Below are positions 1 through 64,000 of a DNA stretch of 64,000 nt, piece by piece. The notes beneath the pieces were generated by a model. The model was not told where the DNA came from and ran no database searches. It saw only the letters and a list, made by a program, of their open reading frames with translations. The stretch lies in NCBI RefSeq assembly GCF_018977255.1, contig NW_024704742.1:22446001-22510000 (forward strand), written 5' to 3'. Positions within the stretch are counted from its first letter, which is position 1. Every line of letters starts with the position of its first letter. A program made the position numbers and the translations under genes. This DNA is from Callorhinchus milii (taxonomy: Eukaryota).

Positions 1-1595
1 AAGTGGTAACTGCTTACCTCTCTGCATAAGCAATTGAGGCAAATAGCAAGCCCTGGATACATGAATGTGTGTTCACAAACCGGGCTGGACTCCAGGTAAC
101 ATTTTCCAGCAGCTATTGTCCAAAGCCATAGAGTTTTGGCTCTTTTTCAGAGCTCTTTGAAGGATATCTGCCTTTAATATGGTGGAAGGATCTATCCACA
201 GCAACTTGTGACATGCCAGCCAGTTTGATGTTTTAGAGATCCAAGGCCAATACCATGTACCAGGTTTACTCAACACCAACTACTTAATCCAGACCTTCAT
301 TGGAATCATCTTGACCAAGAAACCTACTTGCTATGAAGACTCTCCCTACACTTCACCTTTTTACCACAAATCTATCAAATCCCTTGGTCCTGGACTTTGC
401 AAATGGACTGAAGGAAACTGTTCCATAACGTGACCAGAAGCTCTGAATCATGAAGGAAGACTGTCTGGACACACATTTCATACACTACAAGATTAACCTG
501 CATTGGGATTTTGCTATCATTTAAAATGTAGTACTGCAAGCTTTTGAGTGAACATGTTTAATAATCTAAATTGATTGGAATGAAGGTTCCTGTGGTATTT
601 TTCCTAAAACTGAATTTTATATCAAATGCTTTTATAGCTTAATACATTTAGCAATACTCTTTTATGATCTCCATTCATTCCTTTGTTAAAAATAGACATC
701 ATTTACAAAGTTGAAAAATGCAGCATGCTTCCTATTCTATAGAGCATCGACAGCTTCTATAGGCTTATCCATAACATAGGCTTGTTATGATCCGTGAGAG
801 GCCAGTCACGGTTCATAAAAACAGGATCAAGGATGAATTTGTTTAATACAAGAACTGTAGACAGATGTTGTATTAGAAGTAAAGTAAGAAAATCCTGTGT
901 TCCTTGAATAAATTGTACTTCGTAACAATAACAATGCCTTTATTGAATAATTTATTTCAATGGGACGTTTTGTTATGTGAGAGCTGAGACTAATTTAGAC
1001 CTATGAATGAATTTGATACATCTTTAAAGTGAAGACTGAAAGTATCATTCTATTGCCTTGCATTTTGTACCAGTCAGATATTGATTCTACAACAGGAAGC
1101 TTCAATTAGATAAATTTGTTTTATTTTGCTCTTCCTGCCGTACTCTGTTGTAATAAAAAGGTGTAGTACTTATGGGAACACACATTCTCCTTACAGAATC
1201 AACAAAAATATAACATTAAAGGATAAAAATGGTTCCTCAATAATCTGGTAGAGGATTCCCCAGAACAGTGACATTGTGTGTAAAGTGAGTTGGAGGCTAA
1301 GAGAGGTGGAGATCTTCTACTAAAACTGTCAGATACAATTATTATTAAAGTGCATTGTGCTGTCTGCTTAAGTACTGTCAGGGTGTTCACAAAGTCCCGT
1401 TAACCCCTTTTTTTTCTTGCAATGAATTGTTATTTTCTGTTACAGATGAGTCGAGTGTAACAATGTCTGATACCAGTAATTTCCCCATCACTCCATCCAT
1501 GTTACGGGAGATGCCACACCAATCATGGCACCGGATCATTATCTGCCATGAAAATGATGGCACTCACACCGATCCTCTGGACCGATCCTCTAAAT

Positions 1596-1965
1596 ACAAC
1601 AACAACTTGCATTTATATAACATACCTCACGCAGGATTAGTGTCTCAGAGCACTTGACAGTGGTGGAGCATGGTGTTAAGCCAGGGGGAGAGGGGAGGTG
1701 ACCGTAGGCACAGTCGAATAGGAAGGTTTTCAGGCTTGACCTAAAGATGGGGAAAGATGGGGCAAGGCAGAAGGATTGAGGGAATGTTCCAGAGTTTTGG
1801 GGCATAGTGGCTGAAACTGCGGACGCTGATGGTGGAACAGAGTGCACGAGGGACAAGCAGGAGGCTGGAGCCAGTTGAATGTAGGGAACGGATAGTGGGT
1901 GTGGGAAATAAGCAGGTCAGAGAAGCAGCGAGATGCTAGGGCATGAGGGATTTAAAGGGTCAGTT
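1596..1965 (-). mobile_element. L2 LINE 3' fragment (type-1 3' end)
   Basis: (AAC)n tail on the plus strand; minus translation includes LAPSFPIFRSSLKTFLFDCAY, matching the L2 ORF2 C-terminus seen in the 51.3-52.9 kb copy. Confidence 0.85.
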
Positions 1966-3999
1966 AAGCACTTGTATTGAATACAATTAAATGCTTCTAA
2001 AAACAATTATCATGATTCTTCCACAAGTTTCAGTTGTTGGTCAGTGCAAAAAAAAATGGGGGTAACAGGACTTTGTGAACTACCTGTACTGTAATGTACT
2101 TCAAAGCAATCAACATCCAAGTGAAGCCATGAGATCCTCAGTCCAGTACATCACTACACTTCAAAATAACGTCACAACATACAATAAGTAATTTAGTTAA
2201 ATAAAGTAGATTCCTTAGCTCAGAATTGAATTATTTTTTCTAGTATCTTTAAAAGTGTTTTTTTTCAGTTGATTAAAAGAGTTAAGCATCTGTTTTTTTA
2301 AAAAAAGATTAAACGAGTTTTAAGCATACAAACACGTACACACTTGGCAGGTGCCTGAGCCAATTCAGCATGCAAATAGCATCTTTGGTTTCCCTGAAGG
2401 GATCTTGTACAGAGAATATATGAATAGGGATCTTCATCAGTACGATGGAACTATCCACAGGGAACGACAAACTAAAATAGTCAACCAAACTGTCACACAA
2501 AAGAAGATGAATCATGTTGGGGGATTATATCAATCGCCCACAACTGTACAACAATATCAACAGCAAGTACAGAAAGAGGGATATGAAAATAACAATGATG
2601 CTAAGTCTACTTTCTTTATCACTTAAAGATGAAGAAAAGTCTAAAGGGACTACTTTCTTTTCAAAGCACTACCCCTATAAAAGCACATTTTCTGTGTCTC
2701 AACAATGTCTCAACGGGCGGGAATGGTACATCAAGTTCAAGGATAATTATTATTATATTTTACCTCGTACAGCCTAGGACTAGAGACGATGGTTCCAGGA
2801 ACAGGGTACAAAAGAGAGCATTCATTGCTACAAATAAACTACATTCTTTCTTCTAAAATGTACTCCCTCTACATTACATTACGCAGTATGTGTGTGTTTA
2901 TGTGGGGAGTGTGCAATTGCCCCACAAACAGCCATAAAATGAAAGATCAATTTTATCTGAAGGATTATGGCCAGCATACCGGGATTATCAGATAACGCCA
3001 TCCGAGCACTATGAGGGAGAATGGAAGAGAGTTGCAGCCAGGCACCTTATCACGTTGTTGAAACGTCTCAAAGCGCTTCACAGAATATGCTGTAAAGTTT
3101 CACACTACAGTGAAGTTGGAAATGGTTCGCGGGCCAGATGAAATCATCCCCAGGGTCGCTGTGTTGCCGGTCGAATCACTCTGTCTTAACCCATTCCTCG
3201 CCTTAATTATTACAGGAATAGTTTAAAAGCTACCTCAAATGTATTTCTTTAAGATTCTAAAATATGAATTATATAAAAATCTTAAATGCATCTACCTTAA
3301 TTACAAAATGTATACTTGCATCAACAATCTGTTAAAGTGGGGCATACCATATTTACTTGAATCCAAGGAGAAAGTAGATTTTAGAGGTTTGGGGTGGGAA
3401 GGAGCTTCCTTCGATCTTGATTCCAAGGTGCTATTTAATGAAATGATCCGCGTCTTAGATTTGAGTAAATACAGTAATCAGACAGGTTGCATCATGCGAG
3501 GCAGGACCAGAGTACCTGTTAAAATAGAAATGAAAGGTGCAACACCTTGCAAAAAAGTGCAAAAAAAATCTCTGCTTGAAAGAAGGAATCAATCCCCTTT
3601 GGAATCCCTGTCACGGTTCATTTGCCCAGCTAGGGCAGATGTGGTTTTTAAAATAACATATTCTGTGAGTGGTTCCCAGAACTTCTCAAAGAAATGAAGG
3701 CACAATCCAAGAGCATAAGTAATCTTCTCCACAAGAGTTACCCCCCCGTCTCATTCTCAGTCACACAGGTGTAGATGGTCGTTCTCTTTTGAAGGAAGGG
3801 AGTCTAATTACAGGATGTGATAACCATGTGCAGACACATGTGAACAGAAGGAATTGCAGGTTTCTTTAAATATGTAATGATTCAATTAAAAGGATTATAG
3901 AAACATCTGTATTTTTTTAATTTAGCATACCCAATTATTTTCTGACTTTTCTCCCCACTGGCAATTTTCTTTTTCTTGCTTTAATTCTTCTCACACCCG

Positions 4000-4131
4000 A
4001 AGACCTTCCTTTTCGACCATGCCTATGGTCACCTCCCTCCTCTCTCCGGCTTGGAGTCACCCTCCGCCACTGTTAAGCGCTCCGAGACACTGCCCTGCAT
4101 GAAGCTCGCTATATAACTGCAAGTTGTTGTT
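4000..4131 (+). mobile_element. L2 LINE 3' tail fragment (type-1)
   Basis: ACCTTCCTTTTCGACCATGCCTATGGTCACC...AAGCGCTCCGAGAC...GTTGTTGTT, similar to 61330-61450. Confidence 0.75.
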
Positions 4132-4569
4132 ACTCCATGGCTCCTAGTCTTGGTCTGACCTCCTCTTACTGCTGTGTTAGTTGCTTTCTAATACACTGCC
4201 CAAGGGCCCACTGTTCAAGTGTGAGCATTGCCAATAAGTGTCAGCAGGCCTCTCAACTGTAGAGGGCATCATAGTTATCTAAGCCTCAACTCTCCCCATC
4301 AATTTATTACACATACACTATCACATCCAGTAGAGGGAAAAGAAGGAGGAACTCTGGTTTTCCCCTCACAGTGGGAAGGAAAGAGCCTATTTAAGATCAG
4401 CAAACAAAATGGATCAGGATTTAAACCAGCACACCCTACCTTGTCAATGCTCTCTATTGATGGTTAAAAGTCACTTGGGCAAGTTCTTGCAGGATGTCTG
4501 GCACCTCGGGATCTGTACTTTGGTAAAAGGAAAAAAGAGTCAATAAAGAGGAGAGGGTGAAAATTGACA

Positions 4570-4680
4570 GCAACTTGCACATGGGGTAAGGTCTCGGAGC
4601 GCTTAACAATGGCAGAGTCTGACTCCGAGCCGGGGAGATGGTGCAGGTGACCATAGGCACCGTCGAAGAGGAAAGTCTTT
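4570..4680 (-). mobile_element. L2 LINE 3' tail fragment (type-1)
   Basis: Reverse complement resembles 4000-4131 and 61330-61450. Confidence 0.7.
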
Positions 4681-4846
4681 GAGTATGAGAAGAATTAAAG
4701 AAGGAAAATTGCAAGAAAAAGAAAATTGCCAGTTGAATACAGAATTGTACATGGCAGGATGTATTAAGGCTTCCCTGTCCACATGACCAAAAGGAACGCC
4801 TAGAGTAAACCAGATCCTCACACTCCCCTAACATGAGAGAGGAGGA

Positions 4847-4955
4847 ATAATAATAATAATACTTGCATTTGATATAGCACCGTATCACATCATTGAGACA
4901 TCTCAAAACATTTCACAGAATATACTGTAAAGTGGATTGATTGTATTTTGCGGGT
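4847..4955 (-). mobile_element. SINE 3' tail fragment
   Basis: (AAT)n + CTTGCATTTGATATAGC...TTCACAGAATATACTGTAAAGTGGATTG, the reverse complement of the shared SINE tail. Confidence 0.75.
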
Positions 4956-5139
4956 GAAGAATGATTGAGTATAGTCTATCTTGGACTATCTGCCAGATGG
5001 AACTGGATATTGTGGAGGTGGTGGGTGGGGTGGGGGGAGGTCACAACCAAACCCTATTCTACACTAAACCGATAAGCATGCACATATACAATGTTCTAAC
5101 AGGGATGTCTGAGAACTTTTCCCCTGTACAGTACACAGC

Positions 5140-5268
5140 AGTCGATGCCAATTGTAGCTCCCTTGGCTGAGACCAGCTAACACAGCATAGGTAGGGGACA
5201 GAGCCTAATACTGGGAAACTGTTTCACTCTAGGCACTTGTTTACCAACCAAGTCACCAAGGGAGCCCA
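5140..5268 (-). mobile_element. Old tRNA-type SINE fragment, possibly LF-SINE-related
   Basis: Minus strand ...GTTAGCTGGTCTCAGCC...TACAATTGGC resembles 13640-13740 and, from memory only, the GGTCTCAG...ACAATTGGC motif of LF-SINE. Confidence 0.35.
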
Positions 5269-5689
5269 GCATTTGTTGTTCAAATAAAATAAAAGCAAAT
5301 CAACAGAAATGACAAACACACAAAGGAAACCTGAAAAGAATGTCAAGGTTGAAGCTAATTCTTTTTAATTGCTTTCTTTTTAAGAGTTCTGATGTAAGAC
5401 TCCCTGTTGAAGAGATCCGTTTGATAATAAGAGGACAGAAGGAGGTGACGCACGTACCTTTCTTCGTCTTGTTTGACTTATCACTGGATTCTATCAGTTG
5501 AGATCAGCTTGTGGCTGATCAAAACTGACAGAGATCAGTAAGCCGAGCTGTCTTTGTTGGGTTTCAGAATTCTTTCTACATTTTTTTTAAAAGCAGAGTT
5601 GCATAGCAAATTTAGAATTTAATTTGCAAATTGGAACTTGCAATTAACGTAGCAACTTCGAGTTTGCGATTAAATTTTAAGGAGCCCAA

Positions 5690-5950
5690 CTGGCTCTACT
5701 GGAAGCTCTCTCCCCTTTGAATAAGAAAATTGCAGGTTGAAGCCTTACATGGGTCCTCTGGAAACATTATCTAAAATGATACTCCGGAGTTGGGGGAGTG
5801 CTGCATTATTGGATGAGATGTTAAATTGAGGGTGCTGTCAGGATGTGCCTGTTCACATAGACATTTAAGATCCTCCCTACTCAAAAAGAGAAGGGGGTTT
5901 ATCTCAGTGTCCTGGCCAACAACCTCCAAACAAAATGTGTTAATTTACTT
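5690..5950 (+). mobile_element. Deu-domain (SacSINE1-like) SINE, degraded
   Basis: GGATGAGATGTTAAATTGAGG...AAGATCC...GTGTCCTGGCCAACAA core shared with 50083-50527. Confidence 0.65.
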
Positions 5951-8136
5951 TGTGGTTGTCTGTTTCTACCATGTAATCCCATGCACACATAACTGCTCTA
6001 TTCAACACATGGTGATGGGCTTGATGGAGGAAGTGCTGGGAACAGATTTTTGGAAATTTCATTGTCAACAACAATTTGCTCTTACACAGCAACCTTTCAC
6101 TCAGATTCACTTGGTATTGGATAACCCTTTAAGTGGCAAGAATAAAATAGTTACCGACTACACCTGAGTTGTGAGAATCATTACACCTGGAAGTGCTTAA
6201 CACTTCTGATAAGGAATGCTGAGCATGGAGAAAAAAAGTATTGAGCTATTCATTGCTTAAGAGCATGCTTGAAACTATATACAGAAAATATATACAGTCA
6301 ATTCACGTTGCAGTGTATTTTGTGAAGTGCTTTGAGATATCTCAATGACGTGATAAGGAGTTATATCAAATACAAGGATTATTATTATTGAAAATAAATG
6401 TTTTTGGAGGATTTTGATGGAGGGGAGGGAGGAAGCAAAGCAAATAGGTCTTGGAAGGGAGTTCTAGACTGTAGTGTCTGAAAGCTCGGCCACCACTGGG
6501 GGAGTCATCATCAACAGGACCAGGGGGGAATAATATCAGAATCTAGGAAGCTTAAGTACACAGGACCTATAGAAATATAACCATTATCTGTACAAATGGC
6601 TCACAGATGTTTAGTGTCGTGGCACACATTCGGGAGGGACACCAAGTCATTTGTTAGAGATGGCCTAGCAATTACCTCTTTAATAACATTCAAAATGCTT
6701 CATTCAAAGTTCCCATGCTATCCATCCAGAGCTTTGAGCAGACCTTGGGGAAGCAAGCCCAATATGGCTTGTATGTGTCATGAGTTGAAATGTTCTTGTA
6801 GTTGGGCTCTGGAGCGATTCATGCTGACCAAGGCCCTGTCTTTACCCGTTTGGTGACTCACGGATGCCAACATCACATCGATTCACTGGCAAACATGCAA
6901 TATACAAACAATGTAGCATCTTTTTATTTCAGTTATAATCCATTTCCTGGGCTTTGGAAACTCTCCAAGGACAGCTAACTGGCAGAATAAAAAAAAATGA
7001 AATTGCCATCCTCACCACACAGTGTGGGAATGATTACATGAGCACAGCTATTGCAAAGTTAATAAACAATGGATGCATGTCAAAATCCATACAATTTGTA
7101 AGGTATTTTTTAACCCTAGATTTGGAGGCAAAGTACAATACTTACATTGGTTCAAAAAGAGCAAGAGTATGAAGTTTGGTTAGTTAACGTTACTTCAAAT
7201 GAAACAACATTATTAAATATTACTATATGGTATCGGTGGGGCTCCTCTGCTGGGAGGGCATGGTATTTGGTTACTCTCAGACCCCTCTTAAAATGTCTGT
7301 CCCCGATGTGTTCGGCCTTACAGACTTCCACTGTATTAGTTTTATTTAACTTTTTTTATTTTAAACTATAATTAAGGAAGAACTATAAATCCAGTGAAGC
7401 ACTTTATGACATTTCAATTAAGTAATAAGGTGTTATCAACTGCAAGGATTATGATCATATTATTTATATTGTATCTTTATGACTTAAAAAATAATAGTAA
7501 GTCAAAATAATTTTGCAGTTTTAAATTTTAAACAGTCTTTTGCAGGACATTTCAGGCTTGTAATTGCTTCCACAAAACTATATAATTGTAAGTGGAAAAG
7601 GATTGTTAAATAATGGGAATATTTCCAGAAAAAGATGATACTTTAGACTGGATTATCCTTTTGATAAAAGCATCACATTGATTCAACACTTTTGATTCAT
7701 GGGCAATGATCACAACTAAATCCTTTTTACTTTCAACAATTCCGAACAATTCATTGAGTTTGCAACTCTTATGTTTCCTAATCCAATACATGTGGTCTTA
7801 TGCTTCCCTACGTTAAAATCAATGTGGCATTCCTTAACCTAGTTTGTCTAGATCACATGGGGAATGTGCTTCAATTGTAAATGAGATCAATATGAGACTT
7901 GCGTGATGTTCTTTATGTTTCAGCTCCGTAACATTCGAGCTCACACCACAGCAGATCTGTGGCAGTAACTGTCCCACTAATTCTGGATTGCATGGTATGA
8001 GTCACTGATTATCTCAGGTCACGTGGCTTTGTGGCCTCAGTGTTGTCAATTCATCTAAAACTGAATATAACTTGAAATGTAGATCTGTTAATAATAGTAA
8101 AATTCTGAATGATTTTGCTCATCCCATGATGTCACC

Positions 8137-8330
8137 CTGGCTCAGTTGGTAACACTATCACCTCTGAGTCAGAAGGTTGTGGGTTCAAGCCCCGCATTAC
8201 AGTCTAGGCTGGGACTTTAGTGCAGTGCCACGGGTACGTTGCATTATTGGAGATGCCATCTCTTTTGCCTGCTCAGGTGGATTTTATGACTATTTGAAAA
8301 GAGAACAGAATTTCTCCTGGTGTGCAATCC
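8137..8330 (+). mobile_element. Deu-domain SINE 5' part
   Basis: TGGCTCAGTTGG (A box) ... CTCTGAGTCAGAAGGTTGTGGGTTCAAGCCC (B box). Confidence 0.7.
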
Positions 8331-10314
8331 AACAATTTCCTAGTTGTGCACATATGTACATATCATGTACACAGATCATCTCTGGGTCAAGAAGGTTGTA
8401 GGTGCAGGCCTGGTACAGGCTGATACTCCAGTGGAGTGCTGGGGGAATGTTACATTGTTAGAGGCATTTAACCTTGATCTTACATGTCTCTAAAGAGAGC
8501 ATTCTACGATTCAAAAAAGATAATAGAGTTTCTCCCAGTATGCTGGTCATTTGCCTCATGGCACTGTGAAAAACGGAGGCCACATTTGCCTACAACAAGC
8601 AGTCGTTACATTGTAATAGTAACTGGCATTTTGACATTATAAAAATCAAGTTCATTCATTCATTGGATGGCAGCACAGTGTGTAGAGGAATTGCCATTGC
8701 AGAGTGGTATCCATGGGGTGTATGAGGACTGGTAAAAGTTTCTGACAGGGTATAAGTCTTGAGATGTTTGTCAAATCGTGTGATGCCTTAAATTATTGTT
8801 AAGAAGCCTTGTATCATTATTATGAGGACTATTGTGACTGTGAGAAAACATCATGGTTATGGCAGGAAGCACAGAGGAGCCTGGAGCAGGAAGGAAAGCT
8901 AATCAACCAGGACTTACTAAAGTAGGACACCTTCATTTTTGTTGATATTAGGAACTGGGTCATGTTTGTCCTGTAGTTTATGTTATCTAGCTCTAAATAT
9001 TGATAAATTCTGATTTTTTTTGAGAATATTTTGGAAAAGTGAGGTTTGGAAAAAATGTAAAAATGTATCTTAATGTTTGTTAAAGTTAAACAAGAAATTG
9101 AAAACATGGTTTGTTCTTTTATAGTGATCTCTGTCAGCCCATGAATAAAGAATGAAATTGAGACCACCTTATATTGACATAATATTAAAGGGTGAGAGTT
9201 ACTTTTAATCACTGGCTAACCAACTCAGTATTGTACAATTTAATATCATGGGTTGTTTACCATTCAACGCTATATTAAATGATGTGATAAAATTACAATA
9301 TTGATGCACAATACAAACCTGCATGGAGTATGTGTTATTCATCTCCTGAATAGTTAGTTATTTGTAGATTTGTAAATGCATCTCACGAACCATATTCTAC
9401 ACTTTCACAAATATGGAAAATACAAGTTATAAGAAAGAACTACACTCTTTTGTTCGGAAAAAATCACATCCCTGGTATTCTAATTTCTACCGACCCAATT
9501 GAAAAGGCAAAAATGACAGAGTATGGGGGCAGTGTCATGTTCAAAAAGAATAAGGATCTCTGTTTTCTTAAATTATTTAGTAGCCCATGTTCAGTAGACT
9601 ACTAGTGACTGCCTGCAGCAGGTGGGACTCCCGCTGTCTTGTGCTCAGAAAGCATCTGCTTGCTATAAGATCCCCAGAGCTTACTGCAGTCATTTGTTCA
9701 TTTTAAGACAGACACTGTCATTACTTTGTGCAGCAAGTTCACAGAAATAGTTCCTATTAAGAGCCCAAATCATCTGAGCAGGAGTAGGCAGGCCACAGGC
9801 TTCATTAATAATGCATCTGGGCTTATCGATAGATTTAGAAAACTGGTATTTAGAAATTGTCTTCACAAGTGTTTTTCACACTGGTTAACTCCATTCTGTC
9901 TGTTCCTTGATGTAGACATTATATCCAGCAGTGCGTTACGAGCCAGAGGTGGTATGAAATGGGCCTAAGCTTCTCCCGTAGGTTCAGAGCCCAGTTTGAC
10001 TGATATAATTATCAATATTCAGTAACCGATGATTTATATGGAGGATAAAACCAGAGCTGAGTGCTTTCATTACTATTTTATGACCACTGTAGCCTTTGCA
10101 AAGCACTGACCAATAGGTATAATTAGATGTAAGTGTACTCATATTTTGTTAAAAGAATTATTGACCATAGTAAATTCTATTATTTATTCACTTTCGCATG
10201 ATTGCTGCTATGCTGAAAATAATTATCACACTGAATTTGTTTTGAAAAGGTACATTTTTCACTCCATTATTTTTCCATTGACAAAATAAATGATCTGCTA
10301 CAGGGTCTACACAA

Positions 10315-10640
10315 TCGAGGCTAACATACAAGTGCAGAACCTGAGGAGTGCTGCATTGTCAGAGGTACTGTACTTCAGATGAGATGTTAAACTGAGGCCC
10401 TATATGCCCCTTCAGGTGGACATTAAAGATCCTGTGACACAAATTGAAAAGAGAAGAGAGAGTCTCCTGGTATCCTGCCCAGCAACAACCCCCCCCAATT
10501 CTCTTTATGGCTATGGGACATTGCCATGTGCAAATTGGTGGTCATGTTTGCCTACAAATACAGTAACTTTTCGGCAGTTCCCTATGAATTGCTACGAAAC
10601 ATTTCAATATGATAGGTTCTATATCAAATGCAAGGATTAT
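10315..10640 (+). mobile_element. Deu-domain SINE, 5'-truncated
   Basis: GATGAGATGTTAAACTGAGGCCC...AAAGATCC core and TATATCAAATGCAAGGATTA tail. Confidence 0.75.
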
Positions 10641-10659
10641 TTTTACGTGAACAAGGCCT

Positions 10660-10731
10660 GTAATCAGCGCCTTGGGACGTCCTCCCGATGTGAAAGGTGC
10701 TATACAAATGTAATCTTGTTGTTGTTGTTGT
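10660..10731 (+). mobile_element. L2 3' stem-loop tail (type-2)
   Basis: CAGCGCCTTGGGACGTCCTCCCGATGTGAAAGGTGC...(TTG)n. Confidence 0.75.
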
Positions 10732-11379
10732 AATGTTGGAGGATGTGCTTTGAGCGTAAAGTAATTATTCCTTACGTCTAACCCAGGTTTGGTTTGTTAA
10801 TTCGCTGTTTCCCACCTGTGAATATGACTTTTGAATGAAAAGCTGCCGTACAACCCTGAGCCGACTGACCTTTCCCAGGAGTGGAGGCATCATCTGATGT
10901 CAATCACAAACAATCTGGGTGATCATGCCAAGCAGAATGAAAATAGCTTCATTCCTGGATGAGGATCAGGGACTGAAAGGTAAATAAGCATGTTCACAGC
11001 TATCTAAAAATAACACTCCAATTACAACACACACAGTGAGATTGTTAGTAAACTTCTTTCCTCACTAAGAGCAAGAAATCTGCAGACTTCGAATAACTTG
11101 GGTTATAATAGACCAGGACCTATTTTGCTTCCTAGTACTTTCAGTCTGATTGAGAAAAGTTAAGCTCCTGAGAATAAACAGACTGTTTTCTAGCTTTGGG
11201 TGTAACGTTGGGTCCTGTTTCTTCTGTTTGATCATAGTGCAAAATGATAATAATAATGCTTACTATATTTGATATAGGGAGGACATCTCAACAACAACAA
11301 CTTGCGTTTATAGTGTCCTTCACCCGGGTAGAATCTTGGAGCGCTTAAACCTTAGCTTTTGACTTTAATCTCAAAGTAC

Positions 11380-11610
11380 TTCACAGGATATACTGTGAAA
11401 TGCAGTGACTGTGTACCTTGTAGGGGAACTTGGCAGCCAATTTGCAAACAGCAAAATCTCACAAAGTGCCATGAAATGAATGACCAATTTTATTTGGGGG
11501 ATTGTGTGGCCAGGATGCCAGGAGAAACTCCCTTCTCCCTTGAAATAGTGCATTTGTTAGTAGCAACCTGAATGAGGAGTTGAGATGAGTTAGTGTTCAG
11601 ATCCATCAGG
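11380..11610 (-). mobile_element. Deu-domain SINE fragment
   Basis: Reverse complement of the shared SINE body (GAATGACCAATT...GGCCAGGA...GGAGAAACTCCC). Confidence 0.6.
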
Positions 11611-13741
11611 TGATTCTGCCACTGTGATGTGAAATGGAATTTAAGAGCTTTTAAAACTCTGTACGTTGCTTCCAAAAATTAATTTGAGGCTTATTGACAA
11701 CATTCATATTCCATGATAATTAACCAAACATTGAAAGAATGGTATAGGCAATTGCACAAAACAAGCACATCACTTAAAATCCACAGTGAGGCACTCTACA
11801 GTAATATTACCCCCAGCGAATTACAGAAGTTCTTACATAACTACCACTTTTTTACCCAGGGGTATTCCAACAGGCGGAGAGCATTTAACAGGTGACTTTC
11901 ATTATCCATGCTCAAAATGAAATGAAAATGCTCATTACTTAAAGGTTACAAAATGAATGAAAGCTAACTGCTGAGTGCTGGTTGCAATTTTTATACAAAT
12001 TCAACTGGACTGCTGTGTGGCTCAGGCCAAATTGGTAAGATAATGAGCCATTACTGTTCTTCACAGACACGTTAGGGAGTGGTGTGCAGCTTCAGAGACT
12101 TGGAACTAGGAGGTGTGTCTTCTACATCGCACCATCACAGACATCACTAAAGGCCTTCATTTAGTCCATCATTAAGGAGCTGATTTTAAATTAGTTGAAT
12201 TGATTCCCATTGCAGGCGATCAGGCTGAAGTGGTTACATCAACATTTAGATTGTTTGTTGCCTGACCTCTCTTAAGACATTTTCTTTAAGACAAGCAATG
12301 CACCAGGTGTACAGACCCCAATTTAGAGTGCAATCTTTTATTCTCGATAGAAGTGCAAGCAGCACTCTGGGAGTCCACACCTTTGCTGCAGGACATTTGG
12401 AAAACTGGCCAAGATCCAAGTGAACATTAGCAGAGCATAAATTATTGTTCAGAGGAGGGAGACTCCACCATTCAACAATTTGCTAAATTCGGGACATACT
12501 AGAATGCAAGGTTGGGTAAATCTTGACCAAGGTGGAAATTTTCCCTCTATAATTTGTTATTGGCCAATGACTTTTGGCTTGTCAATACCATATCCTCAGT
12601 ATTGGAGTATTAGCTTCTGAATTTTGCCATCTTCAGGATTGCTTCCTTCTAGTCCCCAATATAGAAAGGACGCTCTCCCAGAAAGAATCACCTGGCTACC
12701 GCAAACCACAACAGAGTAGGACGACTCCTGAACTATCCTAGACGTAGTCACCAGATTAGTAAGTATGAGGGGCAACAAGACATTTGTAAATATACAATGG
12801 GCTTACAAGACAATGATAAGTATACAAATATTCAATAAGAATAAGTCACTTACAAGTATACAAATGCTTATAAGATACTTGCGAATGAAGAATGAATACA
12901 AAGACAAAGCACTTCAACTACCTGAAATTTGGGTTAACATCACCAAGATTAATGGTGAACGAGTCATTTTGTTTATTGACTCCAGATTTTACAGAATTTA
13001 CAGAACATTTTAACCAAAACATAAGTTCACTTAAGACTGTAATAGTAACAAAAACACATCATTTTTGCGGAGATAGAAAATCCTCCTGACATGAAAGGCA
13101 CAATGCAAATGTAATTTGTTGTTGTTGTCATTGCCTACACATATCAGCAATACTGCACTGAAGCAGAGAAACAGAAAGTAATCAGTCGCTCTAATTTCTA
13201 AAGTAAAATGCTGTGAAGAGCTTTAAGATGTCCTTTTGATGTGAAAGCGCAATATCGAATGCAAGGATCAAAATTGTTATTACATTAATGACTATATTGC
13301 CATTTCATTGCTAAATTAATGTGCAAATTTAAAATTACACGAATTGCACAAACGTGATCAATTGATGGTGGTATTTCTAATGACAAGATCAGATCATAGG
13401 GAATATCAATTTGAACAATTATAACTGTTTGAAATTGTATCAGAATTTGGATTTAGGAATACAATTTTTATTTTGCCTGTCAAAACAGCCTTTAATGAAC
13501 ATCTAGAATTAAATCTGCTTTAATAAAATAGTAGTGACACTCCCCTAGAAAAAAACATCTGGCCACTGCAAGCCATAGCAGAGTGGGATGACTCCTAAAA
13601 TAACTCCTGAATCAATAATGAATCGTTATTAAGAATTAGCGTGCTGCTGTGTTTGCTGGTCTCAGCTGGGGCTGCATGGGGAGGCTAATCTGGCCCTTAC
13701 CATCCCCAGTCTGTGAAGGTTAAAATCACCCAGGACTCTTG

Positions 13742-13968
13742 CTTTCTCTTTGACCGAGCCTTCAGCTCCCCTCTCGACTCTCTTCCCCCTCCTCGCTCCC
13801 TCCCTTCCCTCCCCTCACCCTGACCATTTCCCCCCTCCTCGCTCCCTCCCTTCCCTCCCCTCGCCCTGACCATTTCCCCCCTGCTCGGGTCATGACCCAA
13901 CTGTGCAGCGCCTTGGGACGTCCTCCTGACGTGAAAGGCGCTTTATAAATGGAATCTTGTTGTTGTTG
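13742..13968 (+). mobile_element. Young L2 3' fragment (type-2) with 46-bp tandem duplication in the 3'UTR
   Basis: Nearly identical to the reverse complement of 55132-55365; (TTG)n tail. Confidence 0.9.
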
Positions 13969-13998
13969 CTTCTTGAGCCTCTTCAGTACCTCTTCAGT

Positions 13999-14308
13999 GT
14001 GGACTCCTGTAGCTTTGCCTTGCAAGCGAGACACCTGGGTTCAATTCCCGGCAGGGCGAAACCTTGGGCAAGTTTCCTTACTCCACACACCTAATAATAA
14101 TCCCTCCAAAACACTAGTAAATTGGTCATTTTCAATCCACGACTGTTTGTGGGACACAACTGTGCACAATTGGCTGCTGCGTTTCAACCATAAATATACA
14201 GTCAATTCACTCTACAGCATGTTCTGTGAAGCGCTTTGAGATGTCGAGAAGACGTGAAACGCGCTATATCAAATGCAAAGATTATTACTTTTATTATTAT
14301 TATTATTA
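13999..14308 (+). mobile_element. tRNA-Ala-like-headed SINE with a deletion in the head
   Basis: GTGGACTCCTGTAGC..TTGCAAG..GGGTTCAATTCCC head, shared body, stem-loop and (ATT)n tail. Confidence 0.9.
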
Positions 14309-16374
14309 CCCTCTACTGGTAATGCACGTCTGTGGCAGCCCAGAGGGGTTGAGTTGAGTGGCCTGTGACATTCACGGAGAAAACTCACACATGAACAGTG
14401 GGCACTTGGACAGGGAACTGGACGGCAATCAGGACCCATGGAACCACACCCCACCCTGGGGAGACTGGGTACCAGGCACAGAGAGGCAGATGCCTAAGAA
14501 TGGAAAAAATTAGAAAATAATTGGACACACTTTTTTAAAAAAGTACAAAATTGGGTGCTACCTCTAACCAAATTTGCTCCACTGGCATCCAAAACCTTTA
14601 TATTTGAATGAAAAAAGTTGTCAAAGAAATTACTATTACAATGTAATGAAAGATAAAGCAAAATATTCAAATCAGGCAATGCATTAAAATGAGTTATGTA
14701 ATTTTTATAATAAGATTTATCTAAGCTTCTGTTAATAAGATAAACATCACATTGGCCACATAAAAGCCACGAGTAGGTAACAGGCAATCCACTTGGATCA
14801 TTTTTAAGGGGCAATGGCAGTGTCTTCAGGCTAAAGTGGAAATGAGAAGACAGACAGAAGTGTAGATTAAAAGAATGATGAAGTGAATCCCGTTATCCAA
14901 ATTTCTACAAAGCCGGCATTGCACCATGATAATCCATCAGTAGAGAAATCAAGAGCTAGTCTTAAAGGAGAACAATATTTATAAATTAAATGAGGATTTA
15001 AAGTAAGATCACTTTCTTTTTTTGTAAAATTGTGCTTAATAAGCACATAACAATATAACCTGCATCCTTTTATTGTAGCAGTCAGTTAAGTCTTGGCCAT
15101 AAGGGAACACTTCCCCAAACCAGATTGATTCTTTACTACTCTTCCAGTTAGCAATGTAACTTTTGAGTTCTCTTTCACATGCACATGCTAGCAGCTTAAC
15201 GTATGCCTGTAACTAATGCTCAGGTCACCTTATGTAAATAGCTGAATCGTTTGCATACACTCAGGGATACAAGTTTGCACATTCCACCTTGTTTGATAAA
15301 ATCCAGGAAAGACTTGCCATCAAGCAAGGCTTTTAATTACAAAATAGCAACTATCTCTTATGCTTTCTAATATTTGAATAATAACAATATTTCTAATATT
15401 AAGTGCTCCAAGACACTACAATGCATGAATTGTTGTATTTTAAAAGGAGAAACACAACAGCACTAACCTTTTCCTCATAGCAAAAAAAATTCTGTGCTTC
15501 CCTCTTACATCTCTTATAACTATAGAACTTCAAACTTCAAAAAATGCACATTAAGCTTACATGTTAGTCACTTAACCCAAGTGTAATATTTTTTTGAAAA
15601 TGATTATCTGTTTCTTAATGAGTTTGATTTGTCTCTGCCTACTTGCCTTTTAATCTGGAGCAGTAGCTGCAACTGTAATTTGGATGTTATTAGCTATTAT
15701 AGTTCTGTAGATGCTCCAATTATCTTATCAATGGCCCATTTAAACACTGTATTGAATTGGTATTTAGTCACTGGCTGTATGATACAAGGTGATTGTGTAG
15801 AGTAGCCGGTCAGGCTGAAACATATTGTGACATATTTGTAAGACAGCAAAAGCAAAAGTTATTGATTTTGTCAATTCTAATTTTTTCAATTTTTTCTTTT
15901 CTGATTGAAGTTAGAGAAACACAGGCCCAGGGCATCTGTGTTGGATTCTAATTTACTCACATTATAATAGTAAGCGTGTGCCACAAGTTGTATTTTGTAC
16001 CTCATACAGTAATCGTTTACTTGTAAATATGCATCAAAAGGCATAGGAGAATGTTCCCCTATACCTACGTTTAGATATGTTCACTACACTCTCGACAAAA
16101 GCAGTTGATGCTGTACTGATTCAATCATTCAAGAGAACTGGACAGTGCATTATTTTGGATTGAAGTCCTTTCTTGTGATGACAGCCTTATATACAGCACT
16201 TTTTCGTGCAATGACTGCCTATTATACTCTTTGTAACCTTATGAAAATAACTCAGCTCCTATATATAGCAGACCTTAACATGCCTTTGCTCTTAACACAA
16301 CAAATCAAGTTTAAACACCAAAAGATTCTACTCAAAATCTACTTGTGTCAATTTGGTTCAGATGATAGCAGACT

Positions 16375-16660
16375 TAAGCCTAGGCTGGCACTCCAGTGTG
16401 GTATTAGGATAACACTGCGTGGTCAGAGGTCCCATCTCTCTAATGAGATGTTAGACTGACTATATGGAGGATAAAGAACTATTAAAGATGGGAATTGTCT
16501 GGGTCAACAATCTGCCAGATTAATTTGCCATTCACCTCATGACTTTAGAATTTTGCTGGTACATTTGCCTAAAAAAAGAATGATTGCATTTGACGGTACA
16601 GTAGTTATTGTGAATTGCTTTTTGATGGGATGAGGAACCTGAAAATGCAAGTTCTTACTT
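16375..16660 (+). mobile_element. Deu-domain SINE, highly degraded
   Basis: CTAGGCTGGCACTCCAGTG...TGAGATGTTAGACTGA...AAATGCAAGTTC. Confidence 0.5.
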
Positions 16661-16786
16661 TTCAGTTTGTACTGCTGTTCACAGATTTTTCACTTTTGTC
16701 AAACTAGTGATAAAAACGTTCCAATTCTCTTCAATGATTCTGGATCTCAACTTCTTTGTGTGATAAGTGAAAGATTCCCATTCTCA

Positions 16787-17024
16787 GGCCTGAAATTCCT
16801 GCCAGTTTTAGTCTGTAAGATGATATGTTGTCTTAAAATTTAAGATCACTCAGAATTGGGGAAAATTCTTAAATTCAGTCCAAATTTCAAAGACAATTTT
16901 CTGCATTTCATAAAAGAAATTACTTTGAAATTAAGACTGAATTTAAGAATTCTCTACAATTCTGCGCAATCTTAAATTTAAGACAAATAGTCGTACAGAC
17001 TAAAATGAAGCAGAATTGTATTCC
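16787..17024. mobile_element. Palindromic MITE-like element
   Basis: ~110-bp imperfect inverted arms (TTTTAGTCTGTA...AATTCTTAAATTCAGTC vs GACTGAATTTAAGAATT...TACAGACTAAAA); related fragment at 17985-18090. Confidence 0.75.
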
Positions 17025-17474
17025 TTTACATTTCCAATTCCTGTCTCCTGTCTGTGCTCCTATCCCTGAGTCCTGTCCTCTAGGTTTTCTGGTTTATTCT
17101 CCTCTTTACCCAACTCTCTCCAGGCTCCCTGTCATGTACTCCAAATAAATCGTGATAAGAATTAAAGCTTAGTTTCTTCAAAAAGCAACATGACCTGACA
17201 CAAGCACTGGCAAATATCACAGATAATACCCCTTAATATGAACCCTGAACCTTTTGCTTTTTCTCAATAAACATAGCCAGTAGGTTAATAATGTTGCAGT
17301 GCCTAAGGCATTAGTAGATCATTCTTTTCATGTTTTGTATGGGTTTCCTTGCTCGTCAATCCTAAACAAATTCTCAGGTGGCAGTGTGGTACCACACAGC
17401 ATTGATTACTCGTTTGTAGACTGGCCAAGAATGTTTGAATGTTTATTGCAGATGCTTAGAAATACCATATTGTT

Positions 17475-17809
17475 AATAATAATAATAATAATACTAGTAC
17501 TTGCATTTGATATAGCGCCTTATCATGCCTTCCAGACGTCTCAAAGTGTTTCACAGAATATACTGTAAAGTGAGTTGATTGTATATTTTGTGGGCAAAAC
17601 ACAGCAGCCAATTGCACACAGCAGTATCCCACAAACAGTTGTGGATTGAGTGACCAAAATTATTATTTTTTTGAAGGGATTATTACCACCGAAAAGCAAC
17701 TAATAACTGCGTTCCTACTTACTACTACTAAACAGAGGCATGTGAGTAAGGAAACTTTCCCAAAGTTTCATCCTGCCCAGGAATCGAACCCAAATCCTCT
17801 CGCTTGCAT
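17475..17809 (-). mobile_element. tRNA-headed SINE, longer variant with extra central segment
   Basis: Shared tail and body plus extra GTTCCTACTTACTACTA..AAACAGAGGCATGTG segment, also seen at 43345, 44733 and 60325. Confidence 0.85.
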
Positions 17810-18342
17810 AGTAAGACATGGACCTCACGTTTCTGTACCTGAGGCTCATGTCTTGCTAGAATAGCTTTGTCTGAATCCTCAAAGTGTTTTGTTTTGTATA
17901 TAATACACATTTTTTAAAGCAATATTATTTATTTATTAAAACTTCAGTTACCCTAAGTTCTCCATGGCCTTAGCCTGAAGACCATAGACTAAAAATTTCA
18001 GATTGTGCAGAATTTTGTGCACAATTCTTAAATTCAGTCTTAATTTGGAAGAACCATTACAGTTAAGACCAGGACAAATTTCAGACGTGTGTTAACTATG
18101 GCTATGCATTCCTTTGGCTCTTGCTCTCACTCAAACTCTGCTTCCAACTCTTGCCACGCTCTTGGACTCCATTGTGGGTCCCTCACTCCACTCAAACTTC
18201 TCTTCACACAGCAAACAAGCACCTAAGAATAAACTCGGTCTTATGTGTTTGGCTCAGACTCCAGTCCCTAGATCCTGTTCAGCTGTTGATAGTGCAAACC
18301 TATCAGCTATAACAAATTCATCCCTCGATAAGATAAGATTAT

Positions 18343-18835
18343 CAGCTCGGCTCAGTTGTTAGCACCCTGAGTGAGAAGGTTGGTTGTGGGTTCAATCCCC
18401 ATGTCGCAACTTGAAATCCATATGGTGATGCTTCAATGCAGTGCTGGGAGAGTGCTACATGTTGGATGTGACCTTCAGATGAGACATTAAATTGAGGTCC
18501 TGTTTGCCTGATCAGGTGGGTGTTAAAGATCCTGTGCTGCTATTTAAAAAGAGAAGAGAGTTTCTCCCAATGTCCTGGCCAACAATCTCCCAGATGAAAC
18601 TGATCATTCACGTCATCAGCGCTTTGGGACGTCCTCCCGACGTGAAATGCGCTCTATAAATGTAATATTATTGTTGTTGTTGTTGTCAATGGCTGTTGGT
18701 GGGACAGTGTTATTGGTTACACCTTTGACCCACGAGTTCACTTCAACTTTTCAGTGTCCTGTGAAGTGTTTTGAGATGTTCTCCCAACATGAAAGTTGTT
18801 GTATCAAAGGTAAGGATTATTATAATTATTATTAA
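18343..18835 (+). mobile_element. Deu-domain SINE interrupted by an L2 3' tail (18617-18686)
   Basis: A/B-box head and Deu core, then CAGCGCTTTGGGACGTCCTCCCGACGTG...(TTG)n, after which the SINE body resumes (ATGGCTGTTGGTGGGAC). Confidence 0.75.
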
Positions 18836-19335
18836 TTAATACTGGATATATAAATTCAAGAAGTTGCACTTACCCACGTAGGATGAATGACTCCAAACAT
18901 TTCACTGAGCAAGAAGGAAGGAAAGGAGGGGGATTTAAGGGTATAGGCCAAGCCAAAGTCAAAAGGATTTATTTTTAAGAGGGTTTTAGGAATATACCAG
19001 AGAAAGCAAGTTTGAGAGAGAGTGTGGGGTATAGTGGCTGAAGGCTCAGCTAATAACAGTGGAGGCAACGGGCCATAAGCCAGAGTCAGAAATGCTTAGG
19101 AATAGAGCCAGAGGAGGTAGGTAGGTGCAAAAAGGTGAAAACATTTGAAGGTTGGGACAAGGATTATGAAATCAATACGTGGATATTTTATAGGGTGGAT
19201 ATTTTATTAGCACAAATATACTTTTAGCAAAATGAATGAGAAAGTTTCAACATAATCCTTCATTAGGGCTACAGTTTGGATATGATCACCTGTAATGCTA
19301 ACCTTTCTCTTCCAGATGCATTTCTGGCATTTTGG

Positions 19336-19569
19336 GAGAGTTAATGTGTGGCAGTTGTTAATGGGATCCCTTAATAAGGAAACTGAATGTATAATTTTTA
19401 CCCGTGGGAATTGAAGGAAAAAGAAGTGGGAACTCAGAGTTGACACAATCTACTTTTGGATCATTGTTCAGTGTGATTCATGTGACATACCGTACTTCCA
19501 CTTACTGCAAGGAGTCCCCATTCAGTTTCCTTATTAAGGAATCTCTTTAGAATTGCTGCATATTACTCT
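19336..19569. mobile_element. MITE-like element with ~55-bp inverted ends
   Basis: GGGATCCCTTAATAAGGAAACTGAATG (left) vs CATTCAGTTTCCTTATTAAGGAATCTC (right). Confidence 0.65.
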
Positions 19570-19652
19570 AGAATGCTATACTCCCTTACCACTAGATTTT
19601 TTTTATCATGTATAAAAAATACTTTACAGTATAATATTTACAAAGTCCAATA

Positions 19653-19671
19653 TCGACACCTAGCGGCAGAG
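19653..19671 (-). promoter_or_regulatory. CTCF-like motif
   Basis: Minus strand CTCTGCCGCTAGGTGTCGA is close to the vertebrate CTCF core CCASYAGRKGGCR. Confidence 0.55.
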
Positions 19672-20201
19672 CAGTAGAAGCACAACCTTTGTGTCTGTAG
19701 ACTTATTTCCAGCTCATCTTTTGTTTTATTGTGAACTAGGTCCAAGCAAACCTGCTGTGTTCAGTTTGGCTTACTTTCCCCCGGTTTCTATGCCCTTAGC
19801 TGGAAACACAGCACAGCTAACATCATTCTGATTCAAGACAAAAACATCAAGGGCAGAAATCTGAGAAAAATAACACACAATCAGTATTAAACACAATGAT
19901 AAGAGCAGTAATATGAGTGAATCTGGTGGATTAGAAACAGCTAAAAAAAATTAAAAGGGGTTGTGCTGAGTTTTATCTGGGTTACAACCTAGGAGCAGGT
20001 TTCCATAAAAACGCTGTTCAAACATTAGCATTTTACGTCTCGTAATAAGCTTGTAAATTCAACAATAAATTACATTTGTATAGCGCCTTTCACGTTGGGA
20101 GGTCGTCTCAAGGCGCTGGACAATCAGGGATTTGGCCCTGAGCAGGAGGTTGGGATTAGGACGGGTGGAGGGCAGAATTTTTTTTCAATTTTTTTTACCC
20201 A

Positions 20202-21603
20202 TTCCTTTTAAGGGACATACAGTGGAGTTATGTGTTTGTTTCCAAACAGTCAGCCCCGATAACACCAGCAATCAATGTTTGTGTTCCGTAAAGGAGGTTC
20301 AATAACGCAAACATTGTAGCACGCAATCAAATTTATGCAGAAATTTATGCTCCCCTTTAGAGGCCAGTGTCCTCGTTGGTAATAATAAAATAATAATCCT
20401 TGTATTTGATATAGCGCTTTTCACATCTACTGGACGTCTCAAAGCACTTCACACAATATACTGTAAAGTGAATTAATTGACTGTATATTTTTGTGAGCGA
20501 AACGCGGCAGCCAATTGCGTACAGCAGAGTCCCACAAACAGTCGTGGATTGAAGTGACCAAATTATTTATTTATTTAATTTTGCTTGAGGGATGTATGGA
20601 GTGTGGAGTAAGGAAACTTGCCCAAGGTTTCATACTGCTGGGAATCAAACCCAAGTCTCTCGCTTGCAAGGCGAGTGCTCTAACCACTGAGCTACAGGAC
20701 TCCAAATTTACGCTAGTAAATTTATGCTGCTTCCAAAATTCAGAGCTTCTCCTTTGAAACTGCTGTTAATATTTTTTGATGGCATTTAAATTGCGGCATT
20801 TCAAAATGGGCTTCCTTAATCACAGAAATGAAGGTCCAAAGCGATGTTTCATCCACCTGTGACATCTGCATGTGGAGCAGAGTTCCCACAAGTTAACTGG
20901 AGCTCCGTTGGGATTCCTCATTAAGGAGTTCTTAAAGGGAATTCGTAGATAAGGTGCAAAAATTAGACCTCAATATTCCACAATATTGCTCACAACTCAC
21001 AACCAATGGCATTAATATTCCCAGCCATTACAAACTGACTTCCTTGATGTGAACCCCTTGGGGAATGCATTACTCTCCGCTCTGCTACAGAATCATACTT
21101 TTGGGGAACTTTCACTAAAATTTGCAAAGAACTGGGGATTGATATAATATAGAAACTGTCCAGTGTAAAAAGCTCTGGTGCTGTCATTGTTGCCAGTAGT
21201 TGCCAACCGCAGGTATCAGGCTTGTCAAGAATGATGTAAAGAGAGGCTTGTTAATATTCATGTCTGATTCAGGCAGAGATCCCAACTTTGCTCAATTTAC
21301 TTTACTCTTAATCCCTTCTTTGCGGTTTGAAGTATCCTCGCGCCCATGAAAGATGCTATATAAATGTAAATTGTATTGTATTGGGAGGTACAATGCTCCT
21401 TTATGCTTTGATTTGTCTAATCTGCCTTTACTGACTTTGTTCTCTATGTCTGAACATAGTCATTGTCTGACCATCTGTTCGGTGTGCTACAATTTGCATT
21501 GCTGAATCTCCCTTATTGGACACAAGCAGTGATTGCTGGTGTTATCGGTTTTGGACTGTTTTGGAAACAAACACATAACTCCACTATATGTCCCCTAAAA
21601 GAA
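20202..21603. mobile_element. Putative non-autonomous DNA transposon with ~120-bp inverted termini
   Basis: 20202-20322 is the near reverse complement of 21484-21603. Confidence 0.65.
20380..20704 (-). mobile_element. tRNA-Ala-like-headed SINE, full length
   Basis: Reverse complement of head (TGGAGTCCTGTAGCTCAGTGGTTAGAGCACTCGCCTTGCAAG), body and ATT tail. Confidence 0.9.
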
Positions 21604-22358
21604 CTATAAATTATTATTGAACAACCTCAACCTTGTAATAACAAGATTTTTTTGATTTGCTTATTTGGATTATTTATCTAGAGTTGAAGCTAAGACATGT
21701 GTAAGAGGCAATTTCCAATAAATTCCTAAATGAAGAAAAGCAAGTGGGAACTTCTGTTAACTGGACATGATACACAGGTATTTCAAAAGTTGCAGCAGTA
21801 TTCCAGAGAGTCGGTGTGATGTACTTCTGGTTTCCTTATTAACAATCCTGTTTGATAATAGACTTCAGTAAGAGTCAAAGCATTCATAGTTGTGGGGAAT
21901 CCTGTCAACACTATCACTCTCCCTCGCCTAAACACCCCTATGCCCCCACCCCTTTTGATATTGCACCCTTCACAGTGCATTCGTTCACTCAGCATTTCCA
22001 GTGTAAGAAGTTGGTATAAGCTGAAATGTGATTACTGAAGAGCTTCTGGCATCGACTGTCACATGTGCCCTCAAATGTCCTGTGGGAGCTGGCTTCATTT
22101 GCCCATCAGTATGTAATGTAGATTGTGCATTTGCTGTGGATTGTATCTTTATGCAGTGAATGAATCATGAATGTACATGTTCAGGATTCACCTGCTGTCT
22201 AAAGATATTCTTTCCGTGTGGTGATGTGGAACAATAGCATTGAGCTGTATCCATTAGAAAAGTAGGCAACCTGCAATGCCCACTGGTTTATCCTTATTTA
22301 TCATGGAAAACTGGAAATGCATTGTATTCTAAATAGTATATTAGAGAGAAAATAGTTT

Positions 22359-22799
22359 CGATTTCAAGATCCTCATCCTCACCTACAAGGCCATTCACGG
22401 CCTCGCTCCCTCCTACCTCTCTGATCTACTATCCCCCTACCTACCTGCCCGTATCCTCCGTTCCTCTGGCTCCGGTCTGCTCCACATCCTCCGCCCCAAC
22501 CGCCCTACCATCGGTGGCCGGGCCTTCAGCCTCTCAGCCCCGAGGCTCTGGAACTCTATCCCTCAGTGCCTTCGCCGCCTCCTCCCATTTCTCCTTCAAG
22601 GCCGGTCTCAAGACCTTTCTCTTTGACCGTGCCTTCAGCTCCCCTCTCGACTCTCTACCCCTCCTCGCTCCCTCCCTTCCCTCCCCTCACCCTGACCATT
22701 TCCCCCTGCTCAGGTCCTGACCCAATTGTACAGCGCCTTGGGACGTCCTCCCGACGTGAAAGGCGCTCTATAAATGGAATGTTGTTGTTGTTGTGTTGT
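22359..22799 (+). mobile_element. L2 LINE 3' fragment (type-2)
   Basis: Reads [24 protein letters not shown]...FKAGLKTFLFDRAF; stem-loop and (TTG)n tail. Confidence 0.9.
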
Positions 22800-22914
22800 T
22801 CCTAATCTTGGTCATCTATGCAGTTTTCAGACCATAATTGCTTCTTTTTTTTACAAAGGGATTTGTAGATTGTGGATGTCTTACTATAAATAGCTGCCAA
22901 AGTCCATAACACCA

Positions 22915-23068
22915 TTTAAAAGACAATTGAAAAATAGTATTAAGGAGTTAGGGAAAGAGCAGGGGAATTGGAATAGAGTAAATAAATTCCAGTGGGGGAT
23001 ACTAGGACCAGTATAAACAAGATGGGCTGAATGATCTCCTTTGGTGCTGTCAACATTCTATCATTGTA
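22915..23068 (+). mobile_element. CR1 LINE 3' end, degraded
   Basis: GATGGGCTGAATGATCTCCTT...ACATTCTATCATTGTAT resembles the CR1 terminal hairpin and ATTCTRTG repeats. Confidence 0.6.
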
Positions 23069-23473
23069 TAATGCTGAAAGCAATCCACAAACAGAAATAT
23101 TGAGTGAAAGGTTGGGACAAATTTAAAGTACATGATATTCACCACCCCATGCATTAACTTACATTGATATAGTGCCTTTAATGTGGGGTAGTGTCTAGGA
23201 GCACTGATTCCCCATAGTCTCTAATGACGGTGTTTGATGGAGCAGAAATATTATCAGGTTAATAGTATATACTATAATGTTACAAATTACTAAAAAAAAC
23301 TGATTAAATGCATAGGAAGGTTAATCCCTTCCTCTTCCTCTCTTGAAAGCTTAATAATTTTTTTCTATATTTTACCTAGTTTGGAGAAATCAAAATAAAA
23401 TGTGTTTACATTTAATTTTGTTTATAATTTATAATTTTTTTTATTAATTTAACTTTACATTTAATTTATTTAA

Positions 23474-23734
23474 GGACCTTCAGCCTCTCTGCCTCCACCC
23501 TCTGAAACTCCATCCCACAGTCCCTTCGCCTCACCCTCTCCCTTGCCTCCATTAAGATCTGTCTCAAGACCCTCCTCTTCGACCGTGCCTTCGATCACTC
23601 TTCTACCTCTACCCTGCCCTCCCTCCACCCCTCCTGATCCCAACCATCCAGGGTGCGGATTCCTGACTATCCAGTGTTTTGGGACGTCCTCCAAACGTAA
23701 AAAGCGCAATACAAATGTAATTTGTTGTTGTTGT
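23474..23734 (+). mobile_element. L2 LINE 3' fragment
   Basis: CTCAAGACCCTCCTCTTCGACCGTGCCTTC, stem-loop and (TTG)n tail. Confidence 0.8.
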
Positions 23735-23858
23735 TTACAGTTAATTCTATTGTTTTAACCACAAACCAGGAACTCAAAGTAACTAAAACTTCGCTTTACC
23801 GTTGATTTAGTGAACAAACAGTACGTTACAGAACAGCTACATTAAACAAGAACGAATA

Positions 23859-23891
23859 TTGACACCTAGTGACCATTTTAAAAATTGCAAA
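23859..23891 (-). promoter_or_regulatory. CTCF-like motif with upstream TGCAA element
   Basis: Minus strand TTTGCAATTTTTAAAAATGGTCACTAGGTGTCAA. Confidence 0.5.
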
Positions 23892-23925
23892 ATGGAAATG
23901 TTTATCAGTAATAATAAAATTGGAC

Positions 23926-24157
23926 TTCCCTGTGAATTATTCTATCTACAGGAAATGTCTTCTGTGATTCATTTTGTGTAGAGGCCATCCCCTCTAAATC
24001 ATTCTGTATAAAGTGATTGTCTTCCATGAATCAGTCTGTATGAAGGACTGAGTCTAGAGAATCTTTCATGAATTTATCTGTATGACAAATGCCTTTTTTT
24101 GTATGAAGGGACCATCTCTTCTGAATCGTTGTATAAAGGGAAAAATCTCCTGTGAAG
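23926..24157. repeat. Degenerate ~30-32-bp minisatellite, about 7 units
   Basis: Recurring TCTTCYRTGAATCATTCTGTATGAAGG-like unit. Confidence 0.6.
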
Positions 24158-26314
24158 CTAAATAAATTGTAAATATTCAATGGAAAGAAGTCAAGAACCT
24201 ATTTTTACTGTATGCATAAATGGCCATCTATTCTGAGTTACACTCAAGTGGGAGTGTAGTTCTGTGAAAAGTTCTCAGGCATAAATACAGCAATTTAATA
24301 CTTTTGCAATTGTGGATTATCCACTAAACCCAAATTGTTGATATAGTAGTTTCCCACATGGATTTTGAATTCCTTACTTTATCCCCTGGTTCTTGGATTT
24401 CGCCCTAAACTGTTTTGAGTAAATGCCGTGAGAGACAGATGCAATGTAAGTACTTCTCTGCTGCTACCCACTCATTGGTCATTCTCTTCATGGCTGTTTG
24501 TCAGACATTGCAGATTGACTGCTATGCTCTGCTACAAAATACAGACACTGCACTCTGCAGTAAATCTAATGAAGTCGAGTTGGGAATGGCAACTTTAACT
24601 TCATCTGATGAACATTGCACATGTGCTTCTCACTTGTTTCTTTATGCCTCCCTGTCACCTATCTGTGGTTTCACCCACAAAATATACAGTCAATTCAGAG
24701 ACGTGATAAAGCTCTATATCAAATGCAAGGATTATTATTATTTTTATTATCTCCTCTGACCGGCCTCTTGTTCTCAGCAACAACAGCGACAGCCCAGCAG
24801 CCCGAACAAAGCTTCTGAGGAGTTAGAAAGCGCAAACATTATTAGGATTTTACAGATACAAATTTAGGGAGAGAGGTACACATACTGTAGTATTATTTGA
24901 GCACATGACTTTTGTCCTGAGTCTTTTCTTCATAATATTTGTTCATATTTCTTGCACGGGTATATTTCTACTAACCTGTGTGTTTTGGACCACCCACAGC
25001 ACAAGTGGCTCCAAAGAACAGTCTATACACGGCCTCAATGTCGCAGATAAAATGATGCAATTTCTGACTTACAAACAGGAGTTCAGTATAATCTGAAAGA
25101 TGGCAAACCCGAACATGGAATACTCCCCCAGTATTGCACTGGAGTATCAGCCTAGATTATGAGGTCAAAGTGCCAGCTTAATCCAACAACCTTCTGACCT
25201 AGAGGCCAGAGTGCTGACAACTGAGCCAAGGACGGAGAACCAGGAGATGAAGACATTTTGTAAAAAAAATGGAAATAAAGATATAGGGATAAGAAACTAA
25301 ATGTACTAGATGTAGTCTGTATGACTCCAGTTTCATTTAACTGTCTATGTGAGCTGCTTCAGAGAATTTTATTGTAAATAATTCAGTCACTTAAGAAAAT
25401 GAATTTTTAAAGATGTAAAATTTAAATGTTAAATCGTATAAAATTAATGCTTTAATTTTTTATTGCAAATGTCTGGGAACTTGGGTGTTTGTGTGACAGG
25501 ACAGTTTAACTTCATATTATTTATCCATTAATTTTCTCAAGACTCGAGATTGCTTATTATCAAAGCATACTAGGTTTTGGTAACACTTTATAAAGTTGAT
25601 CAAATAATTTGAGTTTTTTTAACACTTTTAATAAATATTTAACAGTTTTTTTCTAAGCTGTTTATGAGATAGATTTCATTATAAATAATTCAGCACTTTT
25701 CAAGTACTGTTAGTTTGTCGGAATAAATGTATTTTTCAGCTACTTAACACGGATTCTTAAAATAAGTAATAATTTAAGCATATATGGATAGTGACAGATT
25801 ATTCGATTTAATATAGTTGGAATTTATTAATACCTATTCATTTGAAATAGAAATTCATCAGAGTTGTATCTTTATATTTTAAATTTGTTAAAGATTACAA
25901 AATTATTTCTGGACTATTATTTAATGTTGTGTACACTGGTGAATATTTGTATTATGCAAATAGTGGAGAGATGATCTAAACAGGAAACCAATATCATTGC
26001 ACTTCTCACTGCACATTTGCTTGTGTATGTTAATATGTAGCTCCTTTCACGACATATCTCCACCGAACTATTTTTCCCATGTGAATTTGCCCTTGAATTT
26101 CACCCACAAAATACACAGTCAATCCACTTTATAGTATAATCTGTGAAGGGTTTTGAGACATCTCAACGATGTTATATATCAAATGCAAGGATTATTATTA
26201 TTAAATCACTGCTGAAAAACTTCCTCTGTGATTTTTCCAATGCTTTCTTCCACACCACTCAGGTGTGTCTTTCCTCTATGGCGGTTTAACATATTTCCTT
26301 ACGTTGTATCTGTT

Positions 26315-26612
26315 GTGGAGTCCTGTAGCTCAGTGGTTAGAGCACTCGCTTTGCAAGTGAGAGACCTGAGTTCAATTCCAGGCAGGTCAGGGTGAAACCT
26401 TGGGCCAGTTTCCTTACTCCACACAGAGCCTAATAATAATCCCTCCAAAACCAAAACCAATAATAAATTGGTCATTTTCAATCTACGATTGTTTGTGGGA
26501 CATTGCTGTGCAAATAAACAGTCAATTCACGTTATTCTGTGAAGCGCTTTGGGACGTCTAGAAGACGTGAAAAGCGCTATATCAAATGCAAGGATTATTA
26601 TTATATTATTAT
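26315..26612 (+). mobile_element. tRNA-Ala-like-headed SINE with an internal deletion
   Basis: Intact A/B boxes, CAGGT insertion, TAGAA-loop tail, (ATT)n. Confidence 0.92.
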
Positions 26613-28736
26613 CCCTTCTTCATATCCATGTAAACACGGTCTTACTGCTAAGACTATGAGAAAAATTAGACCCCAGAAACTTTAACCAATGCTTGAAAAT
26701 ATAAGTTCTTTTAATTGTCATATATGTCAAAAAACAGGCTCAATGGGCTGAATGGTCTCCTCTATTCCAATATCCCTAACCCAGAACATAACCCAGAAAG
26801 CAGGATTCATTATACTTGGAAGTGAAACCTTTTCCAGGTAGACTGACTGCGAAAATGTGCTTATTAGAAAAACAATGACATTAATTAATTTCACACAACC
26901 CTAAAAATAAAGTCCAGTCTCATGGAGGACTTTACTGAGTGATACCGACACATAGCTTATTAGTATTTTCGTTAAGGTCTTTTCATAGAATTTACCAGGT
27001 TTTTTATATATAATTACTCTGTCAGTATTTCAGAAAATTCCATCAAAAGTTGCAAAGTTTTCAAGTCACTTTAATGAAGCAGAAAAACTCTGATTAGTCA
27101 TCAATTCTGAGTGAAGTCTGTATTTTGCCATTAGCAAACGCAGATGTGCTGCCCTGAAAGGTTAAGCGTTCCCTGCCGTTCGTAGGTGAATGTTTGGTCA
27201 GTCCTCGTAACCAGAGCAAGAAATAAAACTAAGTAGTAGCTGAACCCTAATGCACAGTTTTCAGACGTTACTCACTGATGGCGGTCTGCAATGACTCCAA
27301 CTCATTGATCCTCCCCCCTCTCCATTAGATGCAGGCCCCCCCCAAGTGTACCACTCAATTCAGATTTATTACACTGCGGTTGTTGTAACTCTCTTTTTCC
27401 TCTTAGGAAAACATGAGGAATTGCAGTTCTTGTATTCTACTGAAGGCATGTGTAGGGTAAGAGCTGACACAGCTTCCAGTCCCACTAATAGACTCTGTAG
27501 ATTTTTGTGATATAAGAGCCTTGATTCAACAGCATACAACAGAGACCCAGTCACACCCTGTGAAACTCCAGAGAGGATGAGCTCATGTGAGAAACTATGT
27601 GGTTCTGTCCAAAGCTATTAATAAAATACTCTGACTTGTTCTAAGAGCAAGGACAAGTTTGGTAAGTCAAGTTTGTAAATCACTCCTTTCCGGATATCTC
27701 TCTGGTTCCCTCTTGAAAGCTTATACCCGCCATTCCATGACTTAACAACTCTCTGTTAAAAAAAAATCCTCCTTAACTTAAATTGATGTCCTCTATTCAC
27801 TGTCTTGCTGACTGCTCTGTTAAATCTGCCAGAAAGCTTATTAACACAAAAATAATTTTAATTATCTCCAGAACAGATATCATAATAATCGTTCCATTTG
27901 ATATGGTGCCTTTCACAATGAAAGGATGTCTCAAACTTTTCAGTCTCGTCGTACTCCTCCCTGTCATCCCATGATAATACAGAAAAAACTTGCACTTTTA
28001 TAGCATCTTATTAACTTCTAAGGCTGCAAAATATAATGATGTGACCAGCAGACATGTCAATCGGTCTTGTTCTGGGGTCAAGCATGTTGATGGGTTGCCA
28101 AGAGGTTCCGACCAAAACAAATGGCACACGCCACAAAAGTATCAGAGTTTACGGAAAATAGTGGACCGAGGATAGGCATTAGTACATCATGCTGTATAGT
28201 TGTAATTGTGAGGGGCAGATGTGAGGCATTTTGAATACCAAGCGAGAGGTTAGCCTAACTCTGCTGCAATGAGAAACAGATGGAATGTAAAGTCTCCAGT
28301 GATAGCCTTGGAGCCCATAGATATTCTCACCCACAAAATATACAGTCAATCCACTTTACAGTATATCCTGTGAAGCGCTTTGAGATGTCTCAACAATGTG
28401 ATAAGGCGCCATATCAAACTCAAGGATTATTAATATTATTACTATTTTACATCAGACAAAATCTTAGTTTATCACACTCCATTGGGGGCAAATTTAGGGG
28501 TAACTTTGATATTGGTCATTCACTTCATAGCTATTTGTGGGACGTTGCTGTACTCAAAGTGTCTGTTGCGTTCGCCTACAAAAATAGTCATTGTACTTTA
28601 CAATATATCCTGTGAAGCGCTTTGTGGCATCCTCCCAATATGAAAGGCGCTATATCCAATGTAACGATTATTATTATATTCATGGATTTCAATATATCCT
28701 GTTGTGCCATAATGGATCTACTAATATTATTAAATG

Positions 28737-29043
28737 ATAATAATAATCCTTGCATTTGATATAGCGCTTTTCACGTCTTCTCGACGTCTCAAAGTGCTTC
28801 ACAGAATAGACTGTAAAGTGAATTGACAGTATATATGTGGGCGAAATGCGGCAGCCAATTGTGCACAGCAGTGTACCACAAACAGTCGTGGATTGAAAAT
28901 GACCAATTTATTATTGTTTTGTTTTAGAGGGATTATTATTAGGCGTGTGGAGTAAGGAAACTTGCCCAAGGTTTCCCTGCCTGGAATTGAACTCAGGTGT
29001 CTCGCTTGCAAAGTGAGTGCTCTAACCACTGAGCTACAGGACT
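28737..29043 (-). mobile_element. tRNA-Ala-like-headed SINE, full length
   Basis: Reverse complement of the 32108-type element; GAGAA-loop tail. Confidence 0.92.
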
Positions 29044-30189
29044 AATACCCTTCTCAAAGCACAGCTTCTATGAAGCTGGACCTGTTGGTGGCAGATCTTG
29101 ACTGCCTGTTAGTGGAATTCAACTTGTCAACAAAACAAAAACCAAACCAGGAAATATACCACAAACCAGCGGTCGAGTTCAGTAGGCCCAACTTTACAAC
29201 TGTCACCATTATAATTGACGATGGGGGGGTAGGGTGGACCTCTGTAATATAAATGTGCTAAAAATAAAATCTAAAACTAACTTCAACCCGTCATTGGGAA
29301 TGTTTTGCTGTATGACAGGATCTTCCACCAAGTAATTGCAGACATAAGTTTGCAAGAATTGGGATCTGTTTGCAATTTCAGAGACCGCAAGGCTGAACGT
29401 CCTCTGTCTTACATTACAGGATATCAGAAATATGAGGAGCATAAGCCTTCGTATTCTCACATGAAATCGCTGGTATCATCTGCAGAGTGAGTTACTTATG
29501 TTGCATGTATGCGCATGCTAGTGAAGAAACACTTTACATAAGCTTATTGTGGAGCAAAGCCTAGGGTATGGAAAGGTTCAAAATCTGCAGGCAGATTCCT
29601 TATGAAAAGCAAGTGCATGTGCATTAAAAAAGAATGCTCCCCACTTTGTGGGTCAGATGTAAGCTCAACCTGTGCAGTTGATATTTGCAGAGCTCTAACA
29701 TAGTGAAATCCCCATACATTTGCAAATCATTACCTCCTGGATTTGCTAGTTTCAAAGGAGCTGGCGTGTGCCCAGGTAACCTTATTCCCAGTTGTTTTCT
29801 CTTCTGAGAGTTCAAGCTGAATGGAATTGGGCCAATTCTTCTGATCTTTCCAAGATTGCTCCTTTTTATGGCAATCAGTCAGAGGATCAGTAGGTTGTTT
29901 AAGGTTTATTTCATTAAGGCGCTTTGAGTGATGTGGAATATATCGTGAGAAACATGGGCTGTAAAAAAAAACTTGAATACGCAACTGGACAGCAGGGAAA
30001 ACAAACAAATTGTATGAGTCGATTCTAATTTAATGCTATGCATTCAGCTCAAGCATCAAATATGGTTGGTTGGTTTGCTTTATTTGGTACCATTTCTAAC
30101 CTCTGGGTTACAAACAAAAAAACACTTGTGTTTATTTAACACCCTTCATGAGGGGGGGTATCATCTCGGAGCTTGAACCACAGCAACAT

Positions 30190-30610
30190 GTTGGGGCTTG
30201 AGCTCATAGTCTAGGAATGACAATCGAGAGTTATACTGAGGAAGAACAGCTTTGTTGCAGGTGATGTTTCAGAGGAGATCTTAAACTGAGGTTCCACCTA
30301 ACTCTTCCTCAGGGGAATGCTAAAGAACCCATGACAGAGATGGGAGATTTCCTTCCCCCACTGTCCTGGCCAAGAATCCTCCAAGCCAGTGCCTCGGGAT
30401 GTCCTCTCGATGTGAAAGGTAAGCTATGTGAATGTAAGTTGTATTGTATTGTGCAAGTTGATCGTTCATCTAATGACTGTTCATGGGAACTTGCTGGTGC
30501 ACATAGCAGCCATGTTTTTCCCACAAACACAGTCACTACATTTTACAGTGATTTACTGCAAAGTATCATGCAAAGTATAAGGTGATATTAAAGAGGAAGT
30601 TCTTCTTTTT
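30190..30610 (+). mobile_element. Deu-domain SINE, degraded, containing an L2 tail piece
   Basis: GATCTTAAACTGAGG...AAAGAACCCATGACA...TGTCCTGGCCAAG; L2-like GCCTCGGGATGTCCTCTCGATGTGAAAGG inside. Confidence 0.55.
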
Positions 30611-30869
30611 CTAGAAAGCGCTTGAAACGATAATGACAAACAGTAATAAAAATCCTTGCATTTGATATAGTGAAAGTTTAGTGACTGTGTATTTGTAGGC
30701 AAGCAGACCTAGGATCTCAGGGACTGTATCGGATGCCAAGCAAGGCAGGAAGGTGACCACAGTCACAGTCAAAGGTAGGTTTTTAGGTGAGATTTGAAGA
30801 CTGATTAAGCGGGGACGTGACAAAAGGGAGAGAGAACCAATTTTATCAAAATGATTGTTGGCCAGACCA

Positions 30870-31070
30870 CCATGGCTTCTCTTTTCAAATAATGGCATGA
30901 GATCTTTAAAATTCCCCTGAAGAGGCAGATAGGATCATGGCTCAACATCTTACCAAAGGACAGAGCCTCTGGCAATGCAACATTTCCTCTGGACTGCAAC
31001 AGAGTGGCATCCTAGACTATGAGCTCAAACTCTTGATATGGACTTTGAACGCACGATTTTCTGACCAGGA
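30870..31070 (-). mobile_element. Deu-domain SINE fragment
   Basis: ATGAGATCTTTAAA...GCTCAACATCTTACCAAAGGACAG...CTAGACTATGAGCTCAA. Confidence 0.6.
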
Positions 31071-31699
31071 AGAAAAGTAATAGCTTTTAAAGTTGAAAAT
31101 ACAGCAGGTAGAAAAGTTAAAATAGGTAGAAAAGAGGCGAGACAAGGTAGAAAATAGTTAAAATTAACAAAATAGAGAAAATGGGGCTGAAGAGAAAACT
31201 GGAGGATATAAGTGTCAGTATCAAGAGCACAAGTAAATATTTTAAAATAGTCTAAGTTAAAATTAATGTCAGGGTAATAAAGCTGTTGGGATGTTTGAGG
31301 ATCTTTATTACTGTCATATTTAGCATCACAGAATTCAAGATGAAAATATGCAGAACCCGTCAGCCCACAAAGGCAGGACTCTGTTGAGGTGCCTGTGGTC
31401 TGAAGTATAAGGTAAGCAAACTCTTGGAATTTAAAGCACTGTGCAGACAGACTAGCAGGTAATCCACCAAATAAATTAACACAGTCTTAAATTTCTCGGC
31501 AGATTACTAATCCTGAAAGGGAATCAGGTAGTGGAAAGTCTTCTTTTTATGCTTTCTGTCTAGGTTTCCATGATAGTTCTAGAGCTTTTAGACTGATAAT
31601 CTCATCTCATCGCTCACAAAATAGCAAAGTTATACTATATCCCGTGAAGCGCTTTGAGATATTGCGACAAAATGACACAGCGCTGTTTCAAATTCAAGG

Positions 31700-31807
<108 letters not shown>

Positions 31808-32107
31808 CTCTGTTAGTTGCAGGACAATGGATCTACTGCCTTTACTATGACTGATCATCATGTGTTTATTTTCCTATCTATCAACCATCATGCCTCACCC
31901 CTATCTGGAATTTCACTGTTCCCACTTTCTGAGTGTTGAGCAGACTTTATCTGGCGAGGTAGCGAAGCTAATTGCTGCCTTCTGCTGGTAGAAGGCAGCA
32001 ATTTTCACTGCTCTTTTCATTCATTTCAATGATTTCTTTCACAACATTAGTTCAACAGAAAATGTTAGCATTGTTTGCCTTTGATACTTTGCAATAATGT
32101 AGCTACA

Positions 32108-32433
32108 GTGGAGTCCTGTAGCTCAGTGGTTAGAGCACTCGCTTTGCAAGTGAGAGACCTGAGTTCAATTCCAGGCAGGGCGAAACCTTGGGCAAGTTTC
32201 CTTACTCCACACGCCTAATAATAATCCCTCCAAAAAACCAAAAAACAATAATTAAATTGGTCATTTTCAATCTACGACTGTTTGTGGGATATTGCTGTGC
32301 GCAATTGGCTGCCGCGTTCGCCCACAAATATACAGTCAATTCACTTTACAGTGTGTTCTGTGAAGCGCTTTGGGACGTCCTCCTGACGTGAAAAGCGCTA
32401 TATCAAATGCAAGGATTATTATTATTATTATTA
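32108..32433 (+). mobile_element. tRNA-Ala(TGC)-like-headed SINE, full length, young
   Basis: TAGCTCAGTGG A box, CTCGC-TTTGCAA-GTGAG anticodon arm, GTTCAATTCC B box, L2-type stem-loop tail, (ATT)n. Confidence 0.95.
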
Positions 32434-33224
32434 TAATAATCCAAACATTCGTTCCAGCAAAAATACATATTTTCAGAACTTCTGTCCAGAGTCGTGCGAG
32501 GGCAACTCCTTACTGTATGACTGGAAAACATATTCAGTCTGTCTCAGCCCAGTTTCCAGTGGGTAGAAGTTTACAGCCTAGAACTGTTTCTTGTGTTCTG
32601 CCTTAAATAAAAAGGAGTTCCCAACAGCATAGTTTGTATATCACTAAATAAACATCGGAGGAATTCATGTGATGTGCAGGGCTATAATCTACGTAGCAGC
32701 AGAACGGGTCAGCCACAACCACTGACTTTCAAAGCAATGAATAACAACATATCGCGTTCAAAAAGATAATGGGGTCATTTTTGCAGTCCATCTGACGTTT
32801 TATCAAATATGTTGGAGGCAGGCCATCCCACTCCCCTTCCAATGCCATTCCCAGTGGTGGCATCCTGAAACCAGGCCCTGGGCCTGCTCATGGATTGTGA
32901 CAATTGAATAAGAGTTGGTGTGATACCGTTCTTATTAACTCAACAAAAAACACTGACCAGGAGTTAACACTGCAATTTACCAGTGGGATCACATGACATT
33001 ATTAAGGAATGCTGTTGAGGAACACTAAATGATCTGACTTTAGGATGTAACCATTGAGGACTGTGTCGGGGAGAGATACATCTCTAATGTGCTGAATGTC
33101 AACTGACACTGGTGAGTCTAATTCAATATTTCTTAACCGAATTCCTTAATAATTGTCACTGGATCTTTAACATCCATCTCAAAGAGTACATGAAACTCAG
33201 TTTAACATCTTACTTGTTTCGGCC

Positions 33225-33750
33225 TGGTTCAACAGTAGCTGAGTCAGAAGGTTGTGGGTTCAAGCCCCACATTTGGGATCTGAAGTCACAGTCTAGACTA
33301 ACTACCCAATGACATTCAGGGAGTGTGCTGTGTACTCGAAGGTGTCATCCTTTGAATGAAATGTTAAACCTAGCTAATAATAATAATAATATTCCTTGCA
33401 TTTGATATAGCGCTTTTCACGTCTTCTCGACGTCTCAAAGTGCTTCACAGAATAGACTGTAAAAGTGAATTGACCATATATTTGTGGGCGAAAGGTATTG
33501 ACTATTCAGGTGGACTTTAAAGATCCCAAGGCCCTATTTGAGAATGAAAGGTGTTTCTCCATGGCCTGGACAACAATCCCTCAGATAGAATTAGTTATTC
33601 ACTTCATGACTGTTCTTGCCTGTGTGCAAATTGACTGCTGTGGTCATCTACATATACATAGTCACTACACCTTACAGTAAATCCTGTAAAATGCTTTGAG
33701 ACCTCCCAATGATGTGATCAGGCACTATATCAAATGTAAGGATAATAATT
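33225..33750 (+). mobile_element. Deu-domain SINE interrupted by an antisense SINE tail (33375-33492)
   Basis: Deu core breaks after ATGTTAAACC and resumes at TTCAGGTGGACTTTAAAGATCCC. Confidence 0.8.
33375..33492 (-). mobile_element. 5'-truncated young SINE tail, nested
   Basis: Nearly identical to 28740-28845. Confidence 0.85.
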
Positions 33751-33799
33751 GTAAGGACAGCACTTCCAATAATGCAGTACTCCCCAAGAATGTCAACAA

Positions 33800-34095
33800 T
33801 CATTTTGAAGTGTTTCATAGGATTTACTGTAAAGTGCAGTAACTTAGTATTTTATAGACAAAATGCAGCAACCAATTTGCCCACAGCCATGACTCACAAA
33901 AGGCTATTAAGTGAATGACCAATTTTATCTTGGGGTTTGTAGGCCAGGACACTGGGAGAAACTCCCTTTCAACTGGACTAGTTACGAGTCTAGCTACATC
34001 GCCTATATCATGAGCTCAAGCCGCAATGTGTGGCTTGAACTTACAACCTTATCTTCCAGAGATGAGAGTATTACTAACCAAACCAAGCTGCCACA
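33800..34095 (-). mobile_element. Deu-domain SINE, internally deleted
   Basis: GAATGACCAATT...GGCCAGGACACTGGGAGAAACTCCC...GGCTTGAACTTACAACCTT. Confidence 0.65.
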
Positions 34096-35247
34096 GGGTT
34101 AGATGGATGGGACTGGACCTGACAGAACAGGTACAACAAATCTTTAACCTTTTGTACCAGCAATAGTGAGGTTAAAGATTGTGAAATGTCCATCAGAATG
34201 AATTTGTAAAGTAAACATTACAACAAAACCCCCATCCCTGAAATTTGGGTGTAATCGCTGACTTTCCTTTTCAAGGTTTGAAATGCAGATACAATTACAA
34301 TTGTAGAATGAGTAAGTGAGTGCAATCATTTTGTACCCAGCAATCTGGAGCAAGGGCAAACTAACTAGTGTTTGTTGTTTTAAGAGCCACAGATCTGTAA
34401 GTCTGATTTCGGGAAGGGTAGATTAGATCTGAAAAACATGTAATACATTTTAAGTGTTTGTTTATGGTCACAAAGGGGCGAAGCAGACTGGTTTGATTTT
34501 TGTTTGTTTTAATGAGATACTCTGTAGAAGCCGCTCTCCAAGCTTCTGCTGCCAATTTCAAAATTCTTGAGTGGGGGGGAGACCTTGCTACCTAAAGACC
34601 GCTCCTTTGGACACATTTCCATGTTAGTGTTGCAAAGATTTGGAAAACCTTTCAGGGACAATTAAGTTATTGCATGCAAACAAATGACCTGAGCAGACCG
34701 CATCTTATGAACTTGAGCTATGACCTTTCCTTATAGTGAGGCATTTAACGGGGTATAACAATGTGATACAGCACTTATTACATTACTCCATCGTCTTACA
34801 CTACATCCCCATCTCAATTCAACTAGCATAAGTATTATAGCTTGACACAGGCTTCAGTCAATCAACTCAAAGAGATTAAATAATACAAAGCTATGAATAA
34901 ATAACACATTAACACAAATACAAATAACTAACAGAATTAAAATGAGTTTTAGGAAGAATTTTATGAAAAGTCAAAAACCTGGTGATATTAGTAATAATAA
35001 TAATAATAATCCTCGCATTTGATAAAGCGCCTTATTACTTCATTGAGACGCTTCAAAGTATATGCTGTAAAGTGGATTAACTGTGTATTTTATGGGCAAA
35101 ACCTGATGAAATGAAGTTATTGAAGCCACTGGCCTCAGCAGACTCCAGGAGCAAACACGGACTGTCCAAACAAATGTTACCAAAGTAAGTTTCCTGAGCG
35201 CAGTGAGTTTGGGCAGAGACTCAAAGTCTTCAAGGTCTGGCCTCACA

Positions 35248-35388
35248 ACATAAACATAAGAACATAAGAATTAGGAACAGGAGTAGGCCATTCGGCCCTT
35301 CTAGCCTGCCTTGCCATTCAATAAGATCATGGCTGACCTATTCTATCTCCATCTACCCACTTTATCCCCATATCCCTTAATCCCTTAA
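35248..35388 (-). mobile_element. CR1 LINE 3' end
   Basis: ACATAAGAACATAAGAA octamer tail followed by GGAGTAGGCCATTCGGCCC. Confidence 0.8.
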
Positions 35389-35835
35389 AGCCGAGGTTTT
35401 AACATACTGCATTCAGGTCAATAGCATCCACCTGAAAAGGTTTCTTGCTTCTTCAAGGGTATGGCTTTCTTTGTGAAAAGGTATGGCTTTCTTTGTGGCT
35501 GTTACAAGCTATTTCCCCTCCCCTCTCTCTTAGTCCATCATGAGAACATTGCATGTCACAGCAACCAGGACCACACACTTTAGTCCTGCTGAGCCTGGCC
35601 AGAGCACTGTACAACCCCAGCACAAATTCTGGAGATCTCAACTCAAATGATTTGGCAACATCTCGTTTGCCTTGTTTACTGCTGCCTCAGAGTGTTCAGA
35701 TATGGTGAGCAATGAATTAACTAATAACTCCAGGTTTTGTCGCCTTTGGAAGTTCTGTTCTATCCACAAAGTACTTGTGTCTCCTAGTTTCACTTCCTAT
35801 ATGAGGTATCTAGCTTTCTCCGATCTTCATTTTAT

Positions 35836-36222
35836 AAGGTTGTGGGTTCAAACTCTAGGCCAGGATTTTGAACTCGCACAGGTTGACAATCCTCACAGTG
35901 CTGGGGAAGCTCTGCAGTATTGGAGGTGTCATCCTTTGGAAGACATTAAACTGAAGGCCCAACTGACTGTTGAGGTAGATGTTAAACATCCCAAGTCACT
36001 ATTCGAAAGGAGAAGCGAGTTTCTCCAGTCCCCTGGCCAATAATACCCCAATAAAATTGGTCACTCACTCCATGGCTCTTTGCAGGACATTGTGGTACAC
36101 CAATTGGCTATGGCATTTGCCTTCAAAGATATATTCACTGTACATTACAGTAAACTTCTGTGAAGCATTTTGAGATGTCTTAGTGGCGTGATAAGGTGCT
36201 ATATCAAATGCAACAATGATTA
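35836..36222 (+). mobile_element. Deu-domain SINE
   Basis: AAGGTTGTGGGTTCAA B box, Deu core and shared tail. Confidence 0.75.
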
Positions 36223-37359
36223 TATGGCATCCTTCTTGTAAGAGGTTGGTTAGACATGAATATACCACTTTGGAGGCTTGTTGATTGTCACTTACTGATT
36301 TTTTCTCACAGCTAATCTTCCATTTCAATTCTAATTAATTCCACTAGCTTTCCAATTGCAGTTTTGAGGACAGGCTAATGGGTATGTAACTACTAGTTAT
36401 GTTATGGCAGCAGCACATCTATTTTTGCCAGTTATTCCTTTGTTCTAATGTAACAAGAAAAATCTGCTAGTTTGGTGAAAACAAATTAAACATAGAGTTC
36501 AGAATCTTGTTACTTTTCTTACACAAAACTTGTGCAGCCTGTGCTAGACATTCTTATTAGTACAGTACATGGTGATAAACTTATTGTGATTTACGTACAG
36601 ACTTTCCAGACATTACTGTGTTCCCTGAAATCCTGTCTCATCATCACTGAATTGCTTTGCTCCAATTGTACATGTTGTGCAGAGCATCAACATCAGCTAA
36701 CAGTGCAAAATCAGTTCACATCACGATTCAACAAGCCATAATTCAAATAGCTGAAGGTTCTGTTTTTCATAGTAGGATTCAGTGCCAGTGCAACCGGGGT
36801 TAAATTGTAATTGATAGCCAGGTCAGTGCCAATGAATTAACAAGGAACAGTGTGAATATCAAAGGGAAGCAGATAGCATCGAACCATGTTTTATTGCCAT
36901 AAAACTCTGAAAGGTTCTGCCCCTTTGTTTTTTTCTGAAGTGTAAATTGTGTTTCAATGTCTCCAACGAGTAAGCGTTGTATCTGTAGTTTTACTGTACC
37001 TGCCAGCGGCACTGCCATCTTCAACCCCGACTGTCATTCAGACATGACTACAAGCCCCATGGGCACTTGCTTTTGAACAGAGTGCAGTGTGTTCATTCAA
37101 CAGAGTGCGGTGTGTTTGCAGCAAATCCTTCATCTTGGTGAGAAAAAATATTTAATGGGAAAACCCGTCACACTGAGATTTCTGTCAGTCAGTGCTGACT
37201 GGTACTATAACTGGCCATGAGGAAATTCTCAGCAGGAAAAGGGTTGTATTACACTGGAGATACATGGCACAACATGTTATACAAAGGACAGGCTTTCTAA
37301 TTCTGGAGTTGTGTTGCATTATATTGGTATAACAATAACCCTTCCATCTGATACAGGAA

Positions 37360-37675
37360 ATGTCTTGATGTGTTTCACACTAATTACTGTTAAGTGCAGT
37401 GACTGTGTATTTGTACATGACAGCTATTTTTTGCAGAAAGTGGTGTCCCACAAAAGGCCAGGAAATGAATGCTCAATTCAGCTACAATGTTCAGAACACT
37501 GGGAGAAACTCGTTTCTTTTTCGAATGCTCCCATAGGATTTTTAAATCTATCTGCACAGGCAGAGTAGATCTCCGTTTAACGTTTCATCCGAAGCATGGG
37601 TATCACCAACAATGAAGCACTTCACCATTTCGCAGACACTGAGTCCTTCTCCAGCATTGGAGTGTTAGCCTAGAC
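37360..37675 (-). mobile_element. Deu-domain SINE, degraded
   Basis: TTTAACGTTTCATCCGAAG...TGGAGTGTTAGCCTAGA, reverse complement of the core and head. Confidence 0.6.
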
Positions 37676-37735
37676 CAGAGGTTCCCCAGACTGGAGTCCA
37701 CGGACTTGAGAGGTGAGCTCATCAGGGCATCCCCT

Positions 37736-38053
37736 GTCAGCCTGGCGCAGTGGTAGCCCTCTCGCCTCTGAGTCAGAAGGTTGTGAGTTCAAGCCCCACA
37801 TCGGGGCTTGGAATCATATTGTCTAAGATGACACTCCAATGCAGTGCTGGGGGAGTTTTAATTTGTCAAAAGTCCTATCCTTCGGATGAGATGTTAAACC
37901 AAGTCTGCCTGTACAGGTGGATTTTAAAGGCCGACAATCCCTCAAATTTCACCCACAAAATTTACAGTCAATCAACTTTACAGTATACCCTGTGAAGCGC
38001 TTTGAGATGTCTCTTGAGGTGATAAGACACTATATCAGATGCAAAGATTATTA
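37736..38053 (+). mobile_element. Deu-domain SINE, internally deleted
   Basis: TGGCGCAGTGGTAG A box, GAGTTCAAGCCC B box, CTTCGGATGAGATGTTAAACC core, tail. Confidence 0.8.
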
Positions 38054-38209
38054 ACCTCACCTCTGTTTGACCAGTTCCAATGGCTGCCTATAGGAAAGAA
38101 AGGAAAATTTTAATAAGATGCTGCAAACACAGCCAATATTTAGCAGATGAGTTGAACCTTTTTCTTTTTGGATAGACTATGAGGTCAAAGTCCTCAACCT
38201 GGGACTGGA

Positions 38210-38764
38210 ACAATACAATATAAAATTACATTTGTAAAGCGCCTTTCACATTCGGGAGGACATCCCAAGGTGCTGAACAGTCAGGGATCAGTCCCTAGTG
38301 AGGGGGGAGGGGGTTTGGGATCAGGGTGAATGGAGGGCAGAGAGGGTGGCCAAAGGCTCGTTGAAGAGGAGGGTTTCGAGTTGAGCCTTGAAGGAGGCAA
38401 GGGAGGGAGCGAGGTGAAGATAGTGTGAGATAGAGTTCCAGAAGGTGTGTGCAGAGAGGCTGAAGGCCCAACCACCGATGGAGGGACAGGCTGAGCGGGG
38501 GACGTGGAGTAGGACGGAGTCTGCTGACCGGAGGGAGCGGACAAGTTGATAAGGGTTCAGCAGGTCGGAAATGTGTGGGGCAGAGGGGGGAGGAAGACAA
38601 GGCCATGGAGGGCCTTGAAGGTGAGGTCGAGAATTTTGAATTCGATCCTTTGAGGGATGGGGAGCCAGTGGAGCCGGGCGAGGGTGAATGTGATGGAGTC
38701 ACGGAGACTGGTACGGGAGAGGACACGAGCTGCAGAGTTCTGGATGATCTGCAGCTTGTGGAGG
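38210..38764 (-). mobile_element. L2 LINE 3' fragment
   Basis: Minus strand encodes HKLQIIQNSAARVLSRT...LHWLP...RIEFKIL-type ORF2 C-terminus and stem-loop tail. Confidence 0.88.
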
Positions 38765-39167
38765 GAACACTACCTTCTGACCCCGAAGCGAGACAGCTAT
38801 CAACTTAACCAGGCTGACAACCAAACATACAAAATCTTGTATTCTAATTACTGTATACTAGAGGTACTCATTACAGCTACACTTGCAACCATGTTGCAAA
38901 CTGCTATACATGTATGCTGAGCTTGTTTAGGTGATAGCTCATCAACGATTGGAGATTCCCCCCAAAGGATATGCCCATGATACTCTCCCTTGCAAGACTT
39001 TTGTGATGAGGTATAAACCATGTCTCTATGTCAATCGGTTATTGTGTTATTGGTGGACAGAAACACAGACAGACACACATTTTGTCTTTATTAGTGTAGA
39101 AGATGACAAAAACACATCAACTATCTATCAATGAAGACAGAAGGCTTCATGGAATCGCTTTCTCAGT

Positions 39168-39895
39168 GTGTCATTCGCGTATGTATGCGGATGACACCTA
39201 ACTCTATCTTTCTGCTTCCACCCTCAACTCCAGGACCACTGCTGTCCTGCCAGACTGCCTGTCGGACATTAAGTCTTGGATCAGAGCAAATTTCCTACAG
39301 TTGAATGTGGACAAGACTGAGGCCCTCCTGATTGACTCGCGCCAGCATCTCTGCACCTCAGCCTCTGGCAGTATTGACCTCCATGGTTGCACACTTCAAC
39401 TCACCAAGCCAGTCAGGAACCTAGGTGTCTTGTTCGACCCTCAACTGGCTTTTCTTCCCCACATCCAAGCCATGACCCGCTCTGCCTTCCCTCACCTCCG
39501 TAACATCGCCCAACTCTGCCACTACCTCACCCCTCAGGCCACTGAAACTCGTGCTTGTGCCTTCATCACCTCCAGGCGCCACTATGCAAACTCCCTGCTT
39601 GTCGGCCTTCCCACCCGCCCTACCATTGGTGGGAGAGCCTTCAGCCACTCTGCCACCAACTTCTGGAATTCCATCCCCCAATTACTCTGCCTCGCCCCCT
39701 CCTTAGCCTCCTTCAAGTCCCACCTCAAAACCCTCCTCTTCGACCATGCCATTAGTCACCCCCCTTCCCCTCCCCTCCCTTCTTCCCCCGCCCAACTCCA
39801 GCTTGGGCCTGAAATGCTGCATCTTGTCCAGCACCTTGGGACGTCCTCCCGACGTGAAAGGTGCTATACAAATATAATCTTGTTATTGTACTGTA
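39168..39895 (+). mobile_element. L2 LINE fragment (RT C-terminal part to 3' end) with an internal deletion
   Basis: MYADDT motif at ~39181, FLQLNVDKTEALL, VRNLGVLFD; jumps at ~39612 to PTIGGRAFS; tail present. Confidence 0.9.
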
Positions 39896-41249
39896 TTAGA
39901 AACTAATTAATCAACAGCTTTGAAAACAGAACTCATGATTTCAAAGATTCTTCACATTTTTATACAACCAAGATCATTCCTGTTTGATGCACTGTTCATC
40001 TTCCCAATGGGAAGACAAAATATGATTTATGTTAGCCTGGCACTATTTCACACTAGAAATTTACACAACGTAGCACAACAAGAACAACAAAATTAGATTT
40101 GTATAGTGCCTTTCACGTCAGGAGGACATCCCAAGGTGCTGAATGTTCACAAGCAGTCTGACTTGTCTCACTCTCCATGGTCATGACATCAAAGTCCTTA
40201 ATCTTTCACTCTCTTTCAGTTGTTGTGCTGTTCCAGCATTTGTTGCTATATTTCCTCAAATTTTCCTCCCTCTCTCCCAAGCCTCTGTTTTGACAGCATG
40301 GTCAAGATTTGGACATTCCAGCCAGTCTTAGCCAGCACTGTATTCCACCACTGGGAATATAACACATTGGGTTGCACTACATTCCTCAACTGGGAATTGC
40401 TGTTTTGGCAATTTTTTGAGGTTTGCTGACTACAACTTACATTTTTATAGCTCCTTTTATTTATAAAGAAACATCTGAAAGTACTTGAGGAGTACAGAGA
40501 TAATTGAGATCAAATGATACGTTGCAACACACTGTATTCATTCTTGCAGCCTCAATGTTCACTATCGAGATACTAAGCTGTAAGATAAGCCCACGTACAT
40601 GGTGTGAAAAATAACTTCCTGGATCTAAGTGCTTACCAGTTTACAAATTATATTTAATCAATTTTTGCAGCATTTTGCATGTATTCTATGAAGGATAATA
40701 TTACAATAATAACCTGCATTTATAGAGCATCTCGGAGCACTGATATTTCTGATGATGTTGTGGGTTTTAGGGTCTATTATGATGAAAATCCAATGGCATA
40801 CGATTTATGCAATGTTTTGGGTTGTACAGCAGCACGACACATGGGGCATGAGACAAAGATACACAAGGAAAGGAGCGACAGAAGATATAGAGGCCCATCA
40901 AATGCACTTCAAAGACCTTTCATCCCCTTCCCAGTCAACCTCCTTCACATTATACACTTACACATCTCTCCTGGAGATACTTGTTCTACACCTGTAGTTT
41001 TTGAATCTTAACCTTGCCCGGCATGGTCAGGTGCTTACTGTTAGCGAGCAAGGTTATATATATATATTATATATTATTATAAGGTTGAATTAGAGAGGGA
41101 GTCCTCTGAAATTGTACCGTGGTCTGATCAGGCTGGGAGCATTGTGCATTTGGTGTGACATAAAGGACCCTTCTAGTCTAACAGAGGGCAATAAGGTGGG
41201 GTGAGCTATGCTGAATGATTAGTTAGTTTTCTAAAGCTTCTAAAGTGTC

Positions 41250-41445
41250 AGAAAGAACCTTACATGTAAGATGCTAAAATGGGATTGAAAATTTAAACAC
41301 AGAACACTAGACAGAGGGAACATGTTTTTGGTCATACAATGCAATTTCAGGGCAGATACCAGGAAGTGTTTTGTTCAGAAAGGGTTAGCAACAGCTGGAA
41401 TGGGTGGACACTGGACTCATTTAAAGAACCAGTTTGATTCTGCTG
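41250..41445 (+). mobile_element. Old CR1 3' coding fragment
   Basis: FRADTRKCFVQKGL then AACAGCTGGAAT, resembling the CR1 'RxxFFxxRVVxxWN' motif. Confidence 0.5.
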
Positions 41446-42872
41446 GTTATTTATCTCTTCTCATTATCATTTGTGGATGGTTCCTGGGACAGATTAGTTG
41501 TCATGTTTGCCTACAAAGTAGCCAAAACACTTTAAGGTAACTCATTGTGTGAAGCACTTTGAGATATATTAATGTGATAAAGCATCATCTCAAAGCAAAT
41601 TTTATTATTTATTCAAAGGCTAGTCAGGGACTATTCTGAATGCATTTTTATTGTCTATATTTGGCATTTTTAATTGTTAAATGCACACAAAGGAAATGAA
41701 TTAAGAATAGAATTGTCAATTTACTCAATTGAATTTCCCTTCAATTTACATGTAGGTGAGGCTTCCAGAAATTCGCAAAATAAATCAATTAATTTCCCAT
41801 AACAATCGCAAATGATTTTTTCTGAAGTACAGTGGAAGCTGCTTAAACTGAACACATTGAGATTGGTCGTTTTGTCCGGCTTAAGGCCCTCCAGTGTATT
41901 TCAAAACATCACTTGCTTTTCCCCAAACCTTGCAATCTGCTGTGTGAAGAGCTTGGAGATGTTCTCCCAACATGAAATGAGCTGGATCAATGTAAGTTGT
42001 TTTGTTGTTATTCACAACCCATTAAGACATGATTTCTCTCCTCAGAATAGACCCTGATCAGGACTGGCTTTTTTCAAGCATCTTTTGATAAACCTTCTTT
42101 TAAATTTACAACTTCAATGAGAGATGCGAAATAGCCAGGTCACCAGTATTTCTTCTCAAAGCATATTTTTCCCTCCAAGGCAAAGTATTTCTGCTATTCA
42201 ATTTAAAATCTGAAAGTCATCTTCTAACTGGATGATCTAAAGCAAACATCTTATTTTAATTACATTTTCTGAATCTTACTTCTAAGCAACCCTTCTTTAA
42301 CAATCTTAAAATCTTCCTGTATCCCTTAGGGTAGGTTTCTGTTTAGTGAATCTTATTGTCACAATTTAATCCCTTTTTTTTATCCAAAGGTATTACGATT
42401 TTCAAAAATCAATTTGCGTCCTGTAGAAACACGACTTAATTTATTTATCTTATGAATCAGCTAGCATTAGTCATTCACATTGTGGCTGTTTGTGGGACAA
42501 TGCTGTGCTCAAATTTGTTCCCACATTTACCTACAAACATACAGCCACTACATACCGCTTTGAGACGTCTTGACTTTGTGATAAGGCACTATATTAAATG
42601 CAAGGATTCTTCATTATCTACGCTACCTAGATTAACTTAAATACAAAATATCAAGCACAACTGAGTCAATTATCCTTCCTGTATTTCACCAACTTCATGA
42701 GCTGTAGATAGAGTATTGAAGAGTTATGAACTACAAAACGGTGGAATATGTTACGCTATTTGTATTACACTACCTGTGAACCATTTACTTGGCACTCTTC
42801 CAGGTCCATCCCTTATTCTCTTGAGCCTGTGAGAGTCTGTCTGATAATAAGTGATGTGAAAATCCATTATCC

Positions 42873-43036
42873 GGGTTATTCTCTGTGTGCCAGTAAATTT
42901 ACCTCTCTGGCAGTGTGTGCAAATTATTCCCCACTCATAGCTAAATTTATTGATCTTGCTGCTGCACGTTTATAATGGCCATTATAAGCACAGACTGTCA
43001 AAGTTAGTAAATTTACCGACACACAGACAATAACTC
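42873..43036. mobile_element. MITE-like element with ~48-bp inverted ends
   Basis: GGGTTATTCTCTGTGTGCCAGTAAATTTAC vs GTAAATTTACCGACACACAGACAATAACTC; internal palindrome TTATAATGGCCATTATAA. Confidence 0.7.
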
Positions 43037-43344
43037 TTCACCTGTCCATTCCACTGAAAAGCTAAATTTCCAAACATTAGCTAACTGAGTCAAGCCTAGT
43101 TCCATTCCCATATCTTAATTGCTAATCCTTAACAGATAAATCAGATTCCCCTCCATGTGAGCCATGTGATCCCAGTGTCCCAGTAATGCCTAGAAGAACA
43201 ATAACTGTATTGCTCTGGACAGTGCTCCCCTGAACCTTTCTATTCTGTTACACCTGAGATCCAGATATGCCATCCCTCATGTTCTTCCTCTTCTCTGGAT
43301 CCTCATGGTGCTAAAACCAGGACTTGGCATCATGTGATCTTATA

Positions 43345-43679
43345 GTAATCCATGCATTTGATATAGCACCTTATCACGTTATTGAGGCGTCACAAAGCAT
43401 TTCATAGAATATAATGCACAATGAATTGACTATATTTTGTGGGCGAAACACAGCAGACAATTATCCCAGAAACAGCCGTGGATTGAGTGACCAATTTGTT
43501 TTTTTGAAGAGATTATTACCCCCAGAAATTGATCTGCCAATCGACCTACAACTGGTTGCCTATTTACAGCGAGGTAAACAGAGGCATGTGGAGTAAGGAA
43601 AGTTGCCTAAGGTTCCACCCTGTCTGGGAATTGAACCTGAGTCCTCTTGGTGCTCTAACCAATATGCTGTAGGACTCCA
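43345..43679 (-). mobile_element. tRNA-headed SINE, longer variant
   Basis: Head, extra GGTAAACAGAGGCATGTGG segment, body and tail. Confidence 0.8.
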
Positions 43680-44732
43680 AGTTATACAGATAACATAAGC
43701 CTGAATCCCACATACCAACACTGAAGCACTGTGCTCTATGGGGCACCAGATTCAAAGATTGCAATGCTTCTACAAGAGGTTTTGGGCCCTTTCATTTTTA
43801 CAATGGCGAGAGTGGGGAGTTTACCCAATGCTAAATTATAGAGAATGCAAAGAAGATAATATCTTAAACAAAACAACCAGAGAAATACAGGCTTTCCACC
43901 TGGAGTTAAGGAGAGATTGTATTGCAGGGCACTACAAAGAGATGAAAAATTGCAGAGTACATTATTCTCATGTCAGTTACTAATAGATGGCACATATCTA
44001 TTAGGCAATGCATGACAATGCCCAACTCCAATGAATACATCTTAACATCCTCATTTTTGTTGTATATGTATATACAGTGTTTGTCTACATGTAGTTCTAT
44101 ATTTGTAGGTCTTAATCTTATAAGAGTCCCAGGAGAATTATACAGTGCATAATTCCTGGAGTGTGAGAATAGTAAAGGCTACTTTTTTGGTCTCGTTTGA
44201 GAATGCTGCATGGTTCAGTGGTTGGGTCTGGAAGGTGGGGTATAGATTCCGAGGCAGCTCTCACAGTCCTCATTCTCCTAAACTCTGCTGCTTAAGTAGA
44301 TGGATAAGGAAAATCATCTGCATTATAGATTTTGAATAGCTAATATCCAGAGTAGAGACTGCAGACCCAAGGAGTTCGAAATTTCTAAAGGATTCAATAG
44401 TTGTGAGAAGTGGTCCCCAAAACACGGGGAAAGAAAAATGAATGTTAAGGAGCTGTGATAGACAACTAAAGCCTAACCCGCTTTCTTTTTCTCTGTGCAG
44501 GAAAGCCCCTGGCCTCTACTGGATACTTTTCCCACTGATGTCTGCCTGAGTCAGGGAACTCACTGTGTTGAAATCAAGGGCATGAATCAAGGACCTATCA
44601 TTATCTAAGAAACACACAAGAGACCCAGTAGATTGCATTCTCAAGTTGTTGACCAACTCCATCATTTGCATTTGATCGTTTGCTTCTGGATGCCATCATT
44701 TTGTCCACAGCATATTAAGTCAATTCACTTTA

Positions 44733-45078
44733 ACAATAATCCTTGCATCTGATATAGCGCCTTATCACATCTTCAAGACATCTCAAAGCGCTTCACAAAA
44801 TATACTATAAAGTGGATTGACTGTATATTTTGTGGGCGGAACGCAGTAGCCAATTGCTCCCAGCAGTGTCCCGCAAACAATTGTGGTTGATTGACCAAAT
44901 GATAATTTTTTTGGAAGGAAGTATTACTCCCGGAAAAGCGGGTTCCTACTTACTGCTAGGTAAACAGACATGCGTGGAGTAAGGAAACGTGCCCAATGTT
45001 TTGCCCTGCCAGGAATCGAACCCAGGTCCTCTCATTTGCGAGGCGAGTGCTCTAACCACTAAGCTACAGGATTCCACA
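44733..45078 (-). mobile_element. tRNA-headed SINE, longer variant, full length
   Basis: Head reverse complement GGCGAGTGCTCTAACCACTAAGCTACAGGA; abuts a plus-strand tail fragment at 45075-45167. Confidence 0.88.
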
Positions 45079-46144
45079 CTTTACAGTATATTCTGTGGAG
45101 AACTTTGAGATGTCTCAATGATGTGATAAGGCACTATATCAAATGCAAGGATTATTATTATTATTATTCCCCATTGCTGTCCAGTAACCCTTGCTCGTAA
45201 GGATACCCATCTGGTCACCAGACTCTGCCTCCATAGTGTTACAGGCAAAGGATGGCCTCTGGAACTGTAACTCAGTAAGAGGCAGCACTTCGAGGATAGG
45301 AGGAAGGAGAAAACTGGGAGGAAAAAAAGGAGCATATTTGCTTACATGTGGTTAATGGCAAATTATAGCATTTTCACTATTAATGCATTTTCTTACTCTT
45401 TGCTAAAACTCTTGCACATCCTAACACAGGTCCTAACACAGACAAATATACGAGAATGGCAGCATGTGGAGAAGGATTTAAGGACATCAGCTGTGACAGG
45501 ATCAACATCATTTAATTACACATTTGGCACCCTGGTGATGTGTGGTTTCCTGTCTGATTTCTTCATCGTAAAGCTGTCATTCTGATTATTAATCTTCCAC
45601 AGTTACCGTAATACCCACTTTACAGTGAATCATTAGCAAGCAAGCTCCATTCGTCACACTCTGACACATTTGTCACAAAGAGTCCCAGCTGATACGGGGA
45701 TGGCAACTGAGGGGTTTCCATAAATGCGGCTGAAACAAAAATGCACTTAATTTTCAAGCAGAGCAAGGAACTGCATAGATTCCCTCTTGCTCTGGAGAAA
45801 AATAGGTTAAAAATTAATTTGCATTGAGGACAAGCCAGCTGCACAATGGTGTGCAAATGTTCATGTCCACGATTCCCTAGATAATGAGTGTCATGTCTCA
45901 CTTAACCAGATCATCTGAGGACTCACAAAGTACTTCCCTGCAATAAACAAATACAAATAGAAAGGCTGCTGTCTCCTCAAGAGCAGCATTGGCAGGTCCT
46001 GGAACAGACAACTGGACAGACAATTTAGGTAGTGATTGGGATGTGAGATGTAGGGATGGGGAGACAAAGAGAAAACTCAAAAGATAAGCTACAAGTATTT
46101 GAAAATGTTTCAGAAAGGTTACATGGACATGCAGCACAGAGATA

Positions 46145-46438
46145 ATAATAATAATATTAGTAACATTTGGTATATTTAGCCTTTCATGTCAAGAAGACGT
46201 CTCAAAGTGCTTCACAGGATGTAATGTAAAGTGGAGTGACTCTGTGTATTTGATTGTCGGTGAACATGGCAACCAATTTGCACATAGCAATGTCCCACAA
46301 ACAGCCATGAAGTGAATGCGCAGGTTCAGCAAAGAATGCTTGTCTGGTATTGTAATCAGGTCTCTCGCTTGCGAGGCGAGTGCTCTAACCACTGAGCTAC
46401 AGGACTCCACAACAACTGAGCTACAGGACTCCACAACA
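46145..46438 (-). mobile_element. Composite SINE: tail and body joined to a tRNA head with a 24-bp tandem duplication
   Basis: ACTGAGCTACAGGACTCCACAACA twice (46391-46414, 46415-46438). Confidence 0.75.
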
Positions 46439-47139
46439 GCTGAGGCACATTGTAAAAACTGTGGATGTAGTTCATACAATTTCAACCCATGTACTGTTTC
46501 TCTGAAGCTAACACTCCAATGTAGACTGGAAGATGGTCAATGTACGTTGTTGTTATGTTAGGCATTCACACAGATTCTATGTGCAATGACTTTGTTTTCC
46601 ATTCATCTTAATTAAATTGCCTCATTGATCTGACACATTAATATAAAAAAAACATTAGAGTGAAAGCTCGGAGAATGGAAACGTCTCCATGTAAAAAAAA
46701 TCTTATCAGCCAGTTGCCTCCACTGGAATTTGGGGAAAATTCCAAAGTTGCAATGGCATTGCTCCTGGCTCTGAGGAAACTTGGCTTTGAAAGAATTCTG
46801 ACCCAAGAGAGACCTGGCAAAGAATATATTATTTAACATCTTTATTTTGTAAGCTTCCGCAAAACAACTCACAGAAGAGACGCAATACCACAAACCATGG
46901 TGCGTCACTGGTTAGAACAGTTCCAGCTGAACACGCAACTGAGTCAAGCATAATATTTCTCCAGCGATTACAAGTCAAGACGTTCACTGGCTAATTAACA
47001 CTCAGTGAATGAAAGCAGTGATTCTGTAATGTCTCATATTTCCAACACAAAAGTCTACTTCTACCAGGATTGTTCATGGCCTCGTTGTCATTGCTAGTTC
47101 TGAGTCAGAATGGTATCCAGACAGTTTATTGTGCTGCCA

Positions 47140-47325
47140 GGATATTTACTTGGTCATTCATTTCATGGCCATTTGTGGAACATTGCTGTGCACAAATTGG
47201 TTGCTGCATTCTCCTTAAAAACAAAGTCACTACGCTTTACAGTGAGTGCTGTGAAGCAATTTGAGACATCCTCTCATCATGAAAGGCACTATACCAAATG
47301 CAAGGAATATTACTACTATTGTTAT
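47140..47325 (+). mobile_element. SINE 3' half
   Basis: TTGGTCATTCATTTCATGGCCATTTGTGGAACATTGCTGTGCACAAATTGG...AAATGCAAGG. Confidence 0.7.
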
Positions 47326-50082
47326 TTCTCAATCCCGTTTTAGGTGTTACACATGTCACAATGGGCCCTAGTCAACATTTTCTCTCAAGATTGAAATGCC
47401 CTATCTTGTTGAATCATTTCATTTGATCAACATTTTTAATGAGAGCATATTATGTACCAGGCACCTAATGGATAACTGAGTTGAAAGAGAAAAATATCCT
47501 GGATCAGAAACATGCCAGGTAATTAAATGTGTGACTGATAGAATGAGTGCCCTGCAGTGACTGTCTTCAGTAATACAGTCCAACTGACTTACAATCAACT
47601 CTGTTTACATCATTTGAAAAAAAGAACATTTTGATCTTGTAAAACCAATTCTGTTTACTGCTTGAAAATAATGGCAAGCTTAATGTCAATTCCTTTTTGT
47701 CTAATTCCATTAAAATTGAAAGCCAAATATCCATTCAGAATTACAGTCCATGGTTTATTTCAGATCAAATACGTTGCCTGCTTATTATATTTACTGGTGA
47801 CATTATTATGTGAATTAGACCAACATGGCCATAGTGACTGACTAATGGTTTGCTAATGTTTAAGTCAAAGAAGGTTATGTTACCATTATTTTTTACTGTA
47901 ATAGAAGCTTATTTTAGCCTTGTAATATGGCATGACTTAATACCTGATTTGCCTTTGCCTTTACATTCCAAATTTTCCCCTCCTTTCTTATAAAATACTA
48001 TGTAAAGAAAGTAAAGCTATGAGGCACATTAGTCAAGGTAGAGCTTGCCAAGTCATCATTGTATGAGGCGTAAGTATTAGAAAGTATTAGGCACAGGTCT
48101 TGTCAAACTGCACCTAATACTTTCTGGGATTAGGTGAGCAGGATGTGTCCCTCCAGAGAGAGAGAGTGCACATTCCATTCCAACAATCTCTCTCTGGGAT
48201 TTCCATGTGTAAGTGGGAGATGCATGAAATTCTCAACTTAGTTTGGATACTCTTAAACATTTTGAAGAGTTTCCACATGTGTCAGACACCTGGCTGACCA
48301 AAGAAATAAAATAAAGAGGGACTCTCTTTGAAGAGGGACTCTTCTGTTCAATTCTCCTATATCACAGTGAATAACCAAAACAGTCAGCAAAGCAGAGGGT
48401 TTTTATCTACTGTTTTCCAGCAGGTGCATTAACTGGCAGTTCCTATGTCTTGGGTGCCATTGGCACATGTTGGGCCAACATTTAAGTATCCTAAATGCAT
48501 TCCATTCCTTAATTATGGCTAGTTTCAAGATTAAGAATGCCGGGAATGTTGCAAAGAAAACTTATCTCTATCACAATTGTTATACCCAGACTGGACCACT
48601 AACCACCCCCCCACCCCCACCCACCGCACACCACACCTCCCAACACATCCCCCAAATGCCGCTGATTTTCAAGCTAATCTGCTGTTTCGATTCAGGCGAT
48701 GGATCAAATTGTTTGTTGTTTTGTCCCTTCGAGAGTCATTGTTTTTTGTCTTAAAACTTATTTTCTGGACTTGAAAATGTGGCGAAAATAATGTTCACTA
48801 TGGCCCAGAAAATGTTATTTTATATTGGAATTTAAGGCCACAGGCTGAGCAGATTTCTCCCACACTCTATCAAGCCCGCAGCACTCACTGTGAACTGAAT
48901 TCATTCTTGTTCCCTGTTAAGATTATGATTGAATAGCTCCATGTTCACCAAGTACCAGGGCCAGTAGAAAATTGTAGCTTTCCTGTTTTAATTGGCTTCC
49001 AGGAGGAAATAAGTCCTTTAATTGCTGTTCTCAGCATTCTTCTTGCTATTGTATTATGAAGAGGAACATTGCAACTTTCACAGATTTGGGTAATGTCTAT
49101 GACTCTCATTCACCCCCTGCACTATGGAGGGTGAGAATCAGAGATATGGACATTATCCAAATAATTAAGTTGTAATTTGTGTCAGAAAAGCAAAAAAGGA
49201 TACATAGTCTTTACAGTAAGTACACTTTGAAATACAAACTGTGGAGCAGTTTGAGATATCTCAATGATGTGATAAGGCACTATATCAAAATACAAGAATT
49301 ATTCTTATTATAATTGTAGCTTTTGCTGACAGAAAGAAAATCTCCCGACAGTTGTTAAGACTTGCACAAGGCTGTTGTTATTGACAGCAATGCACAGAAC
49401 AGCCTCCTATTTTCTGTGCGCAATGTGGTGAATTCAGCTGCAAAAGATGTGGAGCGTAAACTATCCCTGGTCCAGCAGGTAGGTTTGTGTGCCATGAGTT
49501 CCCAGGAGTTCGTACAGAAGGTTTTGAGGACCCTACATAAGTTTTGTTTGCTATCCAACGTGACAGTGTAGATATCCAATGCGATAATAGAAAAATAAAA
49601 GTTCTGGATTTATTTGCACACCAAATCCTACCAATTGCTGTGGGTGTCCAGGATACCAATCAGAGTTTTGCTGAGTGCCATCATTAGACTCATTGTTACC
49701 TCCAAGAGATGAGTACAGCGTGCTGGAGCATGAGCAGATAGATAAAAACAACTAAAGGAAAACGTGAATGGCATTTAACATTCCATAATTCATTGCAGCT
49801 CTTACGAAAATTTGTTCCGTTAATTATATTTGCTTATCTTAAGGACTGTGACTTTGTAAGGGAGGGACTGACTGTAAAAGAAGGAATTCAGACCTAAGAA
49901 TACTCCCCTCTAATAACTGGCGGCCTTCCAGACGTAGAAAAGTCACTCTGAGTGTTCTGTTCCCATGAAAAGGCCCAATTCAGTCCCTGAAAGATGATAC
50001 CACACAGGGAGAGCTTTGAGATGGAAAGAGGAAATTCATGTAATTCTACTGCTATGTTACTAACCTCCCAATTCCATATGTG

Positions 50083-50527
50083 TGGCAGCCTGGCTCTGTT
50101 GGTGGCGCTCTCGTCTCTGGCTGAGAGGGTTTTAGCTTCAAGCCCCAAGTCAGGACTTTGACCATATAATCTGCTCTGCCACTCCATTGCAGTGCTGGGG
50201 GAGCGCTGGATTGCTTAAGGTGCCATGCTTCAGATGAGATGTTAAACTGAGGACCTGTCTGCCTGTTAAGGTGGTTGTTAAAGATCCCATGGCATGATTC
50301 GAAAAGAGAAGGGAGTTTTTCCTGGTGTCCTGGACAATAAAACCCCCAAATAAAATTGGTCATTCACTTCATGTCTGTTTGTGGGACATTGCTGTCTGCA
50401 ACTCGCTGCTGCATTTTGCCCACAAAATACACAATCAATCTGCTTTATAGTATATCTTGTGAAGCACTTTGCGATATCTCAATGACATGATAAGGCATTA
50501 TATCAAATGCAAGGCTTATTATTATTA
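50083..50527 (+). mobile_element. Deu-domain (SacSINE1-like) SINE, most complete copy in the window
   Basis: tRNA-type head, GATGAGATGTTAAACTGAGG...AAAGATCCCATGGCA...GGTGTCCTGG core, shared body and tail; a second partial copy follows at 50575-50800. Confidence 0.85.
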
Positions 50528-51284
50528 ATATCCACGGACAATCCACTTTATTATTAATAATAATAATAATGATAAAGAAGGGAGTATCTCTTGGTGTCCT
50601 GGCTAACAATCCTCCAAATTGGTCATTCACTTTATCGCTGTTGGTGGGACATTGCGATGAGCAAAACTGGTGGATGCATTTGCCCACAAAACACATAGTA
50701 ACTGCACTTTACAATAAATCCTGTTAAGTGCTCTGAGACATTCTCCTGATGTGAAAGCCATTTATACAAATGTAATGATTGTTATTATTTTATTATTAAT
50801 GATCACATGCATCAGGTACTCTTAGTTATGTGTTAAATAGTGAAAAGAATAACAGAATCTATAATTCTTTTCATTGGTGGTCAGTTACATAATTAAGAGC
50901 ACCTGAATGCATTTCAACATTATTAGCCATGGGTCAACCCACCAACCTACCTTTTAGATCCCCATGAAAGAATTTTACAAATCTTCTTTTGCTGGTTTGG
51001 CACTCAATATAATATCACAATTTACATAACAATGCATCAGTTTCATTATTAAAACTTCCATGCATCATGAATGATGATATTGTTGCACTAAACAAACAGC
51101 ACTACTGTTCCCCAGCACTAGTGTTCTTTTCTCCTCCTGTGGCTTCAGAAATCACTAACCTTAATCCAATCACTTGGACTAACTGAGAACGTTCTAAATG
51201 GTAATATACACTCAGTTTGCAAATATTGCTTATTAGACTTCAATTCAGTATAATAATAATAATGAATTTCATTCATTATACATT

Positions 51285-52954
51285 CTTTCCTCCCCATCTC
51301 TCCCTCCTCCATCTCACCCACCATCACCTCCATGAAACCCACCACCTGCTGCCTCGACCCCCTCCTCACCAACTTACTGGTCACCCAGCTCCCCCTCCTC
51401 TGCCCACTACTGGCTGACGTTATCAACCAGTCCCTCTCCTCCGGATCAGTACCTGCTCCCCGTCAAAACTGCTGTCATCACCCCACCCCTGAAAAAAACC
51501 CTCCCTAGATCCCTCAAACCCCAGCCACTACCTCCCTATTTCTAACTTGCCCTTCCTCTCAAAAGTTCTAGAATGTGTTGTTGCCAACCAACTTCACGCA
51601 CATCTCTCCTCCCACTCCCTCTTCGAACCCCTCCAGTCCAGTTTCCGCGCTGCCCACAGTACAGAGACTGCGCTTGTGAAAGTCACAAACGACATCCTCT
51701 CTATCTGTGACCAGGGCTCCCTCTGCCTCCTTATCCTCCTGGACCTCTCCGCCGAATTCGACACAGTCGATCACGCCATCCTCCTCCACCGCCTTTCCTG
51801 TGTCATCCACCTCAGTGGGACTGCACTCGCTTGGTTCAAATCCTACCTCACAAACCGCCAGCAGTACATCTGCACAAACGGCTTCTCCTCCCTCTCTCAC
51901 CCGGTTACCTGCGGGCTACCCCAAGGATCCATCCTTGGCTCCCTTCTCTTTCTGATCTACATCCTCCCTCTTGGGGATGTCATCTGCAGAGATGGAGTAC
52001 ACTTCCACATGTATGCAGACGACACCCAACTCTATTTTTCCACCTCTCTTTGCGACCCCTAGTTTCTTGATGTTCTGTCAGCCTGCCTGTCAGATCTCAG
52101 GGGTTGGATGAGTGCAAATTTCCTTCAGCTGAATAAGATAGAAGCCATACTCTTTGCCTCTCGTCAACGTCTCAAATCCCACAGCTCTCACCTACTCCAC
52201 CTACCCAACCTCCCCCTAAAACTCTCCGAACCCGTAAGCAACCTAGGCGTCAGGTTCGACCGCCAATTATCTTTCCTCCCCCACATCCAGTCCCTCACCA
52301 ACACCGCTTTCTTCCACCTCCGACGCATCGCCAGTTTCCGCCAATACCTCTCCCCAAAAGCTGCTGAAACCCTGGTCCATGCCTTTGTCACCTCTCGGCT
52401 GGACTACTCTAACGCCCTCCTCGCCGGTCTCCCATCCACTACCATCCATAAAATCCAAATCATTCAAAACTCTGCCGCCCGCATTCTCACCCACACTAAA
52501 CTCCGCTCCCTGATCACCCCAGTCCTTGCCACACTGCACTGGCTGCCTGTCCCAGAGAGGATCGACTTCAAGATCCTCACCCTTGTATTCAAATCCCTCC
52601 ACTCCCCTGCACCCCACCTACCTCTCTGACCTCTCTCCTCAAAACAGTACCCGTTGCCTTTGTTCCTCCGGGTCTGGCCTCCTCCTCGTCCCCCGAGTCC
52701 TCCGCTCAACCCTTGGCGGCCGTACCTTCAGCCACTATGCCCCGAGGCTCTGGAACTGCCTTCCTCACTCCCTTCGCCTCGCTCCCTCCCTTCCCATTTT
52801 CATGTCTCTGCTGAAGACCTTTCTTTTCAAACGCCCCTTTGGTCACCTTCCTTCCCCTCCCCCTGGCTCGGTCCCGGGATCCGTTACTGTAAAGCGCTCT
52901 GAGACACCGTCTGGCATGGAAGGCGCTATATAAATCCATGTTGTTGTTGTTGTT
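51285..52954 (+). mobile_element. 5'-truncated L2 LINE with a disrupted ORF2 reverse transcriptase domain (type-1 3' end)
   Basis: [62 protein letters not shown]; in-frame stop at 52060-52062 and frameshifts; (TTG)n tail. Confidence 0.95.
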
Positions 52955-54114
52955 GACTGAATCATTGCATTTGATATAGTGCCTTATCACTTTTGAAACA
53001 TCCCAAGGCGCTTCACAAGATACACTATAAAGTATGTGTTTGATGGCACAAGATTTGTAGGTTTCTGATTCAATAGATACAATTATTCCCATATGACTGC
53101 AATTCTTAAGAGCAATGCTTGGTACAACTTGTGATAACCAACATATAATGTTGCTTTGGGGACTCAGTTCTGATCAATGCCTATTAACTGGATTAGTTCA
53201 CGTTTTGCTATGAATTTTTCTTCACAAAATTGCATGTGTTTGTGCATAGAAAAGTACACTGAAGTGCCTATATATACACAGTGACCCCACTTCACAAGAA
53301 TAAACACTTCCTGGTGTCTGCCATAAAATTACCCATCACTAATGAGTTAGATCACTCATTGCCTCCCTTCTCCCCATCATGCGTAAGTTAGGATAAGGCT
53401 GCATCGAGAAGAAGTTGTCTAAAAGATGGTACTTTGGCTTTATTTCCTTTAGTTTGGATGGTTTTGAAATAAAGCAAACAAGAAAAGTATCCAAATGGGC
53501 CCTTCATTTTAAACTGTCAGCGGGTCATAATCATTGCCAGAAATAAGTGATTATTTCACCATGAAATAAACAAGATTGGGCAGAAGATAATTTTTTTACG
53601 GAGCTGTTATATGGGAAAGGCAGAAACCTGTACTGGAAAAAAAGTGTTCACAGACATTTAAATATCGACAAGTGGTTCCTCCAACAAAATGCCAGCTAAT
53701 TTCAGACGGGTGTTCAATATTCTCAAGTCAGTCAGGGAATGCTTTCAATGTTACCATCTGCAGTTTCCTTTGTAATGTTGCAAGCTAAAAGTTTCTTATA
53801 TATAATATATACAAATGGGTACGGCATCCATGGGCTTTTCATGTCTTTCCTGAGTGATGGATCATGTCTTTCCTAACAGATGGATCATACAGGTAAGATG
53901 TCAGGAGTAACTTGTCTAGAGAGAAAGCTCAGGCGAGATAATAATAATAATAATCATAATAATAATTGTTATATTAGATATAACACCTTTCACATCAGGA
54001 GGATGTCTCAAAGTGCTTCAAAGATACATTGTAAATGTAGAGACTGTATTTTTAGGTGAATGCGACATACAATTTCACATGGCTATGTCCCACAAGCAGC
54101 CATTAAGTGAAAAT

Positions 54115-54470
54115 CATATTCAAGATCTTAAAAGGCATGGATAAACTGAAGCCTTATGATATACTTAACATGGTCAACAAATAGTGAATAAAGGGACAGG
54201 AACTTAAGCTCAGATTCAAGAACTTTACTCAGAAAATGGTGACTGTGAAATGGATAATACAGGGAGATTGAGGAGTCAGGTTATGTCAGCAAATTCAAGG
54301 ACGAATTACAGCTATTCAGCAAAAAATTCAATCGAGTATTAGAAATACGTAAAGTGGGATTACAGCATTTATTATTTGTTACATTCTATTTATTGGTTTT
54401 GTTGTTAGTTTTGGACTGGCTAGTGGACCGCAGTGATTTTTTTCTGTTCCTGTGCATCTCTATGTTCCCT
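54115..54470 (+). mobile_element. Old CR1 3' fragment
   Basis: IFKILKGMDKL-like reading and terminal GGACTGGCTAGTGGACCG...CTCTATGTTC. Confidence 0.5.
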
Positions 54471-54639
54471 CTCAAGCTGAAGTAGCAGAGGTTTCACAGC
54501 TTGGTGTTTTCTGTAATTATGGTAGCCAACAGCATCACTGAAAGAAACTTTGTTATGGGATCCAGTAGGTTAGAGGTGTCTTGGTTTAGTTTCAGCCTGG
54601 ATTGTTGAGGCTGCCCTTCCTCATGTATTATATGCTGCA

Positions 54640-54836
54640 ATCCTTGCCTCCTTCAAGGCCCGTCTCAAGACCTTTCTTTACAACTGCGCCTTTGGTCAAC
54701 TTCCCACTAATACCACCCTTACCCTCTACCTCTCTTGACTGCAGCCCACAGTTTAGGTGCAACCTCTTGACTGTCAAGCACCTTGGGACATCCTCCTGAC
54801 ATGAAAGGTGTTATCTAAATACAATTTTTTGTTGTT
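54640..54836 (+). mobile_element. L2 LINE 3' fragment
   Basis: CCTCCTTCAAGGCCCGTCTCAAGACCTTTC, stem-loop and TTG tail. Confidence 0.75.
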
Positions 54837-55131
54837 AGGCTAACACTTTGTCAAATTCACAAATTCACTGATTCATAAAAGGTATATCTCAGAAAAATGC
54901 ATCAGATCCATCCAGTCCAGCTGGTGTTTACACGAGTGTTAACAAGAACTGTATCAACCTTGTTCCACCAGTGTATTAGATATTGACAGATCTTTGAATC
55001 CCAATGCTTCTCATCTGCATAATGGATACCATTTGCCCCCTCATCTGTATTGGGACTCAGATGCAGAACTTAACTCTTTGTTTATTATGTTTTACGCTGA
55101 TAAACAAGGGCTGTACAAAAAGCCGAGAAAT

Positions 55132-55850
55132 AACAACAACAACAACAACAAGATTCCATTTATAAAGCGCCTTTCACGTCAGGAGGACGTCCCAAGGCGC
55201 TGCACAGTTGGGTCAGGACCCGAGCAGGGGGAAATGGTCAGGGTGAGGGGAGGGAAGGGAGGGAGCGAGGAGGGGGGAAATGGTCAGGGTGAGGGGAGGG
55301 AAAGGAGGGAGCGAGGAGGGGGAAGAGAGTCGAGAGGGGAGCTGAAGGCTCGGTCAAAGAGAAAGGTTTTGAAACCGGCCTTGAAGGAGGAAAGGGAGGA
55401 GGCGGCGAAGGCACTGGGGGATGGAGTTCCAGAGCCTGGGGGCTGAGAGACTGAAGGCCCGGCCACCGATGGTAGGGCGATTGGGGCGGGGGACGTGGAG
55501 CAGACCGGAGCCGGAGGAACGGAGGGTACGGGCAGGTAGGTAGGGGGATAGTAGGTCAGAGAGGTAGGAGGGAGCAAGGCCGTGGATGGCCTTATAGGTG
55601 AGGATGAGGATCTTGAAATCAATCCTCTGGGGGATGGGGAGCCAGTGGAGGCGAGCGAGGGTGGGAGTGATGTGATCCCGAAGCCTGGTGCGGGACAGTA
55701 CACGAGCTGCAGAGTTCTGAATGACCTGCAGCTTGTGGAGGGAGGTGCCGGGAAGGCCGGCGAGGAGAGAGTTCCCATAGTCCAGCCTTGAGGTGACGAA
55801 GGCGTGGACCAGGGTTTCAGCAGCGTGAGGGGTGAGGTAGTGAAAGAATC
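55132..55850 (-). mobile_element. Young L2 3' fragment (type-2), ORF2 C-terminus largely open, 46-bp 3'UTR duplication
   Basis: ORF 55354..55854 [20 protein letters not shown]...[15 protein letters not shown]; CpG-rich; (AAC)n on the plus strand. Confidence 0.95.
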
Positions 55851-56289
55851 TCATGTGTGTAACAATAGCAAGAAATCATGTGTGTCACCCATGGGGTTCA
55901 GATGCAGAAATAAAATTGGATTATAATGTCGGTGAAAAGATTTAGTTGTGTGCATTAGCACATACAGTCTGCCAGTTTGGAGATTTAGTGCAGGTTAAGT
56001 ACATGCATGGCTGGTGTTTTTATGTCTTTACGTACAACTCTCCTTCCTCATGGTCATTGATGGTTCCTCATAGTCATTGATGATTTTTGTTAGCTTTGAA
56101 AGAAATACAATAAATTTTGTGTCTAACTCACATTAGATTTCTTGATTCTCAGGCTTTTTGTGGAGCCCTTGTTTATTATCATAGAACATAATAAACAATG
56201 ATTTAATACGATTTTCCAGCAACAGCCACCAACTTCAACCAAGCATTTTAACAAAAAAAAACACAGTTGTGCCACTTTCTCCTCCGCTA

Positions 56290-56540
56290 GGATGAGAGGC
56301 CTCAGTGTGGGAGGTCCTCTCCTCCACCCTCGTCTGCCAGTTGTTCATGATCTTGTCTTTGGTTGTCTTCTTGACATCAGTGACCTGCTGTCTTGACACA
56401 ATGCCAGGCTCTCTTATTGTGAGAGCCTGTATTCCGCAACCTCTTCCCAGACTGTTCAGTGCATTCTGAGTTTGGGGAGTTGTGCTGTACTCCCACAGTT
56501 GGAGCTCCACCTCCACAGCATTTCCTCTGGGACATTTGCT
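56290..56540 (-). pseudogene. Decayed Myb/SANT-like ORF of a PIF/Harbinger transposon
   Basis: Across frameshifts on the minus strand: VWEEVAE (56432-56452), DVKKTTKDKIMNN (56340-56378), GGG (56320-56328), in the order typical of Harbinger Myb/SANT-like proteins. Confidence 0.55.
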
Positions 56541-56963
56541 TCCTACATCTTGGCATCCTGATTGTCTTATGCTTTGTTTATACTGCTGGAAACCTGATTT
56601 ATATTTCTCACTCACTCATCATCGCAGTGGTCGGGACTCTTAAGCCTACAAGATCTGCTCTATCAAATCTTCCTGATGAGGCAGGCTGGGTCGGTAGTCC
56701 ATTTTCAACAGTGCACTGTTGCACTGTGGTGTACTGTGGACCTACTCCGAAACGGGACAGAAGATCAACACACCTTGGATGTCTATTTAGTCATAAGACA
56801 TCTAACAGAAATAAGTTGCTAAGTGGACAGCAGGTTCTAGGAACTTTGTGTGAGCCATTGGTTAATTAGCACAAATCAGCATGAAAGCTTTGCCACTGAA
56901 ACAGCGAAACCACTACAGTATACACGAAAATAAATCATCACTAAATAAATAAATGTAACAAGC

Positions 56964-57093
56964 AAAAAAAGAATCCTTATCTGTGAGCGCGGGAAGGGAC
57001 TGGGTTATGTGCGTGCATGTGCCAGCCTCGTGAGAATGTTCTTGCAAGGCTGAGTCAAGCTGCTTCCCACTCTCACAGATCAGGTTGTTTTTT
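56964..57093. mobile_element. Hairpin / MITE-like element
   Basis: AAAAAAAGAATCCTTATCTGTGAGCGCGGGAAG vs CTTCCCACTCTCACAGATCAGGTTGTTTTTT; inner CAGCCT...AGGCTG hairpin. Confidence 0.6.
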
Positions 57094-58448
57094 ATTGCGC
57101 CCCACTTTATTCTGAACCATTTGAATGTATTTTAATGTGGGCCTTCCACAAAAATACGTGAAAAGTTAAGAAAATCAGGCCATCTGCAAAAAGTTTGACT
57201 GCGAAAATATTTTCCTATATACAGTATTCAATTTGTGAGAGTAGAATTTGCCTTTAGCAACTATTTGTAAAATAAATTGTTGTCTTGCAAGCTAACAATT
57301 CCAAATGACTCAGCACCTTCGGTGTGAAAGACACACACAACACTGTGGTGGAAGCAGGCATTTTGCATGAAGGATCGTTCACAATGTAGATACACCTCAA
57401 TGGGAAGCTTCTTCTTCTGCAGATGTTGAAACATGCTGGAACATCACATGCAATCGGAAAGAAAACATTTGCATAGCAGGAAGCACGTAATTGAAGCTAA
57501 TTTGAAAAGGATGTAATGACCTGCTTTTGCCGGACATTTTGAACTCATGTCCAAAGGGGTTCTTTGTAATTGCTTCCTTGTGCAAAATCATTACAGGCCT
57601 GCTAAAGGAGCTGCGTGCCTTTGATGTCAGTGTTCTTGTTTCTGGGTGACCATATTGTCTGATAATGGTGGTGAAACGATAGAGACAATATGCGGTCTAT
57701 TATAGCCTACCACAGGAGTTTGATTTACAAAACATACTGAGTAACATTTAACTTGCTAGGTAATATGTAAAGACGTGAACCAATACAGCTTGCTTACATG
57801 TGTTAATCTTGGAAGCTGCTTTGCAGGGACGTTGGCAGTAGCCTTTGCAATAATATGAGATCTGATTATTTCTGATATACCATGTTCAATGCCAAAGTCA
57901 ACAAGGCATTTTTCATTTTCTCTTTTTGGCTCGGAGAAGTAGATGTGTGTAATCAAAGGTTTGTGTTTATCTAGATCTGTAGTACTTAGCTTTAATCGTG
58001 CCAGGAGAGAGCAGGGTTTGATGGAGCCGAAATTGAGCTCTTTACTGTTCATTATTTCTGCAGTAATGCACAGCCAATTGAAATGCGTGCCAAGTTATAG
58101 ATTGAAAGGCTCTGTATAAGGTCATCTCATGGGATTATGAGCAAAGATACTGTACGTTTAAAAAGCAAGCAGCCAGAAGGAGGGGAAAAAAGCAATCATT
58201 TTTTCTTTAATAGTTGTTTTGAAAAGTTCTTAACAAAATACCATTTGGTATAAATCAGTTGTAAAACATCTTTTAATGGCACAATGCAAAAAGATCTATG
58301 GGAAAGATCAATGGAAGTTCAAGTGGATCAAATTCAGCACAGATGCACACTACTAATTAAACAGGACCCCGCTGAAAGCAACTTGTAGCAGGAAGGAGTT
58401 CACTTGCATTGAAAAAGTACAGCAGTACTGCTTTTGTCGTCAGTGAAG

Positions 58449-58913
58449 GATTGCCACATGTATGAGTCTATCACCTCCTGCACCCTATCAACCCCCACAC
58501 CCTATGAACCACTGCAACCTCAGGATGTGAGCAACAGTGTAGAAGATGAATTGTTTTCAATGTTGTTCTTTGTAGCTAGTTCCAAAGCAGAAAGCATCAC
58601 GTAGGCTCCATGCTATGTCCGAAGAACAGGCCTCACCAAATTGGCCAGCTCCCATTTCTTTTTTTAGCTTTCAGCAGGTGAAGGCACTTTAGACATTCCT
58701 TCTCTGTCATGACCTTGATTGTGCACCTTCACTGTACAGTATATTTTGGTACCAGGCCTAACAGGAAGATGTAAGTGCTTCTGGTGCTGCATCAGTCTTC
58801 ATCATGTCTTCACTTCAACCTCTGCCTCACAGTGATGTATCTCCCTGTGAGGGTTATAGATTCGCCCAGTTCCTCCTCATGGTCCAACACCACAGCTAGA
58901 GCTACTGTGAAAT
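58449..58913 (-). pseudogene. Decayed PIF/Harbinger DDE transposase, N-terminal part, internally deleted
   Basis: Minus strand: RCTIKVMTEKECLKCLHL (MTEKECLKCLHL at 58675-58710), WELANLVRPVL, then RVQEVID+(frameshift)IHVAI (58449-58486), matching the Harbinger/HARBI1 GxIDCTH(V/I)xI first catalytic Asp motif. Confidence 0.7.
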
Positions 58914-58914
58914 C

Positions 58915-59086
58915 CCAGAACATACTGTACAGATGAAGGTGCACATTCAAGGACATAACAGAGGAACATTGTCTGAGGTGTAAGGTGCCTTCACCTACCG
59001 AAACCTAAAGAAATGGAAGCTGGCCAATATAGTGAAGCCAACTCTTCAGAGTGGGGCCCGCATACTGTTGTCTGCTTTGGAACTAG
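58915..59086 (+). pseudogene. Inverted duplicate of the Harbinger transposase N-terminal coding segment
   Basis: Reverse complement aligns with 58576-58749; translates ILYR*RCTFKDITEEHCLRC and WKLANIVKPTLQSGARILLSALEL. Confidence 0.7.
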
Positions 59087-59332
59087 ATAGTAAGTTATTT
59101 TAAACTGAGGCATTGGTGTGGTTTGAAAAAAATGATATGGGTAAAATTATATAACATGTCATCCAAAGGACAGCACCTCTGAAAGTGCAGCACACAACCT
59201 TCTGACTCAGAGGTGAGAGTGCTATCAAATGATTCAAGCTGACACCTTAACATGAGTTTGTACAACAACAGCAGTGTGGCCAACAATGTAAACGGCAGCA
59301 GAAGTTACAAACACTGCTTGAGGAAGTCAACT

Positions 59333-59664
59333 GTGGAGTCCTGTAGCTCATTGGTTAGAGCACTCGCTTTGCAAGTGAGAGACCTGAGTTCAATCCCAGG
59401 CAGGTCAGGGCGAAACCTTGGGCAAGTTTCCTTACTCCACACAGAGCCTAATAATAATCCCTCCAAAACCAAAAACAATAATAAATTGGTCATTTTCAAT
59501 CTACGACTGTTTGTGGGACATTGCTGTGCGCAATTGGCTGCCGCGTTAGCCCATAAATATACAGTCAATTCACTTTACAGTGTGTTCTGTGAAGCGCTTT
59601 GGGACGTCCTCCCGACGTGAAAAACGCCATATCAAATGCAAGGATTATTATTATTATTATTATT
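59333..59664 (+). mobile_element. tRNA-Ala-like-headed SINE, full length, young
   Basis: Head with CAGGT insertion, body, CTCCC-loop tail, (ATT)n. Confidence 0.95.
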
Positions 59665-60324
59665 AACTATGACATTTTAATTGGGGTTCATGGAACAGAG
59701 GGCTAATAGAATCCAGAATGAGCTCTCCACTTTAGAGACAGAAATAGAAAGTCAATTTGATCCAAATACAGATCAGTTCCTCTGGAACCAGGAGAATTAG
59801 CTGCTGAAATTTGTTTTATCTCTTTCACCAACAATTATGCTCGGTATATTTAGAAAATTAAGGAATACATCTGTTCCTTGTTCAATCAAACTGCTGCACT
59901 TTCCAACAAGTGCCTGATGTGTGGTTCAAAAAGAGGGAATTCTATCCAAATCTATGGCCTCTGTTGAATTTGTATCATTCATGTTGAGGGCAGACACTCC
60001 AGTCATCGCAACGCTAAATTAATATTAAAGTAGTACTTCACAATGAAACCCAGATGGGCCACGAGAGAGTTTTTTGGGTTCTGCACATTCCTATGCTTTT
60101 GTATCATAGGTGATGTGGTCTGCTTACAGGAACTTCAGTCTAGCTGGTATCCAAAGAGGAATTGCTCCAAGCAAGCCCTTAATTGTAAGAAAGAGGCATG
60201 ACTGTCCTCTGACATGCTATCTATCTTCATTTCTGTTGCATCATGTGTAGGGTTCGTGGATTTTTGTTCTGATTTTCATCGTATAATATTACCGATTATC
60301 TTTTTTAAATAAACTTTTTATTGA

Positions 60325-60672
60325 TGGAGTCCCGTAGCAATTGAGAGGATCCGGGTTTGATTCTCAAGCAGGGCAACACCTTAGGCATGTTTCCTTACTC
60401 CACATGCCACTGTTTACCTAGCAGCAAATAGGAACCCAGTTGTTAGTTGATTGGTGGATCACTTTCGGAGGGCAATAATCCCTCAAAAAAAAGTTGGTCG
60501 CTCAATCCATGACTGTTTGTGGGACACTGCTGTGTTCAACTGACTGCCATGTTTTGCCTCCAAAGTACACAGCCAATCCACTTTATAGTATATTCTGTGA
60601 AGCGCCTTGAGACATCTAGAAGACGTGAAAAGCGCTATATCAAATGCAAGGATTATTATTATTATTATTATT
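60325..60672 (+). mobile_element. tRNA-headed SINE, longer variant
   Basis: TGGAGTCCCGTAGC head with a deletion, extra TGTTTACCTAGCAGCAAATAGGAACC segment, tail. Confidence 0.85.
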
Positions 60673-61097
60673 ACAAATCAGAGCCAAATTGACAATTGTA
60701 ATGAAACCTGGTAATGAAACAGCAAAAGTACTGATTTCAGACATCCGTTGTGAACTACTCATTTTAGGCACCCCCTCCACCTTGGTCACCTTTGACCTCC
60801 ACAACACCCATTTCTGAGGTTCCAGCCACATTTAAAAAAAAATTCTTGAATCATCACCCTCCTGCCTCATATAACAAATCTATTTCCACTAATGAAAATT
60901 TAGTTCCGCTGTATTGGGTTGCAAATCCACAGGGAATGCTCATACGATACCAAATATGAGCATGTAAACGGAAATCACAAGTCTTACTCTGACACAATAA
61001 CAACAACTTGCATTGATATAGCGTCCTTCACCCAGGGTAGGGACCCAGAGCGCTATTAAGAAGTACACCGTTAAGAAGTATTAAGAAGGTACTGGCA

Positions 61098-61450
61098 CCT
61101 CCCTACCTCAGGCACCTCCCTACCTCTCTGACCTCCTCCCTCCCCAATCCACCCCCTGGTGACCCCCCCCCCCACCCCCCAGCTCGACTGGCACTGGCCT
61201 CCTGCTCATCCCTCGCACCCTCCGCCCCACCATCGAAGGTTGTGCTTTCGCCCCGAAACTCTGGAACACTCTCCCTTAATTCCTCCGCCTTGCCCTCTCT
61301 CTTCCCTTTTTCAAGTCCCACCTGAAAACCTTCCTCTTCGACCGTGCCTATGGCCACCTCCCCTCAACACCCCCACCTGGCACGGAGTCAGGCTCCACCA
61401 CTGTTAAGCACTCTGAGACGCTACCGTGCGTGCAAGTTGTTGTTGTTGTT
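61098..61450 (+). mobile_element. L2 3' fragment (type-1) flanked by a ~25-bp direct repeat
   Basis: FKSHLKTFLFDRAY and (TTG)n; repeats at 61058-61082 and 61453-61477. Confidence 0.85.
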
Positions 61451-61465
61451 GGAAGAAGCACACCA

Positions 61466-61580
61466 TTAAGAAGTATTTCTTTACACAGAGGATAATTAAC
61501 AGCTGGAACAGGTTACTGAGAAGTTTGATATAGACCAGGGGCACTGAACTCACTTCAGAAACAGCTTGATGCTGTAAACA
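61466..61580 (+). mobile_element. CR1 3' coding fragment
   Basis: KKYFFTQRIINSWNRL matches the CR1 ORF2 C-terminal motif. Confidence 0.65.
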
Positions 61581-62146
61581 GTAAGATTGATATTCTCTCT
61601 GAAAGACCTAATATTTTCTGAGACATATTCAAAGTAAGGGGCATTTACTGAAATACAATAAGTTGTCTTTTTGCTGTAAAAATAGTATTGGGCAAAATCC
61701 TCTTTCTCTTTGTTATCTATTGTTCTTCGTTAGCTCTTGCAGTCAGCTTCAAAGGATAATAGTAAAGGCAAAGAGAAAGCACCTCAAAAGACCAACTAAA
61801 TAATATTGCGGTCAATAAACTTGCTGCTAAATAGTTATACAAGCTTTCTGTAAGGTTTACTTGCTCGTTACCAGCAAAGATACACTTGATGGCAATTATC
61901 TGTGGAATGGTTTGAGATGTGTCAATGTTTTAGGCTATACTCATTAAACAAAAGCTCGAAACTATTACGGTACGATGGAAGGGTGGATTCTGGAAGGATG
62001 AGATCAAATAGGCCGAAGAGTCTTTTTCCATCTGAACTGATCTTGTGATCTTGTGATCAAATGCCAGGATTCCTATTATCGTTTCTGTCTTGACTCACAA
62101 TTGCCGTATAATACTACCAATCGGCAGCAATGTGCTGTGACGTTCC

Positions 62147-62256
62147 ATATTTCCCTTAACACAATGAAACAGGTGTGGGAATGTTATTATGTGTAAAATG
62201 GCCATTTTACACATAATAACATTCCCACACGTGTTTCGTTGGGTTAAGGGGAATAT
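62147..62256. repeat. Spacer-less near-perfect palindrome (55-bp arms)
   Basis: Centre between 62201 and 62202 (AAAATGG|CCATTTT); inner 29 pairs perfect, 4 mismatches in 55. Confidence 0.95.
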
Positions 62257-62789
62257 TCCTCCAGTTTACGCCATAATTGACTGATTTAGAAGCAGCACTG
62301 AAGCAGATTTCTGCAAGCAGTTGAAATGCTGCTTAAAACCTGATGCCCATGAGTCGCTACCACTTTCTAAAATGTGTTTTTATTAAGCTTGTAAGTCTTG
62401 TTACTATTTGCAGCTATAAAAGCAAGACACACAGGGGAGTGGGGCGAGGGGGGGCTAATTCAAAACCAGATGGGAAGCATTAATTGGGACTTGCAAAAGC
62501 CATCAGAATTGCAAAACAGCTAATTACAATTTCCAAACATGAGGAAAAAAGGACCATCAAAACACAGACACAGTGGTTTGCTCTCGGGCCTTTTTTATTG
62601 GCACTTTGGTGATTTTCGAAAATGGGTTTTTATAAATCTCACAAATTGGATGTCTTTGGAAAATGGGATACAATGACTCTTGTTTGTAAACATGGCTCAA
62701 TAGATCCTCACATTGTTTGACTCGGCTTTAATTGCTCCTGTCCTTTGCACAATGACTTCAAGAAGAATATGTTTTATTCTGTTTCGCTG

Positions 62790-64000
62790 TTTCCTCTCCT
62801 CCCACTCCCTCCATGAACCCCTCCAATCGGGTTTCCGTGCCGCCCACAGCACGGAAACTGCTCTGGTCAAGGTCACAAATGATATCCCAACCATGTGTGA
62901 CCAGGGATCTCTCTGCCTCCTCGTCCTCCTCGATCTCTCTGCCACCTTTGATACTGTGGACCACTCAATCCTCTCCATGGCCCCTCCTCCCACCTCAACC
63001 TTCAAGGTTCTGTCCTTCACTGGTTCAGGTCCTACCTTTCACACCACCTCCACTTTGTCTCAGCAAATGGCTTCTCCTCCAACCCCCTTACCGTCTCATG
63101 CAGTGTTCTTCAGGGCTCTGTCCTCGGTCCCCCCCTCTTCACCCTCTACATGCTCCCCCTTGATGACATCATCCACAGACACAGGGTAAACTTCCACATG
63201 TATGCAGATGACACCCAACTCTATCTCTCTGCCTCCATCCTCAACTCCAGGATTACTGGCGTCCTGACCGACTGCCTGTCCGACATCAAGTCCTGGACGA
63301 GGGACAACTTTCTCCAACTGAACGTCAGCAAGACCGAGGCCCTCCTGATTGGCTCGCGCCAGCACCTCCGCACCTCGGGCACTGGCAGCATCAGCCTCCA
63401 CGGCTGCAAACTCAACCTCGCTAAGCCAGTCAGGAACCTGGGTGTCTCGTTTGATCCTGAACTGTCCTTTCTCCCCCACATCCACGCCATGACTGGCACT
63501 GCCTACCACCACCTCTGCAACATTGCCAGACTCTGCCATTGCCTCACCCCTCAGGGTGCCGAAACCCTCACCCACGCATTCGTCACATCAAGGCTCGATT
63601 ATGGAAACTCCCTCCTCATTGGCTTTCCCAACTCTTCCCTTCACAAACTGCAGGTCATCCAAAACTCTGCAGTTCGTGTACTCTCACGCACCAGGCTCCG
63701 TGACCCCATCACTCCCACCCTCGCCCGACTCCACTGGCTCCCCATCCCTCAGAGGATCAAATTCAAGATCCTCTTCCTCACTTTCAAGGCCATCCATGGC
63801 CTTGTCCCCTCCTACCTCTCTGATCTGCTGACTCCCTACCAACCTGCCCACTCCCTCCGTTCAGTGGCCTCTGTTCTGCTCCATGTCTCCCGCCCGACCC
63901 GCCCTACCATTGGTAGCCGGGCTTTCAGTCTCTTTGCCCCCACACTCTGGAACTCCATCCCACAGTCCCTTCGCCCTTGCTTCCTCCCTTGCCTCCTTCA
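62790..64000 (+). mobile_element. L2 LINE RT-region fragment, disrupted, running off the window end
   Basis: [59 protein letters not shown] with several frameshifts. Confidence 0.93.

Follow-up and report, generated by a model that had tools for sequence, protein, structure and literature searches.

At 58449-59086 of the window (the whole 64-kb stretch of elephant shark DNA analysed here, with a G+C content of about 40% and many tRNA-headed SINEs and LINE pieces), a decayed coding sequence that is very probably part of a PIF/Harbinger transposase gene is partly repeated in inverted orientation, with the features listed here (profile positions refer to the shark and ray profile described below).

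58449-58908, minus strand: decayed 5′ half of what is very probably a PIF/Harbinger transposase gene, extending from an acidic N-terminus as far as the first catalytic Asp motif, with several stops and frameshifts.
58449-58498, minus strand: putative first catalytic Asp motif (RVQEVID, with IHVAI in the next frame), single copy and outside the hairpin; profile positions 156-172, scored as high by 0-1 of 100 shuffles.
58550-58575, minus strand: apparent internal-deletion junction of the left copy, at, or at most 26 nt from, the left arm's outer end.
58553-58575, plus strand: splice-acceptor-like site from a consensus scan, flush with the outer end of the left arm.
58576-58749, minus strand: left arm, 174 nt, probable transposase N-terminal segment at profile positions of about 34-88.
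58750-58914, minus strand: spacer (hairpin loop), 165 nt, apparently the left copy's E/R/Q-rich N-terminus.
58915-59086, plus strand: right arm, 172 nt, an inverted copy of the left arm, sitting where the 5′ UTR and terminal inverted repeat (TIR) of the left copy would be expected.
59090-59095, plus strand: splice-donor-like GTAAGT from a consensus scan, 3 nt past the right arm's outer end.

The arms and spacer lie where the preliminary description had placed them, and the repeat is real by alignment, folding and independent DNA contigs. In a global alignment of the left arm (about 58 codons) with the right, 134 of 164 bases are identical, with 20 transitions, 10 transversions and four gaps; the local score is 123, compared to a maximum of 27 among 200 shuffles, and the arm-arm blastn match has an E of 2e-26. 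RNA of either strand folds into one long stem, as the preliminary description had proposed checking, and the hairpin is far more stable than shuffled sequence (plus strand, -237.5 kcal/mol, z -13.7; minus strand, -266, z -14.0; equally stable shuffles, 0/100 for each). The longest unbroken duplex is nonetheless 16 bp on the plus strand, or 22 on the minus strand with G-U pairs. A single contig of run X1 covers 57900-59181 with two differences from the window, and one of run X3 covers 58352-59181 with four; because these independent runs each contain the whole structure in one contig, the hairpin is present in other samples as well and is not an assembly artefact. The arms lie head to head and point outwards, so that both reading directions diverge from the spacer and the 5′ ends are inside. 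All peptides quoted previously are present in the six-frame translation, but they occupy different frames and need frameshifts to be joined; RVQEVID and IHVAI are indeed on the minus strand but outside the left arm, and hence not in the hairpin.

Other fold-backs, unrelated to this one, occur in the window. A near-perfect palindrome with no spacer at 62147-62256 (51 of 55 pairs) is younger than the hairpin and has no other copy seen in the window, an AT-rich fold-back lies at 16806-17005 (81 of 96 aligned bases), and diverged ones lie at 50794-50925 (73%) and 28511-28907 (71%, overlapping oppositely oriented SINE copies); at 56966-57093, 31-nt inverted arms (81%) flank 66 nt. Remnants of LINE reverse transcriptase, L2-like by their motifs, are found at 51493-52933, 55284-55875, 39202-39906 and 62704-63975, and 55404-55851 and 63528-63975 form an inverted pair (82%). 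To the right of the hairpin are a very high-copy SINE fragment (59152-59254) and a different, tRNA-headed SINE remnant with a TTA tail (59337-59665).

The preliminary description had assigned the repeat to a Harbinger transposase, and standard searches gave this no help. In the six frames of 58200-59300, Pfam returned no DDE_Tnp_4 and two unrelated matches below their cut-offs, PDB sequences gave only three chance matches with E above 1, and a protein-database search with both arm peptides yielded 901 candidates, none with an E up to 10. The best tblastn E for the arms, calculated against the window alone, was 0.03. We therefore took as references 110 metagenome loci retrieved by a motif (four of four of their ORFs tested were confirmed as DDE_Tnp_4), followed by 364 proteins from profile searches. 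Neither tblastn nor frameshift alignment with metagenome, teleost, invertebrate or mixed references gave a signal, and among the 216 of 267 proteins that were aligned the best score, 32.2, was no different from controls at 32.1 and 32.8. A third profile search was seeded with a protein chosen for its resemblance to the right arm, a route thus guided by the window, and led to HARBI1-like proteins with shark or ray names; of the 97 new proteins, 63 could be trimmed at the motif, and these gave a top score of 34.9, compared with 26.9 and 27.4 for controls.

A profile was built from 16 of 17 shark- and ray-named rows and scored at the codon level with frameshifts allowed. The minus strand reached 34.0 bits, a score reached by 0/60 shuffles and exceeded by 2/136 native tiles. 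Since the aligner can give up to 42 bits on low-complexity DNA (with the C-terminal profile), the test was repeated without the low-complexity N-terminus: native tiles reached the score in 0/366 cases under three settings and 2/366 under a fourth, the Gumbel p was 0.0003-0.002 (uncorrected across the several scoring schemes tried), and reversed and opposite-strand controls scored lower. Both arms and the 3′ piece landed unprompted on collinear motifs, the left arm at profile positions 41-61, the right at 34-55 and the 3′ piece at 156-172, and the left-arm score was reached by none of 662 native 175-nt tiles and that of the 3′ piece by one. The left-arm peptide, RCTIKVMTEKECLKCLHL, shares 61% identity with P0303 over 18 aa, and the right arm 55% with P0287 over 20 aa, with right-arm shuffles scoring as high in 0-2 of 100 under four settings. 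Minus-strand 58908-58449 aligns end to end with P0287 at 34.3 bits, where the best of 25 shuffles gave 19.3, and with P0289 at 32.8 bits (best shuffle, 22.2). Scoring at the residue level was weaker, with arm scores reached by 26/150 and 9/150 shuffles. Both the N-terminus and the first catalytic Asp motif claimed earlier can be placed on the HARBI1-like profile, but, taken alone, the WELANL...LSALEL half of each arm lacks significance (shuffles as high in 81/300 and 25/300).

The peptide resemblance could instead be due to chance, in a local inverted duplication of sequence that has nothing to do with Harbinger. The empty Pfam result, the 901 database candidates without a match, the arm tblastn E of no better than 0.03, the residue-level scores, the 42 bits attainable on low-complexity DNA and the window-guided route to the shark references would all suit this explanation, which we nevertheless consider very unlikely given how few native tiles reach the N-terminus-free score, the lower scores of its controls, and the unprompted landing of both arms and the 3′ piece on collinear motifs. 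The frameshift-aware profile is of modest strength and set against it is the silence of Pfam and the protein database; the sequence comparisons thus support weakly an assignment to a PIF/Harbinger transposase that we regard as very probably correct. Elsewhere in the window, 53766-53867 (plus strand) and 41730-41888 (minus strand) gave weak tblastn matches to the Harbinger NRKG...VQVICD region (E of 0.002 and 0.02, against the window alone); neither ranks among the ten best tiles of the profile scan, and they are probably chance matches.

Compared with intact relatives, the left copy is about 105-115 nt shorter. The 26 nt at 58550-58575 stand where 39 of 42 pattern-matching references (100 examined) have 44 codons, a comparison that depends in part on a motif assignment not significant alone, and the distance from the Cys to HVAI is about 247 nt, versus 363 nt in the profile. 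Against profile positions 1-36, a low-complexity region, the spacer was equalled by 3/300 shuffles on the minus strand and 83/300 on the plus strand, weak support for its being the N-terminus of the left copy; as it reads so on the minus strand only, the right arm would have no 5′ end of its own. Tiles near the locus scored 14-27 bits for the C-terminal catalytic part (second Asp and Glu), within the background of 254 tiles (mean 18.9, top 42), and extension of the relic past 58449 was not significant (68/300 shuffles as high), nor was a LNVQYLC look-alike at 58161-58141. No terminal inverted repeats were found, the best inverted match between the outer flanks being 11 nt, where those of PIF/Harbinger are given as 25-50 bp (PMC9179366). 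No clean target site duplication is seen in the flanks, which have at most a TA on each side with a mismatched terminal base; with the element ends undefined, a 3-bp duplication of the PIF/Harbinger kind may have been missed.

That the repeat is old, as had been supposed from its visible divergence, is borne out by a K2P distance between the arms of 0.21, which falls within what SINE pairs of the window show (79% and 88% identity), and by the absence of a third-position excess. Arm differences at codon positions 1, 2 and 3 number 12, 7 and 11 (p 0.41 for the third-position excess), and since they are even across codon positions the arms did not diverge as working genes. With the slow rates of cartilaginous fishes, the age of the arms would be of the order of 100 million years. 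Both arms have TGA at the same codon. Arg stands at that codon in only one of 19 matching references (100 examined), so that an earlier stop shared by the arms is likelier than two CpG hits (CGA to TGA). Moreover, the distance between the Cys and Glu anchors is 44 and 47 nt in the two arms, and thus out of frame, versus 39 nt in 19 of 19 references. Mismatches compatible with G-U pairing number 7 on the plus strand and 13 on the minus strand, with no clear strand preference, and strand-specific selection for G-U pairs is not convincing on these numbers. Of two segregating differences in the right arm, 58955 A>T breaks a stem pair, and at 59041 the G of both runs pairs where the A of the window does not. 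The element appears to have decayed neutrally and is probably without function now.

How many such loci the genome holds was assessed in X1 and X3, two whole-genome-sized runs, at 80% likeness, a test that copies below 80% may escape. Contig depth was flat over the arms, the spacer and the inner junctions (11.9 in X1 and 7.3 in X3), arguing that there is neither a young amplified family nor a close live relative or target. The runs gave 5588 and 4930 records in total, nearly all on the SINE at 59152-59254, ~70 nt from the hairpin, and among the matches listed were SINE pieces carrying 8-12 differences over some 60 nt. Across the outer end of the left arm (58524-58619) there is extra depth of 3.7 in X1 and 2.2 in X3, with no variant among those listed; a second locus matching over a short stretch may be its source. 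The preliminary description had left room for a fold-back element or, should many copies of the junction turn up, an ordinary MITE family: the flat depth over the junctions does not support either at 80% likeness or better, and no further junction copies were seen at that likeness in X1 or X3. That the transposase homology runs on past the left end also speaks against a discrete fold-back insertion, and a TA-flanked MITE of the Tc1-like type was rejected on this ground.

An old, low-copy fold-back or non-autonomous family made of transposase coding sequence would be harder to see, since any copy of the arms' age would differ from each of them by about 18%, which is at the detection limit, and the extra depth at 58524-58619 in both runs could be such a match from a second locus. 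Yet depth is flat over both inner junctions in the very runs that picked up SINE pieces with 8-12 differences, the homology is collinear beyond the left arm, unlike that expected of an inserted 510-nt unit, and the flanks are without a clean target-site duplication, so that we hold such a family to be quite improbable.

The observed single-locus repeat, with its head-to-head layout and even codon-position divergence, is in our judgement probably the product of one dead Harbinger copy, a local inverted duplication by template switching and subsequent neutral decay. An old minus-strand copy of the transposase, probably already dead, would have been the substrate. Synthesis proceeding from left to right would have changed template at the end of the spacer (58914), run backwards from 58749 to 58576 and then resumed in unrelated sequence, an event of type 3-2-1-4 in the four-point template-switch model that would have replaced the 5′ end of the element; both arms would have decayed neutrally thereafter, with no present function. 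As the model requires, the added fragment is the reverse complement of nearby sequence, and inverted repeats are the product of 3-2-1-4 events, which together with the mirror case account for 31% of high-confidence human-chimp events (PMC5453318). The shared stop and the shared out-of-frame anchors argue for duplication of an already dead copy, the single contig and flat depth over the inner junctions in X1 and X3 for a single local event, and other, unrelated fold-backs in the same window are in keeping with this account. The template-switch step, and the order and timing of events, are what we infer from this pattern, and the model does not explain the deletion of the left copy at the arm's outer end, which weakens it. 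The explanation as a whole is further weakened by the failure of standard searches to find Harbinger, by the splice-like sites at the outer ends and by the extra depth at 58524-58619.

The same layout would arise if two near-identical Harbinger copies had inserted head to head and had each lost the 5′ end through later deletions, which also took most of the right copy. Even codon-position divergence also fits two young copies decaying separately, and 59087-59150 is faintly like the segment missing from the left copy (2/300 shuffles), although the likeness consists of a four-residue match in another register. We find this origin unlikely, as it requires several deletions, leaves neither a TIR nor a second N-terminus, and accounts less well for the common stop, which points to the copying of a dead template.

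The preliminary description had also raised the possibility of a silencing hairpin, for which the sites at the outer ends are of interest. With an acceptor-like site ending at 58575 and GTAAGT starting at 59090, a putative 514-nt plus-strand exon (58576-59089) would coincide with the hairpin. In the 64-kb window, the plus strand contains 110 acceptor-like and 29 GTRAGT sites, and a rough, post hoc hand estimate of the chance that both fall within 3 nt of the arm ends is ~4e-5 per strand. An exapted non-coding hairpin of this kind could have yielded dsRNA and small RNAs against Harbinger, in the past or at present. Inverted duplications of transposons are proven silencers in maize (PMC3440606; bioRxiv 2020.01.07.897926), and a secondary loss of Harbinger from the elephant shark has been reported (PMC9179366). 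Against these points, further plus-strand sites lie inside the hairpin and would compete (acceptors at 58668 and 58833, GTAAGT at 58771), the stem has 30 mismatches and four gaps with unbroken pairing of at most 16 bp on the plus strand, one of two segregating right-arm differences (58955 A>T, unpairing; 59041 G, pairing) disrupts it, and no close target copy was seen at 80% likeness. The exon scan and the ORF list of the window reveal no recognisable host gene, and Rfam gave seven tRNA-like matches in the window and none in the hairpin. In runs X9 and X10, which are RNA by our guess and which, as contigs only, cannot show absence, the SINE was covered and 57900-59099 was not. On balance, an exapted hairpin seems to us most improbable.

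Mu killer, the model for this idea, carries the 5′ TIR twice together with a duplicated stretch of mudrA of about 1.3 kb (PMC3440606); like the Ac killers, it is transcribed and gives rise to siRNA (bioRxiv 2020.01.07.897926), and these maize loci repress live elements. The likeness is limited to inverted transposase-gene sequence that could form dsRNA: the maize loci include the 5′ TIR and have arms of 1.3 kb or more, whereas the present arms have 172 nt at 82% identity, with 5′ ends inwards and no TIR, and the maize loci have a transcript, siRNA and a live target, whereas this one is known from DNA sequence alone. With its geometry reversed, no TIRs, a perfect duplex of at most 16 bp (22 with G-U, minus strand) and no close target, the locus does not support the silencer previously suggested. 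Our literature search found no Mu killer-like vertebrate case for Harbinger.

Nearer parallels exist. Shark and ray HARBI1-like transposases (P0287, P0289, P0324, P0328 and others) have the N-terminal motifs and the first Asp motif in the same order, with about 55% identity over the best 20 residues, but they are intact, whereas the relic comprises the 5′ half only, with stops, frameshifts and a deletion and with no C-terminal catalytic part nearby. Published 3-2-1-4 template-switch repeats (Loytynoja and Goldman, 2017; PMC5453318) similarly involve a nearby segment in reverse complement, a unique spacer and unrelated flanks, though the short-range ones are mostly tens of bases long, whereas the present one is 172 nt and much older. 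Among the systems compared, the closest are the Harbinger protein fossils known from vertebrate genomes that evolve slowly (Frith, 2022; PMC9004415), which are likewise short, frameshifted remnants of a few hundred bases missed by standard searches; the differences are that part of the present fossil is duplicated in inverted orientation and that it is known here from one genome. The supplements of that study may list it.

We conclude that the locus is a real, old, single-locus fossil, probably derived from Harbinger and probably without function. That the putative spliced exon was once a vertebrate 'Harbinger killer', a dsRNA source that helped to extinguish Harbinger in this cartilaginous-fish lineage and is now a fossil, has in our view a very slim chance of being right; a spliced, small-RNA-producing exon, if true, would make this a vertebrate locus of the Mu killer kind, directed at a DNA transposon. 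As read here, it is just another ancient transposase fossil that bears the scar of a copying event, and of little significance in itself. Harbinger was undetected in the elephant shark under an 80%-identity filter and its secondary loss was proposed (PMC9179366), and relics such as this one fit the presence and then extinction of Harbinger in this species.
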